Part shown: positions 1 through 62,854 of the stretch, piece after piece
Numbering within the stretch: position 1 is the first letter of the stretch
Layout: each line of letters begins with the position of its first letter
Virus record (IMG/VR): IMGVR_UViG_3300000062_000002
Span: 1-62,854 of that record
DNA from: a virus
Direction: 5' to 3' (one strand)
DNA length: 62,854 nucleotides
Position numbers and translations under genes: made by a program
The notes under the pieces: model-generated
Databases searched by the model: none
What the model saw: the letters and a program-made list of their open reading frames with translations, nothing else
Told to the model about the DNA's origin: nothing

Positions 1-172
1 AACTGTAATAAATGTGATAAACTACGCAATTTATCAGGGTGAAGATAATGACAACGGCAGGATAGGGGCAGATAAGGGGCAGGATAACGGCAGGATAAGG
101 GCAGGCGTACAGAACAAGAATGAACAAGAATGCAATAAGAATGTAAAAGAAAAAGAACTTATTGTGCGTTTT
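1..172 (+). repeat. Copy B of a 213-bp duplicated segment of the replication-initiator gene. It continues from 62740..62854 across the circular junction and carries five 11-bp-phased GGCAG(G/A) iterons starting at 56, 67, 78, 89 and 100.
   Basis: 62740..62780 plus 1..172 aligns without gaps to 11307..11519. There are 5 mismatches (62747-62749, 106, 132). Confidence 0.9.
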
Positions 173-178
173 CGATGA
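1..178 (+). pseudogene. 3' part of a 72-codon wrap-around ORF (ATG 62740, TGA 176..178): a truncated internal fragment of the replication initiator
   Basis: It translates as MNKCEISKKTAGRETVINVINYAIYQGEDNDNGRIGADKGQDNGRIRAG.., nearly identical to the middle of ORF 11082..11807. Its stop overlaps the ATG at 175 (ATGA). Confidence 0.5.
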
Positions 179-429
179 AAAGAACGAAAGGAAAGGACTT
201 AACAATGCCAGAATTTAAAATCACAGGAACAACAGAAGAGATTGCAGATGTAGTTATTGCACTTGATGTAAGCGAGGTTATAGGGATTGAAACTGCTCAC
301 AAGTGCGGAGGGAATTGTCACAATTGCACTTGCAATGACCACACCTACAGTGCTACGTTTTTGAATCTAACCAAAAATGAGCTTGCTGCACTGAAAAGCT
401 ATTACGATATAATTCGGGGGTTAAACTGA
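175..429 (+). CDS. Hypothetical small Cys/His-rich protein (HKCGGNCHNCTCNDH)
   Basis: 84-aa ORF. An alternative start at ATG 205 has a better RBS (AAGGAAAGGA, 7-nt spacer). Its stop overlaps the next ATG (429). Confidence 0.6.
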   Translation: MKRTKGKDLTMPEFKITGTTEEIADVVIALDVSEVIGIETAHKCGGNCHNCTCNDHTYSATFLNLTKNELAALKSYYDIIRGLN

Positions 430-2432
430 TGAAATTAATATCTTTAGCCCTACATCAATTCAAGGGTATAGAATCATTCTCGCTGAAAGTTGACGGTAAC
501 AATGCCACTGTATACGGTCAAAACGGCACAGGAAAGACAACACTTGCAGACGCATATCTTTGGTTGCTTACAGGCAAGAACAGCGCAGGAGAAACGCTAG
601 ACCCATTTACAGTAAATGAAAAAGGGGAACGCAAGCATCAAGGGCAAGAGCCGACTGTAGAAGCCGTGTTTATAGCAGAGGACGGCGAACAAATTACCTT
701 CAAACGCTCGCTTGTTGAAAAATGGGTAAAAAAGACCGGGCATACCGACCGCAACTATACAGGAGATGAAAGCAAGTTCTGGATTGATGGAGTGCCAAAC
801 AAATCAGGCGATTATAACAGCTACATAGAGCGCACATTTGCCACTGAATCAGTTTTGCGGTTACTGACAAATACAGGATATTTCAATACCCAAATCAAAA
901 AAGATGACCGCCGAAAGCTTTTGTTTGAGACTTTTGGCGATATGGCTGACAGTGAAATACTGGCAGATACCGAAGAACTGACAGACCTTGCCGCAGAAAT
1001 AGGCAAAAAAAACGTAGTCGATTACCAGAAGATGATTAAAGAGCAATACACAACGACTTGCAAACAGATTGAACTTATACCGGTTAGGATTGACGAGGCC
1101 GCCAAGAACATTACAGAGGGCATAGACAGTGACAAAGCGCAGGCTGACATATCAACACTTAATGCTGAAATCGCAAATTTGAGAGAAAAACTCACAGATA
1201 CTAGCGATAATGCGGTAATTAGCCTAAAACGAGAGTTGCTAACCCTCCAGAGGGAAATTGAAACAAAAAACACCGAACGGAAGCGGGAAATAGCCGATAA
1301 TGTGAGCGAGCATGAAAGGTCATTTCAATCTGAAATCCGAGACCTAAAAAACCGTGTTGATAGCCTTTTACACACTGCAAAAACCAATGATGCTCATATA
1401 ATGAGGAGCGAGAACAGAATCAAAGAGCTTAATACCGAAATCGCCAACAAACGTAAATCATGGAATGACAAAAAAAGCGAATGGAATGCAAAAAACGCTG
1501 AAACTTTTAATCCTGATAGCACAAATTGCCCAACCTGCGGTCAAACATTTCCGGCTGACAAAATTGCAGAAATGCAATCCAACTGGAACGAGCAAAAAGC
1601 TGCAAACCTTTCTGAAATCAGCGCATATATGGAGCAGATACAGGCATATGGCAAAACCTTAGCAGCTGAACTTGAAGAATGCAATACCGCACTTGCAGCA
1701 CTCAAAGAACAGCAAAACGGCACTCGTGCAGTCTATGAGGAAGCGGTAAGTAATCTTAATCAAGCGCAGGCAAACTACAAGTCATATATAGTTGACCCTG
1801 CCAAAGAAGAGATTCATACAGTCCTTATAAACAATTTGCAGATGCAGATAGCTAATATCGAATCAAAAATAAACACAGCTAATCAGGACACGCACCCCGA
1901 AAAAGATTCAATACTGCAAAAAATATCCGAGAGAGAAGCGCATATATCAGAATTACAGGCGGACATTGCAAAAGCCAACCTTTCGAAAGAATCACAAAAT
2001 CGTATAGATGAATACGAAGCTGAACAAAAAAGACTTGGTACTATCAGAGACCATGCAGAAAAAATGCTATATTTGTGCGACAGGTTTACCCGCATTAAAA
2101 GCGAAAAGATAACAGGCAACATTAACAAGCATTTCCAGATAGTTGAATTTTCACTCTTTGAGATTTTGAAAAACGGCGGCATGAAACAAGCTTGCGAAAC
2201 AACTATTGATGGTGTGGAATATTCGCAGCTGAACAAAGCAAGGCAAGTGGCCGGCAGTGTTGACATTATCAAAACATTTGCCAAAGCGCTTAATGTGTCA
2301 TTCCCTTTGTTTATAGATAATTCGGAATCAGTCTTGACCTTGTACGGAGTGGACACGCAGGACATACAAATCATTCGGCTTGCAGTTAGTGAGCATGATA
2401 AGGAATTGAGAGTGGAGAGGGAATTGATATGA
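429..2432 (+). CDS. SbcC/Rad50/RecN-like SMC-type ATPase with coiled coil and CxxC hook
   Basis: N-terminal Walker A GQNGTGKTT. A long heptad-rich middle contains CPTC (1527..1538). The C-terminus has a hydrophobic-Asp Walker-B-like motif (PLFIDNSES). Confidence 0.75.
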   Translation: MKLISLALHQFKGIESFSLKVDGNNATVYGQNGTGKTTLADAYLWLLTGKNSAGETLDPFTVNEKGERKHQGQEPTVEAVFIAEDGEQITFKRSLVEKWVKKTGHTDRNYTGDESKFWIDGVPNKSGDYNSYIERTFATESVLRLLTNTGYFNTQIKKDDRRKLLFETFGDMADSEILADTEELTDLAAEIGKKNVVDYQKMIKEQYTTTCKQIELIPVRIDEAAKNITEGIDSDKAQADISTLNAEIANLREKLTDTSDNAVISLKRELLTLQREIETKNTERKREIADNVSEHERSFQSEIRDLKNRVDSLLHTAKTNDAHIMRSENRIKELNTEIANKRKSWNDKKSEWNAKNAETFNPDSTNCPTCGQTFPADKIAEMQSNWNEQKAANLSEISAYMEQIQAYGKTLAAELEECNTALAALKEQQNGTRAVYEEAVSNLNQAQANYKSYIVDPAKEEIHTVLINNLQMQIANIESKINTANQDTHPEKDSILQKISEREAHISELQADIAKANLSKESQNRIDEYEAEQKRLGTIRDHAEKMLYLCDRFTRIKSEKITGNINKHFQIVEFSLFEILKNGGMKQACETTIDGVEYSQLNKARQVAGSVDIIKTFAKALNVSFPLFIDNSESVLTLYGVDTQDIQIIRLAVSEHDKELRVERELI

Positions 2433-2722
2433 TGGAACCCAACATTGAAGTATTCGGGAAGAGTGTAAGAGCGTTTCGTGAACAAGCTCGAATGACAAAG
2501 GCAGAATTAGCAAAAAAGGTTGGACTTACTAGTACAAGTATCAGTTCATATGAAAAAGGAGCAAAAAAGCCGACACTAGAATCAGCGTTATCTATTGCCG
2601 CTGCTTTCGGTACGACCGTTGACGAAATGTGCAAAAAGGAAGTTTGCCTCGATATATTCAGCAAAAGCCTTGATATGTCTATCAGCAAACAGGATAAGGA
2701 ATTGAGGGTGGAAATGGTATGA
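2429..2722 (+). CDS. XRE-family helix-turn-helix protein
   Basis: AFREQARMTKAELAKKVGLTSTSISSYEKGAKKPTLESALSIAAAFG fits the XRE HTH pattern. Overlapping starts and stops on both sides. Confidence 0.8.
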   Translation: MMEPNIEVFGKSVRAFREQARMTKAELAKKVGLTSTSISSYEKGAKKPTLESALSIAAAFGTTVDEMCKKEVCLDIFSKSLDMSISKQDKELRVEMV

Positions 2723-3609
2723 ATGCAAAAAATATAGCAAAATCGCTCAACGCAAAACTTAACGATTGGCTGAAAAACATAGATAATGAGGAGATTCAAA
2801 AGGTAATCAAAGAAAATGCTATTGTCACTGGCGGAGCACTTGTTTCTCTACTAAATGGAGAATCGCCTAACGACTACGACATATATTTTAAGGATTTTGA
2901 TTCTTGTCTTTCTGTTGCAAAATATTACGCTGGTGAATGGAATAAAGCACACCCTGATAAATCACAAGTACAGATTACAGTTGATGAAAAAACCAAGCGC
3001 ATAACAGCTTTCATTTCCAGTGACGGAATTGTCACCGAAGACGAAGAAAACGGCATTGATAATGAAACAGAGCCAGAAGACATTGAACCTGATGTTGCTG
3101 AACCCGAAGATGAACAGTCTAAAGATAATGCTAAATACAGACCATGTTATTTTTCTACAAATGCTATTTCTCTTTCTGATGACATTCAGTTAATCATAAG
3201 GTTTTACGGTTCTGTTGATGAAATTCACACAAATTATGATTTTGTGCATTGCACATGTTCTTATGACTTTAAGGGAAACAAAGTTAATCTGCCTGCGAAA
3301 GCACTAGAAGCAATCATTAACAAAGAACTTTTTTATTGTGGCAGCAAGTACCCGCTTTGCTCTATTATTCGCTCCCGCAAGTTTATCTCTCGGGGTTGGC
3401 ACATTAATGCAGGGCAATATCTAAAGATGTGCTTGCAGTTGAATGAAATTGACTTGAAAGACCTAAAAGTATTTTCAGACCAGTTGGCAGGAGTAGACAG
3501 TCTTTACTTTTCGCAAGCAATTTCAGAGATACAGCAAAAACAAGGAAAAGAACCAGAGTTTAATGTTGACAATTCATATCTATTTGAAGTTATTAACAGA
3601 ATATTTTAG
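2719..3609 (+). CDS. Hypothetical protein, possibly a Pol-beta-type nucleotidyltransferase fold, with an acidic insert
   Basis: VTGGALVSLLNGESPNDYDIYF resembles the GG..DxD minimal NTase signature. Acidic low-complexity stretch EDEENGIDNETEPEDIEPDVAEPEDE. Confidence 0.55.
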   Translation: MNAKNIAKSLNAKLNDWLKNIDNEEIQKVIKENAIVTGGALVSLLNGESPNDYDIYFKDFDSCLSVAKYYAGEWNKAHPDKSQVQITVDEKTKRITAFISSDGIVTEDEENGIDNETEPEDIEPDVAEPEDEQSKDNAKYRPCYFSTNAISLSDDIQLIIRFYGSVDEIHTNYDFVHCTCSYDFKGNKVNLPAKALEAIINKELFYCGSKYPLCSIIRSRKFISRGWHINAGQYLKMCLQLNEIDLKDLKVFSDQLAGVDSLYFSQAISEIQQKQGKEPEFNVDNSYLFEVINRIF

Positions 3610-3624
3610 GAGGGAAATAATATA

Positions 3625-4647
3625 ATGCCTGAAAAGCCAACAGTACCAGAAACAAACCAGTCACTTAAAACAACAAAAAAAGCAGAAATAGCACCGTCTG
3701 AACGCTTTGCAAAGCTAGTCATAAGAGAGTATGAGAGTATGGTAAGTGTAGGCTCACAGATGACCGAAACACAGCGGCGATTAGTGAAAAACTACTTTAT
3801 AGCCACTGACAGAGTATTACAGGGTGCAGAACAGCGGCGCTTAGCTAAGTCCGAAAATTACAGAGATGTTTTGCCTGTGACATGGCAAAACGTAGATATG
3901 ACCGCTTTTGCGTTGGACTGTGTACATTATTCCAGACTAGGACTTGACCCGCTCCAAAAGAATCATTTGCATATTATCCCATACAAAAACAACAAGACAA
4001 AAAAGTATGATATGACCTTGATGGAGGGTTACGAGGGCAAAGAATTAAAGGCAAAAAAATACGCTCTCGATATTCCGAAAGCGATTGACTGCGAACTTGT
4101 ATACAGCAATGACACTTTTACACTCCTTAAAAAAGGCGCAACAAACAAAGTAGAATCATACGAATTTGAAATCAATGACCCATTTGACCGTGGAAAAATA
4201 AAAGGCGGGTTTGGATATATCCAGTACGACCAGCCTGAAAAAAACCGTGTTATCGTTTTGTCTATGAAGGATATTTTGAAACGCAAAAACTCTGGTGCAG
4301 GTAATGTTGAGTTTTGGGGCGGTGAAAAGGACAAATGGGAAAACGGCAAAAAGACTGGCAAGGTTGCAGTCGAGGGATGGCAAGACGAAATGATGCTCAA
4401 GACCGTCAAGCGACATGTATTCGGTCAGATAGCCATTGACCCCTCAAAGATTGATGATACCTACAACTACACAGAAAAACGTGAGATTGAATATGCACAG
4501 GCTTTTGCACAGGATGAAATCGACCAGAAAGCAAACAATGGCGTAATGATTGATGCAGATTTTGCAGAGGTTGAGGACACCCGACAACTACCACAGGCTG
4601 ACGAAAATGGGGAAGTGGTTGAGGATTTGGAAAGCGCAGGTTTTTGA
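3625..4647 (+). CDS. recT: RecT-family single-strand annealing protein
   Basis: 340 aa. Core GFGYIQYD..VIVLSMKDILKRK..WQDEMMLKTVKRHVF is RecT-like and the C-terminal tail is acidic. GGAGGG RBS. Confidence 0.7.
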   Translation: MPEKPTVPETNQSLKTTKKAEIAPSERFAKLVIREYESMVSVGSQMTETQRRLVKNYFIATDRVLQGAEQRRLAKSENYRDVLPVTWQNVDMTAFALDCVHYSRLGLDPLQKNHLHIIPYKNNKTKKYDMTLMEGYEGKELKAKKYALDIPKAIDCELVYSNDTFTLLKKGATNKVESYEFEINDPFDRGKIKGGFGYIQYDQPEKNRVIVLSMKDILKRKNSGAGNVEFWGGEKDKWENGKKTGKVAVEGWQDEMMLKTVKRHVFGQIAIDPSKIDDTYNYTEKREIEYAQAFAQDEIDQKANNGVMIDADFAEVEDTRQLPQADENGEVVEDLESAGF

Positions 4648-5351
4648 TTATGGGTTTCAAATGTCTACAGTCGGGAAGTTCGGGAAACTGTTTCACTCTC
4701 TTTGATGAACAAACCCGCATTTTGATTGAGTGTGGCATACCATACAAGAAACTACTACAAGGAATTGGTTTTAATTTAAGTCAGTACGAAGGCTGTATTC
4801 TGACCCATGAACACGCAGACCACAGCCACACAGTAAAGGACATAATGAAAGCCGGGATAAACTGCTATATGAGCCACGGAACAGCACAGGCACTTGACAT
4901 TTCAGGTTACAGAGTGAAAACCATAGAAGCCTTAAAGCCGTTCAATATAGGTACATACAAGGTCATGGCCTTTGATGTAAATCATGATGCAGCACAGCCA
5001 TTCGGATATGTAATAAAATCAACCGTCACGAAAGAATCGCTTGTATTCATCACCGACAGCTATTATGTATCAAACCAGTTCAAGAATGTTGATTATTTTG
5101 CAATAGAATCAAACTATATCACGGAACATTTTATGCAAAGCAGCACAGCACCCGAACTAAAGAAAAGGCTTTTTACAAGCCACATGAGTTTAGAAAACAG
5201 TATTAAATTCTTGCAAGCGCAGGATTTAAGCAAGTGCAAAAAGATATACCTGACACACATTTCCAAAACAAACGGAGATGGTGAAATAATGCGCAGGGAA
5301 GTAATGAAAGCCACAGGCAAAGAAACAATAATATGCGGAAAGGAAGATTGA
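4644..5351 (+). CDS. Metallo-beta-lactamase-fold hydrolase, likely the nuclease partner of RecT
   Basis: HxHxDH motif (THEHADHS). Overlaps the recT stop (ATGA-type coupling). Confidence 0.8.
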   Translation: MIMGFKCLQSGSSGNCFTLFDEQTRILIECGIPYKKLLQGIGFNLSQYEGCILTHEHADHSHTVKDIMKAGINCYMSHGTAQALDISGYRVKTIEALKPFNIGTYKVMAFDVNHDAAQPFGYVIKSTVTKESLVFITDSYYVSNQFKNVDYFAIESNYITEHFMQSSTAPELKKRLFTSHMSLENSIKFLQAQDLSKCKKIYLTHISKTNGDGEIMRREVMKATGKETIICGKED

Positions 5352-5353
5352 CA

Positions 5354-5728
5354 GTGAACAAAGATGATACCAAAAAGAGCTTTTTAGAGTTATGCAAGGG
5401 GGCGATGTTGGAACGGTTTGACTATGAAATGGAAAAAGTCATTGATAACATTCTTGACCCGAACACACCCGCCAAAAAACCACGCAGCATTACACTTACG
5501 CTAACCCTTAAATCGGATGAAGAGCGCAGACAGTTATTCCATGAAACAATTGTCAAACCAAAACTGCAACCTACAAATCCGATTGCTGGCTCTGTAGCCA
5601 TTGTACCAGACCATAACGGCGAACTGACAGTTGTTGAAATGGTGCCACAGATACCCGGCCAAATGAATGTGAACGGTAATGAGCAAGACGAGCCTACAGT
5701 TATTCATTTGTTCCGTAAACAAGCGTAG
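5354..5728 (+). CDS. Hypothetical protein
   Basis: The ORF track starts at 5333. GTG 5354 follows AAAGGAAG with a 7-nt spacer, just after the MBL gene stop. Confidence 0.5.
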   Translation: MNKDDTKKSFLELCKGAMLERFDYEMEKVIDNILDPNTPAKKPRSITLTLTLKSDEERRQLFHETIVKPKLQPTNPIAGSVAIVPDHNGELTVVEMVPQIPGQMNVNGNEQDEPTVIHLFRKQA

Positions 5729-5761
5729 TAAACAAATAATGTATAAGAAAGGTCAATCAAT

Positions 5762-6490
5762 ATGCTTAAAGAATTTGTTGAAAAACTCACATCACTTGCT
5801 ACACCTCAGACTTATGAAATCAACGGAGATACATATGCCACTGTACCTATAAACCGCATAGCTCCTCATGTTGACCGCTTGAAAAGTATTGAATTTTCAT
5901 CCCTCGATGGCATCGTTCAGGCAATCAAAACTGAAATATCCAGAGATGAAATAGGAAAGCCATTATTTGTAAGCATTGCTTCACACATTAAAGTTGAAGT
6001 GTTTACCACTTACCGAAAAGACAATATGGCACGAGATATGCTCTATTTCGCAAGACCCGATTTGCCTATTGCATTTAACATGTGGAGCGACCATGACGAT
6101 GCAATCATAATGTTGCGTAGTCAATTTGTGCCGAATGCAGGAACAGAGTATTTGCTTGACTTGCTGTCTCGCATTTCCAACGAGGATTCGGTCACCAGTG
6201 ATGACAATGGTGTTACACAGAAAGTCACAGCATCAACAGGCATAGCAATGAAAAAGACTGAAAATATAAATGGACGTGTTGTCTTAGCTCCATTCCGCAC
6301 ATTCTTTGAAGTGGATCAACCTGAAAGCGAATTTATTTTGCGTATCAAGCAGGGTGAAACTCCAAAAATCGGCATTATTGAAGCTGATGGCGGGGCATGG
6401 AAATTGAAAGCTAAGCATAACATTGCTGATTATTTCCGTGAAAATCTCAAAGACCTTATTTCCGAAAAACTGGTGGTTGTGGCGGAATGA
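5762..6490 (+). CDS. Hypothetical phage protein
   Basis: 242-aa ORF in the co-directional early operon. I recognise no motif. Confidence 0.6.
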   Translation: MLKEFVEKLTSLATPQTYEINGDTYATVPINRIAPHVDRLKSIEFSSLDGIVQAIKTEISRDEIGKPLFVSIASHIKVEVFTTYRKDNMARDMLYFARPDLPIAFNMWSDHDDAIIMLRSQFVPNAGTEYLLDLLSRISNEDSVTSDDNGVTQKVTASTGIAMKKTENINGRVVLAPFRTFFEVDQPESEFILRIKQGETPKIGIIEADGGAWKLKAKHNIADYFRENLKDLISEKLVVVAE

Positions 6491-6611
6491 ATAATCCGCC
6501 CTCCCCTTAGGGGGAAAACCCACAAAAACAAAGGACTGATTATTTATTTCAAAACAGAACGCAATTGTGTTATATACGCTGATGTTCATTAGCAGCATAT
6601 GGGGTGGCAGA

Positions 6612-7181
6612 ATGCTATCGGATATTGATGACCTTGCCGCCGAAACAAAACTATTATCTAATAACATAACCGCCTTACAAGCACAGCAGGACACGCTACA
6701 GGACAAGTTGCACGAGCAAATCACAGAACTGCAAGACAGAATGACCGAATTAGAACTGGAACAAGAAAATATAGTCACTTGGAGTGTTGACCCTAACATT
6801 GACCTATCCGCTGATTTACAGATACATATGCAGCAACTTTGCAAATCATATGATGTGCCATATACCATAATGTTGGCAATCGCTGAACATGAAAGCGGGT
6901 TTCAGGTAAATGCAATCGGCTACAACACAAACGGCACATATGACATTGGATTGTTTCAAATAAACAGTGTAAATCACGATTGGCTTATGAATGATTACGG
7001 CTTAGATGTCACAAACCCCAAAGAAAACATTGAATCCGCTGCTGTAATGCTTGCTATGTTTTTAGACCGGCACGACATTGAAACCGCTATTGCATGTTAT
7101 GCGGCCGGGGAATATGGGGCAACCAAACTTGGGCGGGGCAAATGGTTTGCAGAAACGATATTGAGGGAGGAAACAACATGA
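6612..7181 (+). CDS. SLT-domain lytic transglycosylase with N-terminal coiled coil
   Basis: AIAEHESGF (catalytic Glu-Ser), GLFQIN and CYAAGEYG motifs. The start is uncertain (6567, 6582 or 6612). Confidence 0.75.
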   Translation: MLSDIDDLAAETKLLSNNITALQAQQDTLQDKLHEQITELQDRMTELELEQENIVTWSVDPNIDLSADLQIHMQQLCKSYDVPYTIMLAIAEHESGFQVNAIGYNTNGTYDIGLFQINSVNHDWLMNDYGLDVTNPKENIESAAVMLAMFLDRHDIETAIACYAAGEYGATKLGRGKWFAETILREETT

Positions 7182-7828
7182 CCGATTTGGTATTTCTCGA
7201 ACCAAACAAGATTGATTCCGAACCGTTTACTACAAGTGACATTATTGCAGGACATGCAGATATCAATTATCGTTCAGTTCAGCGTACAATAGAAAATCAA
7301 ATCGAACGATTGGAACGGTTTGGAGTAATGCGATTTGAAATCACATTACCAGAAAAAGGAAGCAAAGGTGGTCGTCCTAAAAAAGTTTATAAATTGAACG
7401 AACAACAAGCAACTTTGCTGATTACTTTTTTGAAAAACAATGACAAGGTTGCAGAATTCAAAGTTGAACTTGTCCGTCAGTTCTTTGCTATGCGTTCTGA
7501 ACTAAACCGCCGACACATAGAACGAGCGCAACTCAAACCTATAAGGCGGGAAATGACTGATGTTATTCAACAGGTTACAGACAGCAAATGGGCATACAAA
7601 CTCTACACTGACCTGTCATATAAACTTGCCGTTGGCAAAATAGCTGCAAAACTGCGTGAAGAACGTGGTGCGCCTAAAAATGCGGTGGCCGCAGATTACA
7701 TGACTGCCAATGAAATACATGATGTTGCAGAGCTGCAATATCGAATTGCTGTATTGCTTGAAATGGGTATGGATTACACAACAGTAAAAGACACTTTAGC
7801 AAATCGGCTTTTGCTTAATGCCAGTTAA
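7178..7828 (+). CDS. Rha-family phage regulatory protein
   Basis: DLVFLEPNKIDSEPFTTSDIIAGHADINYRSVQRTIENQIERLERFG is a typical Rha N-terminus. GAGGGAGG RBS; ATG 7178 overlaps the upstream stop. Confidence 0.8.
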   Translation: MTDLVFLEPNKIDSEPFTTSDIIAGHADINYRSVQRTIENQIERLERFGVMRFEITLPEKGSKGGRPKKVYKLNEQQATLLITFLKNNDKVAEFKVELVRQFFAMRSELNRRHIERAQLKPIRREMTDVIQQVTDSKWAYKLYTDLSYKLAVGKIAAKLREERGAPKNAVAADYMTANEIHDVAELQYRIAVLLEMGMDYTTVKDTLANRLLLNAS

Positions 7829-7842
7829 GAGGAGGAAACAAC

Positions 7843-8016
7843 ATGAAACCAAATGAGTTAAACATTCCTTTTTCAGTGAAAGGACTTACAGAAAAAATAG
7901 AAATTGTAAATGCGGCTTTAGAAAATCTATTAAAAGCGGAGGAACTTCTCAACAAGGCTTCTCAAATTTCTGTAGATGTTTCTGTGGAAGATTCTCTTTC
8001 ACAGTCAGAATCTTAA
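7843..8016 (+). CDS. Hypothetical 57-aa protein (below the ORF-track cutoff)
   Basis: GAGGAGG RBS 5 nt upstream of ATG 7843, the same RBS context as the Rha gene. Its 3' end overlaps the convergent gene 7949.. by 68 nt. Confidence 0.45.
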   Translation: MKPNELNIPFSVKGLTEKIEIVNAALENLLKAEELLNKASQISVDVSVEDSLSQSES

Positions 8017-8629
8017 TTTTTCCAGTCATATATTGCAGGAACAAACCCAAATATAGTTTTAATTCTTCAAAATCAAAGGGTTCGTCAAGTTGCGGATAAT
8101 GTGTAGAAGTGTTTCCAAATTCTTTTACCATATATGCCGAAATAGCTTCATCAAGGCCGTCAAGATATTCCATTATACAATCTTGAAGAGATTTTCTTAA
8201 AAGCGATTTATCAGCAACAGCGGATTTGTATCTTATGGCATAATCCTTAACCAACGCTTCTACTGCATTGCGATAGCCACAGGCTGCAAGGTCAAAATTG
8301 CCGGAATGCTCTGTCTCTGCGGCTTGTCTATACAATTCAACAAAGCGGCTGGATAAATATTCAAGCTCTTCTGAAATTTCTGCAATACGCTCTTGTGGGT
8401 GCATATATAAAGTAAGCAATGAATCTTCTACTCTAACATATGCCCAAAAAAAGAATTTTCTGCATTCATTCATTGTACAACGATAGGTTGCTATCCAATA
8501 TCCTCTAGTTGCGTCACGAGGCAAACCACCATGTGCATCAATATATGTTCCGCAATGAGGACACCTATTAGGGTGTTCATAGGTGATATTAACTCCACCA
8601 CTTGAAATAAATCTTTTTGTATATTTCAA
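7949..8629 (-). CDS. Zinc-ribbon plus DUF4145-like domain protein
   Basis: CPHCGTY..YRCTMNECRKF zinc ribbon. The C-terminus (AACGYRNAVEALVKDYA..LQDCIMEYL..EFGNTSTHYP) resembles DUF4145. The ORF is open to 8782, but that extension is antisense to a good HTH gene. A TTG at 8629 follows AGGA with a 9-nt spacer. Start uncertain. Confidence 0.55.
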   Translation of the reverse strand: MKYTKRFISSGGVNITYEHPNRCPHCGTYIDAHGGLPRDATRGYWIATYRCTMNECRKFFFWAYVRVEDSLLTLYMHPQERIAEISEELEYLSSRFVELYRQAAETEHSGNFDLAACGYRNAVEALVKDYAIRYKSAVADKSLLRKSLQDCIMEYLDGLDEAISAYMVKEFGNTSTHYPQLDEPFDFEELKLYLGLFLQYMTGKIKILTVKENLPQKHLQKFEKPC

Positions 8630-8689
8630 AATTTCACGTCCTTTAAATATTATTTTGTCATCAAATCTCAACGTAAGGGGAAAGCCATA

Positions 8690-8899
8690 ATGAGAGAAAA
8701 TCTTAAAACCGCTAGGAAAAAGCTGAATATGACACAACAGGATATGGCTGATTTTCTTTTTATAAGCTTTGTTCACTATCAAAAAATAGAGGCAGGAGAT
8801 AGAACAGGCAGTGTTGATATTTGGGATAGGCTAGAGGATATTACAAGGATTCATCAGAGGATTTTGCGAGAGGTGCATTGCAAAGCAGATAGTCAGTAG
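8690..8899 (+). CDS. XRE-family HTH protein
   Basis: LKTARKKLNMTQQDMADFLFISFVHYQKIEAGDRTGS fits the XRE pattern. GGGGA RBS. Its 3' end overlaps the convergent HTH gene by 59 nt. Confidence 0.6.
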   Translation: MRENLKTARKKLNMTQQDMADFLFISFVHYQKIEAGDRTGSVDIWDRLEDITRIHQRILREVHCKADSQ

Positions 8900-9065
8900 T
8901 GACACCGAATATTGTGGCTAAATTAACGAGCATATCGAAAGACGGTTCACGAGTACCTTGTTCATATTTCTGGTAAGTATTCAATGCGACCCCCAATATA
9001 TCTGCCATATTTTGTTGAGTTTTTTTGTTTTTCATTCGTAAAAGACGAAGTTTTTTATTAAACAT
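8841..9065 (-). CDS. XRE-family HTH repressor-like protein (74 aa)
   Basis: MFNKKLRLLRMKNKKTQQNMADILGVALNTYQKYEQGTREPSFDMLVNLATIFGV. GGGAGGA RBS. The longer ORF-track version (to 9488) is antisense to gene 9164... Confidence 0.75.
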   Translation of the reverse strand: MFNKKLRLLRMKNKKTQQNMADILGVALNTYQKYEQGTREPSFDMLVNLATIFGVTTDYLLCNAPLAKSSDESL

Positions 9066-9084
9066 AATTTTCCTCCCAAAAGTA

Positions 9085-9113
9085 TTGACTTTACATACAT
9101 ATTGTACTACAAT
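9085..9113 (+). promoter_or_regulatory. Sigma-A type promoter, TTGACT-17-TACAAT
   Basis: TTGACT at 9085..9090, a 17-nt spacer, TACAAT at 9108..9113. It lies upstream of gene 9164.. and is divergent from the HTH gene 8841..9065. Confidence 0.6.
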
Positions 9114-9127
9114 GCAAATATACAATA

Positions 9128-9146
9128 TACATACATTTTGTATGTA
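9128..9146. promoter_or_regulatory. Operator-like perfect palindrome TACATACA-ttt-TGTATGTA
   Basis: 8-3-8 inverted repeat between the promoter and the RBS. The half-site TACATACA also occurs at 9092..9099 inside the promoter spacer. Confidence 0.5.
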
Positions 9147-9163
9147 ATCGGGAGGTAGTCCTA

Positions 9164-9415
9164 ATGACAACATATCAAATTTTATCGGAAATAGAAAACC
9201 AAGCCACGTACTTAGAACGTGCCAGAGCCGTGCTTGCGGAAGTCGAGAATTACTTTGAAAGCCGAGATGAAATAAAGTATATCCCACATTACGCAGAGCA
9301 TATTTTACTCTTGCTTCAAGTTGCGGGGGGTCTGGTATACGATGCAACCCCTGAACTTGAACGATTGGCAACTGAATTACTTGAAAAGCATAAGGAGGAG
9401 CAAACACAATGCTAA
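9164..9415 (+). CDS. Hypothetical protein
   Basis: 83-aa ORF with a GGGAGG RBS. First gene downstream of the divergent promoter. Confidence 0.6.
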   Translation: MTTYQILSEIENQATYLERARAVLAEVENYFESRDEIKYIPHYAEHILLLLQVAGGLVYDATPELERLATELLEKHKEEQTQC

Positions 9416-9570
9416 AGTTAAAAGCTGTAATAGCCGTCATAAGCTTTTTGATGATATTTGGCTTTGTAGGCGGTGTGGAATGTGACAATATAGGCTTGCT
9501 TGCAGGTGGGATAGGCGGCTTTGCAAGTGTGCTTGTGTTCGGCTGGGCAACAATACCTTTTAGGGGATAA
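9409..9570 (+). CDS. Hypothetical small membrane protein (53 aa, two hydrophobic segments)
   Basis: AAGGAGGAG RBS 8 nt upstream of ATG 9409. Below the ORF-track cutoff. Overlaps the upstream stop. Confidence 0.5.
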   Translation: MLKLKAVIAVISFLMIFGFVGGVECDNIGLLAGGIGGFASVLVFGWATIPFRG

Positions 9571-9591
9571 TAAATTAACGGAGTGATATTA

Positions 9592-10407
9592 ATGATTAAA
9601 GTTGGAGATTTTGTTAAAGGGCGAGCCGACTCACCTTATGGCATTACAAACGGAAATATGACACGCGCATTGGTGGTAGATGTCATTGGTGATTCAAGTA
9701 TTAAAATACGAATACTTGAACATACCGATTGGGATGGAACATATGCAATATTTAATGTAGATTCAAAACACTTTGATGTAATCGGTCATATAAAGCCTTT
9801 TAATCGCAATGATGTGTTGAAATTTTTGTTAAATGGTTGCAAAAAAGCAATCCTTGACTACGACCTAAGAGGTGCTGACCTAATCGATGCTAACCTAAGC
9901 CGTGCTAACCTAAGCGGTGCTAACCTAAGCGATGCTGACCTAAGCGATGCTGACCTAAGCGATGCTAACCTAAGCCGTGCTAACCTAAGAGGTGCTGACC
10001 TAAGCGATGCTGACCTAAGCCGTGCTGACCTAAGAGGTGCTGACCTAAGCGATGCTGACCTAATCGATGCTAACCTAAGCCGTGCTAACCTAAGCGATGC
10101 TGACCTAAGCGATGCTGACCTAAGAGGTGCTGACCTAAGCGATGCTGACCTAAGCCGTGCTGACCTAAGAGGTGCTGACCTAAGCGATGCTGACCTAAGC
10201 CGTGCTGACCTAGATTTTTCCTGTTGGCCTCTTTGGTGTGGCAGTCTAAAGGTCAAAACAGATGTGAAACAAACGGTACAAGTAGCATATCATCTTTGTT
10301 CTATGCAATGCGATGATCCCAAATATATAAAAATGCGAAATAGCATTCTTGATTTTGCAAATGAATTTCATCGTGTAGATGAATGCGGAAGATTGGAAAT
10401 AAAATGA
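9592..10407 (+). CDS. Pentapeptide-repeat protein (about 23 consecutive A(D/N)LSx units) with unique N- and C-terminal domains
   Basis: [25 protein letters not shown].. runs for about 115 aa. GGAG RBS before ATG 9592. Confidence 0.9.
9860..10215 (+). repeat. Tandem 15-bp coding repeats (gatgctgacctaagc and variants) encoding the pentapeptide array
   Basis: The near-identical 15/30-bp periodicity is visible directly in the nucleotide sequence. Confidence 0.9.
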
Positions 10408-10613
10408 TTAGATACTTTAAATCAAAAATAACCGCACAAATAATCTATCAAATACTATTCTTTTTGGTCTTATTTCTGGGTGTGTTCGGCTCTGTCGGGG
10501 CAATGGAAATAGGCAATATATCAATTATGCAAGGGCGTGTACAGCTTGCGCTTTCTATGGCACTTTTACCGCTTTTGGCATATAAAGGCAAAATGTTTTC
10601 GTTTCAACAGTAA
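10404..10613 (+). CDS. Hypothetical membrane protein
   Basis: ATG 10404 overlaps the upstream TGA (ATGA). Two hydrophobic helices. Confidence 0.5.
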
Positions 10614-10628
10614 GAAAGGAGGACTTTA

Positions 10629-11045
10629 ATGTACAGTAAAACAATCATAGTTGGAAGATTAACAGCAGACCCAGAGTTGAAAACAACTCAAAGCGGCGTA
10701 TCAGTGGTATCTTTTTCTGTCGCCGTAGGTCGTGCATATGCTCCAAAAGGACAAGAACGACAGACCGATTTCTACGATGTTGTCGCATGGAGAGGGGAAG
10801 CGGATTTCATCTGCAAATATTTCTCAAAAGGCTCTGCAATACTTGTTGAAGGGAATATGGAATCTCGTACATACACTGACAAGAACGGCCAGAATCGCCG
10901 TGTATGGGAGCTTGTCGCAAACAATATAAGGTTTGTTGAAAGCAAGTCAAACAGCAACCAGAACGCAACACAGGGCACTACAGCACCAACTACCACAAGC
11001 AACAGCACCGCAGACGATGATGACGGAGATGTATTGCCTTTCTAA
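10629..11045 (+). CDS. ssb: Single-stranded DNA-binding protein
   Basis: OB-fold N-terminus (IIVGRLTADPELKTTQSGVSVVSFSVAV..DFYDVVAWRG), a low-complexity linker and the acidic tip DDDDGDVLPF. Confidence 0.95.
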   Translation: MYSKTIIVGRLTADPELKTTQSGVSVVSFSVAVGRAYAPKGQERQTDFYDVVAWRGEADFICKYFSKGSAILVEGNMESRTYTDKNGQNRRVWELVANNIRFVESKSNSNQNATQGTTAPTTTSNSTADDDDGDVLPF

Positions 11046-11081
11046 TTTAAGAATATCACAAAATCATTAAGGCGGTGGAAC

Positions 11082-11807
11082 ATGGCGGGATTTATAAAAT
11101 TACATCGAAAAATTTTAAATTGGGAATGGTACAGTGACATAAATACAACTCGCCTATTCTTGCACCTGTTATTAACAGCAACACATAAAAGTGTTAAATA
11201 CAAAGGTCGAGCAATAGAACGAGGGGAGCTTATAACCACTCTTCCAAGACTTTCAGAAGCCACAAATTTAACGATAAAAGAGCTCAGAACGGCTTGTGAA
11301 CATCTTATGAACAGCGGCGAAATTTCAAAAAAAACGGCAGGAAGAGAAACTGTAATAAATGTGATAAACTACGCAATTTATCAGGGTGAAGATAATGACA
11401 ACGGCAGGATAGGGGCAGATAAGGGGCAGGATAACGGCAGGATAAGGGCAGGTGTACAGAACAAGAATGAACAAGAATACAATAAGAATGTAAAAGAAAA
11501 AGAACTTATTGTGCGTTTTTTTGATTGCATCTGGAGCAAGTATCCAGAAAAGAAAGGCAAAGGTCAAGTAAGTGCTACAAAGAAAAAGGAACTCTATGCC
11601 ATAGGGTTTGACGAGTTAAGCAGATGCATCGAACGCTATGTTAGCACCAAAGAGGATTGGAAGAAATGGCAGAATGGCTCAACTTTCTTCAACAGCGGAT
11701 ATGTGGATTATCTTGATGCTAACTGGGTTGCCAATGAAATGTCTACTGATTCTCAGCCTACACAACAGACAGAGACTGATACAGGTTGGAGGGTTATTCA
11801 AGAATGA
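11082..11807 (+). CDS. Replication initiator / replisome-organiser-type protein (winged-helix N-terminus)
   Basis: GFIKLHRKILNWEWYSD..LFLHLLLTATHK..RGELITTLPRLSEATNLTIKELRTACEHLMNSGEI is typical of phage replication organisers. An iteron array lies inside the gene. Confidence 0.6.
   Translation: MAGFIKLHRKILNWEWYSDINTTRLFLHLLLTATHKSVKYKGRAIERGELITTLPRLSEATNLTIKELRTACEHLMNSGEISKKTAGRETVINVINYAIYQGEDNDNGRIGADKGQDNGRIRAGVQNKNEQEYNKNVKEKELIVRFFDCIWSKYPEKKGKGQVSATKKKELYAIGFDELSRCIERYVSTKEDWKKWQNGSTFFNSGYVDYLDANWVANEMSTDSQPTQQTETDTGWRVIQE
11403..11457. repeat. Five iterons GGCAG(G/A)ATA.. spaced exactly 11 bp apart (starts 11403, 11414, 11425, 11436, 11447): candidate origin
   Basis: Counted directly. 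They are followed by an A-rich run of three roughly 10-bp repeats (ACAAGAATGA / ACAAGAATAC / AATAAGAATG). Confidence 0.7.
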
Positions 11808-13837
11808 TTGATGAACAGGAAATAAGAAAATCAATAGCGACCTTGAAGCCTAACAATGCCTTGTACGAAGTCAGAGCGATAGATGGCCGATGGAATGCAA
11901 GCGGTTATTTTCGGGGAGCTGACAGCCTTATCCCTGAAATTAAGCGTCACATGTCAAGAACTGGTGTGAATTTCTACATAACGCTAAGCACTGTCAATGA
12001 AGCTTGTGCTTCACGAAAACAGTTTGGCAAAATGGTGGAAAATGCAAGTCCTACAACCAGTGACAGTGATGTTGTGGCATATGAATGGCTGATGGTTGAT
12101 GTAGACCCACATCGTCCAACAGGAACATCATCTAGTGACGAGCAAATCGAGAAGTCAAAACTAAAGGCAAATCAAATATTTAAGTTCCTGCGTTCAAGGG
12201 GATGGAGTGACCCGATTGTCTCACTAAGCGGCAACGGAACACATTTGCTATATGCCATAGGCCTTGCCAACAATCCCGAAAATGTAAAACTCATACAAAA
12301 TTGTCTTTTGGTTTTAGATATGTTTTTTTCGGATGAAGAAATGCAAATAGACCTAAAAACATTTAACCCTGCCAGAATATGCAAATTGTACGGTACAACG
12401 GCAAAAAAAGGACTTGATACTACCGAACGGCCACACCGTATGAGCAAAATAATCAGGGCGAGGAAAATTGAACAGACGGATAAATCCCTGCTACAATCAC
12501 TTGTGACATTATTGCCGCAACAGCAGAAACCAGCAAAATACAATGGCTATAATCCGGCACGTTTTGACCTTGACAATTGGATTTACAAGCACGGATTAAA
12601 TGTTCGCAAAACAAACTGGAATGGTGGAAATAAGTGGATATTTGAAGAATGCCCTTTTGATTCATCGCACAAGGGCAAAGACGCTGCCATAATTCAAACT
12701 ACAGATGGCAAAATATGTTTTAACTGCTTTCACAATTCCTGTGCAGGAAACAAATGGCGAGAGCTGCGATTGAAATATGAGCCAACCGCTTATGAACAAA
12801 AATATGTAGAATCAACGCCGCTTCCAAATTACCGCAATCCGAATTATCAGACCGTTCCCGTGCAAGACATAAAGCCTGTAGACGGCGAACCGATATTTTT
12901 CACCACGGAACAAATACGAATGCTGAAAACACCACCAGAAGAGTTTATAAAAACTGGAATCGAAGTTCTTGACAAAAAGCTCCGAGGGTTAAAAAAAGGC
13001 TTTGTAACATGCCTTTCAGGTTTGCGTGGATGTGGCAAATCCTCACTAATATCTCAATTCACCATTGAGGCTGTAGAGCAGGGTTACAAAGTGGCATTAT
13101 TCAGCGGTGAACTTACAGCTAAAAACCTCTACAAGTGGCTTACATTGCAAGCGGCTGGTAAGTATGCGGTGCAAGGAACACAGTACGAGAATTATTATCA
13201 GGTGAACACAAATGCAGAGCTTCAAATTTCAAAATGGCTTGACGAAAAGCTTTACGTTTACAACAATCACTATGGCAATAATTTTGCAGAAATAGCCAAA
13301 CAACTAGGCAAATGTGTGACAGAGCATAAGGTTGACCTTGTTATCTTAGACAACCTCATGGCACTCAATATTAACATGTTAGACCAAGACAAATTTGCTA
13401 GGCAAAGCGCATTTGTAGAGCAATTAGAAACTTTTGCTAAAGAAGCCAACATTCACATTATCTTTGTGGCACATCCAAGAAAAAGTATGGGTTTTTTACG
13501 ACTGGATGATGTTTCAGGAAGCAACGATATAGTAAACAGAGTTGACAATGCTTTTATCATTCACCGAGTAAACAAAGATTTTAAAAGATTGTCAAATGTG
13601 GCATTCAAATGGAAAGAGGATGACCCGTTATATCAGTGCGATAACGTGATTGAAATATGCAAAGACCGAGACTTAGGGACGCAAGATGTATTTATTCCGC
13701 TGTATTTTGAAATCTCTTGCAAGCGACTTAAAAACAGCCAACATGAGCATAAAAATTACGGTTGGGTAAAAGATGACGGCGGTTTTGGAGATGATGATTG
13801 GATTGAAATTCCAAACAAAGAGGGGTTGCCGTGGTGA
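11804..13837 (+). CDS. Bifunctional primase-polymerase / RecA-fold (DnaB-like) replicative helicase
   Basis: N-terminal MVDVDPHR (DxD). Cys/His cluster CPFDSSHKGK..CFNCFHNSC. C-terminal Walker A GLRGCGKSS and Walker B LVILDN. ATG 11804 overlaps the upstream stop. Confidence 0.75.
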   Translation: MIDEQEIRKSIATLKPNNALYEVRAIDGRWNASGYFRGADSLIPEIKRHMSRTGVNFYITLSTVNEACASRKQFGKMVENASPTTSDSDVVAYEWLMVDVDPHRPTGTSSSDEQIEKSKLKANQIFKFLRSRGWSDPIVSLSGNGTHLLYAIGLANNPENVKLIQNCLLVLDMFFSDEEMQIDLKTFNPARICKLYGTTAKKGLDTTERPHRMSKIIRARKIEQTDKSLLQSLVTLLPQQQKPAKYNGYNPARFDLDNWIYKHGLNVRKTNWNGGNKWIFEECPFDSSHKGKDAAIIQTTDGKICFNCFHNSCAGNKWRELRLKYEPTAYEQKYVESTPLPNYRNPNYQTVPVQDIKPVDGEPIFFTTEQIRMLKTPPEEFIKTGIEVLDKKLRGLKKGFVTCLSGLRGCGKSSLISQFTIEAVEQGYKVALFSGELTAKNLYKWLTLQAAGKYAVQGTQYENYYQVNTNAELQISKWLDEKLYVYNNHYGNNFAEIAKQLGKCVTEHKVDLVILDNLMALNINMLDQDKFARQSAFVEQLETFAKEANIHIIFVAHPRKSMGFLRLDDVSGSNDIVNRVDNAFIIHRVNKDFKRLSNVAFKWKEDDPLYQCDNVIEICKDRDLGTQDVFIPLYFEISCKRLKNSQHEHKNYGWVKDDGGFGDDDWIEIPNKEGLPW

Positions 13838-13983
13838 TAGAACTTCTTGAACTTGCAAAGTTTCTACCAAAAAATGATTACCTTGTATATTCCAAGTGTA
13901 AACGGGTTCTAAAAGCATTACCGATATCCGATGAAGCATATGCAATTTACCTCAATGAATTAATAAAAATTCTTGAAATTTAA
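13831..13983 (+). CDS. Hypothetical 50-aa protein
   Basis: GTG start overlapping the primase-helicase stop, after AGAGGGG. Below the ORF-track cutoff. Confidence 0.35.
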   Translation: MVIELLELAKFLPKNDYLVYSKCKRVLKALPISDEAYAIYLNELIKILEI

Positions 13984-14010
13984 TTTTATGAACATTAGGG
14001 AGTGAAAGCC

Positions 14011-14217
14011 GTGTATATGGCAGTAACAGCAGACAAGGTTGAATTGCCAGTTGCTGTAGGAGATTCAGCAAGAGACCTAGCAAAACTATTAGGTATGCAT
14101 GAAGTTACAATTTATAGCCTTGCAAGTCGTGGAACTCCAAGCAAAAAGCGTGGTATTAAAATTGTGAAAGTTGCTGTTAAATTTAATAAATCCGAATTGG
14201 AGGAACTTGCAGAATAA
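14011..14217 (+). CDS. Small HTH DNA-binding protein (excisionase/MerR-like shape)
   Basis: ARDLAKLLGMHEVTIYSLASRG helix-turn-helix. AGGGAG RBS 8 nt before GTG 14011 (the ORF track starts at 14002). Confidence 0.45.
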   Translation: MYMAVTADKVELPVAVGDSARDLAKLLGMHEVTIYSLASRGTPSKKRGIKIVKVAVKFNKSELEELAE

Positions 14218-14326
14218 TGAATAACTCATTTATGGAGATGAGCCACAAGGATTTTTTGAATATATTGTATGACAAGAAAAATCCAAGAGCGGAAATTACT
14301 ATTACACCAATTGAGGACTACGAGAT

Positions 14327-14524
14327 ATGGAATGCAAAGTAGATAACAAATGTTCCGTCTGTGACAAGCACTGGCATAAATATGGTGTCAGGAAATGCAA
14401 CCATCCCAAAGGCAATAAAAGAATCATATGCCGTTACTGTTGCCGCAAATGTAATAACAATATATTTGTTGGATGTGGTCAGGAATGCAAGCTAAACAAA
14501 CCGTGCACCGAGGGGGAAATGTAG
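14327..14524 (+). CDS. Hypothetical Cys-rich protein (65 aa, 11 Cys)
   Basis: CSVCDKHWH..CNH..CRYCCRKCNN..CGQEC. GAGGA RBS. Confidence 0.45.
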   Translation: MECKVDNKCSVCDKHWHKYGVRKCNHPKGNKRIICRYCCRKCNNNIFVGCGQECKLNKPCTEGEM

Positions 14525-14823
14525 TGCTAACACATTTATCTTTATTTTCGGGTGTTGGTGGCCAGTTGAATCCGGATTGGGTTGAGTGGTTAATGGGGTT
14601 CCCCACCGGATGGACAACCGCAGATATTGACATCATGCACCCATTACCACCAAAAGATGGCGAATGGTGGCCGAATGAGCCGGAAGGTGTTCCGAGGGTT
14701 ACCGCCAAAAAGCCTAATAGAGCAGATAGATTAAAGTGTTTAGGCAATGCGGTTGTTCCCCGCCAGTTTTACCCGATATTTAAGGCAATTGCAGATATTA
14801 CGGAGGATTTATATGACATATGA
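14524..14823 (+). pseudogene. Internally deleted DNA (cytosine-5) methyltransferase: motif I joined directly to the C-terminal region
   Basis: LSLFSGVGG (motif I, FxGxG) is followed at once by NPDWVEWLMGFPTGWT and LGNAVVP (motif X). No PCQ catalytic motif or target-recognition domain. Only 99 codons. Confidence 0.6.
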
Positions 14824-16213
14824 AGAATGCCTCGCAAGGAAGCGAATGGAAATAGTTGATAGCGGGTTCAGGGTAGAACAAAATGCCCTGAATCCGGCTC
14901 TCTTTGATTGGCAAAAAGACATTACCCGGTGGGCGCTCCGCAAAGGTAAAGCTGCACTGTTTGAGGATTGCGGATTAGGCAAAACAATCCAGCAGTTATC
15001 ATTTGCGGATGAAGTATGCAAGCATGAAAACACCAGTGTAATTGTATTTTCTCCACTGTCAGTAGCACAGCAGACGGTGGCAGAGGGGCGAAAGTTCGGA
15101 ATAAATGCAAACATAATCGAAAATCAGGCTGATATTAAAAAAGGAATCAATATCACTAATTATGAAAAGCTTGATAAATTTGATTTTTCTAGCTTTGGCG
15201 GTGTGGTTCTTGACGAAAGCAGCATCTTAAAGCACAGCACAAGCAAAACCCGGCAAGAGATAACGCAGCGCTTTGCCGCAACGCCGTATAAGCTGGCATG
15301 CAGTGCAACACCGGCACCCAATGACTTTATGGAGATTGGCAATCACTCTGAATTTTTCGGAATAATGAGCCAAGTAGAAATGCTTGCAACATTTTTTGCA
15401 CATGATGGCGGTGACACTGCCAAGTGGCGGCTAAAAGGTCATGCGGAGGATAAGTTCTGGGAATGGATAGCGAGCTGGGCTTGTGTACTGCAAAGTCCGG
15501 GTGACCTTGGATATGATGATGCCGCCTACAAATTGCCTCCGCTCAATATTCATGAGCATATCGTAAAATCAAATGCGCTTGAAGATACAGAGGGGCAACT
15601 GCTCTTAGTGCCGCAACAATCTATGAGTTTATCAGATCGCCGGAATGCAAGAAAGCAGAGCCTTACGCAGCGTGTGAGTGCCGCCGCAGATATAGCGAAT
15701 TCCATTGATGGACAAACGCTCATATGGTGTGACCTGAACTCCGAAAGTGAAGCTCTGAGTCGTGCTATTCGTGGAGCTGTAGAAGTTAAGGGCAGTGACA
15801 ACGCTAATCACAAAATCAATTCTATGATGGACTTTAGTAATGGTGATATTAAAGCACTTGTAAGTAAGCCATCAATAGCGGGATGGGGAATGAACTGGCA
15901 GAACTGTAATAATATGATTTTTGTTGGTTTGTCCGATAGTTTTGAGGCCTATTATCAAGCAGTTCGCCGCTGTTGGCGTTTCGGCCAGACAAACCCGGTT
16001 AATGTACATCTTGTTATATCCGAGGCCGAGGGCGCAGTTAAAGCCAACATAGAGCGCAAACAGGCCGATGCCATGCGTATGACAGGGGAACTTATAAGGC
16101 ATACTCAAAAAATATTAGAAGCAGACATTCGGCAAACTACACGTATAAGCGAAAATTATCATACAAATGCGGTTATGTTGGTGCCGGATTGGTTGAGGAG
16201 GAATGCGGGATGA
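14813..16213 (+). CDS. SNF2/DEAD-like superfamily-2 helicase
   Basis: DCGLGKT (motif I), VLDESS (DExx), C-terminal QAVRRCWRFGQ (motif VI). GGAGG RBS before ATG 14813. Confidence 0.85.
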   Translation: MTYEECLARKRMEIVDSGFRVEQNALNPALFDWQKDITRWALRKGKAALFEDCGLGKTIQQLSFADEVCKHENTSVIVFSPLSVAQQTVAEGRKFGINANIIENQADIKKGINITNYEKLDKFDFSSFGGVVLDESSILKHSTSKTRQEITQRFAATPYKLACSATPAPNDFMEIGNHSEFFGIMSQVEMLATFFAHDGGDTAKWRLKGHAEDKFWEWIASWACVLQSPGDLGYDDAAYKLPPLNIHEHIVKSNALEDTEGQLLLVPQQSMSLSDRRNARKQSLTQRVSAAADIANSIDGQTLIWCDLNSESEALSRAIRGAVEVKGSDNANHKINSMMDFSNGDIKALVSKPSIAGWGMNWQNCNNMIFVGLSDSFEAYYQAVRRCWRFGQTNPVNVHLVISEAEGAVKANIERKQADAMRMTGELIRHTQKILEADIRQTTRISENYHTNAVMLVPDWLRRNAG

Positions 16214-17118
16214 ATGAAAATATTGCAGTTAAAGACCAATATATAACAGATCGATTTGCTCTTTATAACGGTGACAGCGCAGAAGTGTTGCGTGAAATTC
16301 CGGATGATAGTATTCACTATATTATCTATTCGCCGCCATTCGCAAGCCTATATACATATTCAAACAGTGATCGGGATTTAGGAAATTGCCGCTCACATGA
16401 AGAGTTTTATCAGCAATTCAAGTTTATTGTTGATGAATCATATCGCACTTTAATGCCCGGTCGCATGATGTCTGTACACTGCATGAATTTGCCTACATCC
16501 AAAGAACGTGATGGATATATCGGTATTCGGGATTTTAGAGGGGATTTAATCAGGCTTTTTCAAGATAGCGGGTTTATATATCATTCCGAGGTATGTATAT
16601 GGAAAGATCCTGTTATAGCAATGCAACGCACTAAGGCGCTTGGCTTGCTCAACAAGCAAAAAAACAAAGATAGCTGTATGAGCCGTCAGGGAATACCGGA
16701 TTATCTTGTTACAATGCGCAAGCCGGGGATAAATCCTGAGCCGGTTAAACACACAAACGATGACTTCCCGATTGATACATGGCAAAAATATGCTTCTCCT
16801 GCATGGGAAGAATACCCATCGCCTATCTGGTGGGATATAAACCCATCCGATACACTGCAAGCGAGATCCGCAAGAGAAGAAAAGGATGAAAAGCATATAT
16901 GCCCATTACAATTACCTGTAATAAAGCGTGGCATTAACCTTTGGACAAATCCCGGCGATACTGTTCTATCCCCTTTTTCCGGCATAGGCTCTGAAATATA
17001 TCAGGCACTGGAAATGGGGCGCAAAGGTATCGGCATTGAGCTTAAAGAAAGCTATTACAAGCAGGGTGTACGCAATTGCATGGGCGTGATTGCCAATGAG
17101 CAGACAGTGATGTGGTGA
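16210..17118 (+). CDS. N6-adenine/N4-cytosine DNA methyltransferase (beta-class order: motif IV before motif I)
   Basis: IIYSPPFASLY (S/DPPF/Y) comes first, then VLSPFSGIGSE near the C-terminus. ATGA overlap with the helicase gene. Confidence 0.85.
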   Translation: MNENIAVKDQYITDRFALYNGDSAEVLREIPDDSIHYIIYSPPFASLYTYSNSDRDLGNCRSHEEFYQQFKFIVDESYRTLMPGRMMSVHCMNLPTSKERDGYIGIRDFRGDLIRLFQDSGFIYHSEVCIWKDPVIAMQRTKALGLLNKQKNKDSCMSRQGIPDYLVTMRKPGINPEPVKHTNDDFPIDTWQKYASPAWEEYPSPIWWDINPSDTLQARSAREEKDEKHICPLQLPVIKRGINLWTNPGDTVLSPFSGIGSEIYQALEMGRKGIGIELKESYYKQGVRNCMGVIANEQTVMW

Positions 17119-17672
17119 TGAATATGAATCCTTATAACAAAAATCCCATCAATCAAATGCGAGGTGCGCAGAATAGAGCGCAGGGCGGCACTTTTGAACA
17201 AATAATATCAGCATCATGTATTTATTATCGTGATTGCGGAGCTGCCGAAATAGAAAAGACTCCTGAGCCTTTTAAGATTACCCGCCGCATAGGCAGTTAC
17301 AAATTTGAGGGGCATTTTGAAAAAGTGGCACAACCGGACTTCAAAGGAACGCTTATCGGAGGCAAAGCCATTGTTTTTGAAGCAAAGCATACAGAATCAG
17401 ACCGCATTCTGCAAAACAAAGTAACAGCAGAACAGACCGCAGCGCTTGACCGACATCAGCGGATGGGAGCCGCATGCTTTGTGCTGGTATCACTGCAAAT
17501 GAAGCAATATGCTTTTGTGCCGTGGGAGTCATGGAAAGAGATGAAGCGGCTATTCGGTCATTTGTATATGAACGCTAAAGATTTAGAGCGATATAAAGTT
17601 GTATTCAATGGCAGAATTGTATTGTTTTTGAACGGAGGGGGAGCAAAAGTTTATGACGGTGCAAAAATTTGA
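17118..17672 (+). CDS. recU: RecU-like Holliday-junction resolvase
   Basis: GTFEQIISASCIYYRD..EKTPEPFKI..QPDFKGTLIGGKAIVFEAKHT..AEQTAALDRHQRMGAACFVLVSL matches the RecU layout. Confidence 0.65.
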   Translation: MNMNPYNKNPINQMRGAQNRAQGGTFEQIISASCIYYRDCGAAEIEKTPEPFKITRRIGSYKFEGHFEKVAQPDFKGTLIGGKAIVFEAKHTESDRILQNKVTAEQTAALDRHQRMGAACFVLVSLQMKQYAFVPWESWKEMKRLFGHLYMNAKDLERYKVVFNGRIVLFLNGGGAKVYDGAKI

Positions 17673-17844
17673 TCATGTACTCTTAAAAATATGGTTTACC
17701 GGCTCTCATACAAGCCGCAACTTCCCTCTTGTAATGTCCGTAGAGCGTGACGGAAATATTTTAACAATAAAAAACAGTTCAGGAACAACATATCTGCTGA
17801 ACTGGAATAATATCAACATGATTGAGGAAATTCACAACGAATAA
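17653..17844 (+). CDS. Hypothetical protein
   Basis: 63-aa ORF overlapping the upstream gene end. GGAGGGGGAG RBS. Confidence 0.5.
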   Translation: MTVQKFDHVLLKIWFTGSHTSRNFPLVMSVERDGNILTIKNSSGTTYLLNWNNINMIEEIHNE

Positions 17845-17868
17845 TGCAGGGAACGGAGATAAAATATT

Positions 17869-18147
17869 ATGACAAACAAGGAAGCAGCAGAAACACTAAG
17901 GAACTTGGCAAGCGGTGCAAATCCGTATTTCATGGCACAAATCAGAGCAAAAGGAAATCTGTTTAAACTGTACTTACAGGCAGCGGAAGCTTTGGAATAT
18001 CAAGCATGCTGGTGTAGAGATTGCAAATATTTTAAAATACAAAACGATGGCACTTATTGTGACAATCTTGATTCTTATTTTTGGAGTGAGTTCCCAGACG
18101 AATATGATACTTGTGCAGAGTTTAGCAGGAAGTTGGAGGCGGAATAG
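17869..18147 (+). CDS. Hypothetical protein (CxxC..C motifs)
   Basis: 92-aa ORF with a GGAACGGAGA RBS region. Confidence 0.55.
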   Translation: MTNKEAAETLRNLASGANPYFMAQIRAKGNLFKLYLQAAEALEYQACWCRDCKYFKIQNDGTYCDNLDSYFWSEFPDEYDTCAEFSRKLEAE

Positions 18148-18230
18148 GGATGGACAGACTTACAAAACAAAACCCAAGTTAGATTAATAATGAATTTTGG
18201 ACAGCCGCAGAAGAACCAGATGATGAAGAG

Positions 18231-18452
18231 ATGGACAAAGTATATATGCGGCTCATGGATTACGAGAATACAGGTTTGATACCTACTGAAATCACCCGCC
18301 TAACCGCCGAGAATGAGGCGTTGAGAGAGGATTTGAAATCATTAGGAAGCTGCACCAACTGCATACACAACAAATATCCATGTGAGCGTGAGGACAACGG
18401 ACATGAAACATGCTGGCAATGGCGAGGCGAAAAGGAGAAAAGTACTATTTAG
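18231..18452 (+). CDS. Hypothetical protein. It is the downstream part of a reading frame that starts at ATG 18150 and is interrupted by one in-frame TAG (18180..18182).
   Basis: ATG 18150 has a strong GGAGG RBS, whereas ATG 18231 has almost none. 18150 and 18231 are in the same frame. Confidence 0.5.
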   Translation: MDKVYMRLMDYENTGLIPTEITRLTAENEALREDLKSLGSCTNCIHNKYPCEREDNGHETCWQWRGEKEKSTI

Positions 18453-18479
18453 ATTTTGAAGTGAAAGAGGTGTCTACAG

Positions 18480-18848
18480 TTGAATGAAAAACAAAAATCA
18501 TTACGCAGAATGATTGAAAAAGAATGTTGCAAAATTAGCCTGACGGAGTTATGCGAATATTGGGGTGTGACATGCGATGACTTTGATTTGTATCTTGATA
18601 GTGCAGATAAAGCGTTCGATATATCCTACCAACAACCGCTGACGCTTGAGGAACTACAGAAGATGGATGGTGAGCCAGTTTATGTTATTTGGGATAGCGA
18701 TATAGAACCCTATATCGGAAGTTGCTGGATGCTTGTGGGCGTGCCCGAAGAAAGGCTTAATACAGATTGCGAATGGGTGGATTTTGCTGACTTGGACGAG
18801 ACTTGTAAGGCATACCGCCAAAAACCAACGGAGGGCGAAAATGACTAA
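18480..18848 (+). CDS. Hypothetical protein
   Basis: 122-aa ORF with a TTG start after GAAAGAGGTG. Confidence 0.5.
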   Translation: MNEKQKSLRRMIEKECCKISLTELCEYWGVTCDDFDLYLDSADKAFDISYQQPLTLEELQKMDGEPVYVIWDSDIEPYIGSCWMLVGVPEERLNTDCEWVDFADLDETCKAYRQKPTEGEND

Positions 18849-19026
18849 ACCAAAAATATGTCCTGTTTGCAATAAGGGGAAATATAAATATGGAAGTGGA
18901 TTATATGATTACTATTCATGTGGTCATGCTTACGAGAAGCCATTAAATAATAATGATAAAGGGAAATTTGTATGTTTCCAAAGTCCATATGAATGGAGGG
19001 TTGAAAATGGAATGGATAAAATGTAG
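18841..19026 (+). CDS. Hypothetical zinc-ribbon protein (61 aa)
   Basis: CPVCNKG..YYSCGH. GGAGGG RBS. ATG 18841 overlaps the upstream stop. Confidence 0.5.
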   Translation: MTKPKICPVCNKGKYKYGSGLYDYYSCGHAYEKPLNNNDKGKFVCFQSPYEWRVENGMDKM

Positions 19027-19207
19027 TGAGCGGATGCCAGAAGAGAACAGCAACGTGATATTTTATGAGAACGATTTTAGCTGTATATATATTGGCTCAT
19101 ATGAAAACATTTACGGTTATAAGTGGATTGTAAATTGCATGGAAATTGAGCAAAAAGTTACCCACTGGATGCCGTTGCCTGAAAAGCCGAAGGGAGAACA
19201 TAAATGA
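19007..19207 (+). CDS. DUF551-like protein
   Basis: MEWIKCSERMPEE..VTHWMPLPEKPKG matches the DUF551 pattern (WI..lP....thWmPLPepP). Confidence 0.6.
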   Translation: MEWIKCSERMPEENSNVIFYENDFSCIYIGSYENIYGYKWIVNCMEIEQKVTHWMPLPEKPKGEHK

Positions 19208-19386
19208 ACATAAAGCATAAATTAGGTTTCTGTACAGCTAAAGGCTGTTGGCATAAATCTCAATGGGTATGCGGCGTTCTGATGGGTTATGGCATACCGT
19301 ATACAAAGGAATACCTTTGTGAAAAACATGCAAAAGAGTGGCGGGAAATAATTCCCGACCCACCGAAAACAGACCAAGTGCAATAA
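19204..19386 (+). CDS. Hypothetical protein
   Basis: 60-aa ORF with ATGA overlap to the upstream gene. Confidence 0.5.
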   Translation: MNIKHKLGFCTAKGCWHKSQWVCGVLMGYGIPYTKEYLCEKHAKEWREIIPDPPKTDQVQ

Positions 19387-19621
19387 TTGATTACTTTGAA
19401 AAGGAGACAGAACGAACAATACTCAAATGATTCAAGATGTAGCTTCAGTTATAATTACAATAGTCGTTCTGATAACAGCTATAAAAACTACATCGAAGGA
19501 CTTTGTGTCTTATTTTTTATATATGCTTGCCTCGTTATTTATTTTTTATCTTATTATTTTTTTTATTTTTTAAGTATGGTATCATGTGATGAATTTATAG
19601 CGAAGAAACGGAGAAACAACA

Positions 19622-19789
19622 GTGAAATACATAAAATTTACTATGTCAATGGGGTTAATAGGAGCGGATAAGGAAGATATATTTCCTTTCGATGATGATT
19701 CCACAGGAGATGAAATTCAAAGCGATTATGAAACTTGGGTATGGGAGTGCATTAGTGGCGGTTGGCAAGAAGTGGAGGAACAGCAATGA
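19622..19789 (+). CDS. Hypothetical small acidic protein (55 aa)
   Basis: GTG 19622 after GGAGA. Its stop overlaps ATG 19786 (ATGA). Below the ORF-track cutoff. Confidence 0.4.
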   Translation: MKYIKFTMSMGLIGADKEDIFPFDDDSTGDEIQSDYETWVWECISGGWQEVEEQQ

Positions 19790-20172
19790 CAAACTTTGAG
19801 AAACATGGGGATAAATCGGTGCCAGAGTATTGCAAGCAGCATTGTGCGGTAAATGAGATAGGAACTTTTTTGCTAGAGCATTACCATAAGTGGGGAAACT
19901 CCACCGCAACACCCACCCTAACACCAGAAGAACGTAAAATAGCAGAAACCTTGCAGGTTTTAGGGTTTGAGTGGTTGGCGAGGGATAAAGACCGAAGGTT
20001 ATTTGCATACAAAGAAAAACCGTACAAAAAAACAAACAGCTGGTTGTGCGTAGGAGACATTCTCGCCAAGAGCGTTTATGTGCCTAAACAAAATACAGGC
20101 CTTTTCCCCTCCATCCAATGGACAGACACAGAACCCACTAAAATATCGGATTTGTTGGAGGTGGAAATATGA
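19786..20172 (+). CDS. Hypothetical protein
   Basis: GGAGGA RBS before ATG 19786 (the ORF track starts at 19762). Confidence 0.6.
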   Translation: MTNFEKHGDKSVPEYCKQHCAVNEIGTFLLEHYHKWGNSTATPTLTPEERKIAETLQVLGFEWLARDKDRRLFAYKEKPYKKTNSWLCVGDILAKSVYVPKQNTGLFPSIQWTDTEPTKISDLLEVEI

Positions 20173-20270
20173 CCCTCTACATACCGCCGTTTGTGTTGGG
20201 TGTAACCGAATAATAACAGATTTTTTGAGCATAATCATAACAACATTAAATAACAATAGGAGTGATATTC

Positions 20271-20447
20271 ATGGTATTGGCAAGGTATATGGATGGTAAA
20301 GAACTTACCGTAGAAGAAATGAAAAATCATAATCTTATGAACAATCCAAGAATCAGAGAAATCATGGAAAATGTTGTTGAACGTGCAAGCAACATTAACA
20401 ATCAAACATTTTCAAACTCGAATGCCCACGAAGAGAGTTTGCTATAA
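20271..20447 (+). CDS. Hypothetical protein
   Basis: AGGAG RBS 8 nt before ATG 20271. Confidence 0.5.
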   Translation: MVLARYMDGKELTVEEMKNHNLMNNPRIREIMENVVERASNINNQTFSNSNAHEESLL

Positions 20448-20493
20448 TTTATGATTTATTATCTGCAAATTCAATTAAGAGAGGAGGCCGAAT

Positions 20494-21861
20494 ATGAATA
20501 CACAAAAAGCCGGATGCTATCTTCGTGTTTCTACTGGGATACAATTTGAAGAGGGATATTCAATTGATGCACAAAGGAATATGCTACAAGCATATTGTGA
20601 ATCTAAAGGCATTAAAAAATATGAATTCTATATTGATGGTGGATTCACAGGTTCTAATATTGAGCGTCCTGAAATGAAACGATTGATAGAAGATGTTAAA
20701 AAAAGCAAAATAAGCCATGTTATCACGCACAAACTTGATAGGCTTTCAAGAAGCCAAAAAGACACGTTGTTTTTGATTGAAGATGTTTTCAACAGCAATG
20801 GTGTTGATTTCATTTCACTGAATGAAAACCTTGATACTTCTACACCAATAGGCCGTGCAATGCTTGGCATTATGTCCGCTTTTGCACAGCTTGAACGAGA
20901 GCAGATTTTTGAACGTACTCGCATGGGAATGAAAGAACGTGTAAAAAGCGGCCTCTGGATGGGCGGGGGGAGAGTGCCATATGGTTATGATTATGACCGT
21001 AATTTAGGCATTCTTGTTCCCAATAAAGATGCAGATAATGTTAGGAAAATGTATGAGTTGTATTTGCAAGGCTATTCTACTGACAAAATAGGCAATATGT
21101 TTGGCAAAAAGCATGACAGAATTGTCATCCAGATTTTAAAGCGAAAAACAAATTTAGGAATCATTTCATATAATGGTGAAGAGTATCAAGGAAAACATGA
21201 AGCAATTATAGATGTTGAAACATACGAAAAAGCTATGGATGAAATGGCTAAACGCTCTGTAAAAAACATAAATACCGGGCATTTTCTTTTAACAGGTCGT
21301 GTTTATTGTGAGAAATGCGGAGCTAAAATGCGCTATATTAATTGGGGCAAAAATAGATACAAATTCATGTGTTATTCTCAGCAAACCAGCAAAGAGTATT
21401 TAAGACGTGATGTGAATTGCGATAACCCAAGACCGTGGGCAGATGATATTGAAAATGCTGTGATAAAAGATTTGTTGCAATTCGCCACAGAAAAAATCAC
21501 TTTGTCAAAATCATCTTCCCCAGCATTGAGCGTTTTAGATGTTTTTCAAGAACAATATAATAATGTTTCACAACAAATAAAAAGGTTGTATAGTGTTTAC
21601 GCTAATGATGAAAACGATTTGTTGCTAGAAACAATTGAAGAAAAGAAAAAAGAATTATCGGATATAAAAGTGCAAATGAAAAAAGAAGAAGAGCGAAGTA
21701 CGATAACCATTCAGCGCAAAGAAGCATTGGCAAAAATAGAGGGGTTGGCTGAATCATGGGAATTTATGTCGTTGAAAGAAAAGCAGGATATTGTCAAAAT
21801 ATGTATAGAAAAAGTTGAGGTTTTGAACGGAGATGTGAAGATACATTACAACAATTTTTAA
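20494..21861 (+). CDS. Large serine recombinase (phage integrase)
   Basis: Resolvase catalytic N-terminus (YLRVSTGIQ..DGGFTGSNIERPEMKRLIEDV..KLDRLSRS), a recombinase domain, the zinc ribbon CEKCGAKMRY..FMCYS and a C-terminal coiled coil. Confidence 0.95.
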   Translation: MNTQKAGCYLRVSTGIQFEEGYSIDAQRNMLQAYCESKGIKKYEFYIDGGFTGSNIERPEMKRLIEDVKKSKISHVITHKLDRLSRSQKDTLFLIEDVFNSNGVDFISLNENLDTSTPIGRAMLGIMSAFAQLEREQIFERTRMGMKERVKSGLWMGGGRVPYGYDYDRNLGILVPNKDADNVRKMYELYLQGYSTDKIGNMFGKKHDRIVIQILKRKTNLGIISYNGEEYQGKHEAIIDVETYEKAMDEMAKRSVKNINTGHFLLTGRVYCEKCGAKMRYINWGKNRYKFMCYSQQTSKEYLRRDVNCDNPRPWADDIENAVIKDLLQFATEKITLSKSSSPALSVLDVFQEQYNNVSQQIKRLYSVYANDENDLLLETIEEKKKELSDIKVQMKKEEERSTITIQRKEALAKIEGLAESWEFMSLKEKQDIVKICIEKVEVLNGDVKIHYNNF

Positions 21862-21862
21862 G

Positions 21863-21924
21863 TTTCTCGACAAGGTATATCCATCGGCATGATAATAGGT
21901 TGTCGAGAAAGAATGGATATCCAT
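21863..21924. other. Candidate attP region: 11-bp perfect inverted repeat (21863..21873 / 21900..21910) plus a 12-bp palindrome ATGGATATCCAT (21913..21924)
   Basis: The inverted repeats were read directly. The region lies immediately 3' of the serine integrase and ahead of the convergent - strand terminator. Confidence 0.4.
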
Positions 21925-21946
21925 TAGATAATGTGATATCTAAAGC

Positions 21947-21978
21947 AAAAAAAGAGTGAGGATTAATTCCCCACTCCT
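21947..21978 (-). terminator. Rho-independent terminator of the - strand cargo operon
   Basis: On the - strand: GGAGTGGGG-aattaat-CCTCACTC followed by TTTTTTT. Confidence 0.6.
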
Positions 21979-22016
21979 TCAATTATTATCCGATATTATG
22001 ATTTGCAAAAAGACTG

Positions 22017-22607
22017 TTATCCCAAATTAAAATTCACCGGTTCACCCTCTATATGCTCATGCTCGAAATAATGATGAATCCATCTTGATTTTACACTTAT
22101 GTCATGCGGTTGCCATCCCGCAAAGTCAAAACTGTCATAAGCTAATCTGATACGCATTTTTTCATTCTGAACATTAGTAGCTAAACAGCAAAGCTTGTCG
22201 TAGATTTCCATGTCTATTTTACGACTTTTATGTATAGCGTGAGTTAGGCACTCTGCCAATTCATGCTGCATATCCATCCATACTTTAAAATGCGCTTTAA
22301 ACTCGTTTATATTGTGCATATCAAACATTTCAGCTTTTGAAACTAATTGCATATCAATCTTGGGCATGTATTCTAGTTTATCGCCTATAATCTTTTCAAG
22401 GTGTTCAAGCTCGCAAAAATTATGCTTAGCACAGAGGTCATGCCACCTGCCAAGTCCTCTAATTGCAATTCGCCTTGAAGCATTGGCCGCCCGCATATTC
22501 CAGTGTGCTGATGCTGACAGATATGTACAAATATCATCCAAATGTTCACAAAGGTGCTTTTTAATTTCTTCATGAGACATTTCTTGTGTAGGGGTTGTAT
22601 ATGGCAT
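22017..22607 (-). CDS. Hypothetical His/Cys-rich helical protein (weak ferritin-like four-helix-bundle impression only)
   Basis: 196-aa ORF, the last gene before attP. I see no firm motif. Confidence 0.5.
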   Translation of the reverse strand: MPYTTPTQEMSHEEIKKHLCEHLDDICTYLSASAHWNMRAANASRRIAIRGLGRWHDLCAKHNFCELEHLEKIIGDKLEYMPKIDMQLVSKAEMFDMHNINEFKAHFKVWMDMQHELAECLTHAIHKSRKIDMEIYDKLCCLATNVQNEKMRIRLAYDSFDFAGWQPHDISVKSRWIHHYFEHEHIEGEPVNFNLG

Positions 22608-22610
22608 TGT

Positions 22611-23021
22611 TTAACCCTCCGTTGTTGGTATCATATTGTTTGCAGGGTCATATCCTCTTGTGCAGCGTGGTGTATCAAGGTTGATAAAATGCTTAACACC
22701 GCCGGATGTTCCCGCTGTGTTTGCGGGCGCATTATTGCCGTATCTAAGACGATAACAGCGGCCTAAATGCAAGCGGTCTGCGTAGAAAATATTTCCCGCC
22801 GAACACATAAGCACATAAGCATCACCAGAAATACCATTTTTAATCTTAACAACCTCTGAACCTGTAATAAGGTCATGGAATTTCACCAATTCGGGCGGTG
22901 TCAGCTCGAAAAGCAAACTATAATGTTTGCCATTGCGAAGAAACACCTCTGGGATGGTTATAACTACGGACGAACCGCTTGTAACGGTTATATCAATCGG
23001 GTGAATAGGTCTTAATTGCAT
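22611..23021 (-). CDS. Hypothetical protein
   Basis: 136-aa ORF, tightly packed with its neighbours. Confidence 0.5.
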   Translation of the reverse strand: MQLRPIHPIDITVTSGSSVVITIPEVFLRNGKHYSLLFELTPPELVKFHDLITGSEVVKIKNGISGDAYVLMCSAGNIFYADRLHLGRCYRLRYGNNAPANTAGTSGGVKHFINLDTPRCTRGYDPANNMIPTTEG

Positions 23022-23033
23022 GATGGATTCCCC

Positions 23034-23234
23034 CTATTTAAATTCTGTTGTGGTTTCTGTTGGCTTATCTGGAGCTTTTGAAGCTTTTGGCAATATTGCG
23101 TTGACGGAATTAACAGCATATTTGCCGATACCGTCAAGGGATTTAAGGACTGTTGCACGTTTCTGCGGGTTTTCTATTAGGATTCCAAGACCGACAAGTA
23201 TGCCGGATTGTATCATATTGAACATTTTTATCAC
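23034..23234 (-). CDS. Hypothetical small membrane protein
   Basis: 66 aa with one hydrophobic helix (SGILVGLGILI). Confidence 0.45.
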   Translation of the reverse strand: MIKMFNMIQSGILVGLGILIENPQKRATVLKSLDGIGKYAVNSVNAILPKASKAPDKPTETTTEFK

Positions 23235-23240
23235 CTACTA

Positions 23241-23273
23241 TAAAAAAGGAGCAATGCAACAACATCGCTCCTT
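23241..23273 (-). terminator. Rho-independent terminator after gene 23321..23791
   Basis: - strand AAGGAGC-(14-nt loop)-GCTCCTT followed by a T-run. Confidence 0.55.
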
Positions 23274-23320
23274 GTGACGCTTTTACGTTGAGCGTTAAAC
23301 GAATTAATTATTATGTGAGA

Positions 23321-23791
23321 TTAGCAGAAGTCTCTGCGGTCACCACAGCCGGGAACAGGCTGCAAACACTGTAGTGCCGCCTGTGCATATACCTGAGGTG
23401 CGTTAGCTTTCTTGTAAAGCTCCTGCATGATTCCTGCATTGCCGGCCGCAATATACTTTTCAGTTTCAAGCTGATTGATTTTCAGCTTTGCATCGTAAAG
23501 CTTTTCAGCCTGACCTTTTTCATAAAGGTTGTTCTGGTTTGCAATAATATCAGAATTTCCTTTAAGAATCTCTTTTTCTATCTCGCAACTAGAGGGGCCT
23601 CTACCTCGCACATCGTCAAGGATTGCATGGTTGTAGCCACCGTCATGTCCGCCACCGAACAAACCACCGCCACGACTAAAGATTGCAAAAAAGAGCAATA
23701 GCAGAATTACAAGTCCGACACCTCCGCCGCCAAGGCCTCCGAGACCAAGACCGCCGCCTACAATGTCATTTTCTACGGAATATGTTGCCAT
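23321..23791 (-). CDS. Hypothetical Gly-rich membrane protein with coiled coil and Cys-containing C-terminus
   Basis: GGGLGLGGLGGGGVGLVILLLLFFAIFSRGGGLFGGG, then a helical region, ending ..CLQPVPGCGDRRDFC. Confidence 0.55.
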   Translation of the reverse strand: MATYSVENDIVGGGLGLGGLGGGGVGLVILLLLFFAIFSRGGGLFGGGHDGGYNHAILDDVRGRGPSSCEIEKEILKGNSDIIANQNNLYEKGQAEKLYDAKLKINQLETEKYIAAGNAGIMQELYKKANAPQVYAQAALQCLQPVPGCGDRRDFC

Positions 23792-23839
23792 GTTTTTTTA
23801 TCTCCTTTACTTAAAAATTATATCAACGCTAATGCGTTT

Positions 23840-24169
23840 CTACCTGATTTTTGAAAGGCGGTCTTGAAAGGAGCTTGCAGGATTCGCCGCTTGAATTGGT
23901 ACACTTGGCGGATTGCCTATATTTTGCATGACCGTATTTTTAAGTGTTTGCGGGTTAATGCCAAAACGGTTAAACATAGCTTTTACCCGTGGCGCATTAC
24001 TTGCAAAATTTACGGCACTGTCAATAAAACGCTCGCCGCCATACTCCGATATAAGCTTTTGCAAACCCTCTTTAGTCTGCGGGTACTGTTTCATTTTTTC
24101 GCTTGCCTGATTTGCCAGTTCGGGGGAAAACAACCTCGCTGCCTGTAGTGCTATTTTCGTCAAGTCCAT
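23840..24169 (-). CDS. Hypothetical protein
   Basis: GGAGGG RBS 8 nt before ATG 24169 (the ORF track starts at 24178). Overlaps the 3' end of the upstream ORF. Confidence 0.5.
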   Translation of the reverse strand: MDLTKIALQAARLFSPELANQASEKMKQYPQTKEGLQKLISEYGGERFIDSAVNFASNAPRVKAMFNRFGINPQTLKNTVMQNIGNPPSVPIQAANPASSFQDRLSKIR

Positions 24170-24515
24170 TCTGTTCACCCTCCAATTTGCTTATTTTTTC
24201 GCTCAACTGTTTAGTAATCCTTAATAGTTCATTGTTCATTTCCTGCTGTTGGGTTATTTGTTCTTGCAGCAGCTCTTCGGTAGATTTAGGCGGTACTATG
24301 TCTCCCAACTCAACAAGCCTGTTATAATGCTTTTCTGCCGTTTCTATGGCTTGCTGACAAGTGTTTTCGAGTTGAGTTACATAGTCCATTGTTTTGCCGA
24401 TAAGCGTTTGCTGTTCGCCGTTAAGCTCTAAAATGTCCTGATTGCTGATTACCCTTGTTGGGTAAGGCTTATAGCTGTTCTGCGACATGTTATATGGGTG
24501 ATTTTGTTCAAACAT
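24072..24515 (-). CDS. Hypothetical coiled-coil protein
   Basis: GGGGA RBS before ATG 24515. The ORF-track N-terminal extension begins at a TTG inside a terminator hairpin. Confidence 0.5.
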   Translation of the reverse strand: MFEQNHPYNMSQNSYKPYPTRVISNQDILELNGEQQTLIGKTMDYVTQLENTCQQAIETAEKHYNRLVELGDIVPPKSTEELLQEQITQQQEMNNELLRITKQLSEKISKLEGEQNGLDENSTTGSEVVFPRTGKSGKRKNETVPAD

Positions 24516-24555
24516 ATTACTATCCCCTAAAAGTGTTTGTATACTTATAGTATAA

Positions 24556-24603
24556 AGAAAAAACAGGCTACAGGTAACGCAATTAAGCGCCAATCTGTAG
24601 CCT
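24556..24603 (-). terminator. Rho-independent terminator after the sigma-region-4-like gene
   Basis: 9-bp stem AGGCTACAG / CTGTAGCCT (24565..24573 and 24595..24603) followed on the - strand by GTTTTTTC. Confidence 0.65.
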
Positions 24604-24627
24604 TTAAAGTATCATTTTGGTATCAAT

Positions 24628-24786
24628 TTATTTTTTTAATTTAGTGCGTATGCTTTTCAATACACGGGTAATGGTCGAGCGTGAATAATCAAGTTCTGCT
24701 GCTATATCTTCAACGCGCCAACCACGACGATAAAAAAAGTCAAATACCATTCGCTCACGGTCATTGAGCCAATAGTTTGCTTGCAT
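24628..24786 (-). CDS. Small sigma-70 region-4-like / LuxR-type HTH protein (52 aa), a possible transcription activator
   Basis: LNDRERMVFDFFYRRGWRVEDIAAELDYSRSTITRVLKSIRTKL fits the region 4.2 pattern (L..rEr.vf.l.y..g.s.eeIA.el..s..tv). Weak RBS. Below the ORF-track cutoff. Confidence 0.5.
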   Translation of the reverse strand: MQANYWLNDRERMVFDFFYRRGWRVEDIAAELDYSRSTITRVLKSIRTKLKK

Positions 24787-24873
24787 AGTTTCTAAATCTT
24801 CTATGCTGAATTTGAATTTGCTTATCTCTCTACCTCACAATTCAAAAAATTGTTTAATTCTTTCCTGTTTCAG

Positions 24874-25194
24874 TTACTTTCCAATAAGAAATTCATCAAT
24901 ATTTTTTATAAGTGCGTTCATTTGTGAAGTGTGATTTCCTGTTGCCAGATGGTCTAATACACCCTTTACACTGCGCAAAAGAAGCCTGTCAAGTTCTTCC
25001 GTGCGTTCAAGACTGCGTTCAAGATGTGTTATTCTGCGGTTATCGTTATCAAGCTTTGCATCTACACCTTTTTGCCATTTCTTTTGTGCTTCTCCCGGAC
25101 TTGTTGCCTTTATGCTTCTAAAGGTAAGTATCAAACCGCAAATTGTAGAAACAAAGCCGGTGGCAGAAATTATTATTGTAATTACTATTGGCAT
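24874..25194 (-). CDS. Hypothetical N-terminally membrane-anchored coiled-coil protein (lysis-cassette associated)
   Basis: One N-terminal TM (IVITIIISATGFVSTICGLILTF), then helical. Located directly downstream of the holin gene. Confidence 0.5.
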   Translation of the reverse strand: MPIVITIIISATGFVSTICGLILTFRSIKATSPGEAQKKWQKGVDAKLDNDNRRITHLERSLERTEELDRLLLRSVKGVLDHLATGNHTSQMNALIKNIDEFLIGK

Positions 25195-25206
25195 TTAACT
25201 ACCACC

Positions 25207-25476
25207 TTACTGATTAGTTTTTATTACTTTTTCATAGGATAACCACGAAGCAAGCCAACACAATACACCCTGAGTAGCGCCTACAAAGACGGCCATTGCA
25301 AGCGTTTCTGTTTCCGTAGCATAAACGTATAGACCTGACAGCAAAACGCTGCACAGGCAAAGAATAGGCGGTATCCATTGATTATTAATTGGTGTGCTTT
25401 TTAGCATTAATCCAAGTCCCCAACAGACAGGAATAAGAATCAGAAGTTCAGGGCGGATATAATCTTGAATGTTCAT
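25207..25476 (-). CDS. Putative holin (three TM segments)
   Basis: 89 aa with three hydrophobic helices and a charged C-terminus. Located immediately downstream of the endolysin gene. Confidence 0.6.
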   Translation of the reverse strand: MNIQDYIRPELLILIPVCWGLGLMLKSTPINNQWIPPILCLCSVLLSGLYVYATETETLAMAVFVGATQGVLCWLASWLSYEKVIKTNQ

Positions 25477-25478
25477 AT

Positions 25479-26141
25479 TTAATCCCTCACGATTTCTATG
25501 ACTTTGTAAAATTCTTTGTTTAGGTCGCTCGATTGTGCATTAAGCTGACTTGCGTACTTTTCGGCCTGCTCTTTGGATGATAAAGCAACTACTTGTTTTA
25601 CTACACCGTAAAGGGTTTTGCTTGGTGCAGGAACAGGGAATACAATTGAATTGCATGTATCGGCTATGTGTTGCATTTTTGACATAAGATACGGTCCCGG
25701 GCAAACTGTAGCTGAAAACATACTGTGCCATGTAAGATTCTCGCCAACTACCAAAGGCGGGAAGTCGTATCGAATCATTATGTCTACGGCTAATTTGATG
25801 AATGTATCAAGAGATTTGTCCGATATAGGCCATCCTAATTTGTCGCCATCAGCTACACTGCAATTGTTTGCTATTTCTATGGTTATAGCTTCATTATCAT
25901 TTGCTGCACTGCTGCTAGTCCACGGTCTGTTTTCTTCTGATACATATTGCGCAATGTTTTCGTCCTGTATGCCATAGGTCGCACTTATTTTACTGCTTTC
26001 TAAAACTTGTCCTATTCTCTCAACTGTCAGATTTCCCACTGCATGGTGCGGTGTTATTCTGCAAATTTTCTTTCCTGCCCGGCCTGGGGTAAATCCCGCT
26101 GTAAGCAGAGCTTTTTTTGTAACTAAATTAGAGCCTACCAT
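25479..26141 (-). CDS. N-acetylmuramoyl-L-alanine amidase (Amidase_2/PGRP-type) endolysin
   Basis: ITPHHAVG..ATYGIQDENIAQYV..RPWTSS..NDNEAITIEIAN..TWHSMFSATVCPGP. GGAGGTGG RBS before ATG 26141. Confidence 0.85.
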   Translation of the reverse strand: MVGSNLVTKKALLTAGFTPGRAGKKICRITPHHAVGNLTVERIGQVLESSKISATYGIQDENIAQYVSEENRPWTSSSAANDNEAITIEIANNCSVADGDKLGWPISDKSLDTFIKLAVDIMIRYDFPPLVVGENLTWHSMFSATVCPGPYLMSKMQHIADTCNSIVFPVPAPSKTLYGVVKQVVALSSKEQAEKYASQLNAQSSDLNKEFYKVIEIVRD

Positions 26142-26664
26142 AAAACCACCTCCGCCATTCAAAACTAAAAAACTCTTTATATATATCCAAAACTGTATAA
26201 TCGTATATAACCATATCATCAATTGATTTGCCCTTATGCTTTAGGTATAGGCTATATAAAAACACTATTTTATCTTCTAACCAAATAGCAAACGGCATTA
26301 AGAAAAACCATATTAAAGCAAATGCAATACTGACTTGTCCATAGATATTGCCCCATAGTTCGGAATAATCCCATATCGCAAGGCCAAGCCAAACATTAAG
26401 TATTAACCCTGCGATTAATTCTATAATCAGCGTGATAATTGTGCCTATAAGTGCCTGAACACGTACATGAAGCTTGTAAAATCGTGGCATCTGATTTATT
26501 GCACCCACGGCTATGCAACACAGGCCGCCTACAGCAAGCATTGCAATATGAGCTTTTTCGCCGCCTTTAAATACAAAGCGATACAACGCTTCTAAAACAA
26601 AATATTGTTCACCCAGCAAAAACCATAACAGTAACAATTTGCCAAACCGTTCAAGTTTTGTCAT
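26128..26664 (-). CDS. Multi-pass membrane protein in the lysis cassette (resembles the 'putative ABC-transporter type IV' family seen near Firmicute phage lysins)
   Basis: Four to five hydrophobic helices with a WDYSELWG motif. Confidence 0.45.
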   Translation of the reverse strand: MTKLERFGKLLLLWFLLGEQYFVLEALYRFVFKGGEKAHIAMLAVGGLCCIAVGAINQMPRFYKLHVRVQALIGTIITLIIELIAGLILNVWLGLAIWDYSELWGNIYGQVSIAFALIWFFLMPFAIWLEDKIVFLYSLYLKHKGKSIDDMVIYDYTVLDIYKEFFSFEWRRWFYGRL

Positions 26665-26666
26665 GG

Positions 26667-27317
26667 CTATACACCTAAGAGTTGAGAAAGATTAAGCGCT
26701 AATTCAGGCGGCAATTCTGCACCATATTTTATTGCGGACAGCACATCATAATCATTAATACCTTTTATGTATTGCCTTAAATGGTTGCAATAGGTCTGAT
26801 GATAAAACACATATTCTGTAGCGGCCTGTGCGATTTTGGCAAAGTCATTAGCCGACCAAAACTTACAAATCTCACCGTCTGCATGGTAAGGCACACCAAC
26901 TGCCGGGTTAATTGTAGAGGGTTCGCCTTTTAACGCTGACTGTAGCTGCGAAAACATTGTTGATATATTTATCTGGTCTACTTCTGTAAGTCCGAACTTT
27001 TTAGTACCCTCGGAAGTCTCAACGGTCACGCCGTCATATATTGCCTGTTGTGCAGCAGAATTTACAACCTGTAATGTAGCATCACGAAGCTGTTCAAGGT
27101 CTTCCGGGGTGATAACCCTTTTGCCTGTCTCTTTCCAATCTACACCATCCCAATGTGGGGTAATCATTCCTGTAGGCGGTGGTGCATCTAGCAGAGTTTC
27201 GCCGTCTTTCATGGTGTAGTAGTGTATTTTGTCGTTGCTATCTGACAAAACATAAGTCACATAGTATTTTTGCTTATCAATAACGCAGTAATATTTAAAA
27301 TTTGTATTTGCTTCCAT
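26667..27317 (-). CDS. Hypothetical tail-fibre-associated protein (XkdW/DUF4376-like position)
   Basis: 216-aa ORF between the tail-fibre genes and the lysis cassette. Weak family impression only. Confidence 0.4.
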   Translation of the reverse strand: MEANTNFKYYCVIDKQKYYVTYVLSDSNDKIHYYTMKDGETLLDAPPPTGMITPHWDGVDWKETGKRVITPEDLEQLRDATLQVVNSAAQQAIYDGVTVETSEGTKKFGLTEVDQINISTMFSQLQSALKGEPSTINPAVGVPYHADGEICKFWSANDFAKIAQAATEYVFYHQTYCNHLRQYIKGINDYDVLSAIKYGAELPPELALNLSQLLGV

Positions 27318-27400
27318 TTGTTTTTTTGTCCTTTCTTGGAGTGTTTTTGGGGTCTAAGTTTTGTGGGATTAATCTTTTTTCTTATTTTGTCATAGTTCTG

Positions 27401-27598
27401 TCATAGGTCATCTAATTCTTTAATAGTTGCTTTGTAATCAAGAAAAATAAACACCCATGAAAGTAAAAATATAATGATACTTTTACATAAAAATAACTGT
27501 TCTATCCTCAATCCAAGAAAAGAACACAGAAAAGAGCTGAATGGAGCAAGAACAATTGTAAGAAAAACTACACATATAGGAAACCATATCGCTTTCAT
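27401..27598 (-). CDS. Hypothetical small membrane protein
   Basis: 65 aa with two hydrophobic helices. Confidence 0.4.
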   Translation of the reverse strand: MKAIWFPICVVFLTIVLAPFSSFLCSFLGLRIEQLFLCKSIIIFLLSWVFIFLDYKATIKELDDL

Positions 27599-27678
27599 AT
27601 TTATTTTCTCCTTATGGATAAATTTGAGTTTTTTTCTGCTATAATGGATTTGTTGTTTATTTTTTTGAGGGGGTTATT

Positions 27679-28440
27679 ATGGACACTCAATGTACAGAGC
27701 AACAAATGACTGAAATATTTGAAAAGTTGAGTTCGTTGGAAAACTTATATGAGTTGGTTAATTCCACTTTTCAATTTCATGTCACAACCGTATGGGGCAT
27801 AACATTGGGCGTTTTTGCTATCATAGGGGCGGCTTTGTTTTTTATAGCTAAGAGTATGATTGAATCAGGGACTAAAAAAGGATTAACCAAAATCGACAAT
27901 AGAATTCGTGAACTTGACACCAAAAGCAGAGAGCTTCAATCCAGCATAAATTCTCGTATAGTTGGTTTCACCGAAACCAGCAACCAACGCCAAACCGAAT
28001 ATGAAAGGGGTTTAGAAGAAAGAATGACTGAACATGAAAAGACGGTTTCCCAACAAATCAGTGCGCTTGAAGAAAAATTGAATACGCTTATTGAGAAATT
28101 TGATAATCAAACACTGGGAAGTTTCAGGCTTCCTCTGGTTAAAGACTGCGAATATGTAGAATCTGCCGAGTATTGGAAGAATAGCGCCCGTGAAGTAACA
28201 ATTTCCTTTTGCATAAAACGTGCAGACAATGGAGCGTTTCCGTTTGGCCGTAATATTATAGGCATTATGCCAGAAGGATTTAGGCCGATTTTATATACCG
28301 CCACAACATTAGGGTATTCTATGGATGAAGCGGCGACTTCGGCTTGCAAAATATCAGTTAATAACAGAGGCGAAATTATTGTTTGGGTTTCAAGCCAAGC
28401 TGATACACTGGGAGGAACTATCGCCTATTTAGCAGAATAA
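27679..28440 (+). CDS. Membrane-anchored coiled-coil protein with a C-terminal beta-rich receptor-binding-head-like domain
   Basis: TM VWGITLGVFAIIGAALFFIA, a roughly 90-aa coiled coil, and a C-terminal domain containing IMPEGFRP. GAGGGGG RBS. Extended -10 promoter (TGcTATAAT) upstream. Confidence 0.6.
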   Translation: MDTQCTEQQMTEIFEKLSSLENLYELVNSTFQFHVTTVWGITLGVFAIIGAALFFIAKSMIESGTKKGLTKIDNRIRELDTKSRELQSSINSRIVGFTETSNQRQTEYERGLEERMTEHEKTVSQQISALEEKLNTLIEKFDNQTLGSFRLPLVKDCEYVESAEYWKNSAREVTISFCIKRADNGAFPFGRNIIGIMPEGFRPILYTATTLGYSMDEAATSACKISVNNRGEIIVWVSSQADTLGGTIAYLAE

Positions 28441-28446
28441 TTTACT

Positions 28447-28472
28447 AGCCGTCCTTATGGATGGCTTTTTAT
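28447..28472 (+). terminator. Rho-independent terminator
   Basis: AGCCGTCC-ttat-GGATGGCT (one mismatch) followed by TTTTT. Confidence 0.55.
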
Positions 28473-28493
28473 TTGCCCTGAACTTATACGCAA

Positions 28494-28844
28494 TTGGACA
28501 ATAAGGTGACAAAAGCCGACCTACAAGGCAAAGTGAGCATAGACGACACTGGTTGGCTAGAACCCACTTATGCAGCAGGAATATCGGGGTTTGTTCGTAT
28601 AAGACGAAAAGAAGGTGTTGTAACGATATTTGGGTATGTGGATGGTGCAAATATATCTAATGGCAGTTTATTATTTATTTTACCTGCTGGATTTAATGCT
28701 CCACAGACATATTTCAGATTTCCAGCACAATTGCAGCAAGGCGGTATGTGCCAAATGGAAATTAGCAATTTGCAATATGGTGTCCGTACAGGATATATTG
28801 CAGGACAAGCTATTTATATCAATTTATCATTTTTGGCCAGCTGA
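28494..28844 (+). CDS. Stand-alone beta-rich head-like domain protein related to the C-terminus of 27679..28440
   Basis: VVTIFGYVDGANISNGSLLFILPAGFNAP parallels VTISFCIKRADNGAFPFGRNIIGIMPEGFRP. The start (TTG 28494 or GTG 28506) has no clear RBS. Confidence 0.45.
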   Translation: MDNKVTKADLQGKVSIDDTGWLEPTYAAGISGFVRIRRKEGVVTIFGYVDGANISNGSLLFILPAGFNAPQTYFRFPAQLQQGGMCQMEISNLQYGVRTGYIAGQAIYINLSFLAS

Positions 28845-28852
28845 TAAATTGA

Positions 28853-29545
28853 CTATATCTCTATTACATACCAACCTGAAAAATTTATAGCAGTATTTGT
28901 CTGTATTACATTTGTGGTAATATTATTGCTTACACTGCCAACAGATGATGTATCAAACAAAATTCTTGGAGTTCCAGATACATTGAGAAATCTACTTCCT
29001 ACTTGCGAAACCCCACTTGGCATAAAATATGATAAATTGTGAACAACTACGCTCCCCATGGCGCTTCTATCGGCTATTATAGACCCCGGGAGACCTATTA
29101 TGGTCGCATATCCCGTTCCGGCGGTAGAAACTCCGCTTATTCGCAAGAAACCTGCAAAATAAACAATATTGCCCATTTGCAAACAATACCCATGTTGATT
29201 TTGATATGTATACATACCCGGTGTTGTATATCCTGCAATTGTAGGTGTCCACGAGTGAACATTGTTTATACTCGCCTTATTGTCCAATTGCGCACCTATA
29301 TCGGCGAATTGGGCGGCAGTATTGTTGTGTAATGCGGAAAAAGCTTTGTTAGGTGTTGGGTCTCCTGTGATGTTGCCTATTTCCTCTGCTGTTTCGTCTG
29401 TTAATAAGGTGGCTTGATTAAGAGGTGTCCAATCTGCGGCTGCACCATCAGCCATTGCCATTATTGCATGTCTTACGCTTTGGTCGTCCTCAAAAGTCAA
29501 CTGCACTCTTCCGGCTAACCCGGGTGCGGGTACACGGTCTTTCAT
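28853..29545 (-). CDS. Tail fibre / host-specificity protein
   Basis: The N-terminus KDRVPAPGLAGRVQLTFEDD..MADGAAADWTPLNQATLLTDETA is typical of Firmicute prophage tail-fibre proteins. Last structural gene. Confidence 0.5.
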   Translation of the reverse strand: MKDRVPAPGLAGRVQLTFEDDQSVRHAIMAMADGAAADWTPLNQATLLTDETAEEIGNITGDPTPNKAFSALHNNTAAQFADIGAQLDNKASINNVHSWTPTIAGYTTPGMYTYQNQHGYCLQMGNIVYFAGFLRISGVSTAGTGYATIIGLPGSIIADRSAMGSVVVHNLSYFMPSGVSQVGSRFLNVSGTPRILFDTSSVGSVSNNITTNVIQTNTAINFSGWYVIEI

Positions 29546-29557
29546 ATAATCGTCTCC

Positions 29558-30136
29558 TTAATTTGAAATTGGATAAAAATTATCTCCGCTCCATGCAATG
29601 CCGCTTGGCAAATGGATTTGGGATGATTCTTTTGTAGGGTCTACATCTGCTAATATGTAAAAATTATCTCCACTCCAAGCATTGCCACATTGCAAAAAGA
29701 TAGCTCTTATTTGTTCAACAAAATCAATTGCATCAAGCAATATTTGTTCAATGTCGTTTGCAAGTTCATAAGTAAGATAATCCATACTTGTTGGAGTTGA
29801 TGGCATATAGGTTACAATTGTAGCTACAGAATTTCTGATAGTTCCTATATCGTTAAGATAATTCTGCATTTGTGCAGGAGTAGGTATATCTGATATAGTC
29901 CAATTAGTTTTAGGATTTACTGATACAGGTACATATAATTCTGTGATAATATTTCCGATTTCTCTGATTGCTATTCCGACACGGTTTAAATCAGTTGCAT
30001 TATAAGAACCTTTTGTGCCTGTTCGCCATTCTTGCCATTGTTCTAATGTAGCCGTACGATTTATAATCATTTGCCGCAAATCAGACCAATATATGACATC
30101 GTCTTGGGTTCTGTCATTAATAAGAACTATCGCCAA
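29558..30136 (-). CDS. Tail-fibre-associated protein
   Basis: KGSYNATDLNRVG motif. Duplicated AWSGDNFY at the C-terminus. Position between Tal and the fibre gene. Confidence 0.4.
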   Translation of the reverse strand: MAIVLINDRTQDDVIYWSDLRQMIINRTATLEQWQEWRTGTKGSYNATDLNRVGIAIREIGNIITELYVPVSVNPKTNWTISDIPTPAQMQNYLNDIGTIRNSVATIVTYMPSTPTSMDYLTYELANDIEQILLDAIDFVEQIRAIFLQCGNAWSGDNFYILADVDPTKESSQIHLPSGIAWSGDNFYPISN

Positions 30137-30160
30137 ATTGCTAACCTCCTTGCCTGTTTT

Positions 30161-32173
30161 TTAGAAAACTTCTCTGCCCTCATAGTTTCCCCTGAACATA
30201 CCGCCAGAATATGTGTATCTGATAGAGCTGATGACTACAACCTTATCAGCATATTTGTTGTTGATAAGTACAGTGTCAAGCGGGTCAAGTCTTGGGTCTG
30301 CTCGATATTCACCGAGATATTTGTTTCGCTTTATTAACCATCCTAATATTTCGTGTCCGACTTTATAGGCATGGTTTGAAGTGGTTATAAATGGGTTGTA
30401 TACTTCCTGAATAAAGCCATTCTCACTATTTGGTATAGAGGAAAGTCCACGATTTACATTGAGCCTGCGTAATTCCCTTGTGACATTAATGGTGCTTTCA
30501 GGCATTCCATTTGCGGGACTTATAACATAGTCAGGTGCGAATGAAAGGTGTTCTATCCTTGCACGATGATTAGGAAGCGACCATTCAACAATTTCAACAA
30601 CAATTTCGTCAAATTCGGTTGCTGAAATATATATTGCATTTGTTAGTTCTGTGTTGCCGGATATAAGATTAGATTCTATAAGTTCATCATCCAAAAACAC
30701 ATTGACATTAAAGTCTCGTGCTATTTCGTTGTATGTGTTACTCCAAGCTATTATTACGGCAGGGGAATACCGTTGATTGCCGTCAAATTTTATTGCTATT
30801 TCTGGCGGGTTTGCGAATATTGCTTTTTCGTTAGAAAGAGCGTTACTAACAAACGAAAACAAAGAATTGTCTGATACAATTTCAAACTGTCCATTAAGCG
30901 GCCATGCTCCTAATTCATTGACAGCAACAGACGAAAAAGCAAACGAATTATCTAGTCTCGTAAGGTCGGAAAATGGAGCACCGCTATTTGAAGTGATTTC
31001 AGAATCAATGCCAAGAGATATAGGCTCAATTTTAACTGTCCCATACCTATCTTGCGTAAGTCCGCAACTTGCGGCATGTGCGCATAATTGCAAAATTTCA
31101 GATATGGAAGCCTCGAACGGCTCTTCTGTTACAACGCTATAGCCTTTGAGAATATCGCTTACCAACCAACGTATTTTTTTGTTGGACAACGGCGGTAAAT
31201 TCGCCTGCGTTAATGCTGATATAGCAATGTCGTATAGTGTTCCGTTCAATGTGCCAACATAGGTGTCTTGCATAAGGTCAAATGAATTTCTTGCGGTGAA
31301 TGTTGCGGTGAAACTATTTTGTGGTGTGTCCCACTCTGAAAGATAGAAAACTCCTGCGGGAATCCACTCAATACTGCCATTGATTTCATAACCGTATCTT
31401 GCAGTTATTTCTTGCTGTTCCAAGAGGTATTTATACATTCCTTGCGGGTTTGCAGGGTTCCAGTTCTGGTCTGTGTTGTCTATGGTGAATATTAGAGTAT
31501 TGTCAGGAATATATGAGCCAAGAGGGTCAGCGCTGTTGCTGTGGTCGATTTGGAATATGTTTGATTTATTGAATAAAGCATAAAACCCAACCGTCAAATC
31601 TTCTAGTCTTGCACGGCGATAGGGGAGACACCATTCCTGAATCAATATGTCAATTCGATTGTAATTGTGAACATCAAAGTTAACTTGGCTTGATATTTCA
31701 GTATTATTAGAAATAGTTGTTGAGTTTACTACTTCACCGTCAAGATAGGCAACCAAACTAAATGTTCGGGGCATTTCACCAAATGTGTCGCTCCATGTGA
31801 GAGTAAGGCCGGGTATAGGCTGTAAAAGTACACGCTCAAACAAAAGTGTGATTGTCACAGGAGCAGGGAATATACCGCTTTCATCACTTACAGACTTACT
31901 GACAAAGCCTGTGTTACCATAGGGTGCAGATAATATTTTACTGTCCCCATTTAAAGGCCATATCCCACGTTCTAAAGTAGAGAATTTTGTAAAGCTCTTG
32001 TCAGTGCCGTCTAAAACTTCGGGCAGATTAGAAAAAAACTCTTGGTTAGCACTGCTTGGGGAAAATCGACTAATCATAGCAGGGTCTGTAATAGCGTATA
32101 CAATTTCAACATAAGACGGTGGCAGAAAGTTTTCTCTGTGTGCCATTTTCCATGCTGTAGATGTAATTTGCAT
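30161..32173 (-). CDS. Tail-associated (Tal-like) baseplate/tip protein with an internal domain duplication
   Basis: 670 aa, located downstream of the tape-measure and Dit-like genes. Two roughly 150-aa segments share WPLNG..FVS..WS.T..E.aR.F....LD.E...S..IS.NTE..EW.LP..RAR.E.L. Confidence 0.5.
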   Translation of the reverse strand: MQITSTAWKMAHRENFLPPSYVEIVYAITDPAMISRFSPSSANQEFFSNLPEVLDGTDKSFTKFSTLERGIWPLNGDSKILSAPYGNTGFVSKSVSDESGIFPAPVTITLLFERVLLQPIPGLTLTWSDTFGEMPRTFSLVAYLDGEVVNSTTISNNTEISSQVNFDVHNYNRIDILIQEWCLPYRRARLEDLTVGFYALFNKSNIFQIDHSNSADPLGSYIPDNTLIFTIDNTDQNWNPANPQGMYKYLLEQQEITARYGYEINGSIEWIPAGVFYLSEWDTPQNSFTATFTARNSFDLMQDTYVGTLNGTLYDIAISALTQANLPPLSNKKIRWLVSDILKGYSVVTEEPFEASISEILQLCAHAASCGLTQDRYGTVKIEPISLGIDSEITSNSGAPFSDLTRLDNSFAFSSVAVNELGAWPLNGQFEIVSDNSLFSFVSNALSNEKAIFANPPEIAIKFDGNQRYSPAVIIAWSNTYNEIARDFNVNVFLDDELIESNLISGNTELTNAIYISATEFDEIVVEIVEWSLPNHRARIEHLSFAPDYVISPANGMPESTINVTRELRRLNVNRGLSSIPNSENGFIQEVYNPFITTSNHAYKVGHEILGWLIKRNKYLGEYRADPRLDPLDTVLINNKYADKVVVISSIRYTYSGGMFRGNYEGREVF

Positions 32174-32189
32174 TACAAACCCTCCTTAG

Positions 32190-32564
32190 TCAAGATTCTA
32201 TCAATGCGAGCCTTGCGCCCACCCAACCTCTAGGCAAGCCTGTACGGTGGTCGCAAAATGGAATAGAAGCATTTCGGTCAGATACATACATTTTTCTTGT
32301 TGTCCATGATGAGGTTGCTTGATTAAAGAAACGCACATTGTTTTCAAATGAACTTGTGAATAGGCGAAGAATCCCTGCCCATTCTTCATTTGTTAGAAAA
32401 TTCCATGTTAATTCAACTTTTGCAACATCATCCCGAATTACAGCTCCAATCATCCTGCCTTCTGCGTTTCTAGCAAAATCAACCAGAGTTGCAGTATTTG
32501 GAGCATATGTACTGGAATGAGGCAATGCAGTTCCATTTACATAAACGAGTGGATTTATTTCCAT
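32190..32564 (-). CDS. Small distal-tail-like protein
   Basis: 124-aa ORF directly downstream of the tape-measure gene. Assigned by position only. Confidence 0.35.
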   Translation of the reverse strand: MEINPLVYVNGTALPHSSTYAPNTATLVDFARNAEGRMIGAVIRDDVAKVELTWNFLTNEEWAGILRLFTSSFENNVRFFNQATSSWTTRKMYVSDRNASIPFCDHRTGLPRGWVGARLALIES

Positions 32565-32574
32565 GCCTTACCTC

Positions 32575-35500
32575 CTAGTAGTTCAGCGAGAACATATCGC
32601 CATCGGGGTAGATTTCAAAACCTCTTTGTCTGCGACCACGGTCAGCAGCTACAGCAATATCTTTATCGCCAATTTGCACAGACATATCTTTACTGGCAAT
32701 GACTTGAAGCAAACTTACAGCTGTAGCTAATATTTGATTCTGGCTCATATTTGCTTGTGCCACACCGTTTGCGATACCTGCCACAATCTGGTCGCTGTTG
32801 GCAACTGCCGTATGTCCACCAATATTGCCTACAAGTTCGGGTCCTGCTTCATTCGCTATAAACAGTTGTCCGACTGTGGGAAAACCGCCTGCGGCAAATG
32901 TACCAACACTTCCACGTGATGTTGAAGTGCTAGAAGATGAGGTTACACTATTGCTTGCGCTGCTTGCAGAACTGCCTATACTGCCTATTTTTTCAAGCAA
33001 ATCGCCTATCCAACCAAATAAGGTATCAAATATCTTTTTCACAGCATCTTTCATGCCACCAAACACTTTTTCTATCGGGTCGGTAACATATTTTTTAAAC
33101 CAAGCCTCTGCACCTTTCCAAGCAGATTCGGCACCTGCCCAAGCATCTTTGAAGATTTTCTCTACGGCAGTTAATAAAGGGTCGAAAGCCGTTTTGACAG
33201 GATTAATGACTTTATCAGTAAACCAACCTGAAACAGCGTTCCATATGCCTTTAATATTAGTCCAAGCTGTATCAAAAAATCCTTTGATTGCATTCAAGGC
33301 TGTATCAAAAGCAGTTCTGATAGGAGTTATAACAGTGGAATTGTACCAACCTGAAACTGCGTTCCATACAGTCTTTATGTTCGACCAAGCCTTGCTGAAA
33401 AAATCATATATGGCTTTTAGAGCTGTATCAAAGGCACTCCTTACAGGATTGATAATAGTTGAATCGAACCAACCTTTTACAACATTCCATACGGTTTTGA
33501 TGTTAGACCAAGCTTTATTAAAAAAGTCGTATATAGCTTTCAAAGCTGTATCAAAGGCGGATTTTACAGGAATGATAATATTGGAATTAAACCAACCTGA
33601 AACTGCGTTCCATACCCCTTTGATGTTTGTCCAAGTGGATTCAAACAGGCCTTTTATACCGTTTAAATCTCTTTCAAACTTATCTTTTATTGGTTGGATG
33701 ACTTTGGAATTAAACCACTCACTTGCGGTGCTCCATACACTTTGAATCCATTCCCAAGCGGCAACACCATGTTCTTTAACAGTATCCCAATTTTTTACAA
33801 GCAATACCACAATTGCGATAAGTGCTGCAATGCCTGCAACGATAAGGCCTATAGGGTTTAGAGACATGGCAAGATTAAGAGCATATTGTGCAACTGTAGC
33901 CAGTCCTTGGGCAACCGACAATCCCGAAAAAGCGGTCGATAATGTTTGAATAATACCAGCAATAGCAACAGTGGCTTTATAAGCAACAAATGCGGCAGTC
34001 AACGGGGTAATTATTGCAAGCAATGTGTCCATGTTTTCAGACAGTGAAGTAAGTCCGGCACTTACCCCATCAATAACACTTACTATTATTCCACCTGTCC
34101 ATTCGCTTAATGGTTTCAAAAAACTTTCCCAAATCCAAGTTGCAGCAGGCTTTATTTTTTCCAATACAGTATTGAACAATTCAAATGCGCTTGTAAGAAG
34201 TCCAAATCCGGCAGGAACTACCATTTCTGCTATCCACTTACCGAATGGCAACAATACATTCTCCCAAGCCCATGCAAGGCCATCAAGAATAACATCGACT
34301 ACTGGTTGTATTGCTTCAAGCAGATTTCTAAATCCTGCCATAGCTGGTGCAAGGTCAAGTTCTTTTGCCCAATCTGCAGTGGCTTTAGTCATCTTGTTGA
34401 TAGTTTCAAGTACTTTATCAGCCATACCAAGAATTGAACTCCAAATAGCAGCACCGTTGCCAAATTCTATCCAAGCATCACTAATACTAGATGCGAAGTT
34501 GCCTACAATATCGTTGATATTGGCAAATATGTTTAGAATGTTTTCTGCGATAGATGCACCAGTACCATCATTCCAAGCATAACGGAAAGAGACTCCGATT
34601 AAATTAAGTAAATCGAATATATTTGTTAAAGCCACAATGAAACTATTAACCAAATCAAGTCCTGCGTTATCCCATGCGGTGCTAAAAGCCTTTGCAATAT
34701 CGCCGACTATAAATAAAAGTGTACCGCCTAGTGTGATAAGTGATTCAAACATTTTTTGCCCTAATCCATCTACTTCATTAAAGACATCAGCAATAGTGTT
34801 GAATATCTTTATAAGAAGTCCTGCAATTTGCTCATTAGCATACAAAAATCCAGCCATAAAGTAATCGCCTGCATTCGCCCAAGCTCTCGCCCATGCTCCT
34901 TTGATAGCATCAAGCATGTCGAAAAAAGCACCTTTTACAGGCTTCCAAATGTCGCCCAATTTTTTGCCAAAATCTAATATTGCAGGGTCAATATCAGCCT
35001 CTTCGAACATATCTCCGAAATTTGGGGTATTTGCTCCACCACCTGATTCGTTTGGAGAAATGACGTTCAATTCATCAAATCCTGCGACTGCGTTTTTTAA
35101 TTCTTTTGCAGCATCGGTAGCACCGCCAAGAGAATCGGCATAATCAACTGCAACTTCCTTAGCTCTTGTAAAGGTAGACTTACCGCCAATTGCAGAAAAG
35201 AATTGGTTAAGCGCATTCGCCGCTTTAACAATAATATTCACAAGATTGACGAATAGAGGGATAAGCGCCTGAATAGCAGGCATAAGCATAGCAGCAATAG
35301 AATTTTTGAAATACAATGAAGCTGTAGACATTTGCGACATAGAAGCGTTAAAATCATTGCTATATTTTGCAAGATTTTGTATGCCATCTTTTACAGAATT
35401 TAGGGCATTCGTAATAATTCCGCTTGCAAAACGATATAATATGATTCGTTTGAGAGCGAAACTGAATTTTTCAAATACATTAGTTGCTTTTTGTGTTTGA

Positions 35501-36714
35501 GGTATAAGTCCTTTTAACTTTGTAAATAACTGTCCAATAAAGCCCGCGGCTTTTTTTGCACCGGCCGCAATAGTAGACATAGCTTTTGTTGCAGTGTTGC
35601 CAAACCCTGTCCATTTAGATGTTTCTTCGGCAGGAATTAAATCCATGAATTTACTGCGTGTCAAATTAGCTTGGTTTTCTGCTAAACGAAGTTTTTCATT
35701 AAGAAAGTCTATTTTTAATGCAGCTTTATCAAACGTTTCAGTAGGAATCCCAGTATTGTTGCGCATAGAATCAAGAGAAAAGCCTAATCGTTCTATTTCA
35801 GAAGTTAATTTTTGTACAGATAAATATTGACTGTCAAATGTCGCTAGTGTGGATTTTGCCTTATTAGACAGACCATCCATACTTCTAATAGATTCATCAA
35901 TGGGCGGTACCATTTCACTAACAATGTCGGCTAATGGTGTGAAACTATTAAAAAGACTGTCTGCCCCTTGTTTTGCATTATCTAATGTTGCTGAAAAAGA
36001 ATCTAAATCTTGTTTAGCTGCAAGCATAGGCTCACTATAGAAACTTGTTTTTATAGTCTCAGACATTTCCTTTGCTTTGCCGGTAAGAGCATCTACAGCA
36101 CCACCAGCTTGCTTCATTTGCGATTCAAACATAGAAAACTCTGTGTTTTCAAGTACGTCATAATTGTATTTAATTTCTTGCAGTTTAGCAGTGAATCCCG
36201 ATATTTCACCACTTTTATAAGTGGTTTTGAAATTAAGGGTTTCAAAATCTTTAACATTTTTTAATGCGTTTTCCAGTTCTTTGTATTTTGCGGTTGCTTC
36301 TGAAAGAGAATCGGCACTTACTTTTATTTGAAAGTTAGATGCACCTGAATCTCTGACATTATCAATTGCAGATTTTATATCATCAAGCCAATTGACGGTT
36401 TCTTTTGCGCCGTCTGTTTCGGTTCTTATTTTGGGTATATTTTTAAACGATTCCGAAACTTTTTGCGCTGCATCTCCCATTTTCATAAGAGGCTCTATTG
36501 CCTTTTCAAACTTACTCATATCTGGTACAGCACCTGAAAGAGACTCTTTCACTTTTCTTATTTGGTTAGCAGCTTTTGTAAGTCCCATAGAACCCTGTGT
36601 AATTTCTTTAAGTGCTGTTAGAGCTTTGGTAAGCTTGTCAATGCCAGAAGTGGCGGACGAGGCATCAGCAGTTATTTGTAGGTTGAGTTCTTCAATGGTA
36701 ATGGCCAATGCCAT
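32575..36714 (-). CDS. Tail tape-measure protein
   Basis: 1379 aa, helical/coiled with hydrophobic central segments. Six tandem 41-aa W/F-rich repeats near the C-terminus. Located after the chaperone genes. Confidence 0.9.
33001..33740 (-). repeat. Six tandem 123-bp (41-aa) repeats inside the tape-measure gene
   Basis: [41 protein letters not shown] and variants. Coordinates were back-calculated from the C-terminus. Confidence 0.8.
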
Positions 36715-36751
36715 ATCCTCCTTGTCATTAAAAATGATGAGCTATCAATGC

Positions 36752-36985
36752 CTATAATTTGAGTTCAGAAAACTTCATCCTTGCATCTCCAAGACATGTA
36801 ACCTCCACAGTCTGTGGAATGATTTCAATTGTTACCACAGGAATACAATTAATACCATGTGTAAGGCTAACCGCTCTTACGCCATGTATCTGTTCTCCGT
36901 TGATAAAAACCTTGTTATCTAAACTTGGCGATTGCTGTAGTTCCAATTTGATTTCACATTTACTATTTACATCCGTTATCTTCAC
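36752..36985 (-). CDS. Hypothetical protein between the chaperone and tape-measure genes
   Basis: 77-aa ORF whose start overlaps the upstream stop. Confidence 0.45.
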   Translation of the reverse strand: MKITDVNSKCEIKLELQQSPSLDNKVFINGEQIHGVRAVSLTHGINCIPVVTIEIIPQTVEVTCLGDARMKFSELKL

Positions 36986-37706
36986 TCACTCCTTTTTCGT
37001 GAATTTATTGAAGCAGCTAACATCTCAATGCTTCGTTGTTTTTCTTGATACTGACGAGATTCGCGCTGTTTTGAATGCTCCTTTGCCTGCTTTGCAGTAA
37101 TCGGATACGGCTTATCAAGATATGGATTAGGCTTAGTTCCTTTTTTCGCAAAAGCGTTAAGGACAGGCGAAACATCACACAATGCTTGATATATGTACAT
37201 TCCTTGTAGCCATAACTCTTGGTTTCGCTTATCGTTGCGCAATTTTTCGGCATTACGATAATGGACTGCGATAAGAGGGTCATCACGCCAAAACTGGTTA
37301 TAGGTCATGCCGATAGCCATGTGGTAAGCGCAATTCTCGTCAAGCCACTCTAAAAAAGTCTTGGGGGGTGGTGTGGCTAGAAGCTCGCCTCCCATGTTGC
37401 GTTTCCCTCGGTTGTTTCAGGCTCATCAATCAGAGAATTTACGGCATCGCCATACATTTCAGAAAGTTTGTCAATAAGAGCACGTTTGTTGACAAGCTTT
37501 TCGAGTATTTTGTTTGCAACTTCTCGTTTGAGATAAGGCTGTTTTTCAAGGAATGCACCATAGAACAATAGGGGCAAGGTAGTCATAGGCTTATCGCCCA
37601 AATTCTCAATTTTAAATGAAAACTGCTGTTCCAATTTTGCAACAGAGTTTCTTGTAAAGACCAATGTATAGTCGCGTCCATCGTCTGTAAGTATTATTTC
37701 TTTCAT
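36982..37706 (-). CDS. Tail assembly chaperone G-T fusion, made by a -1 programmed frameshift
   Basis: ORF 37377..37706 (G) and the -1 frame ORF ending at 36982 (T) overlap. The heptamer G GGA AAC lies in the G frame at 37407..37401, inside the window where the -1 frame is open. Confidence 0.65.
37377..37706 (-). CDS. Tail assembly chaperone (gpG-like)
   Basis: 109 aa with an acidic C-terminus, between the tail-tube and tape-measure genes. Confidence 0.65.
   Translation of the reverse strand: MKEIILTDDGRDYTLVFTRNSVAKLEQQFSFKIENLGDKPMTTLPLLFYGAFLEKQPYLKREVANKILEKLVNKRALIDKLSEMYGDAVNSLIDEPETTEGNATWEASF
37401..37407 (-). other. Slippery heptamer GGGAAAC (X XXY YYZ) for the G/GT frameshift
   Basis: Read directly, in phase as G GGA AAC, 7 codons before the G stop. 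Confidence 0.6.
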
Positions 37707-37723
37707 AAAGAGCCTCCTGTTTT

Positions 37724-38122
37724 TTATGCTGTGAAGTGTTCCATATCGCTAGATACAGAAACATTGATGACAAACTGTATTGCTTCGTCTACACCTTTGC
37801 CGGGTACACTCAAACGATACCTACCCTGCCATGTGAAACCTGAACCATCCTGAAAGGTAAGAGAGAAGTAAAGGTCTTTATCTTCCTCTGCTTGGCAAAG
37901 TGCGTAATCTTCCGATGTATAGTTTACGGTAAACGTAATATTGTCACCGCTAAGAGTGCCGGGTATCTGCGTCTGTCTCTGATTGCTAAGGTTAGTAGTA
38001 TCAATCATGTTTGGGTCGCCCGAAAGGTCGCCAAAGTCAACAATGTCAATAACCTTTGTAACACCTACAGCAGTAGTTCCCCACTTCAAAATGGTGTTAT
38101 AACTGGATATAGGAAGTGCCAT
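37724..38122 (-). CDS. Major tail (tube) protein
   Basis: 132 aa, beta-rich, immediately upstream of the chaperone pair. Confidence 0.7.
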   Translation of the reverse strand: MALPISSYNTILKWGTTAVGVTKVIDIVDFGDLSGDPNMIDTTNLSNQRQTQIPGTLSGDNITFTVNYTSEDYALCQAEEDKDLYFSLTFQDGSGFTWQGRYRLSVPGKGVDEAIQFVINVSVSSDMEHFTA

Positions 38123-38137
38123 AATTTTGTTTCCTCC

Positions 38138-38539
38138 TTAATTTCTGTAAATTCGATTATCTTTTGAAACAACCGCTGTATAGCGAGCTGTCATTCTGTG
38201 TATTTTTGTATCTGCATTATCAATGGGTTCTAAGAAAACTCTTACAAAGTTGTAACCAATCATAATGTCATCTACCAGTTTGGCTATTGCCTTGCATTGT
38301 GATTTTTTGCCTGTAGCAAGGTTAGAGTAATAATCATTTTGATAAAGCACAGATGCGTGGTTTTCAACGTGTGAACCATCAAGAGTGCGCAGATAAGATG
38401 TGTTTGACCTTTCCACGATAGACACACACGGGAATTGTGGGGGAGCGTTTACAACTTCACCAGTCACAAATATGTCGGGAAATTCAGCACGAAGCGCAGT
38501 GGCAATTTCTGTGTATAGAATTGATTCAATGTCTATCAA
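38138..38539 (-). CDS. Tail terminator / tail-completion protein (DUF3168-like)
   Basis: Assigned from position and the N-terminal pattern IESILYTEIATALRAEFPDIFVTGEV. Confidence 0.45.
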   Translation of the reverse strand: MIDIESILYTEIATALRAEFPDIFVTGEVVNAPPQFPCVSIVERSNTSYLRTLDGSHVENHASVLYQNDYYSNLATGKKSQCKAIAKLVDDIMIGYNFVRVFLEPIDNADTKIHRMTARYTAVVSKDNRIYRN

Positions 38540-39057
38540 GAAAACACTTCCTTTGCTATTTGCGAAATCTTTTGGCTTACTGCTAACATGGCATTAAACA
38601 TAGGCATTTGCGTTCTAGTACCATGCGTAAGCTTTAATTCGCCATTGTCGTAATATCCCCAGACATTTCTTTGGCCGTAGCCTTTGCCATAGTCGCCTAT
38701 AGTCATACCCAACTCTGCACCTTTCGGGTGCGGAGAAACCCCGGCAGGGGCATTGAAATATACACCGCTGCCAAATTCACACCAGATAGCATCTTCACCA
38801 CTGGCAATCACAAGGGTTATATTTCCTTTTTCTCGCAAAGAGACAGTTGCCTCGGGAATCCTCCCACCGCTGTTTAATAAATCTTCCATAACAGCAGAGT
38901 TGAATCCGTTTTGCGCTTCTGACATCAATTCTTCGGCAACTCGCTCACGCAATTCTAGTGCCTTTGAAATAATCCGCTTTTTATAAGCCTTAATTTCTTT
39001 TATTGCACGATTGAGTTCTTTGGGGTCGAGCGTGGTTTTTATGATTTTTTTGTTCAT
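38536..39057 (-). CDS. HK97-gp10-like neck protein
   Basis: Assigned from position and size in the neck module. Overlapping start and stop. Confidence 0.45.
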   Translation of the reverse strand: MNKKIIKTTLDPKELNRAIKEIKAYKKRIISKALELRERVAEELMSEAQNGFNSAVMEDLLNSGGRIPEATVSLREKGNITLVIASGEDAIWCEFGSGVYFNAPAGVSPHPKGAELGMTIGDYGKGYGQRNVWGYYDNGELKLTHGTRTQMPMFNAMLAVSQKISQIAKEVFS

Positions 39058-39416
39058 ATGCTTACATTTACCTTTTTTATGGCAATCACAAGTTCGTTAA
39101 GGCTTTTTGCGATACGAACAACAACGTAATCATGGGGTTTGTCGGTATCAAGGTTGTCAATCCACAAAACGCTGCTTTCGTCAATAGGAACATCGGTACA
39201 CTTGGGGATTATTACCTTGTCATAGTCGATAGCATTGCCAAACACGGCACTTTCCGATTCGCCTTTTGCCGGTGAAATATTTGCTTTGCAATCGACAGGC
39301 TCGCTGTAAATGGTGTCGAACTCGCCGGACTGGTTGCCATAGTCATCTGCTATTGGTTTTTTTTTGACAAATAGGGCATAGTATAGATTTTGTTGATTTC
39401 GCTTTTGCCGTCTCAT
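39054..39416 (-). CDS. Head-closure / head-tail adaptor protein
   Basis: Assigned by position. ATG 39416 lies 1 nt after the upstream stop (the ORF track starts at 39440). Confidence 0.4.
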   Translation of the reverse strand: MRRQKRNQQNLYYALFVKKKPIADDYGNQSGEFDTIYSEPVDCKANISPAKGESESAVFGNAIDYDKVIIPKCTDVPIDESSVLWIDNLDTDKPHDYVVVRIAKSLNELVIAIKKVNVSI

Positions 39417-39417
39417 G

Positions 39418-39753
39418 TTAAGCACCCGCAATTCTAACATTAGGAACTACTTGGCGTATCAGAAAATTAGACAAGCCATCAGCAGAATAAGAACGGTTAA
39501 TGCCGTTTTCTGTGTGTCCGCTTTGACCTTCTATCCCGATTTTGTTGTACAATTCTACCGCTGCCGATATAATCCAACCATTCCAGCGAGAATCTATAAT
39601 CGGCTTTTCTTCATCATCAACAGGGCAGGAAGATACAGGGTATTTGAGAGACAGGAATATTTCAGTTGCGCTTATCAACAATTCGTCCAATAATGCGTTT
39701 TCGTCATCTTCGGTTATTTCTAAACGTACTTTGAGCCTGTCAAGCAAATCCAT
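39418..39753 (-). CDS. gp6-like head-tail connector protein
   Basis: MDLLDRLKVRLEITEDDENALLDELLISATEIFLSL is typical of this family. AGGAGG RBS before ATG 39753. Confidence 0.65.
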   Translation of the reverse strand: MDLLDRLKVRLEITEDDENALLDELLISATEIFLSLKYPVSSCPVDDEEKPIIDSRWNGWIISAAVELYNKIGIEGQSGHTENGINRSYSADGLSNFLIRQVVPNVRIAGA

Positions 39754-39781
39754 CCTGTATGCTCCTCCTTGATTGATTGTT

Positions 39782-40039
39782 TTACTGTTGGGCTGCGTGG
39801 CTACGGTCAAAATCTTCTATCAGAGATTCAAGCTTTTCAGCTCCGCTGTTCCAGTGATAGGTTATACCACGCTTGTCAGCTTCTGCTTTGAGAAAATCGA
39901 TTCTCGTCATGGTTTCAGGGTGCTGTTGAAAAGGGTTGTCCTCATGCTTTTCAATAGTCCATCCACTTTTTTCATAGGCTGCAACCTGAACTTCGTTGCT
40001 AAGTATGGCTGTTTTGCCGTTCTTAATTGCTTTATACAT
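39782..40039 (-). CDS. Hypothetical protein (head module)
   Basis: 85-aa ORF between the capsid and connector genes. Confidence 0.45.
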   Translation of the reverse strand: MYKAIKNGKTAILSNEVQVAAYEKSGWTIEKHEDNPFQQHPETMTRIDFLKAEADKRGITYHWNSGAEKLESLIEDFDRSHAAQQ

Positions 40040-40050
40040 CTATATTCTCC

Positions 40051-40869
40051 TTATGCACTTGTAGAAACGTAGATAGCGTTTTTCTTGTTATCAAGCACAA
40101 ATGCATCGTAATATATACGACCTTCTACCAAGTTGCCACTGATTCCCGGAGGGTTTTCGTGAATCATAAGTTCAGCAAGTTTTACAGGTGAAGTAGCTGC
40201 AATTGGATGCACAAGCAAGAACTGTGTGTTTGCAGGCAAATAACTGGAAGGAACAGGGATAAGGGGAACACCATCCACCGTACCCATAACACCAGTCGTG
40301 AGCATTTCCTGCGACAAATCGCCCTGCTTGATGAAAGATGGGTCAAGTTTCAGGAAATTGTAAAATGCGTAGGTCATATATGCAATACGACCGCCTACAG
40401 GAACTTTGTTGTTTCCCATAAACTCTTGCGCACCAAGAAACAGTTTGTATGCGTTTGTCGCATCGGCTACAGTTGTATTGCTACCGCCAGCATTGGCAGC
40501 AAACTGTGCCAAACGGTATGTATCAAGTTCGGGTATACTTACCTCATCCAACTGACGACGCAACGCACGAGCCGCACCTTTTACGTTCATCTGGTCTTCA
40601 TCATTACCACGGTCAATTGTAAATGTGAAAGAGCGGTCTTGCGTAAGAGTTAGCTCCTGCGTTGTGTCCTGCAATTCGGTAGGGGTGCCATACCTGTTTG
40701 CACCCGAACGAACGTAATTGTTCATAGGTGCGGTTTCAATCGAATATACTTGTACGGTTTTCACACCAACAAAGTCGTAATCTCTGTTGAATGCAATATT
40801 TGTAACTGTACCAATAAAGAATCTCTCATCTACTATCGGTGAGTATTTGGAAGCAAAATTTATAGCCAT
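40051..40869 (-). CDS. Major capsid protein
   Basis: 272 aa, located after the scaffold gene. The sequence pattern (FASKYSPIVDERF..TLTQDRSFTFTIDRGNDEDQ) resembles Firmicute phage coat proteins. Confidence 0.8.
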   Translation of the reverse strand: MAINFASKYSPIVDERFFIGTVTNIAFNRDYDFVGVKTVQVYSIETAPMNNYVRSGANRYGTPTELQDTTQELTLTQDRSFTFTIDRGNDEDQMNVKGAARALRRQLDEVSIPELDTYRLAQFAANAGGSNTTVADATNAYKLFLGAQEFMGNNKVPVGGRIAYMTYAFYNFLKLDPSFIKQGDLSQEMLTTGVMGTVDGVPLIPVPSSYLPANTQFLLVHPIAATSPVKLAELMIHENPPGISGNLVEGRIYYDAFVLDNKKNAIYVSTSA

Positions 40870-40875
40870 AATTTA

Positions 40876-41481
40876 TTATCCTTTCTTAAATGCCTCGACA
40901 AACGGGTCGACAGAATCCTTTCCTGCTCCCGCTGGTGGAGGTGGGGTTTCTTTCAATATTTTTTCACGTTCAGACTTTATGCTTGCCTGTGTTTTGCGAC
41001 TAAGAATATCCACAAATTCTTGTGCTGTAGCCGTTGTTTTGTCGCTATCCTCTGTTGCTATCATTTCAAGAACAGCGGAATAATCATCTTTTGCAATTCC
41101 AGCGCCAACAAATATTTTTTCTGCTTCTATAGAAGACATCATACGTTTGTAATTACGTGAATTTTCTTCCATTTCTCGGCGCTGTTCTTCTAGAGCTTCG
41201 GCATCAGTCATTTTTGCACGTTCAAGATTTTTCTTTTCTCGATTTGCTGTTGCAACGGCATTCTGTGCATCTTTCAGTTGTTTCTGCACAGCTTTGAGTT
41301 GAGTTTCAAGCTGATTGGCTCGTTCTTCATGCTCGTTTGGGGTGGTTGTGCCACCATCTGGCTCTGTTGATGTGGTATTGGCATCATCACCATCAGTATC
41401 TGGCATTGTAGTTCCACCATCGCCGCCGTCCTCTGCAAAATACTGCATAGACAAATTCAAAATAGTTTCGTTGTCTTTCAT
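40876..41481 (-). CDS. Scaffolding protein
   Basis: 201 aa with an acidic, Gly/Thr-rich N-terminus, then a long coiled coil. Located between the portal and capsid genes. Confidence 0.7.
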   Translation of the reverse strand: MKDNETILNLSMQYFAEDGGDGGTTMPDTDGDDANTTSTEPDGGTTTPNEHEERANQLETQLKAVQKQLKDAQNAVATANREKKNLERAKMTDAEALEEQRREMEENSRNYKRMMSSIEAEKIFVGAGIAKDDYSAVLEMIATEDSDKTTATAQEFVDILSRKTQASIKSEREKILKETPPPPAGAGKDSVDPFVEAFKKG

Positions 41482-41570
41482 GTAAAATTCCTCCTAAAAA
41501 TCGAGTTTTAGCCGGTCTCGTAAACCGTAAGACAAGTTTTTAACGGACTTGTAAAACCGTAAATCGTAAA

Positions 41571-43061
41571 TTATTCAACAACCTCAATCACTTCATTTGG
41601 AACAAGAGGTTGATTTTCGTTACCTATTTTTCTTGCGAGTTTCAGTTTGCTTTCAATCCACTGCGCACTTTCGTCCTGCCATTTTTTGCTTTTATTCCAA
41701 ACGGCAACACTGTCATTAAATAGCTCGCTGATTTCGTAAGCATCTTCTGGATTAACACCAGCATCTAACAACATTTTTAACGACTGCGCTTTGACTTGCA
41801 GATTGTCGCTGTGATTTCTTGTAAATGTGATTCCAATATCACGCAAACTCATTTCGCCAGTATCTATGTCTTGCGTATCACGACATATTTTTAGCACGAG
41901 TTTCAAATATTCAAACTCTGATTGTCTAAACATTTTTTCTGTGGACATAGCACGGCTCTCGGCAGCTCCCCAACCGTTGCGAAGTGTAACAGCCTGTCCA
42001 GTATCACCACCGCCCTGATTGCGATTTTGACGGTCAGGAACTCCACAAATCTCATATATTGAGCGGAGCAAGTCATCTTTTGTAATCTGTACTTGGTCTT
42101 GGTCTAACTGTGCAACTATGAACTTGACATCTGCATTGCCAGCCTGATTAGCTACCATAATCGCATCACCGGCTTTTGGCACTGTATAATTACCATCCTT
42201 GTCTTGTTCAAGGCTGCAATTGATAAACACGAGATATGACTGCACAAATTGTTCCAGTGCATCTATGCGATTGCTACCAGTGGTATTGATAGCATTGAAT
42301 AGCCAATAGCATAATTCGACATAACCTATGCGGTTTTCATTTAGGACATACTCTACAATCGGGATTCTTCCCAAACCGTTAATTCTTTCTGTAGGCAAAA
42401 AACCTGTGAAATCGGCAGCAGGAGAATCAACAGTCCATTCGTAATAGTTGCTGTCTGTATACAAACCGCATTTGTATCTGTCTTTTTTGGTTACAGGGTC
42501 TTTTTTTTGCTTAACAAAAACACCTGCAAAAAGAGGGGGATGACCGATTTCGTTTGAATACACTACAAATGTTTCGCTAGGGTCTAATACAGCAGTGAAA
42601 TAGGGTGCATCATCGATAGTTCTGTTTGTTTTAGGCATACAAAGCCGATATGCATTGCCTGATTTATAAAGCCATTCTGCAAGATTAAGGTCTTTTGCTT
42701 CTTTTCCATCTAGCCTTGCAAAAGTGTTTAGCATGTCGATAGGTACAGTGTCATCCTGTCCTGCATTTGTGTAGATAATTGGATGAGAAAACTCATAACC
42801 TTTTTTAAATTCAATAATTTCCGCCGCACGATTTTCAAGCACTGTATTTTTGATTTCTGGTCTAATTTTCTTTTTTCTGGTTAATACAGGTTGATTTCCC
42901 AAAACGAACTCATGTAGTTTTTGAATTTCTTCTGAATTTTTTCTGTGTTTTGGAATAACATCATTTAAAATTGCACCAATGCTATTAGCATCAAGCGTGT
43001 CAGGCGGTTCAGCGTAAAGAACACATCTGCCATAGAATCTGTCATCATCAAAACTTTGCAA
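41571..43061 (-). CDS. Portal protein (SPP1 gp6-like)
   Basis: 496 aa. Assigned from position and sequence pattern (ILNDVIPKHRKNSEEIQKLHEFVLGNQPVL..). Confidence 0.8.
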   Translation of the reverse strand: MQSFDDDRFYGRCVLYAEPPDTLDANSIGAILNDVIPKHRKNSEEIQKLHEFVLGNQPVLTRKKKIRPEIKNTVLENRAAEIIEFKKGYEFSHPIIYTNAGQDDTVPIDMLNTFARLDGKEAKDLNLAEWLYKSGNAYRLCMPKTNRTIDDAPYFTAVLDPSETFVVYSNEIGHPPLFAGVFVKQKKDPVTKKDRYKCGLYTDSNYYEWTVDSPAADFTGFLPTERINGLGRIPIVEYVLNENRIGYVELCYWLFNAINTTGSNRIDALEQFVQSYLVFINCSLEQDKDGNYTVPKAGDAIMVANQAGNADVKFIVAQLDQDQVQITKDDLLRSIYEICGVPDRQNRNQGGGDTGQAVTLRNGWGAAESRAMSTEKMFRQSEFEYLKLVLKICRDTQDIDTGEMSLRDIGITFTRNHSDNLQVKAQSLKMLLDAGVNPEDAYEISELFNDSVAVWNKSKKWQDESAQWIESKLKLARKIGNENQPLVPNEVIEVVE

Positions 43062-43130
43062 ACAGACACATCCTTTCTAAAAAATAAAAAAGAGCCAAGC
43101 TGTGATTTCTCACTAACTCGGCTCAATGGC

Positions 43131-43283
43131 TCAAAATTTTACTATTATGACTTTTCGGCATTTGCTACCATCGTAATTTTTGCCACTACATTTTATTTCG
43201 ACACCATTACAATGTGCGTTTTTGTCTACCTTGAATAATCGTTTTCCACAATTGGGGCAGCAGTACCATCCATCAATTATCAT
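43131..43283 (-). CDS. Small Cys-rich zinc-ribbon protein (Cys-rich KTR-like, 50 aa)
   Basis: WYCCPNCGKRLFKV..HCNGVEIKCSGKNYDGSKCRKV. The ORF-track N-terminal extension runs into a non-coding-looking region. Confidence 0.45.
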   Translation of the reverse strand: MIIDGWYCCPNCGKRLFKVDKNAHCNGVEIKCSGKNYDGSKCRKVIIVKF

Positions 43284-43590
43284 GTTTGAATTCCTGCCTT
43301 TATATTTAACCGCACAGAGCGGATGATGTACTCCCGCCAGCCGTTTGAGCCAGCGGGGGATAGAGTGAAAGGAGTGACAAGGAGTATGCCTAGAAGAGAA
43401 TGGCAGCATGTTCGAGGGACGACCTCGACTATTTGTTCAGAGTTTCCAAACGGTTCAATAACACATGCTTTAAAAATCCCGGAGTGTGGCACTTGGAACG
43501 GCAAAATTCTATTCAGAGGTGTTCCGGGTCATATGCAATGATTATTCTAATTCTGTTGCCAATAATCACTACCCCAACTAGGTATATGTT
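43284..43590 (-). ncRNA. Candidate structured RNA / leader: ORF-poor, more GC-rich than its surroundings, with several nested stems
   Basis: - strand stems include TGATTATT/AATAATCA, CCCGGA..TCCGGG enclosing GGAAC..GTTCC, CGAGG..CCTCG and CCCGCTGGC..GCTGGCGGG. Only overlapping junk-like ORFs occur on both strands. Confidence 0.3.
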
Positions 43591-43758
43591 TTACAAGGAA
43601 CATTCTTTTATTGCTTCCTTTGCACTTTCAAAAGCAGAATTTAAGTCATCCATCGCATCTGCTTTAGCATAACTGTCGGGAACATGATTCTCAAAGACTT
43701 CTTGAACATCTTCGTATAATTGCCGAAGCATTAACAGGGTATCTTTTGTCGAAGTCAT
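43591..43758 (-). CDS. Hypothetical 55-aa helical protein
   Basis: GAGGAG RBS 7 nt before ATG 43758. Below the ORF-track cutoff. Directly downstream of a consensus promoter. Confidence 0.55.
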   Translation of the reverse strand: MTSTKDTLLMLRQLYEDVQEVFENHVPDSYAKADAMDDLNSAFESAKEAIKECSL

Positions 43759-43802
43759 TGAATCGCTCCTCGAATTTATATGACATCTGCCATATTGTGT
43801 GT

Positions 43803-43831
43803 ATTATAACACGAAAAGTTAAAACTGTCAA
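43803..43831 (-). promoter_or_regulatory. Perfect consensus sigma-A promoter TTGACA-17-TATAAT inside the packaging/head operon
   Basis: rc of 43826..43831 is TTGACA and rc of 43803..43808 is TATAAT. The spacer is exactly 17 nt. Confidence 0.7.
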
Positions 43832-43869
43832 TATATAGTGCAAAAACATTAAAACATACATAATAAATA

Positions 43870-44052
43870 CTAGATATTGTGCTTTAACTCCATTTTGCAT
43901 GTGATTTTTGTGTAATCGGGTGCGAGGAAGAAATTATGAAAAAATGGATAGAAATATTCATTCTCGGATTCTTCTATCGTTTCAGTAACCCTTGTTTTTA
44001 GTGTTCCGTCTTTTTCAAATTCTTCTGTGATTGTTGTTTTTTTTCTTGTCAT
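43870..44052 (-). CDS. Hypothetical 60-aa protein
   Basis: Internal ATG of ORF 43870..44187. Weak RBS. Confidence 0.3.
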   Translation of the reverse strand: MTRKKTTITEEFEKDGTLKTRVTETIEESENEYFYPFFHNFFLAPDYTKITCKMELKHNI

Positions 44053-44287
44053 ATAAAGATTGCATCCTTTCTGCAATAAGCTTTGCCACTCTACGGTGAA
44101 TTTCGTCACTATGCGTACCGTTAGGATAAGTGCCGACAAAGCTGGTACACATATAAGTGTTGTGTACTGATTTAAGATGCGCAGCACATTCGTGGCATTG
44201 AAGCCTGTTGTTGCAAGGCTTTTCGCACCACTGGCACAAACAAGTTTTATTTCCGAATTGGCATTTAATATCTGACATGTCTTGCAT
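44015..44287 (-). CDS. Hypothetical Cys-rich protein (90 aa)
   Basis: CQFGNKTCLCQWCEKPCNNRLQCHECAAH. The ATG lies 4 nt after the TerL stop. Confidence 0.45.
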   Translation of the reverse strand: MQDMSDIKCQFGNKTCLCQWCEKPCNNRLQCHECAAHLKSVHNTYMCTSFVGTYPNGTHSDEIHRRVAKLIAERMQSLYDKKKNNNHRRI

Positions 44288-44291
44288 CTCT

Positions 44292-45938
44292 TTAAAAAGG
44301 ACGGCGAATAGAAACAACCCTATTTCCACCTTGGTACAACTCATCCGCAAGCATGGCAAGCGAATCTGGAGCATCATCGTGAGGGTTTTTCCCGGTTTGC
44401 ACAAAGGTAGTAAGTTCTTTCATAAACGCACGATATTCTTTAGGCCTAACTTTTTCGTCCAAAAATATAAATCTCTTAATATCTGGCGAATGTTGAATAA
44501 TGCGAGACATTTTGCTTTGTGTGCTTGGCGCTTTTACGCTAGTTATGTTTATGTGAATGCTTTCCGACCGTAATTTTTCGTCAACAATTCCAGAATACTC
44601 GTGACCGCCATTATTGGCTTCAAATCTTGCCTTGTGAGGTATATGCCGTTTCATTCGCCCTAAAACAATTGGGCGAGTAACATCTTTGTCTCCTCCATTG
44701 AAAATTACATCACCTATATAAACATCACTACCATAAATCCATGCAAAAACCATAGCCAAACTATCGCCACCGCCCCAAGCAACATCGCATACGCCTAATA
44801 TACGGTCTGGGTTTCCATCAGGCAAAACTCCGTTATATGTTCTAAGTTCATCGGTAGGAAACAATAATCCCTCACGAACATACGGAGTTCCCATGTATTT
44901 TGCGTTCCAAGTAGCATCATCAATGCTGGCTTTCATGTCAATGTAATATGCGGTAGAAAACCCAACAGATTCAGGATAATCAAAATTGCTTTCTCCGTCA
45001 CTATTTAAAGCTGGGATAGTCCTGAATCTGTAAAGCGAATTATCTTGATATTGGCATTCAATTCTGCCTAAAACATCTAAAACATTCCATCGAGTGCCAA
45101 CCATCAGCTCAATTGCACCCTCTTTTTTTCTGTCTTTTAACTGATTAAGATAAGCATCATATTTTGCCTGTAGCCTAACAGGGTTCAATGATTCTTCTAA
45201 ATCTTCAATCAAATCGTCCGTGTACAATATTCCATTTTCGCCTATTTCAACAGCACCAGTCAACGTGCCACCAATAGAACGTGCAGTGAAGGTAGGAAAT
45301 CTCTTTTTTTTATTAAGGTCTATAGTTTCATTTTTTGCCGAATTATCTGCAATTTTAATATCTGAAAACACATCATGCCAAAGATAAGTGGTAGGGTCTG
45401 ACAAGATGCTTAATGCTTCACGATAAAAGCCGTCTGTTAATTTGTCACTATGCCCTGACATTACACTTGCCGAATCTGGATTCAGTCCCATAATCCATGT
45501 TAAATACATAATTGCAAGCGTTGATTTTCCTACACGAGGGGGAAGAGATATTCCAAGAAATGTAATCTTACGATTTAAAAGGTCTTGCATATCGGAAACA
45601 AGAGGTAATAAGACTTTTCGCCGAGGAATATAAAATTTCTTTGTGGGTTCTCTATCCCATTCCAAATATCGCAAATAAGCATCAAAATCAATTTTGGCAT
45701 CGAACAACAATCCCTTTTTCTGCAACTCCATAAATCTGTCAAAATGCTTTCCATCCCGAACAATCGATAACGCTTTGCTTGAGATTGTCCGCAAATAACG
45801 ATTCATTTCATGCGCAATATCAAAATTTTCTTGCTCAACATTTTTTATGGATTCAAAAAAGAACTCTGCGGCACCAGGGTCAAGCGGATTGTCGGTGACT
45901 ATGGATTTCAACTTGCTTGCAGTTTCAAGTGGGGTCAT
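44292..45938 (-). CDS. terL: Terminase large subunit
   Basis: Walker A LPPRVGKST. C-terminal nuclease-type HDDAPDSLAM. 548 aa. Confidence 0.9.
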   Translation of the reverse strand: MTPLETASKLKSIVTDNPLDPGAAEFFFESIKNVEQENFDIAHEMNRYLRTISSKALSIVRDGKHFDRFMELQKKGLLFDAKIDFDAYLRYLEWDREPTKKFYIPRRKVLLPLVSDMQDLLNRKITFLGISLPPRVGKSTLAIMYLTWIMGLNPDSASVMSGHSDKLTDGFYREALSILSDPTTYLWHDVFSDIKIADNSAKNETIDLNKKKRFPTFTARSIGGTLTGAVEIGENGILYTDDLIEDLEESLNPVRLQAKYDAYLNQLKDRKKEGAIELMVGTRWNVLDVLGRIECQYQDNSLYRFRTIPALNSDGESNFDYPESVGFSTAYYIDMKASIDDATWNAKYMGTPYVREGLLFPTDELRTYNGVLPDGNPDRILGVCDVAWGGGDSLAMVFAWIYGSDVYIGDVIFNGGDKDVTRPIVLGRMKRHIPHKARFEANNGGHEYSGIVDEKLRSESIHINITSVKAPSTQSKMSRIIQHSPDIKRFIFLDEKVRPKEYRAFMKELTTFVQTGKNPHDDAPDSLAMLADELYQGGNRVVSIRRPF

Positions 45939-45952
45939 TTATTTTATCTCCG

Positions 45953-46300
45953 TTAAAAGTTCTTAAACCAACTGAATGGCAAGTTGTATTTTGCCATAAA
46001 TAGTGATTTCGCCATCTGCTCTAGCAAAGAATGTTCAAGAGCATTATAATATATGCTCTCCACTAATGAATATGTAGCTTCAATCCAGTTGTATTTACAG
46101 TGTAATAATTCATGTATCAAAACACACTCATGTGATATTCGGGTTATGCTGTTTTTTGAATCATTATCAAACTTTACAATAGTTATAACAGCACATTTGT
46201 TGATTATTTGAAATTCATTTTGTCCTAATAGTCTTGTTCCGTTTTCGTCTTTCAGTGTTTTTGGCTCTGCAAACTGTGCCTTAATTGTCCAATCTGTCAA
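45953..46300 (-). CDS. Hypothetical protein with an HExxH motif (HELLH)
   Basis: 115 aa with a TTG start after GGAG. HELLHCKY could be a zinc-metallopeptidase motif. Confidence 0.4.
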   Translation of the reverse strand: MTDWTIKAQFAEPKTLKDENGTRLLGQNEFQIINKCAVITIVKFDNDSKNSITRISHECVLIHELLHCKYNWIEATYSLVESIYYNALEHSLLEQMAKSLFMAKYNLPFSWFKNF

Positions 46301-46392
46301 GAAAAGCCGCTCCTGCCATTCCGTAAGGCAATTGTCAAGCTGCTCATGTGTTTCAAATTCTATGATAGGGTTAAAAATGTTTTCATCCTCCG

Positions 46393-46710
46393 TTAAATAT
46401 GCGTTTCAAATATTTTTTGTCTTATTCTTTTCCGCTTAGAATACAAAGCAAGGTGCTTGTGTTTGCTACTTGCTTTCAGCCATTTAGTTTTGTGTAACTT
46501 ATCTAAGAAATACCGCAAACTATCCCAAAAAGAGGATAGAGTAGAAATAACAGCGATAATACTTTCTTTTAGTTCTTCCCATATGGACAATATGGTTGAT
46601 GTGGCATCTTGTATAATCTGCAATAGTTTTTCTCGCTTTTCGTCAGGCAAAGCTAAATTAAAATCTGTATGCAGTTCTTGTATTGTATCCATAAGTCGTA
46701 TCCTTTTCAA
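46393..46710 (-). CDS. Hypothetical protein
   Basis: 105-aa ORF, helical with a basic C-terminus. Confidence 0.45.
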   Translation of the reverse strand: MKRIRLMDTIQELHTDFNLALPDEKREKLLQIIQDATSTILSIWEELKESIIAVISTLSSFWDSLRYFLDKLHKTKWLKASSKHKHLALYSKRKRIRQKIFETHI

Positions 46711-46713
46711 AAT

Positions 46714-47130
46714 CTATTTTACCAACTCTGGATTTTCATAAACATTACCAACAACTCGCAGAAATTTTAGAGCATATATGCTGTCAGTATCATCTACATT
46801 CCAAATACTTTCTTTGCCCTTGAAATGATACCCATGATGCGGATTAAACGGTTGTACAACGGCATGGCCTGCGGTGGATTCATTCCATAAGTCATAAGCA
46901 GGGTCAGAATTGCTTGTAGCAACAATGTCACCAGCAAATATCATAGTTCCCTCTTTGTCTCTAAGGCCTGTCCATTGTGTGACCGTTACTTCACTGAAAT
47001 CGTATTCGTAATAATCGCCTTGCCCATAAGCTAAATCAACCTCAATAGTCTCACAGTCAAAGTTGATTCTTTCGATAGGCACAAGCCATTCAAGGGATTT
47101 TATCCATGCTCTGAATCTAAAGTTTTCCAT
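46714..47130 (-). CDS. YopX-family protein
   Basis: FRFRAWIK..VTQWTGLRDKEGTMIFAGDIV is the YopX signature. Confidence 0.8.
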   Translation of the reverse strand: MENFRFRAWIKSLEWLVPIERINFDCETIEVDLAYGQGDYYEYDFSEVTVTQWTGLRDKEGTMIFAGDIVATSNSDPAYDLWNESTAGHAVVQPFNPHHGYHFKGKESIWNVDDTDSIYALKFLRVVGNVYENPELVK

Positions 47131-47439
47131 GATAATTTTCTCTGCCTTTTTTGTTTTTTTGAGTATTTGTGGGGGTCACCCCGCCCTAGCCATAGCAACC
47201 ATATAGGGGGAGGGGTGGTAAAGCACCGGCAAGCACCCGCCACACCTCAAAACGCTTTAGTGAATAAAAGTATTTCGTTAAATACGTCTTTGGCGAAATT
47301 GCGCCATTTGCAAGAATAGCTTTGTTATGCGATTTGTTGGCATAGCGAGATTTTGCGTAAAAATTTAGTTGATGCGTTTGCAATTGTCGTTTGCATTGCG
47401 CTGTTGTCGCTCGTTTCTGTCACAGCAAAAGTATCGGAA

Positions 47440-48036
47440 TTAATCGTCTGCAAAGCCGTCTGTATCATCGTCAAAGGCTATTCCTTTGCGTTTGTCCTCT
47501 ATGTATTGCTCAAGTTGCTTTTGCTCTGTGGGAGCACCTAGCGGGTTAGCGGGAGACAGTACAACGTCTTGAATATCTTTCATACCATCATAATTCTTTT
47601 GCCAAAATATGCCTGTTACCGGGTTTATCTTACCATCTTGCATTAAAAACTCTCGATTCATAGCACAAAAAAGCTTAACTTTTTTGATGAAGTCACGTTG
47701 TGCAGGTGTTCCAGCCAATCCATTTTCCCAATTACTAGCGGTTTGCTTATTAATACCTAATGCAGCGTAACAAGCAAGGTTTCCGGGTTTAACATCGTTA
47801 TCAATACAAAATTGTATATACTGTGCAAGTCTGTTTTCCAGTGCCACAGCGTCTTTTTTATCTATTTTATCCCATGTAACAATAGCACCAGCTAACGCAG
47901 CATATTTTGAATTATCGCCGGGTTTGGTATGTACTCCGTTGTTACCAATAACAGGAGACTTCACATAATTAGCACCACGAGGTTTTTTAACCGGCACATT
48001 ATCGGCCAGTGTTGCGGTTGTTTTTTTATCGGTCAT
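47440..48036 (-). CDS. terS: Terminase small subunit
   Basis: 198 aa with an HTH-like segment (ACYAALGINKQTASNWENG). First large gene of the late operon. Confidence 0.6.
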   Translation of the reverse strand: MTDKKTTATLADNVPVKKPRGANYVKSPVIGNNGVHTKPGDNSKYAALAGAIVTWDKIDKKDAVALENRLAQYIQFCIDNDVKPGNLACYAALGINKQTASNWENGLAGTPAQRDFIKKVKLFCAMNREFLMQDGKINPVTGIFWQKNYDGMKDIQDVVLSPANPLGAPTEQKQLEQYIEDKRKGIAFDDDTDGFADD

Positions 48037-48191
48037 CGTGTCACCTCAGTATCATTTTTTGTGCAGTCTGTATGCTTATGCGGTATTGCGTCAAAAGTAT
48101 TGTACCCTTTAGCATTAATGATATTGCTAGCCGTAAGAGCGGCAAGAATAAAACCGACAAATCCACCAAGCAAGAACGATATAAAAGCCAT
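48033..48191 (-). CDS. Hypothetical small membrane protein (52 aa)
   Basis: GGAGG RBS. Its stop overlaps the terS ATG (ATGA). Below the ORF-track cutoff. Confidence 0.45.
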   Translation of the reverse strand: MAFISFLLGGFVGFILAALTASNIINAKGYNTFDAIPHKHTDCTKNDTEVTR

Positions 48192-48610
48192 AGTACTCAA
48201 ACCTCCGAATTACTATATATTGTATATATTATATTTATATTACAACGATAACACTATATCGTGTATATGTCAAGCGATTTACAAGAGTTTAATGCTAAAG
48301 TAGGCAATTTCTACTATATTTTGTAACTTTGATTGTCTTTGGAACTCAAAAATACAATATATTGATTTTGTTTTATGAAAGTAAGAAAAAAGGTAAAAAC
48401 TAAGGTCAAAACATCCTACTAAGTAAGTAAGATAAGGCCAGACAGGCAAAAAATCGTCAATTAATGGCTTTGTTATGCGGGTTTGAGGGTTGTTTTTCGA
48501 TTCTTATTTTTGAAAAATGATTTTGTGCTATTTTTGCAGTATTTTTTGTGATACAATATATAGTATGATAATTGATAATTATTGCATAATATATACAATA
48601 TGAGGTATAT

Positions 48611-49105
48611 ATGAACACAGAAAAACAAAAGCCAGTAAAAGGCATAACAGACTATAGGACAGGACAAACACAAGCCATACCGCCGGACAAAGATGTGTTG
48701 TTAATTGCCAAAAAACCAACTAAGGCAGCAGGGCAGTTAATGCCTATTAATATACAGTTTGTTAAAATACATGATACCGCACATGCACACATGGCCGATA
48801 TTACACTAACCAAAGCAGAGCAAAAAATATTGTATACACTACTGCAATATGTGCAATACAATACTAATCAATGCCGACATGCAAACAACAAAGCTATTAC
48901 TGCGAAATGGCTTATATCACAGACAAAATGCAGTCAAGCAACTATATACAAGGCATTAACGAATTTAACGGCTCACGGTTTTATTTTGTGGCAGGATGAT
49001 GTAATAACAATCAACCCATATTTTGCCATAAGGGGCAAAGCTATCAAGCCGACCACGGCGGCGCTGTTTTGGCACACAGATTTTTATAAAAACGCAAAAA
49101 AATAA
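48611..49105 (+). CDS. RepL-like winged-helix replication/maintenance protein
   Basis: FVKIHD..LTKAEQKILYTLLQYVQYNTN..ITAKWLISQTKCSQATIYKALTNLTAHGFI..ITINPYFAIRG parallels the Firmicute plasmid RepL layout. Confidence 0.5.
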   Translation: MNTEKQKPVKGITDYRTGQTQAIPPDKDVLLIAKKPTKAAGQLMPINIQFVKIHDTAHAHMADITLTKAEQKILYTLLQYVQYNTNQCRHANNKAITAKWLISQTKCSQATIYKALTNLTAHGFILWQDDVITINPYFAIRGKAIKPTTAALFWHTDFYKNAKK

Positions 49106-49153
49106 AGACCGGCAACCGATAACCACGGCGGCGGGTCTTTTGTTGTGCTGTTA

Positions 49154-49462
49154 TTACATTAATATGTTTTGAATTTGAATCATGTCATACTCGGCCAAAT
49201 GCCCCATTTTTCTCACAAGGTCGTTATCTTTAAGAACGCAGATTTTTGAAGTTCTGATTGTTGTTTCTTTATCAAGTCCAACCCTTGCCCAATATTTCAA
49301 CGTATATTCAGCGTTATTTCTTGGATAATGAGTTGTCATCTTTAAAGATATAATAAATCCTTGTTTTTCTCCTACAATAAGCACAGGACGCTTTTTTATT
49401 ATGTCTGAATCCTCAAATTTGACCTTTGCAAACCAGACTTCCCATTTTTTACATCTAATCAT
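49154..49462 (-). CDS. PemK/MazF-fold toxin-like protein
   Basis: KKWEVWFAKVKF....KKRPVLIV..ISLKMTTHYPRN..GLDKETTIRTSKICVLKDNDLVRKMGHL fits the MazF/PemK pattern. ATG 49462 overlaps the PanA stop by 8 nt (the ORF track starts at 49489). Confidence 0.65.
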   Translation of the reverse strand: MIRCKKWEVWFAKVKFEDSDIIKKRPVLIVGEKQGFIISLKMTTHYPRNNAEYTLKYWARVGLDKETTIRTSKICVLKDNDLVRKMGHLAEYDMIQIQNILM

Positions 49463-50009
49463 ATTTATCCCAGTAGTCATCTTCTTCATCTTTTGGCAAT
49501 ACTAAATAACCATCAGCATCACGATAACCGACTGTCTCAATACTTTTTAATTCAAATATATCATCAAAAGATATTAGTTTCTCATGGTTTGAAAAATAAG
49601 AAGTTATATGGGTTTTGTCTATAATTTCACCTTTTACAGTTCTTTCCCATGGTGAGCCGATAACATGCGTTTTATTGACAAGATAAGCGGCCGTATATTT
49701 ACAATACTCCCGTGCAGAATCAAGCAGAATATTATATTCTTCATCCGTGAATAGGTGCGCTAACTCCTTGTCTATAGCAGATATATTGTTTCTTCCACAT
49801 ATCTTGTATTTTTGGTAAACAGCAGGAACAACGGGTCCGAGATCCCATGCTTCAATGTCATCATCAAAAAGAGGTTTCCCAGTCTTGGCGAGGTAATGAC
49901 CCTGTGCATAATAAAGCAGCTTGTTTAATTTCAAATTAGTTATTTCGCCTTCTTCATCTTGCCCGGCTAACTCTATAAAAAAATCAGCCACATCATAAAC
50001 ATTTGCCAT
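49455..50009 (-). CDS. Panacea (DUF4065, SocA-like) antitoxin-domain protein, paralog 1
   Basis: LKLNKLLYYAQGHYLAKTGKPLFDDDIEAWDLGPVVPAVYQKYK is the DUF4065 core. Confidence 0.8.
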   Translation of the reverse strand: MANVYDVADFFIELAGQDEEGEITNLKLNKLLYYAQGHYLAKTGKPLFDDDIEAWDLGPVVPAVYQKYKICGRNNISAIDKELAHLFTDEEYNILLDSAREYCKYTAAYLVNKTHVIGSPWERTVKGEIIDKTHITSYFSNHEKLISFDDIFELKSIETVGYRDADGYLVLPKDEEDDYWDKYD

Positions 50010-50078
50010 GATTAAAACTCCTTTCCTTGCTTATATTATACCAAATTAAGCGGAAAAAGTAAACTGCAACAAAACACA

Positions 50079-50285
50079 TCAAAGCAAGCCACGGCGGTTC
50101 AAGTCCTCTTCAATCAGCATATTAATATACTTGTTTACGCTGATTTTAGGCGAGAAGTTTTTTACAATGTCCTGCAATTGCTTCTTTTGTCCTTTGGGTA
50201 TAAGCAAATTAACTCTATCATAGTTTTCTTTGGCAAAGTTGTTTTTATACTCGTTTCTATCCTCATGAATCTTTTTTCTTGGCAT
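50079..50285 (-). CDS. Small basic DNA-binding-like protein (ribbon-helix-helix/Arc-like impression)
   Basis: 68 aa with a GAGGTG RBS. First gene behind an operator-bearing promoter. Confidence 0.4.
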   Translation of the reverse strand: MPRKKIHEDRNEYKNNFAKENYDRVNLLIPKGQKKQLQDIVKNFSPKISVNKYINMLIEEDLNRRGLL

Positions 50286-50302
50286 ATAATCACCTCTATA
50301 GC

Positions 50303-50400
50303 ATTATACTATACAAGCTACTATTTGTCATGCACAATACTAAACAAAAAGTCATGCGCAAGATTGTACATATTGCCCATTGAAAAGTCATGCACATGAC
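50303..50400 (-). promoter_or_regulatory. Promoter ATGACA-17-TATAAT with three GTCATGC(A/G)C operator-like repeats
   Basis: -10 is rc of 50303..50308 and -35 is rc of 50326..50331. Repeats lie at 50327..50335, 50351..50359 and 50387..50400; the last is the palindrome GTCATGcaCATGAC. Confidence 0.55.
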
Positions 50401-50429
50401 TGTATAATAAGACTATAGAAACAAACAAC

Positions 50430-50630
50430 TCAATCTTTTACATACTCCATCAGGTCGCCGGGTTGGCAGTCAAGGATTTTGCATAACTGCATAATCGTAC
50501 TTACATTGACATTATCACCCCGCCAAAGTGCCGCTACAACCTTTGGATTGATACCATTTTGACGTAAGTAAAATTTATTGTATTTCTTTTCGGCCATTAA
50601 TGCATACAGTTTATTATATGAAACACTCAT
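50430..50630 (-). CDS. XRE/HTH_26-type DNA-binding protein
   Basis: YNKLYALMAEKKYNKFYLRQNGINPKVVAALWRGDNVNVSTIMQLCKILDCQPGDLMEY. Confidence 0.7.
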   Translation of the reverse strand: MSVSYNKLYALMAEKKYNKFYLRQNGINPKVVAALWRGDNVNVSTIMQLCKILDCQPGDLMEYVKD

Positions 50631-50738
50631 AACATCACCATCCGCAAATATAATAGCACACATTTGTTACTTTTGCAACGTTACTAAAGCATACGCTTTG
50701 CACAAATACCCATAGTTACTTTTGTATACATTACCATA

Positions 50739-50767
50739 TTGAAAACGCTGTTACTTTATGGTACAAT
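50739..50767 (+). promoter_or_regulatory. Promoter TTGAAA-17-TACAAT with a GTTACTTT repeat in the spacer
   Basis: GTTACT(T/A)3 occurs at 50666, 50680, 50715 and 50750. The last copy lies inside the 17-nt spacer. Confidence 0.55.
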
Positions 50768-50802
50768 ATAGACATAGAAAGAACAACAAAGGAGCTGACG
50801 AG

Positions 50803-50982
50803 ATGATAAAAATAGACTTATTTCGGTTGACGGTAAACAGGTGGTTGGGGGATATGCTATTTGTAACGGTTGAAATTATATGGAAAATAAAAAAGATTCT
50901 TAACGATGACAGCGCAAGAATTTACAAGAAACTTCAAGCCAGTTTTGAACCATACGCACGAGACGAAAACACACACCAATAA
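50803..50982 (+). CDS. Hypothetical 59-aa protein
   Basis: AAAGGAG RBS before ATG 50803 (the ORF track starts at 50758). Confidence 0.45.
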   Translation: MIKIDLFRLTVNRWLGDMLFVTVEIIWKIKKILNDDSARIYKKLQASFEPYARDENTHQ

Positions 50983-51014
50983 TAACAAAACAACATAAAG
51001 GAGCTGATAAAATG

Positions 51015-51224
51015 CTAAACCCTTGTGCCGTCTGGAAACTCAAAGGCGGAAACATAAACAGCACCAAGGATAGAGGCTATCCGCTCCAGCTCTTCACTAC
51101 TAAACTTATCTGTTTTCATTCGTTGGTTAAATGCCGATGGAGTTGTTCCAATGGAGCGAGCCAATTCCGACTCGCTCATGCGTTTATAAGCCAATGCCAT
51201 GCGTATTTTTTGAGACGTTTTCAT
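51015..51224 (-). CDS. XRE-family HTH repressor-like protein
   Basis: IRMALAYKRMSESELARSIGTTPSAFNQRMKTDKFSSEELERIASILG. Confidence 0.75.
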   Translation of the reverse strand: MKTSQKIRMALAYKRMSESELARSIGTTPSAFNQRMKTDKFSSEELERIASILGAVYVSAFEFPDGTRV

Positions 51225-51314
51225 TTTGTCACCCCCTGCGGTTAAGTATATCGGATAATCTAACCCATGTCAAGAAATATCTATAAAATAATTAGGAAAA
51301 CCGTTAGAAAACAC

Positions 51315-51343
51315 TTGACAACTATTAGGAAAACCTGTATAAT
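51315..51343 (+). promoter_or_regulatory. Consensus promoter TTGACA-17-TATAAT with ATTAGGAAAACC in the spacer
   Basis: The 12-mer ATTAGGAAAACC occurs at 51324..51335 (in the spacer) and at 51291..51302. Confidence 0.65.
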
Positions 51344-51378
51344 ATGGATGTGGAAAACAAAACAAAGGAGAATAGAAA

Positions 51379-54087
51379 ATGACATATTTTAACAATGTAA
51401 AATCTTATGAGGATTTAAAAAATCAATACAGAACCCTAGCACTTGCTAACCATCCCGACATGGGCGGCGATACCGAGACAATGCAAGCAATCAATAAAGA
51501 ATATGACGCTCTTTTCCCAGTCTGGAAGCACCGCAATGCAATAAATAATAATGAGACTGCAACAAGCACACGCAGCGAGTTCTACACACAATACGGTTGG
51601 AAAGGCTCGAATTACAACAGAAATATGAGCCTGAAAGAAATTGCTGTAGCCATTCGTGATTTTATCAAAATCCACTTTAACGACTGCAAATTCAGTGTAA
51701 CAACAAGCTACGCAAGCATGTGCCAAGAATTACACATTACGCTAATGGAAAGTCCACACAGAGCATATAAGTTTTTTGATGAATTAACTGAAGATGAAAA
51801 ACAAAAAATCCGCCAAGACTATACAAGAGAACACAACATAAACAACTATTTTGTTAATGAAATAAATGCAAAAATTGCCGAAATTTATAGCGAAAGATAT
51901 AGCAATAGCTATTATACCGAAGAAGTAAAAGCAATAGTACACGCCGTACAGGATTATGCAAACTCTTTTAATTATGATGATTCTGATGGAATGATAGACT
52001 ATTTCGATACAAACTTTTATTTTTTCGGCGTAACGCTTGGCAAATGGGATAAACCCTTTAAAGTCGTTGACCGCAAAAAAACAACCGTTGCTAATGTGGA
52101 ATACGAGACCGTAGAAGTCACCAAAACACGCACTAAAAAAGTTTTAGAGCCGAAAGCTATAGAAGCACCGGCAGAAATAAAAGAAGGTCAATACTTCCAG
52201 CTTTTGACCGGGTTTAATTATGGTTGCTATAAAGGCAGCGTTTACCAGATTACCCACATAAACGGCACTTTTGTAAATTCCTGCAAAATGGGCAAAGGCT
52301 ATAAAAATGTCACCGGCGGCACCGTCAGAGGCACAAGCTTCAACTGTGATATTGACCGCCTGAAAGCTTTTGTTGCAAAAGGTTCGATTGCCTTTGTTGA
52401 GTTGGTAGAGGTTACAAAAACAGAGGAATACACAAGCACAACACGCCGCCCCAAGAAATCAACAGGACTTTCAACAGAAGTAAAAGAGCCAAGCGACACA
52501 ACAGAAAGAACAGCCGAGACAGCAACAACAGAGCCAAGACCATACACAGTAACAGAGGACACAGACACCCGCGACAATAGCGCTCTTTGGGTTGTTAAAT
52601 TTTCCGACAGAATGAGCAAAGAAGAATACCAAGCAACAGCGGCAACAATAAAAGCCATAAAAGGCATATACAGCCGATTCAAAAAAGGCTTTATATTCCG
52701 CTATGACCCAACCGAAGAAATGAACTGCATATTTAACAATGTAAATTCTGATGGTTCCGCAAACACTGATGAAAATATGCAGTTAATAGCGGATTGCATA
52801 GAGGACGCAAGCACAGAAATTATTGAAAAGCTAAATTTACAGCCGGGCGAATTTGTGATAAATTTTGAGTACAAAGAGCATTTAACAGCATACATAAAGG
52901 AAAATAAAAAGCGCATTACTAAAAAAGTTATAGAAAAAATCGACATTGCAGAATTGCGTAAAGTGGTGGCGGGAATACTCGCCGCCATAGGTACCACAAC
53001 AATACAAAAACCGCCCAAAACAGACATTAAAACCAAAACACAAGAAAAGATAAGCAAGCAAATTGAAAGTCTTACAGCTAAAATCAAAGCACTATCTGGC
53101 GACTACAAAACAAATACATATAAGCGTATGCAGGAACAAGCAAGCAGAGAAAAAACAAAAGAGGGTTACAACTTCGAGGTTGATTTATTAATATATCTTT
53201 ACGGCATTTCAGAACAGCGAAAACTAACAATACTTGAACAAAATTTACTTGTTGATGCTTTTCGTGATAGGCTTCACGGTTATTATAACAGGCATAAAGA
53301 ATGGATGGAAACACCGCCCGAAAAGCGTTGCATTGCTTGGATGCCTATATCATACCCGAAAACAAGCTCAACAGCAGCAGAATGGTATAACAAAGATGTG
53401 CCAAAGCAACAAAAGCAATTAAACAAAGCAGAAATTTACAACACCAAACAATTAATAAAAGCGGTTGAAAAATACGGCGAAATTGTCAAAGAAGCTGTAA
53501 AACCAATTGACAGAACAGCACAAGAAATTAAGCGCAGAGAAAAAGAATGTAAATTACAGCAAAAAGGTGATGTACAATTTACACATTTGGAAGTAGCAAG
53601 GCAACTTGTAGAACTCGCTGGAATTGATGAAAATAGCAGAGTTTTAGAACCGTCTGCGGGTATTGGTAATATAGCAGATCAGATTAGGACAGTAACAAAA
53701 AACATTGATGTTATAGAGCAAATGAGCAATTTTAGAGAACTTTTACAACTCAAAGATTATAATCTTGTAGGCTATGACTTCTTAGAATATCAGCCAGAAA
53801 AAAGTTACACGCATATTTTAATGAATCCGCCATTCTCTAAAAATCAAGACATTCAGCACCTAAAACATGCTTATTCAATGCTTGAAAACGGCGGCACACT
53901 TGTTTGTATAATATCACCACATTGGAGTTTTGCCAATGATAAAGAATCAATAAATTTTAGGCTTTGGCTTGATGAGCAGGATTATTACACTGAGGATTTG
54001 CAAGCAAAAACCTTTGAAATGACAGGCGTAACAAGCAAAATAATAGTTATCAATAAAAGAGTAGAACAGCAAGAAAATATAGCATAG
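51379..54087 (+). CDS. Large multidomain ('polyvalent'-like) protein: N-terminal J-domain plus C-terminal N6-adenine-type SAM methyltransferase
   Basis: J-domain YEDLKNQYRTLALANHPDMGGDTETMQAINKEYDALF (HPD at 51451..51459). MTase motif I VLEPSAGIGNI (from 53641). Motif IV NPPF (53824..53835). Confidence 0.75.
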   Translation: MTYFNNVKSYEDLKNQYRTLALANHPDMGGDTETMQAINKEYDALFPVWKHRNAINNNETATSTRSEFYTQYGWKGSNYNRNMSLKEIAVAIRDFIKIHFNDCKFSVTTSYASMCQELHITLMESPHRAYKFFDELTEDEKQKIRQDYTREHNINNYFVNEINAKIAEIYSERYSNSYYTEEVKAIVHAVQDYANSFNYDDSDGMIDYFDTNFYFFGVTLGKWDKPFKVVDRKKTTVANVEYETVEVTKTRTKKVLEPKAIEAPAEIKEGQYFQLLTGFNYGCYKGSVYQITHINGTFVNSCKMGKGYKNVTGGTVRGTSFNCDIDRLKAFVAKGSIAFVELVEVTKTEEYTSTTRRPKKSTGLSTEVKEPSDTTERTAETATTEPRPYTVTEDTDTRDNSALWVVKFSDRMSKEEYQATAATIKAIKGIYSRFKKGFIFRYDPTEEMNCIFNNVNSDGSANTDENMQLIADCIEDASTEIIEKLNLQPGEFVINFEYKEHLTAYIKENKKRITKKVIEKIDIAELRKVVAGILAAIGTTTIQKPPKTDIKTKTQEKISKQIESLTAKIKALSGDYKTNTYKRMQEQASREKTKEGYNFEVDLLIYLYGISEQRKLTILEQNLLVDAFRDRLHGYYNRHKEWMETPPEKRCIAWMPISYPKTSSTAAEWYNKDVPKQQKQLNKAEIYNTKQLIKAVEKYGEIVKEAVKPIDRTAQEIKRREKECKLQQKGDVQFTHLEVARQLVELAGIDENSRVLEPSAGIGNIADQIRTVTKNIDVIEQMSNFRELLQLKDYNLVGYDFLEYQPEKSYTHILMNPPFSKNQDIQHLKHAYSMLENGGTLVCIISPHWSFANDKESINFRLWLDEQDYYTEDLQAKTFEMTGVTSKIIVINKRVEQQENIA

Positions 54088-54170
54088 AAACATAAATTTG
54101 TAGCATATTCGAGAACAAGGGGCGGCATGAGCTGCCCGCCGGGGATAATATAAATTTTGGAGGGATAACG

Positions 54171-54335
54171 ATGTATAAAGTGACAACTATTTTCTATGAT
54201 AATGGCAAAGTAATAGCGAGGCTATCAAAAGAGGGAGATTGCGCAGGAGAATTTGACAGGTTCGATTGCTATATAGATGAATTTGAAACGATGGAAGAAG
54301 CTACTGCATTTATAAAAGAATCGAAAAAAGCATAA
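54171..54335 (+). CDS. Hypothetical 54-aa acidic protein
   Basis: GGAGGG RBS 6 nt before ATG 54171. Below the ORF-track cutoff. Confidence 0.5.
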   Translation: MYKVTTIFYDNGKVIARLSKEGDCAGEFDRFDCYIDEFETMEEATAFIKESKKA

Positions 54336-54486
54336 ATTTTGGAACTATATAAATTTTAGCCAATTGTAACCAATAAATTTTAACGAATAGGATTTGTAGC
54401 ATATTCCAAAACGAAACTATAAATTTTCGGACTCTTCCCAATCAAATAAATTTCAGGCAAATAAATTCTGAATCAGTATAAATTTT
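54332..54486. repeat. Cluster of seven ATAAATT(T/C) motifs in the 194-bp intergenic region, with further copies at 54092, 54150 and 54964
   Basis: Motif starts were read at 54332, 54349, 54373, 54419, 54446, 54461 and 54478. ATTTGTAGCATATTC is duplicated at 54096..54110 and 54392..54406. Confidence 0.7.
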
Positions 54487-54529
54487 CAAGAAACGCATGG
54501 TATAATAATGTTATAGGAAGGAAAATTCT

Positions 54530-54967
54530 ATGAATTATGATGCTTTGAACATAGCACAGTATATTATCGACTATTGCAATAAAAATAATCTGTCTGTAAA
54601 CAATTTGAAGCTGCAAACGCTCTTATATTTTGTTTGGATTCATTATTATAAACAAACGGGCAAAATACTTTTTGATGATAATTTTTCGGCAAGGCAGTTG
54701 GGGCCCGCTGTTTCAGAAGTGTATTATGAATACTGCCCTTGGGGTGGCATACATATTTTTCGAAGATATGAAGTGCCGCTTTTGCTTGAAGACAAAACCA
54801 CTATTGATGAATGCCTAGCTAAAGAGGCTCTATTCCCCTTATGTAGTCTCTCTGAAAAATCTCGCAAGCAGTGTGGTGCATGGAATACTATCTACAAGGA
54901 CGGCAGTGGCGACAGTCTTATAATTCCACAGAAAATTATTATTGACCTTGAATGCCGTACAGCATAA
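54530..54967 (+). CDS. Panacea (DUF4065, SocA-like) domain protein, paralog 2 (no obvious partner)
   Basis: LKLQTLLYFVWIHYYKQTGKILFDDNFSARQLGPAVSEVYYEY. Confidence 0.75.
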   Translation: MNYDALNIAQYIIDYCNKNNLSVNNLKLQTLLYFVWIHYYKQTGKILFDDNFSARQLGPAVSEVYYEYCPWGGIHIFRRYEVPLLLEDKTTIDECLAKEALFPLCSLSEKSRKQCGAWNTIYKDGSGDSLIIPQKIIIDLECRTA

Positions 54968-55280
54968 ATTTGAGAGCTTACAGCATATTTGATTGACTTC
55001 GCAAAAACACAATATATAGTGTTAAAAAACAAAATCACACAACATATTGACAAACTACTTTTCATATGATACAATTATGTAAAAGTTGGTTGGTGCGTTA
55101 CAGGCATTTGCCACAACATACCAATCAACGAGAAAATCTGCTTTTAGGTGCTGCAACCACCAAAGGGCGGATTTTTCATATATTTTTTCGCAAAACCTTG
55201 AAGAATCAAATATCGGGTGATATAATGCGGTGACAGAGATTTACGAGTGAGGCAACTGAACAAGGGAGAGCGATTGATAA

Positions 55281-56090
55281 ATGAATGAACTGCAACTTTT
55301 TAGCTATGAAAATAAGGGAGTAAGAACAGTACAGCGGAATGGCGATATTTGGTGGGTGCTAAAAGATGTTTGTGCTGTACTCAACTTGACTACAGCAGCA
55401 AGAGTTGCTGAACGGCTAGACGAGGATGAGGTGAGTTCAACTCATATCATCGATTCTATGAGCAGACCGCAGAGTACTACTATCATAAACGAAAGCGGAC
55501 TTTACAATGTTATTATCCGTTCCGATAAACCAGAAGCAAGAAAGTTCAAACGATGGATAACACATGAAGTTCTGCCGTCTATTAGACATCACGGCGGGTA
55601 CATGACACCTGAAAAAGTAGAGGAAATATTGTCAAACCCTGATACAATAATTCAACTCGCTACTCAACTTAAAAACGAGCGTGAACAAAAAAAGTTGTTG
55701 TCTGCGGAAATCGAAAAGAAAGACCAACTCATAGGGGAATTACAGCCTAAAGCTGATTATGTTGATTATATTTTATCAAGTATGGGAACAATGACAGCTG
55801 GGCAAATTGCAGCTGATTATAATTTGTCCGCTAAGCGCTTAAATGCAATTTTACACGAATCAGGGTTGCAACACAGGATTGGCAAGCAATGGATACTTTA
55901 CAAAAAATATATGGAACTTGGATACACTAAAAGCGAAACAATATCGTTCAAGCACTCCGATGGTAGACCTGACACGAAACTATTTACAAAGTGGACACAA
56001 AAAGGTCGCTTAAAAATTAATGAGATTTTAAATAGCCAAGGCATATATGCTGACATTGGCATAATAGATTTTTCAAAAGCATCTGCTTAA
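55281..56090 (+). CDS. Bro-N / KilA-C domain antirepressor
   Basis: VRTVQRNGDIWWVLKDVCAVLNL..SGLYNVIIRSDKPEARKFKRWITHEVLPSIRHHGGY (Bro-N). C-terminal KilAC-like TAGQIAADYNLSAKRLNAILHESGL. Confidence 0.85.
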   Translation: MNELQLFSYENKGVRTVQRNGDIWWVLKDVCAVLNLTTAARVAERLDEDEVSSTHIIDSMSRPQSTTIINESGLYNVIIRSDKPEARKFKRWITHEVLPSIRHHGGYMTPEKVEEILSNPDTIIQLATQLKNEREQKKLLSAEIEKKDQLIGELQPKADYVDYILSSMGTMTAGQIAADYNLSAKRLNAILHESGLQHRIGKQWILYKKYMELGYTKSETISFKHSDGRPDTKLFTKWTQKGRLKINEILNSQGIYADIGIIDFSKASA

Positions 56091-56096
56091 TATACA

Positions 56097-56133
56097 ACCC
56101 GCCATAGCCGTGAAAAGCAGTAGCGGGATTTTA
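56097..56133 (+). terminator. Rho-independent terminator after the antirepressor gene
   Basis: CCCGC..(20-nt loop)..GCGGG followed by ATTTT. Confidence 0.5.
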
Positions 56134-56142
56134 CACCTGATA

Positions 56143-56171
56143 TTGAAATTTTGCTTAAAAAGTGGTATAAT
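56143..56171 (+). promoter_or_regulatory. Promoter TTGAAA-17-TATAAT with extended -10 (TGgTATAAT)
   Basis: Read directly. It lies 32 nt upstream of ATG 56204. Confidence 0.65.
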
Positions 56172-56203
56172 ATAAGCGAAAAAAGCGAAAGGAGCTGATG
56201 TAA

Positions 56204-56650
56204 ATGTCGATACAAGCTTTAGTAAATTCTATATTGATACGGTCTTTTGAAGAAAAAGAACCGATTACCCCTATGAAATTACAAAAATTGGTTTATTTTG
56301 TTTACAGGGAATATTTGAGAGAAAGCGGAAAACCGCCATTTACAGAATTGTTCGAAACATGGAAGTACGGGCCCGTATTGCCTAGTGTATATGATGAATT
56401 CAATTCTTTTGGCTCGTCACCTATAACAAAGTTTGCACGTGATGCAAAAGGAACAGTTTTTACAATTGATGATAAAAAATCTCCAATTATGGCAAAATGT
56501 ATAAATAAAGTATGGGAAAAATATAAAAGATGCAGTGGTATAGAATTATCTAAATTAACACATTTAGATGGTTCTGCATGGTCTAACGCATTTGAAAAAG
56601 GTGCTAAAACTCTTGACATTGAGGATATATGCAATGAACAAATTAATTAA
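56204..56650 (+). CDS. Panacea (DUF4065, SocA-like) antitoxin-domain protein, paralog 3
   Basis: PMKLQKLVYFVYREYLRESGKPPFTELFETWKYGPVLPSVYDEF. Confidence 0.8.
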   Translation: MSIQALVNSILIRSFEEKEPITPMKLQKLVYFVYREYLRESGKPPFTELFETWKYGPVLPSVYDEFNSFGSSPITKFARDAKGTVFTIDDKKSPIMAKCINKVWEKYKRCSGIELSKLTHLDGSAWSNAFEKGAKTLDIEDICNEQIN

Positions 56651-56996
56651 AAAACCTGAAATCAGAGTTGAGCATGACGAATCTTTTCAAGTATCTGCTG
56701 AACGTAACACAGACGAATTAGTTTCTTACAAAGAGATTCCTTCTAATCGTGCTGACGAAATTGAAAAATTGGTTACTATCAGCGAAAAAATGAATGGCAT
56801 CTTATTAAAAACGCACGCACTTAAATTATTAGTAACTTGCTTGGCTACAATATTTGGCGTATATGTTATTGATTTGGCCGTAATCAATATTGGCCTTATC
56901 AATAGCAACATGGGAACAACACTTGTAGATTTTCTCAAATATATTGCAACTGCATTGCTTGGTTATCTTTTTGCGATAAAGCAAATAGATAGTTAA
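56634..56996 (+). CDS. Two-TM membrane protein overlapping the PanA gene: candidate membrane-targeting toxin
   Basis: ATG 56634 overlaps PanA by 17 nt. The C-terminus has two TM helices (LLVTCLATIFGVYVIDLAVINIGLI; LVDFLKYIATALLGYLFAI). Confidence 0.5.
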   Translation: MNKLIKKPEIRVEHDESFQVSAERNTDELVSYKEIPSNRADEIEKLVTISEKMNGILLKTHALKLLVTCLATIFGVYVIDLAVINIGLINSNMGTTLVDFLKYIATALLGYLFAIKQIDS

Positions 56997-57012
56997 TATT
57001 TTTAAAAAATAC

Positions 57013-57037
57013 AACCCCTCTTCGGAGGGGTTTTTTA
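57013..57037. terminator. Bidirectional rho-independent terminator
   Basis: AACCCCTC-ttcg-GAGGGGTT flanked by an A-run and a T-run, between convergent genes. Confidence 0.8.
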
Positions 57038-57238
57038 TTGCCTAACAGCCAGTTTGCACTTGTCGCATTCTGCGTAGAGGTGTCCATTGTAATTCGTTCT
57101 AATGCCACTCACAGTGCCACCACAACCGCATTGCCATGTATAACGCTTACCATATTCCATTTCTTGCGGGATAGCCTTAAACAAGCAGGAAACGGCACTA
57201 GCGATTGATTGCAACTCATCCTTATCGATTTGCTTCAT
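57035..57238 (-). CDS. Hypothetical small Cys-rich protein
   Basis: 67 aa; WQCGCGG..ECDKCK. Confidence 0.5.
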   Translation of the reverse strand: MKQIDKDELQSIASAVSCLFKAIPQEMEYGKRYTWQCGCGGTVSGIRTNYNGHLYAECDKCKLAVRQ

Positions 57239-57362
57239 AAAAACACCTCTAAATTTTTGACTTTACACAAAATATAGTATTTTAACTAGATGACGCACAA
57301 CATATAGTATGTTATAATATATATAAGCAATAAACAATACTAAATTTATTAGGGGATTTTGT

Positions 57363-57899
57363 ATGCCATACATCAAATACAACGATAAAGAAATCAAGTC
57401 CATTCTAAAGAGCATAACTGTACTTTGTGATAGTCGGGAACAGAAAAACGAGCATATCACAACATATCTTGACAGCAAAGAAGTAATCAATCAGACTGCC
57501 ACTTTGAATAGCGGAGATTACAGCGCATTGCTTCCGGCTATGCCTGACTTTGGCATTGTGAGACCGTTGCACTTTGATAGTGAAATTGCAATCGAGCGCA
57601 AAGGCTCTTTGGAGGAGCTGTCAGGCAATCTTACACAAGGGCGGGAACGATTAGAAGATGAATTTACTCGGCTTAATGGGCGAAAAATATTCTTGCTGAT
57701 AGAGAATCCCGGGGGATATGCTGCCATACAAAATCACCAATATAAAACACAGTACAATCCTAAGTCATACCTTGCCAGTTTGCTTTCATTTCAAGAGCGA
57801 TTCGGTCTTAATGTTGTTTTTTGCGACAAAGCAACAAGCGGCTCGATTATCTACGGATTGTTGTATTACCATGTGAGAAATTATTTGATTAGGGCGTAA
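57363..57899 (+). CDS. ERCC4 (XPF/Mus81)-type nuclease domain protein
   Basis: VLCDSREQ .. LNSGDYSAL .. IAIERKGSLEELSGNLTQGRERLEDEF .. FLLIEN matches D.RE / GDY / ERK..DL..S of ERCC4 nucleases. Confidence 0.7.
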   Translation: MPYIKYNDKEIKSILKSITVLCDSREQKNEHITTYLDSKEVINQTATLNSGDYSALLPAMPDFGIVRPLHFDSEIAIERKGSLEELSGNLTQGRERLEDEFTRLNGRKIFLLIENPGGYAAIQNHQYKTQYNPKSYLASLLSFQERFGLNVVFCDKATSGSIIYGLLYYHVRNYLIRA

Positions 57900-58039
57900 A
57901 AAAACACCCGCAGGAAAAATGCGAGTGCTTTGAACATTGACGACCTCGATGCTCATTATTATACATGACTTTTTGAGAAATGTCAAAAAATCGGAAATAT
58001 TTTAAAAATATAAAAAACTATCCAAGAAAGGAAACGAAT

Positions 58040-58234
58040 ATGGAAAACAATCAATTCAATCAACCCCATGTGGTTAGAGATTCCTTATTTATCCATGTAA
58101 ATAGCATGGATAAGTTAAATGAATTGTTATCAGAAGCGAGAACACAAATGAACAAATTACAGAGAACCATAAATGAAATATCAGATTATAAAATTGAAAT
58201 AAAGTTCAATGATTCTAATTCTACTTCCGATTAA
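58040..58234 (+). CDS. Hypothetical 64-aa protein
   Basis: AAAGGAAAC RBS region before ATG 58040 (the ORF track starts at 57980). Confidence 0.4.
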   Translation: MENNQFNQPHVVRDSLFIHVNSMDKLNELLSEARTQMNKLQRTINEISDYKIEIKFNDSNSTSD

Positions 58235-58284
58235 TTTCTTGCTCGTACTTTTTAGTAGATAGAGCAGTGTCCACCCATTATTAA

Positions 58285-58764
58285 TTACATGTTTTTTTGT
58301 GAATCGGAATTTTTTGTAAGTTTTTGTTTAATTTCCATTATCGCATTTCTGTTTCTCATGACACCGCTTTCTATAAGCTTTAAATATCTCATTGCTTTTG
58401 AGTGTACAGATGATATTATTTTTTTGTCTTTTACTATGTAAGGAGTTCCGCTTATAACATAGGCCCCTATAATATAATCGCCTGTTACTGGAAACATGTC
58501 ACTTATCAAGAAAACTCTCTCTTTACCTGATATTATTCCAACATGGTAATATATACAATTCCCTGCTCCACGTTTCAATTCTTCACGCTTTATTTTTTCT
58601 TTATAATTTGCTGTTTGGGTGCTTAATGGTATCATCCATATAATTCCATCGGTATCAGCAATACAAAAATAATGTGGCCGGCCTGATTTGTTTTCCATCC
58701 AATGTTCAGACGGGAAATCTACAAAATATTTAGCATTAATTTTATACAAACCATTAACATTCAT
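58285..58764 (-). CDS. ToxN/AbiQ/CptN-like type III toxin (endoribonuclease) candidate
   Basis: LYKINAKYFVDFPSEHWMENKSGRPHYFCIADTDGIIWMIPLSTQ..CIYYHVG resembles type III toxin N-termini. AGGAGG RBS. Preceded by a repeat RNA and terminator. Confidence 0.6.
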   Translation of the reverse strand: MNVNGLYKINAKYFVDFPSEHWMENKSGRPHYFCIADTDGIIWMIPLSTQTANYKEKIKREELKRGAGNCIYYHVGIISGKERVFLISDMFPVTGDYIIGAYVISGTPYIVKDKKIISSVHSKAMRYLKLIESGVMRNRNAIMEIKQKLTKNSDSQKNM

Positions 58765-58787
58765 TGCAACCTCCTTTGTACAGAAAG

Positions 58788-58813
58788 AAAGTCCCTCAAT
58801 AAAGAGGGACTTT
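58788..58813 (-). terminator. Rho-independent (attenuating) terminator between the repeat RNA and the toxin gene
   Basis: - strand AAAGTCCCTC-tttatt-GAGGGACTTT followed by CTTTCT. Confidence 0.7.
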
Positions 58814-58905
58814 TGTTAAGTTCAAGCTCAAATTTATACCCCGCACTTGAGCAGGCGGCCGTTGTAAGCAAGTCGCACATTTATATGCCGCTGGCGACAG
58901 GCGGC
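58813..58905 (-). ncRNA. Two adjacent imperfect 46/47-nt direct repeats: candidate type III antitoxin RNA
   Basis: Repeat A (58905..58860) is GCCGCCTGTCGCCAGCGGCATATAAATGTGCGACTTGCTTACAACG. Repeat B (58859..58813) is GCCGCCTGCTCAAGTGCGGGGTATAAATTTGAGCTTGAACTTAACAA. About 70% identity by eye, with no ORF. Confidence 0.5.
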
Positions 58906-58976
58906 AGCTTCTTGTCCTCTCCGTTCACTCTGTAAAGGAGAATTTGTGTTGTAAGGATTGGTTCCCTTACAAATTT

Positions 58977-59005
58977 ATTATATACAATTATGCTTGAAAA
59001 GTAAA
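58977..59005 (-). promoter_or_regulatory. Promoter TTTACT-17-TATAAT for the repeat RNA/toxin unit
   Basis: rc of 59000..59005 is TTTACT and rc of 58977..58982 is TATAAT. 17-nt spacer. Confidence 0.6.
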
Positions 59006-59060
59006 CCACCAAAAGCAATGTTTTGAGTTTCTTTGTAATTTAATAGAATTCAACCACAAA

Positions 59061-59092
59061 ACCCGCCGAAGCGTGAGCCTAAGCGGGTTCGT
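59061..59092. terminator. Hairpin terminator (AACCCGC..GCGGGTT) downstream of gene 59135..60274
   Basis: 7-bp stem with a 16-nt loop. T-runs are present on both strands. Confidence 0.5.
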
Positions 59093-59134
59093 TTTTTATA
59101 TGGACTTTTTGTTTTTACGCTTACTCTGGTTGTG

Positions 59135-60274
59135 CTAACGGTTTCCCAAATATTCAATTTGAATAGCGGGTATGTACTGTTCATCTACGACTTTGTCACG
59201 AATTAAACCTTCACGTTTAGTTTGAAGCGTGGCTTGGCCTCTTCCGTACCCATATATTACAACAGTCTCGCCTTTCAGAAGTTTTGGCTCTTTTACAATT
59301 CGGTTGTCTTTGATAAGAACATCTTGCCCGTTAATTGTTCCCTGATAGTCACCTTGCCCAAAATTAAAAAATTTTTGCACTTCAACCTCTTTTATGTACA
59401 CAGTAACTTTTATTGGAATAGTCTTGTATTTTTCAGGATAACGCTGCAAGTCAAGATAGCTTGGCGATTCAGCTTGTTCGATGAATTTTTCATATGCCAA
59501 TTGAGCTTCTATTATTGCCTGTTCTGCTAACTCTTTTTCCTGCTCTGCTAGTGCCTCTTCCTTTTCTTGCCTAATTTCGGCATACTCTTCCATTTTTAAA
59601 ATGTCTCTGTCATTGGCTAACTCAACTCTTGCATTTTCAACATTTAATGTGCCAGCATATTTGCCAACAACAACTCCAGTAACTGTTATAATTTCACCCT
59701 TAGAAATTGTTCTGCTAAGTTCTTCAATCGAATCAATTTCAATCCTATCATAAGAATATTTTCCTAATTCATCATTTATAAGTATTTCACCATCAGACCC
59801 AATATCAGATACTTTCCCAGTGAACTTTACCCACTCGTTTTTGTATACGCTATCCGAGTAATAATCCCACATATCAACGTAATCAACTGACATAACATTT
59901 TTCGGGGTATATTCATTACTTGAAACATTAGAGCTTTCGGACTTGCTTGATGATTCGTTTTTACTCGATGAATCAGAGTCGGAACTTGGAGTGATAGTAT
60001 TAATAAATGCACAAAGTACAATAAAAATTACAATTGAAATCAAGCAGCCTTTTGCTTTACTTTTTTGAGGTTTTGAAGCGGACATATTTGCACTTGTTAC
60101 ACCTAAGTTACCTCTAATTGGTTCAGGCTTAACATGTTCAACGGGTTCGATTGTTGGCTTGGGTGCAGAAACTTCAATGACGGATTGCTTTTCCGTTGGA
60201 CACCCGCAATTTGGACAAGCTGCCGCCTTGTCGCTAAACTCTTTGCTACATTCAGAACATATTATTAAAGCCAT
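59135..60274 (-). CDS. Zinc-ribbon / single-TM / Ser-rich linker / extracytoplasmic-domain protein
   Basis: CSECSKEF..CPNCGC, TM CLISIVIFIVLCAFINTI, a Ser-rich linker, then a roughly 270-aa domain. Confidence 0.55.
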   Translation of the reverse strand: MALIICSECSKEFSDKAAACPNCGCPTEKQSVIEVSAPKPTIEPVEHVKPEPIRGNLGVTSANMSASKPQKSKAKGCLISIVIFIVLCAFINTITPSSDSDSSSKNESSSKSESSNVSSNEYTPKNVMSVDYVDMWDYYSDSVYKNEWVKFTGKVSDIGSDGEILINDELGKYSYDRIEIDSIEELSRTISKGEIITVTGVVVGKYAGTLNVENARVELANDRDILKMEEYAEIRQEKEEALAEQEKELAEQAIIEAQLAYEKFIEQAESPSYLDLQRYPEKYKTIPIKVTVYIKEVEVQKFFNFGQGDYQGTINGQDVLIKDNRIVKEPKLLKGETVVIYGYGRGQATLQTKREGLIRDKVVDEQYIPAIQIEYLGNR

Positions 60275-60502
60275 ATTTTTCTCCTGAAAATTATTTCTAT
60301 ACTATTTTTTACTATTTTTCGACAAGTTTCTCCATGTTTCTGCAATATAATTTATTTGTTGGCAGAGTATCACCAAAATCCGCTTGACTTTTTAGAACAT
60401 ACGTTTTATAATACAAGCACATGATGGAAAGGACGGACGAAATGGCTAACAAAATCAAAGAAAAAGATACATACAACAAACAAACAGAAGCAGAGAAAAG
60501 AC

Positions 60503-60895
60503 TTATTTATCTTCTTCGGATGAATCCTGAGCAAGACGTGCTTTTTCAGCAGCTTCTAACGCAGCCATTGCCGCCGCCTGTAACTCTGGAGTTGCGGCAC
60601 GATACAACTTGATATATTCTTTTTCTTTGGCTGTAAGCTCGTCATCTTCTTGGATGGCGGGTTTTTCTTCTACTAAATCGGCCTTTGATATGCCAAAGTA
60701 GTGCGACATAATTTCAATTTTGTCTATGCGTGGATAAGTTTTTCCGTTCAACCAATCTGTCAATGTTGTATATGGCACATTTAGTGCTTCGCACAATTCT
60801 TGTCTTGTTTTATTGTTTTTTTTCATATGATACTGAATGTTTTCGGCCATTGTCTGTTTATTGCCTAGATTGTTTTTCAATGTTTCCACCTCCAC
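60503..60895 (-). CDS. CI-like XRE-family repressor
   Basis: NKTRQELCEALNVPYTTLTDWLNGKTYPRIDKIEIMSHYFGISKADL plus a C-terminal helical tail. The start is uncertain (GTG 60895, TTG 60880 or ATG 60850). Confidence 0.75.
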   Translation of the reverse strand: MEVETLKNNLGNKQTMAENIQYHMKKNNKTRQELCEALNVPYTTLTDWLNGKTYPRIDKIEIMSHYFGISKADLVEEKPAIQEDDELTAKEKEYIKLYRAATPELQAAAMAALEAAEKARLAQDSSEEDK

Positions 60896-60905
60896 AAATT
60901 CAGTA

Positions 60906-60998
60906 TACGGTATTTCCGTAAAAAAATCAAGAAAAAGTCAAAAAAACTCTTGACTTTACGGTTTAACCGTAATATAATAAAAATACGGAATTTCCGTA
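60906..60998. promoter_or_regulatory. Divergent switch region with three TACGG-N5-CCGTA operators and TTGACT-17-TATAAT (rightward) / TTGATT-17-TATACT (leftward) promoters
   Basis: O1 at 60906..60920. O2 at 60956..60972 fills the spacer between TTGACT (60950..60955) and TATAAT (60973..60978). O3 at 60984..60998. Confidence 0.8.
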
Positions 60999-61016
60999 AT
61001 GAAAGGAGTGAAACGG

Positions 61017-61205
61017 TTGGTAACACTTAAAGCAGCAAGAGTAAACAAAGGACTTACCCAAGTAGAAGCAGCAAAAAGGCTTGGAATAAGCGTTGACACA
61101 CTTGGAAATTATGAGCGTGGTAAATATTTTCCGGATGTTCCTGAAATCGAAAAAATAGAGAATCTTTATGGTGTGGAGTATAAAGATATTTTTTTTAAAA
61201 AATAA
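61017..61205 (+). CDS. Cro-like XRE-family HTH protein
   Basis: LKAARVNKGLTQVEAAKRLGISVDTLGNYERGKYFPD. AAAGGAG RBS 8 nt before TTG 61017 (the ORF track starts at 60999). Confidence 0.75.
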   Translation: MVTLKAARVNKGLTQVEAAKRLGISVDTLGNYERGKYFPDVPEIEKIENLYGVEYKDIFFKK

Positions 61206-61222
61206 TTACGGTTTAACCGTAA
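61206..61222. promoter_or_regulatory. Fourth operator copy (TTACGGtttaaCCGTAA), identical to O2
   Basis: 17/17 identical to 60956..60972. Located directly after the cro-like stop. Confidence 0.7.
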
Positions 61223-61334
61223 ACAGAGAACGACGAGACAGCGTAGGGGGGATGAAACCATGAACGAACATTTCTGGAAAGGCTATTTGATTGGAACACT
61301 TGTAAGCGGCAGTTGTATGATTCTTGCCTTTATC

Positions 61335-61589
61335 TTACCCAAAATATTTCCCTAGAAAAAAACTAACAAATGTCATAATTATCGTTGTGCTCAAACCAGT
61401 CCAAAAATAGATGCTGGCTTTTCTTTCAGCTTTGGTTGCTCTTTCCTCTGATTGCTCATTCAAAGCTTTAAGTTCTTTGATTTCAACAGCCATTTTGTTG
61501 ATATTTTCGATAAACTCATGCGAATCATTATCAACTTCATACTTTGGAATTTGACTTGCGATAAATTCATAATCATAACCAATTTTCAT
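61335..61589 (-). CDS. Hypothetical C-terminally membrane-anchored protein
   Basis: 84 aa with an AAGGGGA RBS. Coiled segment, then the TM IYFWTGLSTTIIMTFVSFFLG. Confidence 0.5.
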   Translation of the reverse strand: MKIGYDYEFIASQIPKYEVDNDSHEFIENINKMAVEIKELKALNEQSEERATKAERKASIYFWTGLSTTIIMTFVSFFLGKYFG

Positions 61590-62054
61590 GTGTTGTTATC
61601 CCCTTAACCGCTAAAATGAGGTGCCTTGTAGAAAATGAAGAAACAAAAACAGCCAGTGGTGAATGCACTGACTGCTCATGCCTTTATTTGTTGTCCTGAA
61701 CCCTGTTGCAGTTTGCAATCCACCGGCAACGGACTGCTTGCATTTGCAAATGATTACCATAATTCACAGTTCTCTGGCGGCCAAAATGTCTATGCATTTT
61801 GCTTTTCTTACAAACGCAACCTCATTCACAGGTCACTTCTTGGCAAGGCGCTTCACTTTAGCGGTTAAAGGTTCCGCTGTACATTTGCCCGACGCATCCA
61901 CTTTAATCAAGACTGGGCAATTTCAAAAGTTTGGTCAATGAGACCAACTCCTCTCTTGCCACAATCGGCAAACACATTATACCGCAAAATATTGTGGCTT
62001 TCAAGGGAAAATCATTCAATAAGACACAAAACACAGCGTAAAGGAGAATTAACA

Positions 62055-62222
62055 ATGACACTCAAAGAAATGCAAACCAATTTACTTGAAACGCTTTACA
62101 AGGAGACTATCCACAACCTTGAACAGGGAGATTTAACAAAAGAGCAAAGGTATCAAATGCTAAAAGAAACAGCTAATGTGTTTGCTTTTTCACTTCCTAA
62201 ACTAGAAAATGCGGCCAAATAA
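62055..62222 (+). CDS. Hypothetical 55-aa protein
   Basis: AAAGGAGA RBS before ATG 62055 (the ORF-track extension from 61938 looks non-coding). Confidence 0.5.
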   Translation: MTLKEMQTNLLETLYKETIHNLEQGDLTKEQRYQMLKETANVFAFSLPKLENAAK

Positions 62223-62238
62223 ATGACCGCAAATCCCA

Positions 62239-62424
62239 CTAAACTTTATACCATTCCGTGTGGCCGCATTTGGAACACTCTGGCAAGGTTCTTCCCATCT
62301 CTGGAACAATAAATGCTTCATTGTCTTCTACACATTGCATGCACACATATGTTCCGGGTTTGGGATTTTCGCCTGAATGGTATTGATTTTTTGCATCATC
62401 CAAAAAATCATTAAAATCAGACAT
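62239..62424 (-). CDS. Hypothetical zinc-ribbon protein
   Basis: 61 aa; CMQC ... CSKCGH. Confidence 0.5.
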   Translation of the reverse strand: MSDFNDFLDDAKNQYHSGENPKPGTYVCMQCVEDNEAFIVPEMGRTLPECSKCGHTEWYKV

Positions 62425-62442
62425 TATGATATCCCCTTTATT

Positions 62443-62652
62443 TCATTTTGTCTCAACGGAATAGTGCGAATCGCTGACAAGTATTTCATATTCTTCCAAA
62501 ACATCAAATATGATTTTTTCTGCATCGCTTCTTTCCTCAAAATCATTCATGTCTATTGTTCCGAGTTCACAAAGAGCAGTAGTTATTTCACCTTTCAAAT
62601 CTGAAATGCTTTTTGTAAAACAGCTTTTGATTTGTTTTTCGGAAATAATCAT
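62443..62652 (-). CDS. Hypothetical acidic protein
   Basis: AAAGGGGGTG RBS before ATG 62652 (the ORF track starts at 62709). Confidence 0.5.
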   Translation of the reverse strand: MIISEKQIKSCFTKSISDLKGEITTALCELGTIDMNDFEERSDAEKIIFDVLEEYEILVSDSHYSVETK

Positions 62653-62739
62653 ATTTTCACCCCCTTTCAATAGCATTATATCATAGTTGACCGTTAAAAA
62701 AGACAACAAAAAAAGAAAAAAAGGTCATATGAACATAAT

Positions 62740-62854
62740 ATGAACAAATGCGAAATTTCAAAAAAAACGGCAGGAAGAGAAACTGTAATAAATGTGATAA
62801 ACTACGCAATTTATCAGGGTGAAGATAATGACAACGGCAGGATAGGGGCAGATA
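62740..62854 (+). pseudogene. 5' part of the truncated replication-initiator duplicate (continues at 1..178). 62781..62854 duplicates 1..74.
   Basis: Identity to 11307..11421 apart from 3 mismatches. The terminal 74 bp are identical to the window start. Confidence 0.6.

Follow-up and report, generated by a model that had tools for sequence, protein, structure and literature searches.

A phage polyvalent protein that combines a minimal J-domain, LPD29 and a predicted N6-adenine methyltransferase

Which function is served by a phage protein that unites a J-domain with an N6-adenine-type methyltransferase? The question is raised by a 902-residue protein encoded on the plus strand at 51379..54087 (entire reading frame including the stop codon) of the window, i.e. 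the whole stretch of 62,854 nucleotides that was analyzed. The window represents a complete, circular genome of about 62.8 kb of a temperate siphovirus-like phage, with structural genes on the minus strand at 22-48 kb and replication genes plus a serine recombinase on the plus strand at 0.4-22 kb. The initial annotation had described the two domains and had named a sequencing frameshift joining two genes as an outcome that would overturn the fusion. This is not the case. A single open reading frame extends between the ATG at 51379 and the stop codon at 54085-54087, the gene is 99.2% identical in an independent ENA assembly (L058), where it encodes a product of the same length of 902 amino acids, and full-length colinear homologues of 881, 818 and 781 residues share 60, 49 and 45% identity, respectively.

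The J-domain is confined to residues 3-52 (51385..51534, plus strand), as delimited by comparison of a family profile with the PDB, by PF00226 matches and by a hairpin predicted by AF2. It consists of helix II (residues 10-24), the HPD motif (residues 25-27, 51451-51459), residing in the loop between the two predicted helices, and helix III (residues 32-52). This hairpin is predicted with a pLDDT of 83-90. Residues 1-9 form coil in the AF2 model, which thus features no helix I and also no separate helix IV ahead of the conserved connector that follows, and the loop leading from HPD to helix III is shortened. PF00226 scores 21 bits on the 902-residue protein and 24.1 bits on its isolated N-terminal 80 residues, so that the J-domain of this single sequence stays below the gathering score of 27.8 bits, which is a database threshold and not a biological defining feature; the match spans profile positions 13-53 of 63 and therefore helices II and III only. 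It had been proposed that failure in J-domain profile searches would speak against the assignment. The single sequence indeed remains sub-threshold, but a profile built from 14 family sequences finds, at E<1, 69 sequences of the PDB that are nearly all J-domains, with the handful of other proteins among the weakest matches. The best match is a J-protein of mitochondrial complex I (E 3e-7), and DNAJA1 (8e-7), SV40 large/small T antigen (2.5e-6), Sis1, Tim14 and E. coli DnaJ are found as well. PF00226 in turn is matched by all 14 family N-termini (best E 3.5e-7). Conservation in 198 relatives amounts to 0.97, 0.96 and 0.97 for H25, P26 and D27 (i.e. 96-97% for the HPD residues), 0.96 for K14 and 0.97 for M35, and an exact HPD is present in 189 of them. 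In the profile alignment, K14, Y17 and R18 correspond to conserved K, Y and R/K positions in helix II of DNAJA1, and M35 takes the place of the conserved Phe of helix III. A Foldseek search with a 540-residue model retrieved viral J-domain proteins weakly (E about 0.05-0.07). The J-domain is thus minimal, with no predicted helix I, a short loop and a score below the Pfam gathering value, and it looks functional as judged from profile homology and HPD conservation among the relatives.

The J-domain is succeeded by an aromatic and glycine-rich connector (residues 57-82, 51547..51624, plus strand) that was recognized by its invariant columns and reads ETAxSTRxxFYTxxGWxGSxY. Its invariant residues are E59, T60, A61, R65, Y69, G73, W74 and G76, with values of 0.97 for W74 and 0.99 for G76 in 198 proteins, and residues 70-73 are of low pLDDT in the AF2 model. 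The adjoining LPD29 domain (residues 83-230, 51625..52068, plus strand) was identified via PF18847, invariant columns, AF2 and BFVD. PF18847 scores 34 bits as compared to a gathering score of 27; the Pfam match covers residues 83-150 and the conserved module reaches to about residue 230. It contains a flexible acidic motif, S196..D201xD203GMxD207YF, which forms a sub-module common to relatives lacking the J-domain. BFVD matches are phage proteins of about 160 residues (E 7e-8 and 3e-4), and structure and profile comparison found no solved relative of LPD29. The two best-conserved parts of the J+LPD29 module among the 198 relatives include the J segment.

The presence of LPD29 marks the 902-residue protein as a polyvalent protein. 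What had been put forward as a resemblance to such proteins in size and composition is therefore actual membership: PF18847 is matched above threshold, the methyltransferase module finds its counterparts in giant polyvalent proteins of phages, and the J-domain, LPD29, the methyltransferase and at least four further modules reside in one phage polypeptide. These further parts make up the middle of the protein. A beta-rich module (residues 240-360, 52096..52458, plus strand; AF2 pLDDT around 90) is modeled as a long beta-hairpin stalk plus a small barrel and may tentatively be called SH3/KOW-like; its Foldseek matches are all non-significant (Pif1 SH3, eL21, KOW, SH3; E at least 0.02), and its presence varies independently among homologues. 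The Thr/Glu/Lys-rich stretch noticed earlier is real and corresponds to a disordered linker (residues 361-384, 52459..52530, plus strand) with a pLDDT below 50. A small alpha/beta module (residues 389-453, 52543..52737, plus strand) with the pattern YTxTxDxDTRDNSxLWVVK...GFIFxYDP is without Pfam or PDB match, very mobile among relatives and the usual third domain of J+LPD29 proteins of about 335 residues. Two helical modules (residues 463-540 and 550-689, together 52765..53445, plus strand), derived from AF2 and a BLAST module map, have no Pfam matches either, and that at residues 550-689 is inherited together with the methyltransferase. As deduced from 120 homologues, the modules recombine independently, and the protein is a chain of independently shuffling modules.

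At the C-terminus, Foldseek, sequence motifs, PHROG and PADLOC point to a gamma-class (EcoKI/TaqI-like) N6-adenine methyltransferase (residues 690-896, 53446..54066, plus strand), which bears out the original assignment. Motif order X-I-IV is intact, with motif X at F734-T735-H736, motif I (VLEPSAGIGNI) at residues 755-765 from position 53641 and motif IV (NPPF) at residues 816-819 (53824-53835); F734-T735, VLEPSAGIG (755-763) and NPPF are invariant or nearly so in 24 relatives. The AF2 model of the region has a pLDDT of 86.6 and most closely resembles StySJI HsdM (8e-9) and M.TaqI (1e-7; 22-23% identity, rmsd 3.4 A over about 190-200 columns), followed by M.BseCI, CamA and the M subunit of EcoKI. 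NPPF/Y motifs also occur in glutamine-N5 methyltransferases. PHROG families of DNA methyltransferases and polyvalent proteins are matched down to E 1.6e-63, including the giant phage polyvalent families phrog_11358, phrog_15406 and phrog_9133, and Pfam MTS scores 22.7 bits (gathering score 23). Phage records with this module in virion or 'PLxRFG' polyvalent proteins number 231, and at least 5000 plasmids have it as well. EcoKI/TaqI-like enzymes have a TP motif that caps an N-terminal helix and is in contact with the Asn of the active site (PMC5512222). In our protein, motif X reads QFTHLE as opposed to the family consensus NFTPSE, i.e. with His in place of Pro but an unchanged Thr. The 83 residues after NPPF are all taken up by Rossmann strands and helices in the AF2 model, leaving neither a target-recognition domain nor a fused helicase, and no HsdS-like gene is located nearby. 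Lack of a target-recognition domain is typical of the polyvalent methyltransferase clade and thus does not exclude the catalytic family.

The C-terminal module would accordingly be an HsdM/TaqI-like, SAM-dependent N6-adenine DNA methyltransferase devoid of a target-recognition domain, and it would modify the phage genome shortly after entry or induction and so protect it from host restriction. The clade has been assigned to the EcoKI/TaqI-like adenine methylases with an antirestriction role, and the same protective role has been proposed for its members in DarB-type and other polyvalent proteins (PMC5512222). We regard it as very unlikely that the enzyme acts on something other than phage DNA, be it as a defence or epigenetic methylase of the prophage (restriction-modification or MADS-like) or as an RNA or protein methyltransferase, the latter for example on a DnaK client. 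Such a reading could draw on a PADLOC match to the MADS methylase mad2 (E 1.8e-14), on weak sequence matches to RNA and small-molecule methyltransferases (e.g. MJ0882, KsgA/Erm and RsmC-like enzymes), with some relatives exceeding the RrnaAD gathering score, and on class I protein methyltransferases such as METTL21D in the Foldseek list. Yet a DNA adenine methylase of the EcoKI/TaqI family is indicated by the top folds, by NPPF and by the helix of motif X, modules of this kind typify incoming mobile elements, and neither a restriction component nor another MADS component is encoded nearby.

Is the fusion of J-domain and methyltransferase the significant unit? The J+LPD29 family comprises 454 representative clusters (E<=1e-10) with Clostridia, Bacteroidales and Treponema as hosts, and most members are short (median 337 residues, many of 200-350), made up of J+LPD29 that is sometimes extended by one small domain. 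Only 15 of 198 J+LPD29 proteins carry the methyltransferase, others bear LPD26 or DUF6908 plus MuF_C, and equally long sister proteins share the downstream chain and the methyltransferase but lack a J-domain. For these reasons, the evolutionarily constant pairing, as read from sequence comparison, is that of J-domain and LPD29 and not that of J-domain and methyltransferase, the latter being one of several interchangeable cargoes on the J+LPD29 head rather than an obligatory partner. This distribution also bears on the idea that the J-domain acts only in cis and has no specific host target. It would emerge first from the ribosome and DnaK would keep the long, linker-rich chain folding and soluble early in infection. 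The position of the J-domain fits, as it invariably opens the chain, HPD falling within residues 23-31 in almost every relative, and it heads proteins with many differing cargoes; the disordered linkers fit, too. A chaperone recruiter of their own, however, is of little use to proteins that are mostly short, presence of the J-domain goes with LPD29 and not with size or cargo, and the J-less sisters manage the same chain and methyltransferase at equal length. We thus consider such self-chaperoning fairly unlikely.

The genomic setting gives hints on when the protein is made. A sigma-70-type promoter, TTGACA-17-TATAAT (51315..51343, plus strand), was found by consensus scan with 12 of 12 positions matching, and an AAAGGAG ribosome-binding site (51364-51370, plus strand) lies 8 nt upstream of the ATG at 51379. 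Two direct copies of ATTAGGAAAACC (51291-51302 and 51324-51335, plus strand), the second of which sits in the spacer of the promoter, form a candidate operator. Divergently, a gene for a 69-residue XRE/HTH regulator (51015..51224, minus strand) matches PHROG transcriptional repressor families (E 1e-8 to 6e-4) and is faced by a promoter-like site, TTGACA-17-TATACT (51245..51273, minus strand; 11 of 12 positions); HTH_3 genes reside in the equivalent region of L058. The regulator may control the early promoter, either as a repressor or as an Aca-like protein. Consensus promoter, operator-like 12-mer and divergent XRE gene had all been pointed out before and are all present; the tight regulation concluded from them, on the other hand, is suggested by these motifs only. 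A position as first gene behind a promoter and divergent regulator is not shared by all relatives and hence not universal in the family. In the window, the gene heads a long rightward early operon that continues into replication and recombination genes, and it would be transcribed early from the predicted sigma-70 promoter beside the XRE gene.

Typical polyvalent genes belong to virion or transfer loci, and the location of our gene in an early operon instead renders delivery along with the DNA doubtful. In the general model, polyvalent proteins of phages are packaged in the capsid and injected with the DNA (PMC5512222); in the present case, DnaK could pull in or refold the incoming chain via the J-domain, much as mitochondrial Hsp70 works with Tim14/Pam18. 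Homologous methyltransferase modules in Pseudomonas phage proteins annotated as 'internal virion' or 'structural', the MuF_C domain of one relative and the occurrence of Tim14 among the J-domain profile matches agree with such a delivery. For the protein studied here we nevertheless deem it highly improbable: besides its early-region position and its consensus vegetative promoter next to a regulator, packaging and head genes are on the other strand at a distance of more than 3 kb, Pfam and PHROG revealed no MuF N-terminal or portal-binding domain, and in none of six annotated contexts of relatives is the gene surrounded by portal, terminase or MuF genes. The relatives, too, are located in early regions. 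Their neighbours include Tad3 and LPD11 (P0056), Sequestin and an SNF2/N6_N4 methyltransferase pair (P0015) or an LPD26 protein, toxin-antitoxin pairs and NERD (P0070), and are not conserved in sequence from one relative to another.

Taken as a whole, the polyvalent protein probably, if by no means certainly, serves counter-defence and is expressed early by a temperate phage that infects gut Clostridia, and the DNA-methylating and DnaK-recruiting roles of the protein are suggested by homology and context. J-domain and LPD29 would constitute a class C J-domain co-chaperone, which would bind ATP-loaded host DnaK through its HPD loop and set off ATP hydrolysis, upon which DnaK would clamp whatever the adjoining LPD29 holds. 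Most likely this would be a host protein or complex that is remodeled or disabled, a target-binding role of LPD29 being conjecture; alternatively, DnaK could act on the polyvalent protein itself. Points that we count against this explanation are the sub-threshold J-domain without helix I, the methyltransferase lacking a target-recognition domain and a helicase, its FTH motif X, its weak sequence matches to RNA or small-molecule methyltransferases, the occurrence of NPPF/Y in glutamine-N5 methyltransferases, the lack of conserved neighbours and the variable position of the gene among relatives. With the polyvalent proteins of Iyer, Burroughs, Anand, de Souza and Aravind (2017), our protein shares the multi-module chain encoded by a phage, LPD29, shuffling modules, an EcoKI/TaqI-like adenine methylase module and conflict genes as neighbours or fusion partners. 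The text of that survey links LPD29 only with LPD30 and does not mention DnaJ, J-domain, Hsp70 or DnaK, whereas here a J-domain heads LPD29 in hundreds of clusters. The DarB-type dyad of phage P1 (LPD36, adenine methyltransferase and SF2/SNF2 helicase) has a methyltransferase of the same gamma-class clade with the motif X helix, likewise without a target-recognition domain of its own and presumably also directed against restriction. DarB, however, belongs to the virion, and our protein appears to be made early. Neither Pfam nor PHROG detected a helicase or LPD36 and the chain ends after the methyltransferase, so that it does not represent a methylase-helicase dyad of this type.

The first characterized phage J-domain protein is Rki (gp057w) from the T4-like phage RB43. 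It is also a class C protein with an N-terminal HPD-containing J-domain, in which helix IV is poorly conserved, and its C-terminal part is of unknown fold. It differs in its size of 237 residues, in stemming from a lytic E. coli phage, in acting on sigma-32 stability and in lacking LPD29 and an enzyme domain, and the sequence relationship seen is confined to the J-domain. Rki remains the sole phage J-domain protein with experimental characterization (PMC3486835), and on this model J+LPD29 would redirect or titrate host Hsp70, thereby affecting for instance stress regulons, remodeling of replication complexes or proteolysis, with the methyltransferase as an unrelated passenger and without attack on a defence system. 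DnaK and DnaJ do remodel phage and plasmid replication complexes (review PMC8215388), the gene heads an operon leading to replication genes, and some relatives are found near genes for DNA polymerase III beta and a G39P-like loader. Heat shock in Firmicutes, though, is chiefly under HrcA/GroEL and CtsR control rather than DnaK/sigma-32 control. The fusion partners moreover are typical conflict effectors (methyltransferase, MuF_C RNase-type domain, LPD26), and Tad3, Sequestin and toxin-antitoxin genes are among the neighbours. A mere hijack of the chaperone hence appears unlikely to us.

If the counter-defence reading is extended to the whole family, J+LPD29 might constitute a large, so far undescribed family of phage adaptors redirecting Hsp70, an idea that we put forward as speculation, doubtful at present. 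LPD29 would seize a component of host immunity and the J-domain would make host DnaK dismantle or trap it. The logic is that of SV40 T antigen using Hsc70 on Rb-E2F; according to work cited in PMC10410713, the large T antigen remodels this host complex via host Hsp70. Like our protein, SV40/polyomavirus large T antigen is a viral multi-domain protein in which an N-terminal J-domain is joined to DNA-directed machinery, but it originates from a eukaryotic virus and the partners are an origin-binding domain and a helicase instead of LPD29 and a methyltransferase. The resemblance is therefore one of working logic, and family membership exists only via the J-domain. Alternatively, the module could compete with host DnaJ and thus blind defences for which the DnaJ/DnaK network serves as a guard, as exemplified by bNACHT25 (PMC12169576). 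Should the adaptor idea hold true, methyltransferase, MuF_C RNase-type domain and LPD26 would be bolt-on cargoes of a combined counter-defence tool for the first minutes of infection. In favour of the probable counter-defence role as such, LPD29 genes have been noted in operons with aca4 (anti-CRISPR-associated) and predicted to be anti-defence genes (NAR 2026, PMC13551039). As in our case, with its XRE gene and operator-like repeat, these reside in phage early regions adjoining a small HTH regulator; neither a J-domain nor a methyltransferase is mentioned in that paper.

Two further loci in the window deserve mention. An SNF2 helicase is encoded separately in this phage, where its gene forms a pair with that of another methyltransferase, of the beta class (14747-17118). 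A MADS system was considered on the basis of the mad2-like match of the 902-residue protein and was rejected, as no mad genes adjoin; a weak mad3 match (1.3e-5) falls on ORF 429-2432, for which LmuB models score higher and which is better explained as an LmuB-like SMC ATPase of the recombination module, 11 kb away.

Modular in build, the 902-aa protein belongs to the polyvalent proteins of phages; it is encoded behind an early-type promoter and features a conserved HPD and intact motifs of the N6-adenine methyltransferase fold. Its gene is a single unbroken open reading frame of 902 codons (51379..54087, +), as described in the initial annotation, with a ribosome-binding site (AAAGGAG) 8 nt upstream, and the motif positions put forward there proved exact upon translation (HPD at residues 25-27, VLEPSAGIGNI at 755-765 and NPPF at 816-819). 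Two genes fused by a sequencing frameshift are ruled out by an independent ENA assembly, L058, in which the gene is 99.2% identical and has the same 902-aa product, and by full-length colinear homologues of 881, 818 and 781 aa with 60, 49 and 45% identity. The gene is the first of a rightward early transcription unit. The consensus promoter is indeed present as a perfect TTGACA-17-TATAAT at 51315-51343, and ATTAGGAAAACC occurs twice, with one copy inside the promoter spacer. An opposite-strand promoter (11/12) is directed at the XRE gene, and promoter, ATTAGGAAAACC copies and XRE gene presumably constitute an operator-controlled switch. Megablast with the gene as query returned no match among deposited phages or plasmids.

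Residues 3-52 very probably form a minimal but functional J-domain. Pfam DnaJ (PF00226) is matched at residues 9-45 with 21 bits in the whole protein and 24.1 bits in the isolated N-terminus, both scores lying below the gathering score of 27.8 bits; all 14 family members tested match PF00226. A profile built from 14 family N-termini and run against PDB sequences matched 69 of them at E<1, practically all of which are J-domains, with the complex I J-protein (3e-7), DNAJA1 (8e-7) and SV40 large and small T antigen (2.5e-6) as the best matches and Sis1, Tim14 and E. coli DnaJ among the further ones. In the AF2 model (pLDDT 82.5), helices at 10-24 and 32-52 are joined by the HPD loop, residues 1-9 are coil and a distinct helix IV is absent. 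In 198 relatives, conservation amounts to 0.97 for H25, 0.96 for P26 and 0.97 for D27, and L20 is conserved to the same degree, as are K14 (0.96), M35 (0.97) and N39 (0.98). In an alignment with DNAJA1, the conserved helix II residues K, Y and R/K are matched by K14, Y17 and R18 and the conserved helix III Phe by M35; these positions would correspond to Y25, K26 and F47 of E. coli DnaJ. HPD and profile homology agree on the J-domain originally proposed and support membership of the class C J-domain proteins, although the Pfam score is sub-threshold and no helix I is predicted.

Within the stretch from residue 57 to 230, a strongly conserved aromatic/glycine-rich connector (ETAxSTRxxFYTxxGWxGSxY) precedes LPD29 (PF18847), which scores 34 bits (gathering score 27). 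At its end, the module carries an invariant acidic motif, S196..DxDGMxDYF..F213, within a loop that is modeled with low confidence. The same fold occurs in BFVD in phage proteins of ~160 aa (E 7e-8 and 3e-4), and neither profile-versus-PDB nor Foldseek searches yielded a solved relative of LPD29 by sequence or fold. With LPD29 above the Pfam threshold and modules that shuffle, the protein qualifies as polyvalent as defined by Iyer et al., so that the analogy drawn earlier holds. It continues with a beta-rich module (residues 240-360, non-significant SH3/KOW-like matches only), a disordered Thr/Glu/Lys linker (361-384), a small alpha/beta module (389-453) and two helical modules (463-540 and 550-689), as modeled by AF2. 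The description of the middle region as unassigned remains apt: no credible Pfam match was obtained for its four segments, profile-versus-PDB searches with both half-protein alignments retrieved J-domains and generic methyltransferases only and nothing for residues 240-689, and Foldseek against PDB with the N-terminal half gave nothing at E<0.001, just weak SH3/KOW-like barrels. The helix and acidic motif at the end of LPD29 (DSDGMIDYFD; 51901-52023, residues ~175-215) recur as the extreme N-terminus, 'SDSMTDYFDP', of J-less proteins (P0020, P0100-P0120) with the same downstream modules and may represent an independent short binding motif.

In a BLAST map of 120 homologues, six modules are gained or lost independently. 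An exhaustive HMMER search with residues 1-230 recovered 1617 representative clusters at E ≤ 1e-3, of which 454 remain at ≤ 1e-10 and 101 at ≤ 1e-30; many comprise 200-350 aa only. Among the 257 proteins fetched for a census, 198 contain J-domain plus LPD29, with an exact HPD in 189 of the latter (the exceptions have RPD, HSD or HPE or are truncated). The fusion of J-domain and methyltransferase to which the initial annotation drew attention does recur (15 of the 198), but the methyltransferase is not the constant partner of the J-domain; LPD29 is. Alternative cargoes are LPD26 or DUF6908 plus MuF_C, and the form most common in genomes has ~335 aa and consists of J-domain, LPD29 and the small 389-453 module. 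Conversely, the sister proteins P0020-P0024 and P0027 contain the same 240-902 chain including the methyltransferase, with J-domain and LPD29 replaced by a helix and the 'SDSMTDYF' sub-module. As judged from these architectures, J-domain and LPD29 are the conserved functional pair and the methyltransferase is optional cargo. Hosts of the J fusion are Lachnospiraceae, other Clostridia including a C. difficile strain, Bacteroidales and Treponema vincentii, and J-less LPD29 is found in Planctomycetes, Cytophagia, Thermoplasmatota and others. In the phage collection, the module of J-domain and LPD29 is present in just four contigs, all of them unannotated and from human-faecal phages. Relatives in public sources are nameless or 'hypothetical protein'; some database entries already bear both Pfam labels.

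The C-terminal residues 690-896 (AF2 model, pLDDT 86.6) match type I HsdM (StySJI 8e-9, EcoKI), M.TaqI (1e-7; 22-23% identity; rmsd 3.4 Å), M.BseCI and CamA in fold. The motifs X (F734-T735), I and IV (NPPF) follow the gamma-class order and are invariant or nearly so in 24 relatives. By fold and intact catalytic motifs, the domain is a relative of gamma-class adenine methyltransferases with predicted activity, in agreement with the N6-adenine type assigned to it. Iyer et al. described the methylases of polyvalent proteins as EcoKI/TaqI-like with a TP-capped N-terminal helix (PMC5512222), which fits the present enzyme except that it has FTH where the family has FTP. Since all 83 residues following NPPF belong to the Rossmann fold, a target-recognition domain is absent. 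The protein also differs from the DarB-type dyad, the methylase-helicase polyvalent protein of phage P1, because it lacks both helicase and LPD36. A methyltransferase with neither target-recognition domain nor DarB-type helicase is a candidate broad-specificity m6A writer, of interest for antirestriction and as a tool enzyme. In PADLOC, the sole assignment of the domain is mad2-like (E 1.8e-14). Membership in an R-M or MADS system was rejected as partner genes are absent. It is very unlikely that the methyltransferase serves the defence side or modifies anything but phage DNA; its closest likenesses are DNA methyltransferases such as HsdM and M.TaqI.

The annotated contexts of relatives are all early or accessory regions of prophage-like elements, none structural. 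P0056 is located at a prophage end behind a divergent HTH_26 gene and near Tad3 and LPD11; P0070 adjoins a 705-aa LPD26 protein, three toxin-antitoxin pairs, NERD and a serine recombinase; P0003 belongs to an SPbeta-like element that also encodes a YonO-type RNA polymerase; P0013 adjoins a DNA polymerase III beta gene and a ParM-like gene; and P0015, which combines J-domain, LPD29 and methyltransferase, lies near Sequestin and, as in the window, a SNF2/N6_N4 methyltransferase pair. At sequence level, shared neighbours are almost absent (19 neighbours from the window, searched by tblastn in 50 loci). A position as first gene behind a divergent HTH gene was rejected as a family rule on the basis of a rough survey of ORFs and promoters at 27 loci, only five of which have a promoter of at least 11/12 and many of which have co-directional upstream genes. 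The methyltransferase module is also present in giant 'internal virion', 'structural' or 'PLxRFG' proteins of 231 phage records, which would suit a virion-delivered protein with DnaK as import and refolding motor, and in at least 5000 plasmids; considering the non-structural contexts of the relatives, we regard virion delivery as most improbable.

On the whole, we lean towards an early-made phage counter-defence polyvalent protein with putative DNA-methylating and DnaK-recruiting roles. By analogy with the DarB-type clade (PMC5512222), early methylation of phage DNA would allow escape from restriction. The J-domain would dock on DnaK-ATP and trigger hydrolysis, upon which DnaK would clamp a polypeptide presented by LPD29. 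That LPD29 thereby presents a host target to DnaK is a tentative proposal, possible rather than probable. A J-domain serving as a cis-acting folding aid would be compatible with its fusion to diverse cargoes; we consider it unlikely. J-domain and LPD29 are constantly paired, stand-alone forms are short and methyltransferase sisters exist without a J-domain, all of which argues that the client is whatever LPD29 binds and not the cargo. Phage J-domain proteins as such are known, namely Rki (gp057w) of phage RB43 (PMC3486835) and sporadic DnaJ proteins of jumbo phages (PMC7824862). An Rki-like chaperone hijack or replication remodelling appears quite unlikely here.

The closest functional analogy is SV40 T antigen, in which the J-domain is joined to DNA machinery. 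DnaJ-dependent sensing has been described for bNACHT25 (PMC12169576), and a 2026 study predicted an anti-defence role for LPD29 genes in aca4 operons and noted no J-domain (PMC13551039). The main text of the 2017 survey of polyvalent proteins (Iyer et al.) contains no occurrence of DnaJ, J-domain, Hsp70 or DnaK. The literature searched does not describe a J-domain for any polyvalent protein; a DnaJ-LPD29 or DnaJ-methyltransferase architecture may be listed in the census of Barriot et al. 2020 or in the supplements of Iyer et al. 2017, which lay outside our search. If the J-domain works, it would be routine for temperate phages of dominant gut anaerobes to head their counter-defence proteins with an Hsp70 co-chaperone of their own. 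Chaperone targeting would then be linked to phage-host conflict, fields so far joined only in isolated cases such as Rki, bNACHT25 and lambda P with DnaK. Should it be inert, the 902-aa protein would be well resolved but otherwise an ordinary polyvalent protein. The family sharing J-domain and LPD29 is of more interest as a whole than the single methyltransferase fusion, and it raises the concrete question of the LPD29 binding partner, for which the stand-alone proteins of ~230-340 aa offer a compact reagent.

The window is a complete genome of a temperate phage of ~62.78 kb, circular or circularly permuted, as evident from a 74-bp direct repeat at its ends (1-74 and 62781-62854) and from contig L058, in which the window end is joined straight to its start. 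Replication and recombination genes (0.4-22 kb, +) encode an SMC/LmuB-like ATPase, RecT, a DnaB-like helicase, a SNF2 helicase, a beta-class N6/N4 methyltransferase and a large serine recombinase. They are followed by structural genes (22-48 kb, -) for small and large terminase, portal, major head protein and a 1379-aa tape measure and by a lysogeny/early region (48-61 kb) with two small divergent XRE genes, a MazF-like toxin, Panacea genes, an Ant anti-repressor and an ERCC4 nuclease. The SMC-like ATPase gene (429-2432, +) is the first large gene of its module, adjoins recT (3625-4647, +) and has its best PADLOC matches with LmuB of Lamassu (E 4e-18); it probably encodes a recombination ATPase and not a defence protein. 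The SNF2-family helicase gene overlaps that for the beta-class N6_N4 DNA methyltransferase (14747-17118, +), and the phage thus has two unrelated adenine or cytosine-N4 methyltransferases.

In the early region, the arrangement of small XRE gene (-), rightward promoter, leader and ribosome-binding site is duplicated in tandem (50430-50794 and 51015-51370), with leaders that are 76% alike (50761-50794 vs 51337-51370); the first cassette drives just one 74-aa ORF (50758-50982). Three SocA/Panacea-domain paralogues (phrog_1281, PF13274) are located at 49154-50009 (-), 54530-54967 (+) and 56204-56650 (+). One overlaps the MazF/PemK-like toxin gene (49154-49489), suggestive of a PanA-type toxin-antitoxin pair, and the other two, both devoid of a toxin, flank the Ant anti-repressor gene and could be decoy antitoxins against host toxins. 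A segment of ~560 bp (58084-58643) that overlaps an ORF at 58285-58764 (-, phrog_33519) is missing from the otherwise 99-100% identical L058 and looks like a variable moron-like insertion. A 379-aa ORF (59135-60274, -) is retained in L058 and found no match in Pfam or PADLOC; its PHROG matches are weak, one being a superinfection-exclusion (Sie-like) family at E 2.7e-4. Finally, the Rfam FuFi-1 RNA (RF02986) is matched over its full length at 61644-61896 (-; 100 bits versus a gathering score of 59.6), between small ORFs of the early region.

Follow-up and report, generated by a model that had tools for sequence, protein, structure and literature searches.

The phage genome analysed here (the window, 62,854 nucleotides) very probably carries an intact CptIN type III toxin-antitoxin cassette as accessory cargo of a temperate siphovirus, with the mechanism and the role in the lysogen that are set out below. 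The system is of a known kind, and within the searched literature its carriage by a phage is the new element. A sequence-only reading of this DNA had proposed a toxin-antitoxin locus of type III, closest to the CptIN family. Our results on the toxin profile and fold, on the RNA pseudoknots with their covariation and on the locus architecture agree with this assignment. The predicted elements are listed below in the order of transcription.

59005..58977, minus strand: sigma-70-type promoter; -35 box TTTACT (59005..59000), 17-nt spacer, -10 box TATAAT (58982..58977)
58949..58972, minus strand: 5' hairpin of 8 bp, UUGUAAGG...CCUUACAA, at the transcript's predicted 5' end; -8.8 kcal/mol, z -3.0
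58917..58942, minus strand: second leader hairpin, UCUCC...GGAGA region, in the MFE and centroid folds of the whole transcript
58822..58906, minus strand: match of the two-unit RNA model; 89.2 bits, E 1.9e-25; every pair modelled for stem 2 is a standard one
58860..58905, minus strand: CptI unit 1, 46 nt, predicted H-type pseudoknot of two stems and loop L2, with a linker
58905..58901 with 58891..58887, minus strand: unit 1 stem 1, GCCGC/GCGGC
58898..58894 with 58876..58872, minus strand: unit 1 stem 2, GUCGC/GCGAC
58886..58877, minus strand: unit 1 loop L2, AUAUAAAUGU
58871..58860, minus strand: unit 1 linker, UUGCUUACAACG
58813..58859, minus strand: CptI unit 2, 47 nt, predicted H-type pseudoknot
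58858..58855 with 58844..58841, minus strand: unit 2 stem 1, CCGC/GCGG
58852..58847 with 58831..58826, minus strand: unit 2 stem 2, GCUCAA/UUGAGC
58840..58832, minus strand: unit 2 loop L2, GGUAUAAAU
from 58825, minus strand: unit 2 tail, UUGAA
58781..58813, minus strand: intrinsic terminator; 10-bp stem AAAGUCCCUC/GAGGGACUUU (58813..58788), 6-nt loop, U-rich run
58775..58770, minus strand: ribosome-binding site AGGAGG, read from the sequence, 5 nt 5' of the ATG at 58764
58285..58764, minus strand: predicted cptN toxin gene, 159 aa and stop codon; NCBIfam, 4RMO and PHROG matches

The HMM search and structure prediction that the sequence-only reading had called for both pointed to CptN. The NCBIfam CptIN equivalog NF047359, whose curated cut-off is 90 bits, matched the ORF with 117.7 bits (E 3.9e-34). 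The match covered residues 5-149 of 159. The crystal structure of CptN (4RMO_A) was found by phmmer with an E of 8.8e-20, and PHROG 33519 matched with an E of 1.2e-38. The AlphaFold2 model was of moderate confidence (pLDDT 68, pTM 0.62, input alignment of 3 sequences). When it was compared with the PDB by Foldseek, 4RMO_A ranked first (E 3.7e-9, TM 0.68/0.70). Below it came AbiQ (4GLK, rank 2, E 9e-3), ToxN (7D8O, rank 4, E 2e-2) and CcdB/MazF. This model suggests the CptN/ToxN variant of the MazF/Kid fold. At E values up to 10 no Pfam family matched the ORF, no ToxN model among them, and PADLOC gave nothing for it; its relation to ToxN and AbiQ is confined to these distant fold matches. The TenpN model NF047358 gave 12.9 bits, far below its cut-off of 90. 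By profile, by sequence match to 4RMO and by fold match, the ORF is a predicted CptN toxin.

The ORF keeps the conserved columns of the CptN family in an alignment of its members. Identity to E. rectale CptN is about 29% in the structural alignment. Relative to the active site of that enzyme S48, T49 and Y102 are conserved, and with them both the Ser-Ser/Thr motif and the Tyr stacking on the scissile base. At the third triad position E. rectale CptN has Arg and the window toxin Gln (Q50). Gln is the commonest state at this position (Q 28, K 25, R 6 among 69 aligned members). Asp81 and Ser85, which specify the scissile adenine in E. rectale CptN, are replaced by Ser79 and Arg83. In the comparison of related loci, Asp at the position equivalent to Asp81 occurred in E. 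rectale-like loci only.

The RNA region holds the two directly adjacent imperfect repeats with the coordinates and the roughly 70% identity that had been estimated by eye. Their alignment gave 36 identical positions in 51 columns (71%), a score that none of 2000 shuffles reached. Both units open with GCCGCCTG and contain TATAAAT, as had been noticed. They are too divergent for Tandem Repeats Finder, which did not detect them at a minimum score of 30, and pairwise alignment with shuffles was therefore needed. The A-rich loop ATATAAAT is common to the window units and the crystallised CptI, and L2 of unit 1 starts with the 9 nt AUAUAAAUG that form L2 (A27-G35) of E. rectale CptI. A short hairpin with compensatory changes had been described in both repeats. 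The hairpin itself stands and corresponds to stem 1, but GCCGC/GCGGC against CCGC/GCGG is not a compensatory change, since unit 2 has the same stem with one pair fewer. The true compensatory changes are in stem 2, which had gone unnoticed: its sequence differs between the units and is complementary within each (GTCGC/GCGAC in unit 1, GCTCAA/TTGAGC in unit 2). From these results, both units are predicted to be H-type pseudoknots whose L2 is long and A-rich, like the crystallised CptI.

Nested-only folding of single units gave a z of about 0, no better than shuffles, and was uninformative because a nested algorithm cannot score a pseudoknot. A generic constrained pseudoknot search yielded 2.9 candidates per region versus 1.6 in shuffles, with competing registers; it was dropped, and a homology-anchored alignment was used in its place. 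Rfam searches at E values up to 10 returned chance-level matches only, and no family fitted the window RNA.

The covariation analysis in homologous loci that had been suggested was carried out on 25 loci. Related loci were collected by a pattern search with two peptide patterns derived from a 7-sequence alignment. A scan of viral contigs with a single protein found no relatives, and a pattern search from a 40-sequence alignment failed since that alignment was too diverse. Across the 25 loci 90.9% of the cells pair, versus 76.5% in shuffled alignments and 29-46% with the partners slid, and 14 of the 20 pairs change on both sides. The observed value was reached by none of 500 shuffles on any measure, where the nulls were shuffles and slid partners. 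Both stems of both units are kept by compensatory changes, which implies selection on the pseudoknots. A two-unit RNA model was built from the 24 other loci, with the window left out, and found the window RNA (58822..58906). Elsewhere in the window this model gave no second match (next best E about 1) and no orphan CptI units.

The modest identity of the repeats had been taken as a possible sign of a divergent antitoxin. There is no need for this idea, because units that share 68-86% identity within a locus are usual in the clade (21 of the 25 loci) and the fold is kept in both window units. The gene order of promoter, units, terminator, ribosome-binding site and ORF is identical in all related loci, and in every viral relative the RNA is accompanied by a full-length toxin. 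A division of unit 1 and unit 2 into two orthologous types was also tried and dropped (mean identity between loci 0.74 for the same position, 0.72 for crossed positions).

The promoter TTTACT-17-TATAAT is present where it had been read, with 10 of 12 consensus matches. Promoter-like sites are no commoner in the region than in shuffles (4 found versus 4.7 expected), and the weight of this promoter therefore rests on its conservation: in 23 of the 25 related loci the corresponding position holds a promoter with at least 9 of 12 matches. The 5' hairpin is conserved in position, not in sequence, in nearly all related loci, and the second leader hairpin is also present in many of them. The terminator, with its 10-bp stem and T-tract as first described, folds with -16.5 kcal/mol (z -4.8), and a hairpin with a T-run is found at its place in the related loci too. 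It is followed after 23 nt, a gap that contains no separate toxin promoter, by the AGGAGG-preceded ORF, as had been reported. Together these elements suggest a promoter 5' of the repeats and a rho-independent terminator before the toxin gene, as in CptIN.

The inter-unit linker reads UUGC-U in the window where the homologous position in E. rectale reads UUGA-A. Because Ser79/Arg83 replace Asp81/Ser85 and G-C-U replaces G-A-A, the cuts predicted by homology, after C58868 (UUGC^U) and after A58822 (UUGA^A), are tentative. A processing site 5' of unit 1 was sought by eye in the related-locus alignments, and none was evident in the window; a CUG[C/U] motif about 12 nt 5' of unit 1 occurs in several related loci and is absent from the window.

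The carrier had been taken for a phage, and its gene content confirms this. It has genes for the large terminase, portal, major head and tape measure proteins, together with lysogeny functions: an antirepressor, a divergent cI/Cro-type HTH pair, a large serine recombinase (serine integrase) and Rha. The source contig runs back into the beginning of the window, with 5910 of 5910 positions identical. At about 62.8 kb, the window represents the genome of a temperate gut siphovirus, which is either circular or terminally redundant. The cassette adjoins the cI-type repressor. In relatives (four viral lineages and one genome) a tyrosine integrase is found no more than about 1-2 kb from the cassette, and HTH or antirepressor genes are close by. 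Apart from such HTH and antirepressor genes, there is no common synteny between the window and the related loci. The accessory region of the phage also holds other toxin-antitoxin-like modules, namely Panacea-domain ORFs and PemK. Neither the locus nor 23 kb of the window had a match in nucleotide searches of deposited phage genomes, and the protein search gave one weak match, in a Clostridioides phage-plasmid. Chromosomal CptIN loci of the same clade are present in Oscillospiraceae and other Clostridia, where the host of the phage probably belongs.

The CptIN family was defined in 2012 (PMC3401426), and the structure of E. rectale CptIN (4RMO) was reported by Rao et al. in 2015 (PMC4627078). 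As tabulated by Blower 2012 (Table 2; PMC3401426), a cptIN array has 1.9-3.4 copies of a 40-48-nt repeat and sits directly upstream of the toxin, and the window array, two units of 46 and 47 nt directly 5' of the toxin gene, lies within this range. In the systems studied so far, CptN is toxic and is neutralised by its cognate RNA alone, the complex is 2:2, plasmids are stabilised, and self-processing by CptN leaves a 2',3'-cyclic phosphate (PMC4627078, PMC3401426). The window cassette shares with E. rectale CptIN the order of promoter, two units of about 45 nt, terminator and toxin, as well as pseudoknot units predicted to have two stems and a long A-rich L2, with AUAUAAAUG retained in unit 1. 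It differs in its leader, which is about 65 nt long, has one or two hairpins and is absent there, in its two units that diverge in stem 2, whereas those of the E. rectale-like loci L031 and L032 are near-identical, and in its replicon, a phage.

ToxIN of P. atrosepticum and AbiQ of Lactococcus share with the window cassette the repeat RNA, the terminator, an endoribonuclease toxin of the same superfold and a pseudoknot RNA processed by its own toxin, the last being predicted in the window by analogy. Unlike the window cassette, they have 36-nt units in up to 5.5 copies, triplex pseudoknots, a 3:3 triangular complex and a demonstrated abortive-infection phenotype. Phage-borne type III systems are known from the toxIN of Clostridium phage D-783 and from viral tenpN hits (PMC3401426, PMC12283969). 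These are likewise modules on temperate phages or prophages of Bacillota, of the families toxIN and tenpIN and not cptIN. Before its own viral tenpN hits, a 2025 survey counted D-783 toxIN as the sole report of a phage type III system (PMC12283969). All 33 cptIN loci of the 2012 survey were chromosomal (PMC3401426), and in the searched literature we found no report of cptIN on a phage, a replicon class that would be new for the family.

The following mechanism is proposed. A single promoter would drive a non-coding RNA composed of the hairpin leader and the two pseudoknot units. Because the 23-nt gap has no promoter of its own, the toxin gene would be expressed only by read-through of the terminator. 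By analogy with ToxIN and CptIN, most transcripts would end at the terminator, so that far more RNA than toxin would be made. As an endoribonuclease of the MazF/Kid fold, CptN would cut the precursor in the single-stranded linkers and remain attached to the pseudoknots set free, two proteins and two RNAs forming a closed complex that is inactive. The RNA would be less stable than the protein, so that a stop of transcription would leave free CptN to degrade cellular and viral RNA. The cassette would be expressed from the prophage, beside the immunity region. With moderate confidence, its main role may be abortive infection or superinfection exclusion by the lysogen, set off once an incoming phage stops transcription in the host. 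A second effect is likely, namely retention of the prophage through killing of cells that lose it. Defence is the weaker part of this explanation, because plasmid stabilisation is the only phenotype demonstrated for CptIN.

The same molecular system could instead serve mainly selfish maintenance: on loss of the prophage or its excised circle, the unstable CptI would disappear first and CptN would kill or arrest the cell. Besides stabilising plasmids, CptIN caused no abortive infection in E. coli (PMC4627078, PMC5086642), where two systems gave no phage resistance (PMC3401426, PMC4627078). The repeated position of the cassette next to integrases and immunity genes, and the Panacea-domain ORFs and PemK in the same accessory region, also favour this idea. 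However, integrated prophages are seldom lost by segregation, ToxIN, AbiQ and TenpIN of the same architecture abort phage infection (PMC3401426), and the CptIN tests that came out negative were done with coliphages and in a foreign host. We regard selfish maintenance as the main role as possible but somewhat doubtful, and the two roles are not mutually exclusive.

Some phages, such as phiTE, make a pseudo-ToxI RNA. The CptI of the window phage might similarly neutralise a host-encoded CptN, with the adjacent toxin gene incidental. Same-clade chromosomal CptIN in the likely host range and the predicted RNA excess would suit such a decoy, but CptI neutralises its cognate toxin only (PMC4627078), the genome has no orphan units according to the RNA model, and every viral relative pairs the RNA with a full-length toxin. 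The window toxin gene is itself intact, with a good ribosome-binding site and all family-conserved residues; because of this intact cognate toxin the decoy idea finds no support, and we consider it very improbable. It is equally hard to credit that the upstream RNA is a mere cis-acting leader or attenuator, or that the cassette is a decaying remnant with a non-working antitoxin. The identity of only about 71% between units, the nested single-unit folds that match shuffles and the lack of an Rfam family could be read in this way. Yet divergent units are usual where toxins are intact, a pseudoknot is invisible to nested folding, the L2 motif needed for E. rectale antitoxin activity is retained, and compensatory changes keep both stems of both units in 25 loci.

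A further reading, which we hold to be rather unlikely, treats the two CptI units of the clade as specialised partners and not as redundant copies. One CptN and two different pseudoknots would form an asymmetric 2:1:1 complex, or unit 2 alone, with linker sites on both sides, would be freed to act as the true antitoxin, while the hairpin leader and unit 1 would serve as a platform for processing and stability. Cleavage by the toxin would follow G-C instead of G-A, and from the lysogeny module of gut phages the cassette would let the prophage exclude competing phages. If so, the target specificity would be unlike that of E. rectale CptN, and phage exclusion would be the first natural phenotype of CptIN, settling the purpose of the family.

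Of the three classical type III families, CptIN is understood least, although its structure is solved. A complete cassette within a temperate phage's lysogeny region, with sister cassettes adjoining integrases in other viral contigs, is a natural setting in which to ask whether it defends the lysogen or stabilises the prophage. The 25-locus alignment adds covariation support for the CptI pseudoknot beyond a single crystal structure, for an RNA that Rfam does not match. NCBI annotation models would already name the toxin gene correctly, and in this respect the discovery is incremental.

Two details of the leader region differ from the first description. The RNA region had been called free of ORFs, but the leader is overlapped by two mechanical ORFs, of 39 and 45 aa; the 39-aa ORF has its ATG inside L2 of unit 1, a place at which most related loci lack one. 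A partial repeat copy had also been suspected just upstream of the units. This piece shares the 8-mer CTTACAAC with the unit 1 linker but has no stem arms, and the RNA model finds no unit there. It overlaps the -10 box and the conserved 5' hairpin, and is most simply explained as that hairpin.

The locus at 58285..59005 is predicted to belong to the CptIN type III toxin-antitoxin family, in which CptN is an endoribonuclease toxin and CptI a pseudoknot RNA antitoxin. A sequence-only reading had proposed a type III locus of this kind, and both its observation and its interpretation hold, given the NCBIfam equivalog and 4RMO matches of the toxin, the covariation of the pseudoknot and the match of an RNA model trained without the window. 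The CptI RNA side of the locus is now supported by covariation. Reading of the sequence recovered every element that had been listed, each on the - strand:

59005..58977 (-), promoter TTTACT-17-TATAAT, 10/12 consensus matches
58905..58860 (-), CptI unit 1, from pairwise alignment with unit 2; stem 1 GCCGC/GCGGC, stem 2 GUCGC/GCGAC, loop L2 AUAUAAAUGU
58859..58813 (-), CptI unit 2, from pairwise alignment with unit 1; stem 1 CCGC/GCGG, stem 2 GCUCAA/UUGAGC, loop L2 GGUAUAAAU
58813..58788 (-), terminator, 10-bp stem and T-run, fold -16.5 kcal/mol, z -4.8
58775..58770 (-), ribosome-binding site AGGAGG, 5 nt ahead of the ATG at 58764
58764 (ATG) to 58285 (-), called ORF of the 159-aa toxin

Taken alone, the promoter match is weak evidence, because such sites were no commoner in the region than in shuffles (4 found versus 4.7 expected). 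A match of at least 9/12 was present in 23 of the 25 aligned related loci. The two units agree at 36 of 51 alignment columns, a score reached by 0 of 2000 shuffles; Tandem Repeats Finder reported no repeat at these units because the copies are too divergent. The predicted whole transcript was stabler than its own shuffles (z -3.5). Single units folded alone were no more stable than shuffles, as would be expected of a nested-only algorithm applied to a pseudoknot.

The N-terminal half of the ORF had been likened to ToxN, AbiQ and CptN. Pfam and PADLOC gave no match for the ORF; the NCBIfam equivalog for the CptIN-family toxin scored 117.7 bits in an end-to-end match (curated cut-off 90; E 3.9e-34), and the TenpIN model 12.9 bits. 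In a PDB sequence search the sole real match was CptN of Eubacterium rectale (4RMO, E 8.8e-20). An AlphaFold2 model built from a three-sequence alignment, with moderate confidence (pLDDT 68, pTM 0.62), again found 4RMO_A as its best fold match (E 3.7e-9, TM 0.68/0.70), ahead of AbiQ, E. coli ToxN and, after them, CcdB/MazF, a ranking that would be expected of a type III toxin. A profile search run exhaustively gave 859 clusters at 50% identity (E up to 0.001). Judged on an alignment of 69 full-length family members, the window toxin retains the conserved columns Y7, N25, K26, R29, P30, W43, P46, S48, C70, F85, P92, Y97, Y102 and K123. Only at Gln50 does it appear to deviate from the Ser-Ser/Thr-Arg triad as published, and this column holds Gln more often than any other residue (Q 28, K 25, R 6). 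PHROG 33519, labelled 'unknown function', also matches the toxin.

The E. rectale CptI repeat is printed within a primer in the CptIN structure paper, and its reverse complement is AAGUUUACCACUGACCGAUAUGUGGUAUAUAAAUGGUCGGGUUGA (PMC4627078). It folds into an H-type pseudoknot whose two stems are coaxial, with L2 (A27-G35, AUAUAAAUG) as a long A-rich loop in which A29 and U30 are required for antitoxin activity (PMC4627078). Both window units have the same topology, and the first nine bases of L2 in unit 1 are identical to the E. rectale loop. The earlier reading had noticed stem 1 and the TATAAAT motif and overlooked stem 2, where the units diverge while complementarity is held in each version.

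A word-indexed protein search gave just two relatives, at about 50% identity, besides the window protein. Pattern scans using a seven-sequence alignment found 11 IMG/VR viral loci and 19 loci in GTDB genomes, the latter nearly all Oscillospiraceae or other Clostridia MAGs. The order promoter, leader, two units, terminator, ribosome-binding site, toxin was common to all related loci found. Two loci, L031 and L032, carry units nearly identical to published E. rectale CptI. L032, from a Clostridia MAG, apparently has one full unit between promoter and terminator, fewer than the 1.9-3.4 copies reported for the family.

Covariation was counted for both stems of both units in a 25-locus, 91-column two-unit alignment. 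Standard pairs filled 90.9% of cells; shuffling the columns lowered this to 76.5%, and sliding the 3' partners by 1-3 columns to 29-46%. Changes on both sides occurred at 14 of 20 pairs (no slid version exceeded 7), the covariation score was 0.41 (0.154 in shuffles, at most 0.116 slid), and on no covariation measure did any of 500 shuffles reach the observed value. The signal lies mostly in stem 2 (4/5 pairs in unit 1, 6/6 in unit 2). A covariance model trained on 24 loci, with the window excluded, gave one match in the window, 58906..58822(-), at 89.2 bits (E 1.9e-25; next best E about 1), and therefore the window RNA belongs to the RNA family of these loci. The same model detected no orphan CptI copies in the whole window. 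The low identity of the repeats had raised the possibility of a divergent antitoxin. Divergent units are normal in the 25-locus set: within-locus identity was 0.68-0.86 in 21 loci and above 0.9 in only four. A division of units 1 and 2 into two orthologous types found no support (mean identity 0.74 at the same position versus 0.72 for crossed positions).

The E. rectale precursor is cut after A45 in GUUGA^AAG, the adenine being held by Asp81, Ser85 and Tyr104. In the inter-unit linker the homologous position is an invariant G-C-U in 25/25 loci of the window's clade, and past unit 2 a G precedes A, C or U. The Tyr104-equivalent residue is always aromatic (Y, F or W); Asp at the Asp81-equivalent position is confined to the two E. 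rectale-like loci, with 0/25 in the window's clade. This suggests that the scissile base of the clade may differ from that of E. rectale, but the pattern is wholly confounded with phylogeny. Homology would place the window's cuts after C58868 and A58822, freeing a 46-nt unit 2; no site freeing the 5' end of unit 1 was seen in the window.

A 'partial copy' of the repeat had been suspected upstream of unit 1. This piece overlaps the -10 box and an 8-bp hairpin (z -3.0) at the transcript's predicted 5' end, and is most simply read as that hairpin: nearly all related loci have a 5'-end hairpin of other sequence there, often with a second one. Across the window (58917..58972(-)) and L001-L030, one or two leader hairpins keep their position and not their sequence; they are missing from L031 and L032. 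Such hairpins may shield the antitoxin precursor at its 5' end.

The window encodes a large terminase, portal, major head protein, 1379-aa tape measure, antirepressor, ERCC4-type nuclease, large serine recombinase, Rha, DnaB-like helicase and methylase, and a divergent cI/Cro-type HTH pair (60503..61205). Its source metagenome contig (ENA ERZ27245258 k141_1222710, 73.8 kb) extends past the window end into window position 75 with 5910/5910 identity; therefore the window is an entire phage genome, circular or terminally redundant, of about 62.8 kb. The cassette is a predicted transcription unit of its own on the repressor's strand, amid other toxin-antitoxin-like genes in the lowest-GC part of the genome (0.354).

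Elsewhere, a tyrosine integrase lies within about 1-2 kb of the cassette in four other viral lineages (L005, L009/L010, L011/L012, L015) and one genome (L019), in each case no more than about 2 kb from the toxin; HTH or antirepressor genes are close by. In these unrelated viral contigs, the cassette thus occupies the accessory position that lies near att in prophages. Other genomic relatives are surrounded by housekeeping genes. From these two settings it follows that the cassette moves between chromosomes and phages.

A 2012 survey placed each of its 33 cptIN loci on a chromosome and gave their repeats as 40-48 nt long, in 1.9-3.4 copies (PMC3401426). Tested CptIN systems were toxic, neutralised only by cognate RNA and plasmid-stabilising, and gave no phage resistance in E. 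coli (PMC3401426, PMC4627078). A 2025 survey, which adds viral tenpN matches of its own, states that toxIN of Clostridium phage D-783 was until then the only type III system reported in phages (PMC12283969). We found no report of cptIN on a phage in the literature searched, and the phage is a replicon type not yet reported for CptIN in those papers. Among 50,697 deposited phage genomes there was one weak, unannotated match; PLSDB plasmids held distant homologues in 13 records, every one annotated 'hypothetical protein'.

Several other genes were also noted. Three ORFs with a SocA/Panacea antitoxin domain occur in the regions 54530..54967(+), 56204..56996(+) and 49154..50009(-). Downstream, a 142-aa ORF that looks hydrophobic by eye overlaps the ORF at 56204..56650(+), and a PemK-family toxin ORF comes after the one at 49455..50009(-). 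These groups resemble additional toxin-antitoxin pairs and cluster with CptIN in the lowest-GC part of the genome. A 379-aa protein (59135..60274(-)), encoded between the cI-type repressor and CptIN, carries a zinc-ribbon-like CxxC...CxxC motif at its N-terminus and a hydrophobic stretch and has no Pfam match; a terminator-like hairpin follows its gene at about 59060..59095. After the Cro-like gene, 429..5351(+) encodes an AAA_15/SMC-type ATPase (667 aa), a small HTH protein, a Pfam Gad2 match, RecT and a metallo-beta-lactamase-fold protein that weakly matches Apyc1, a run that may serve recombination and anti-defence functions. A pentapeptide-repeat protein is encoded at 9583..10407(+), and a 902-aa protein at 51379..54087(+) matches, in its C-terminal third, phage DNA-methyltransferase-like PHROGs and, weakly, Pfam LPD29.
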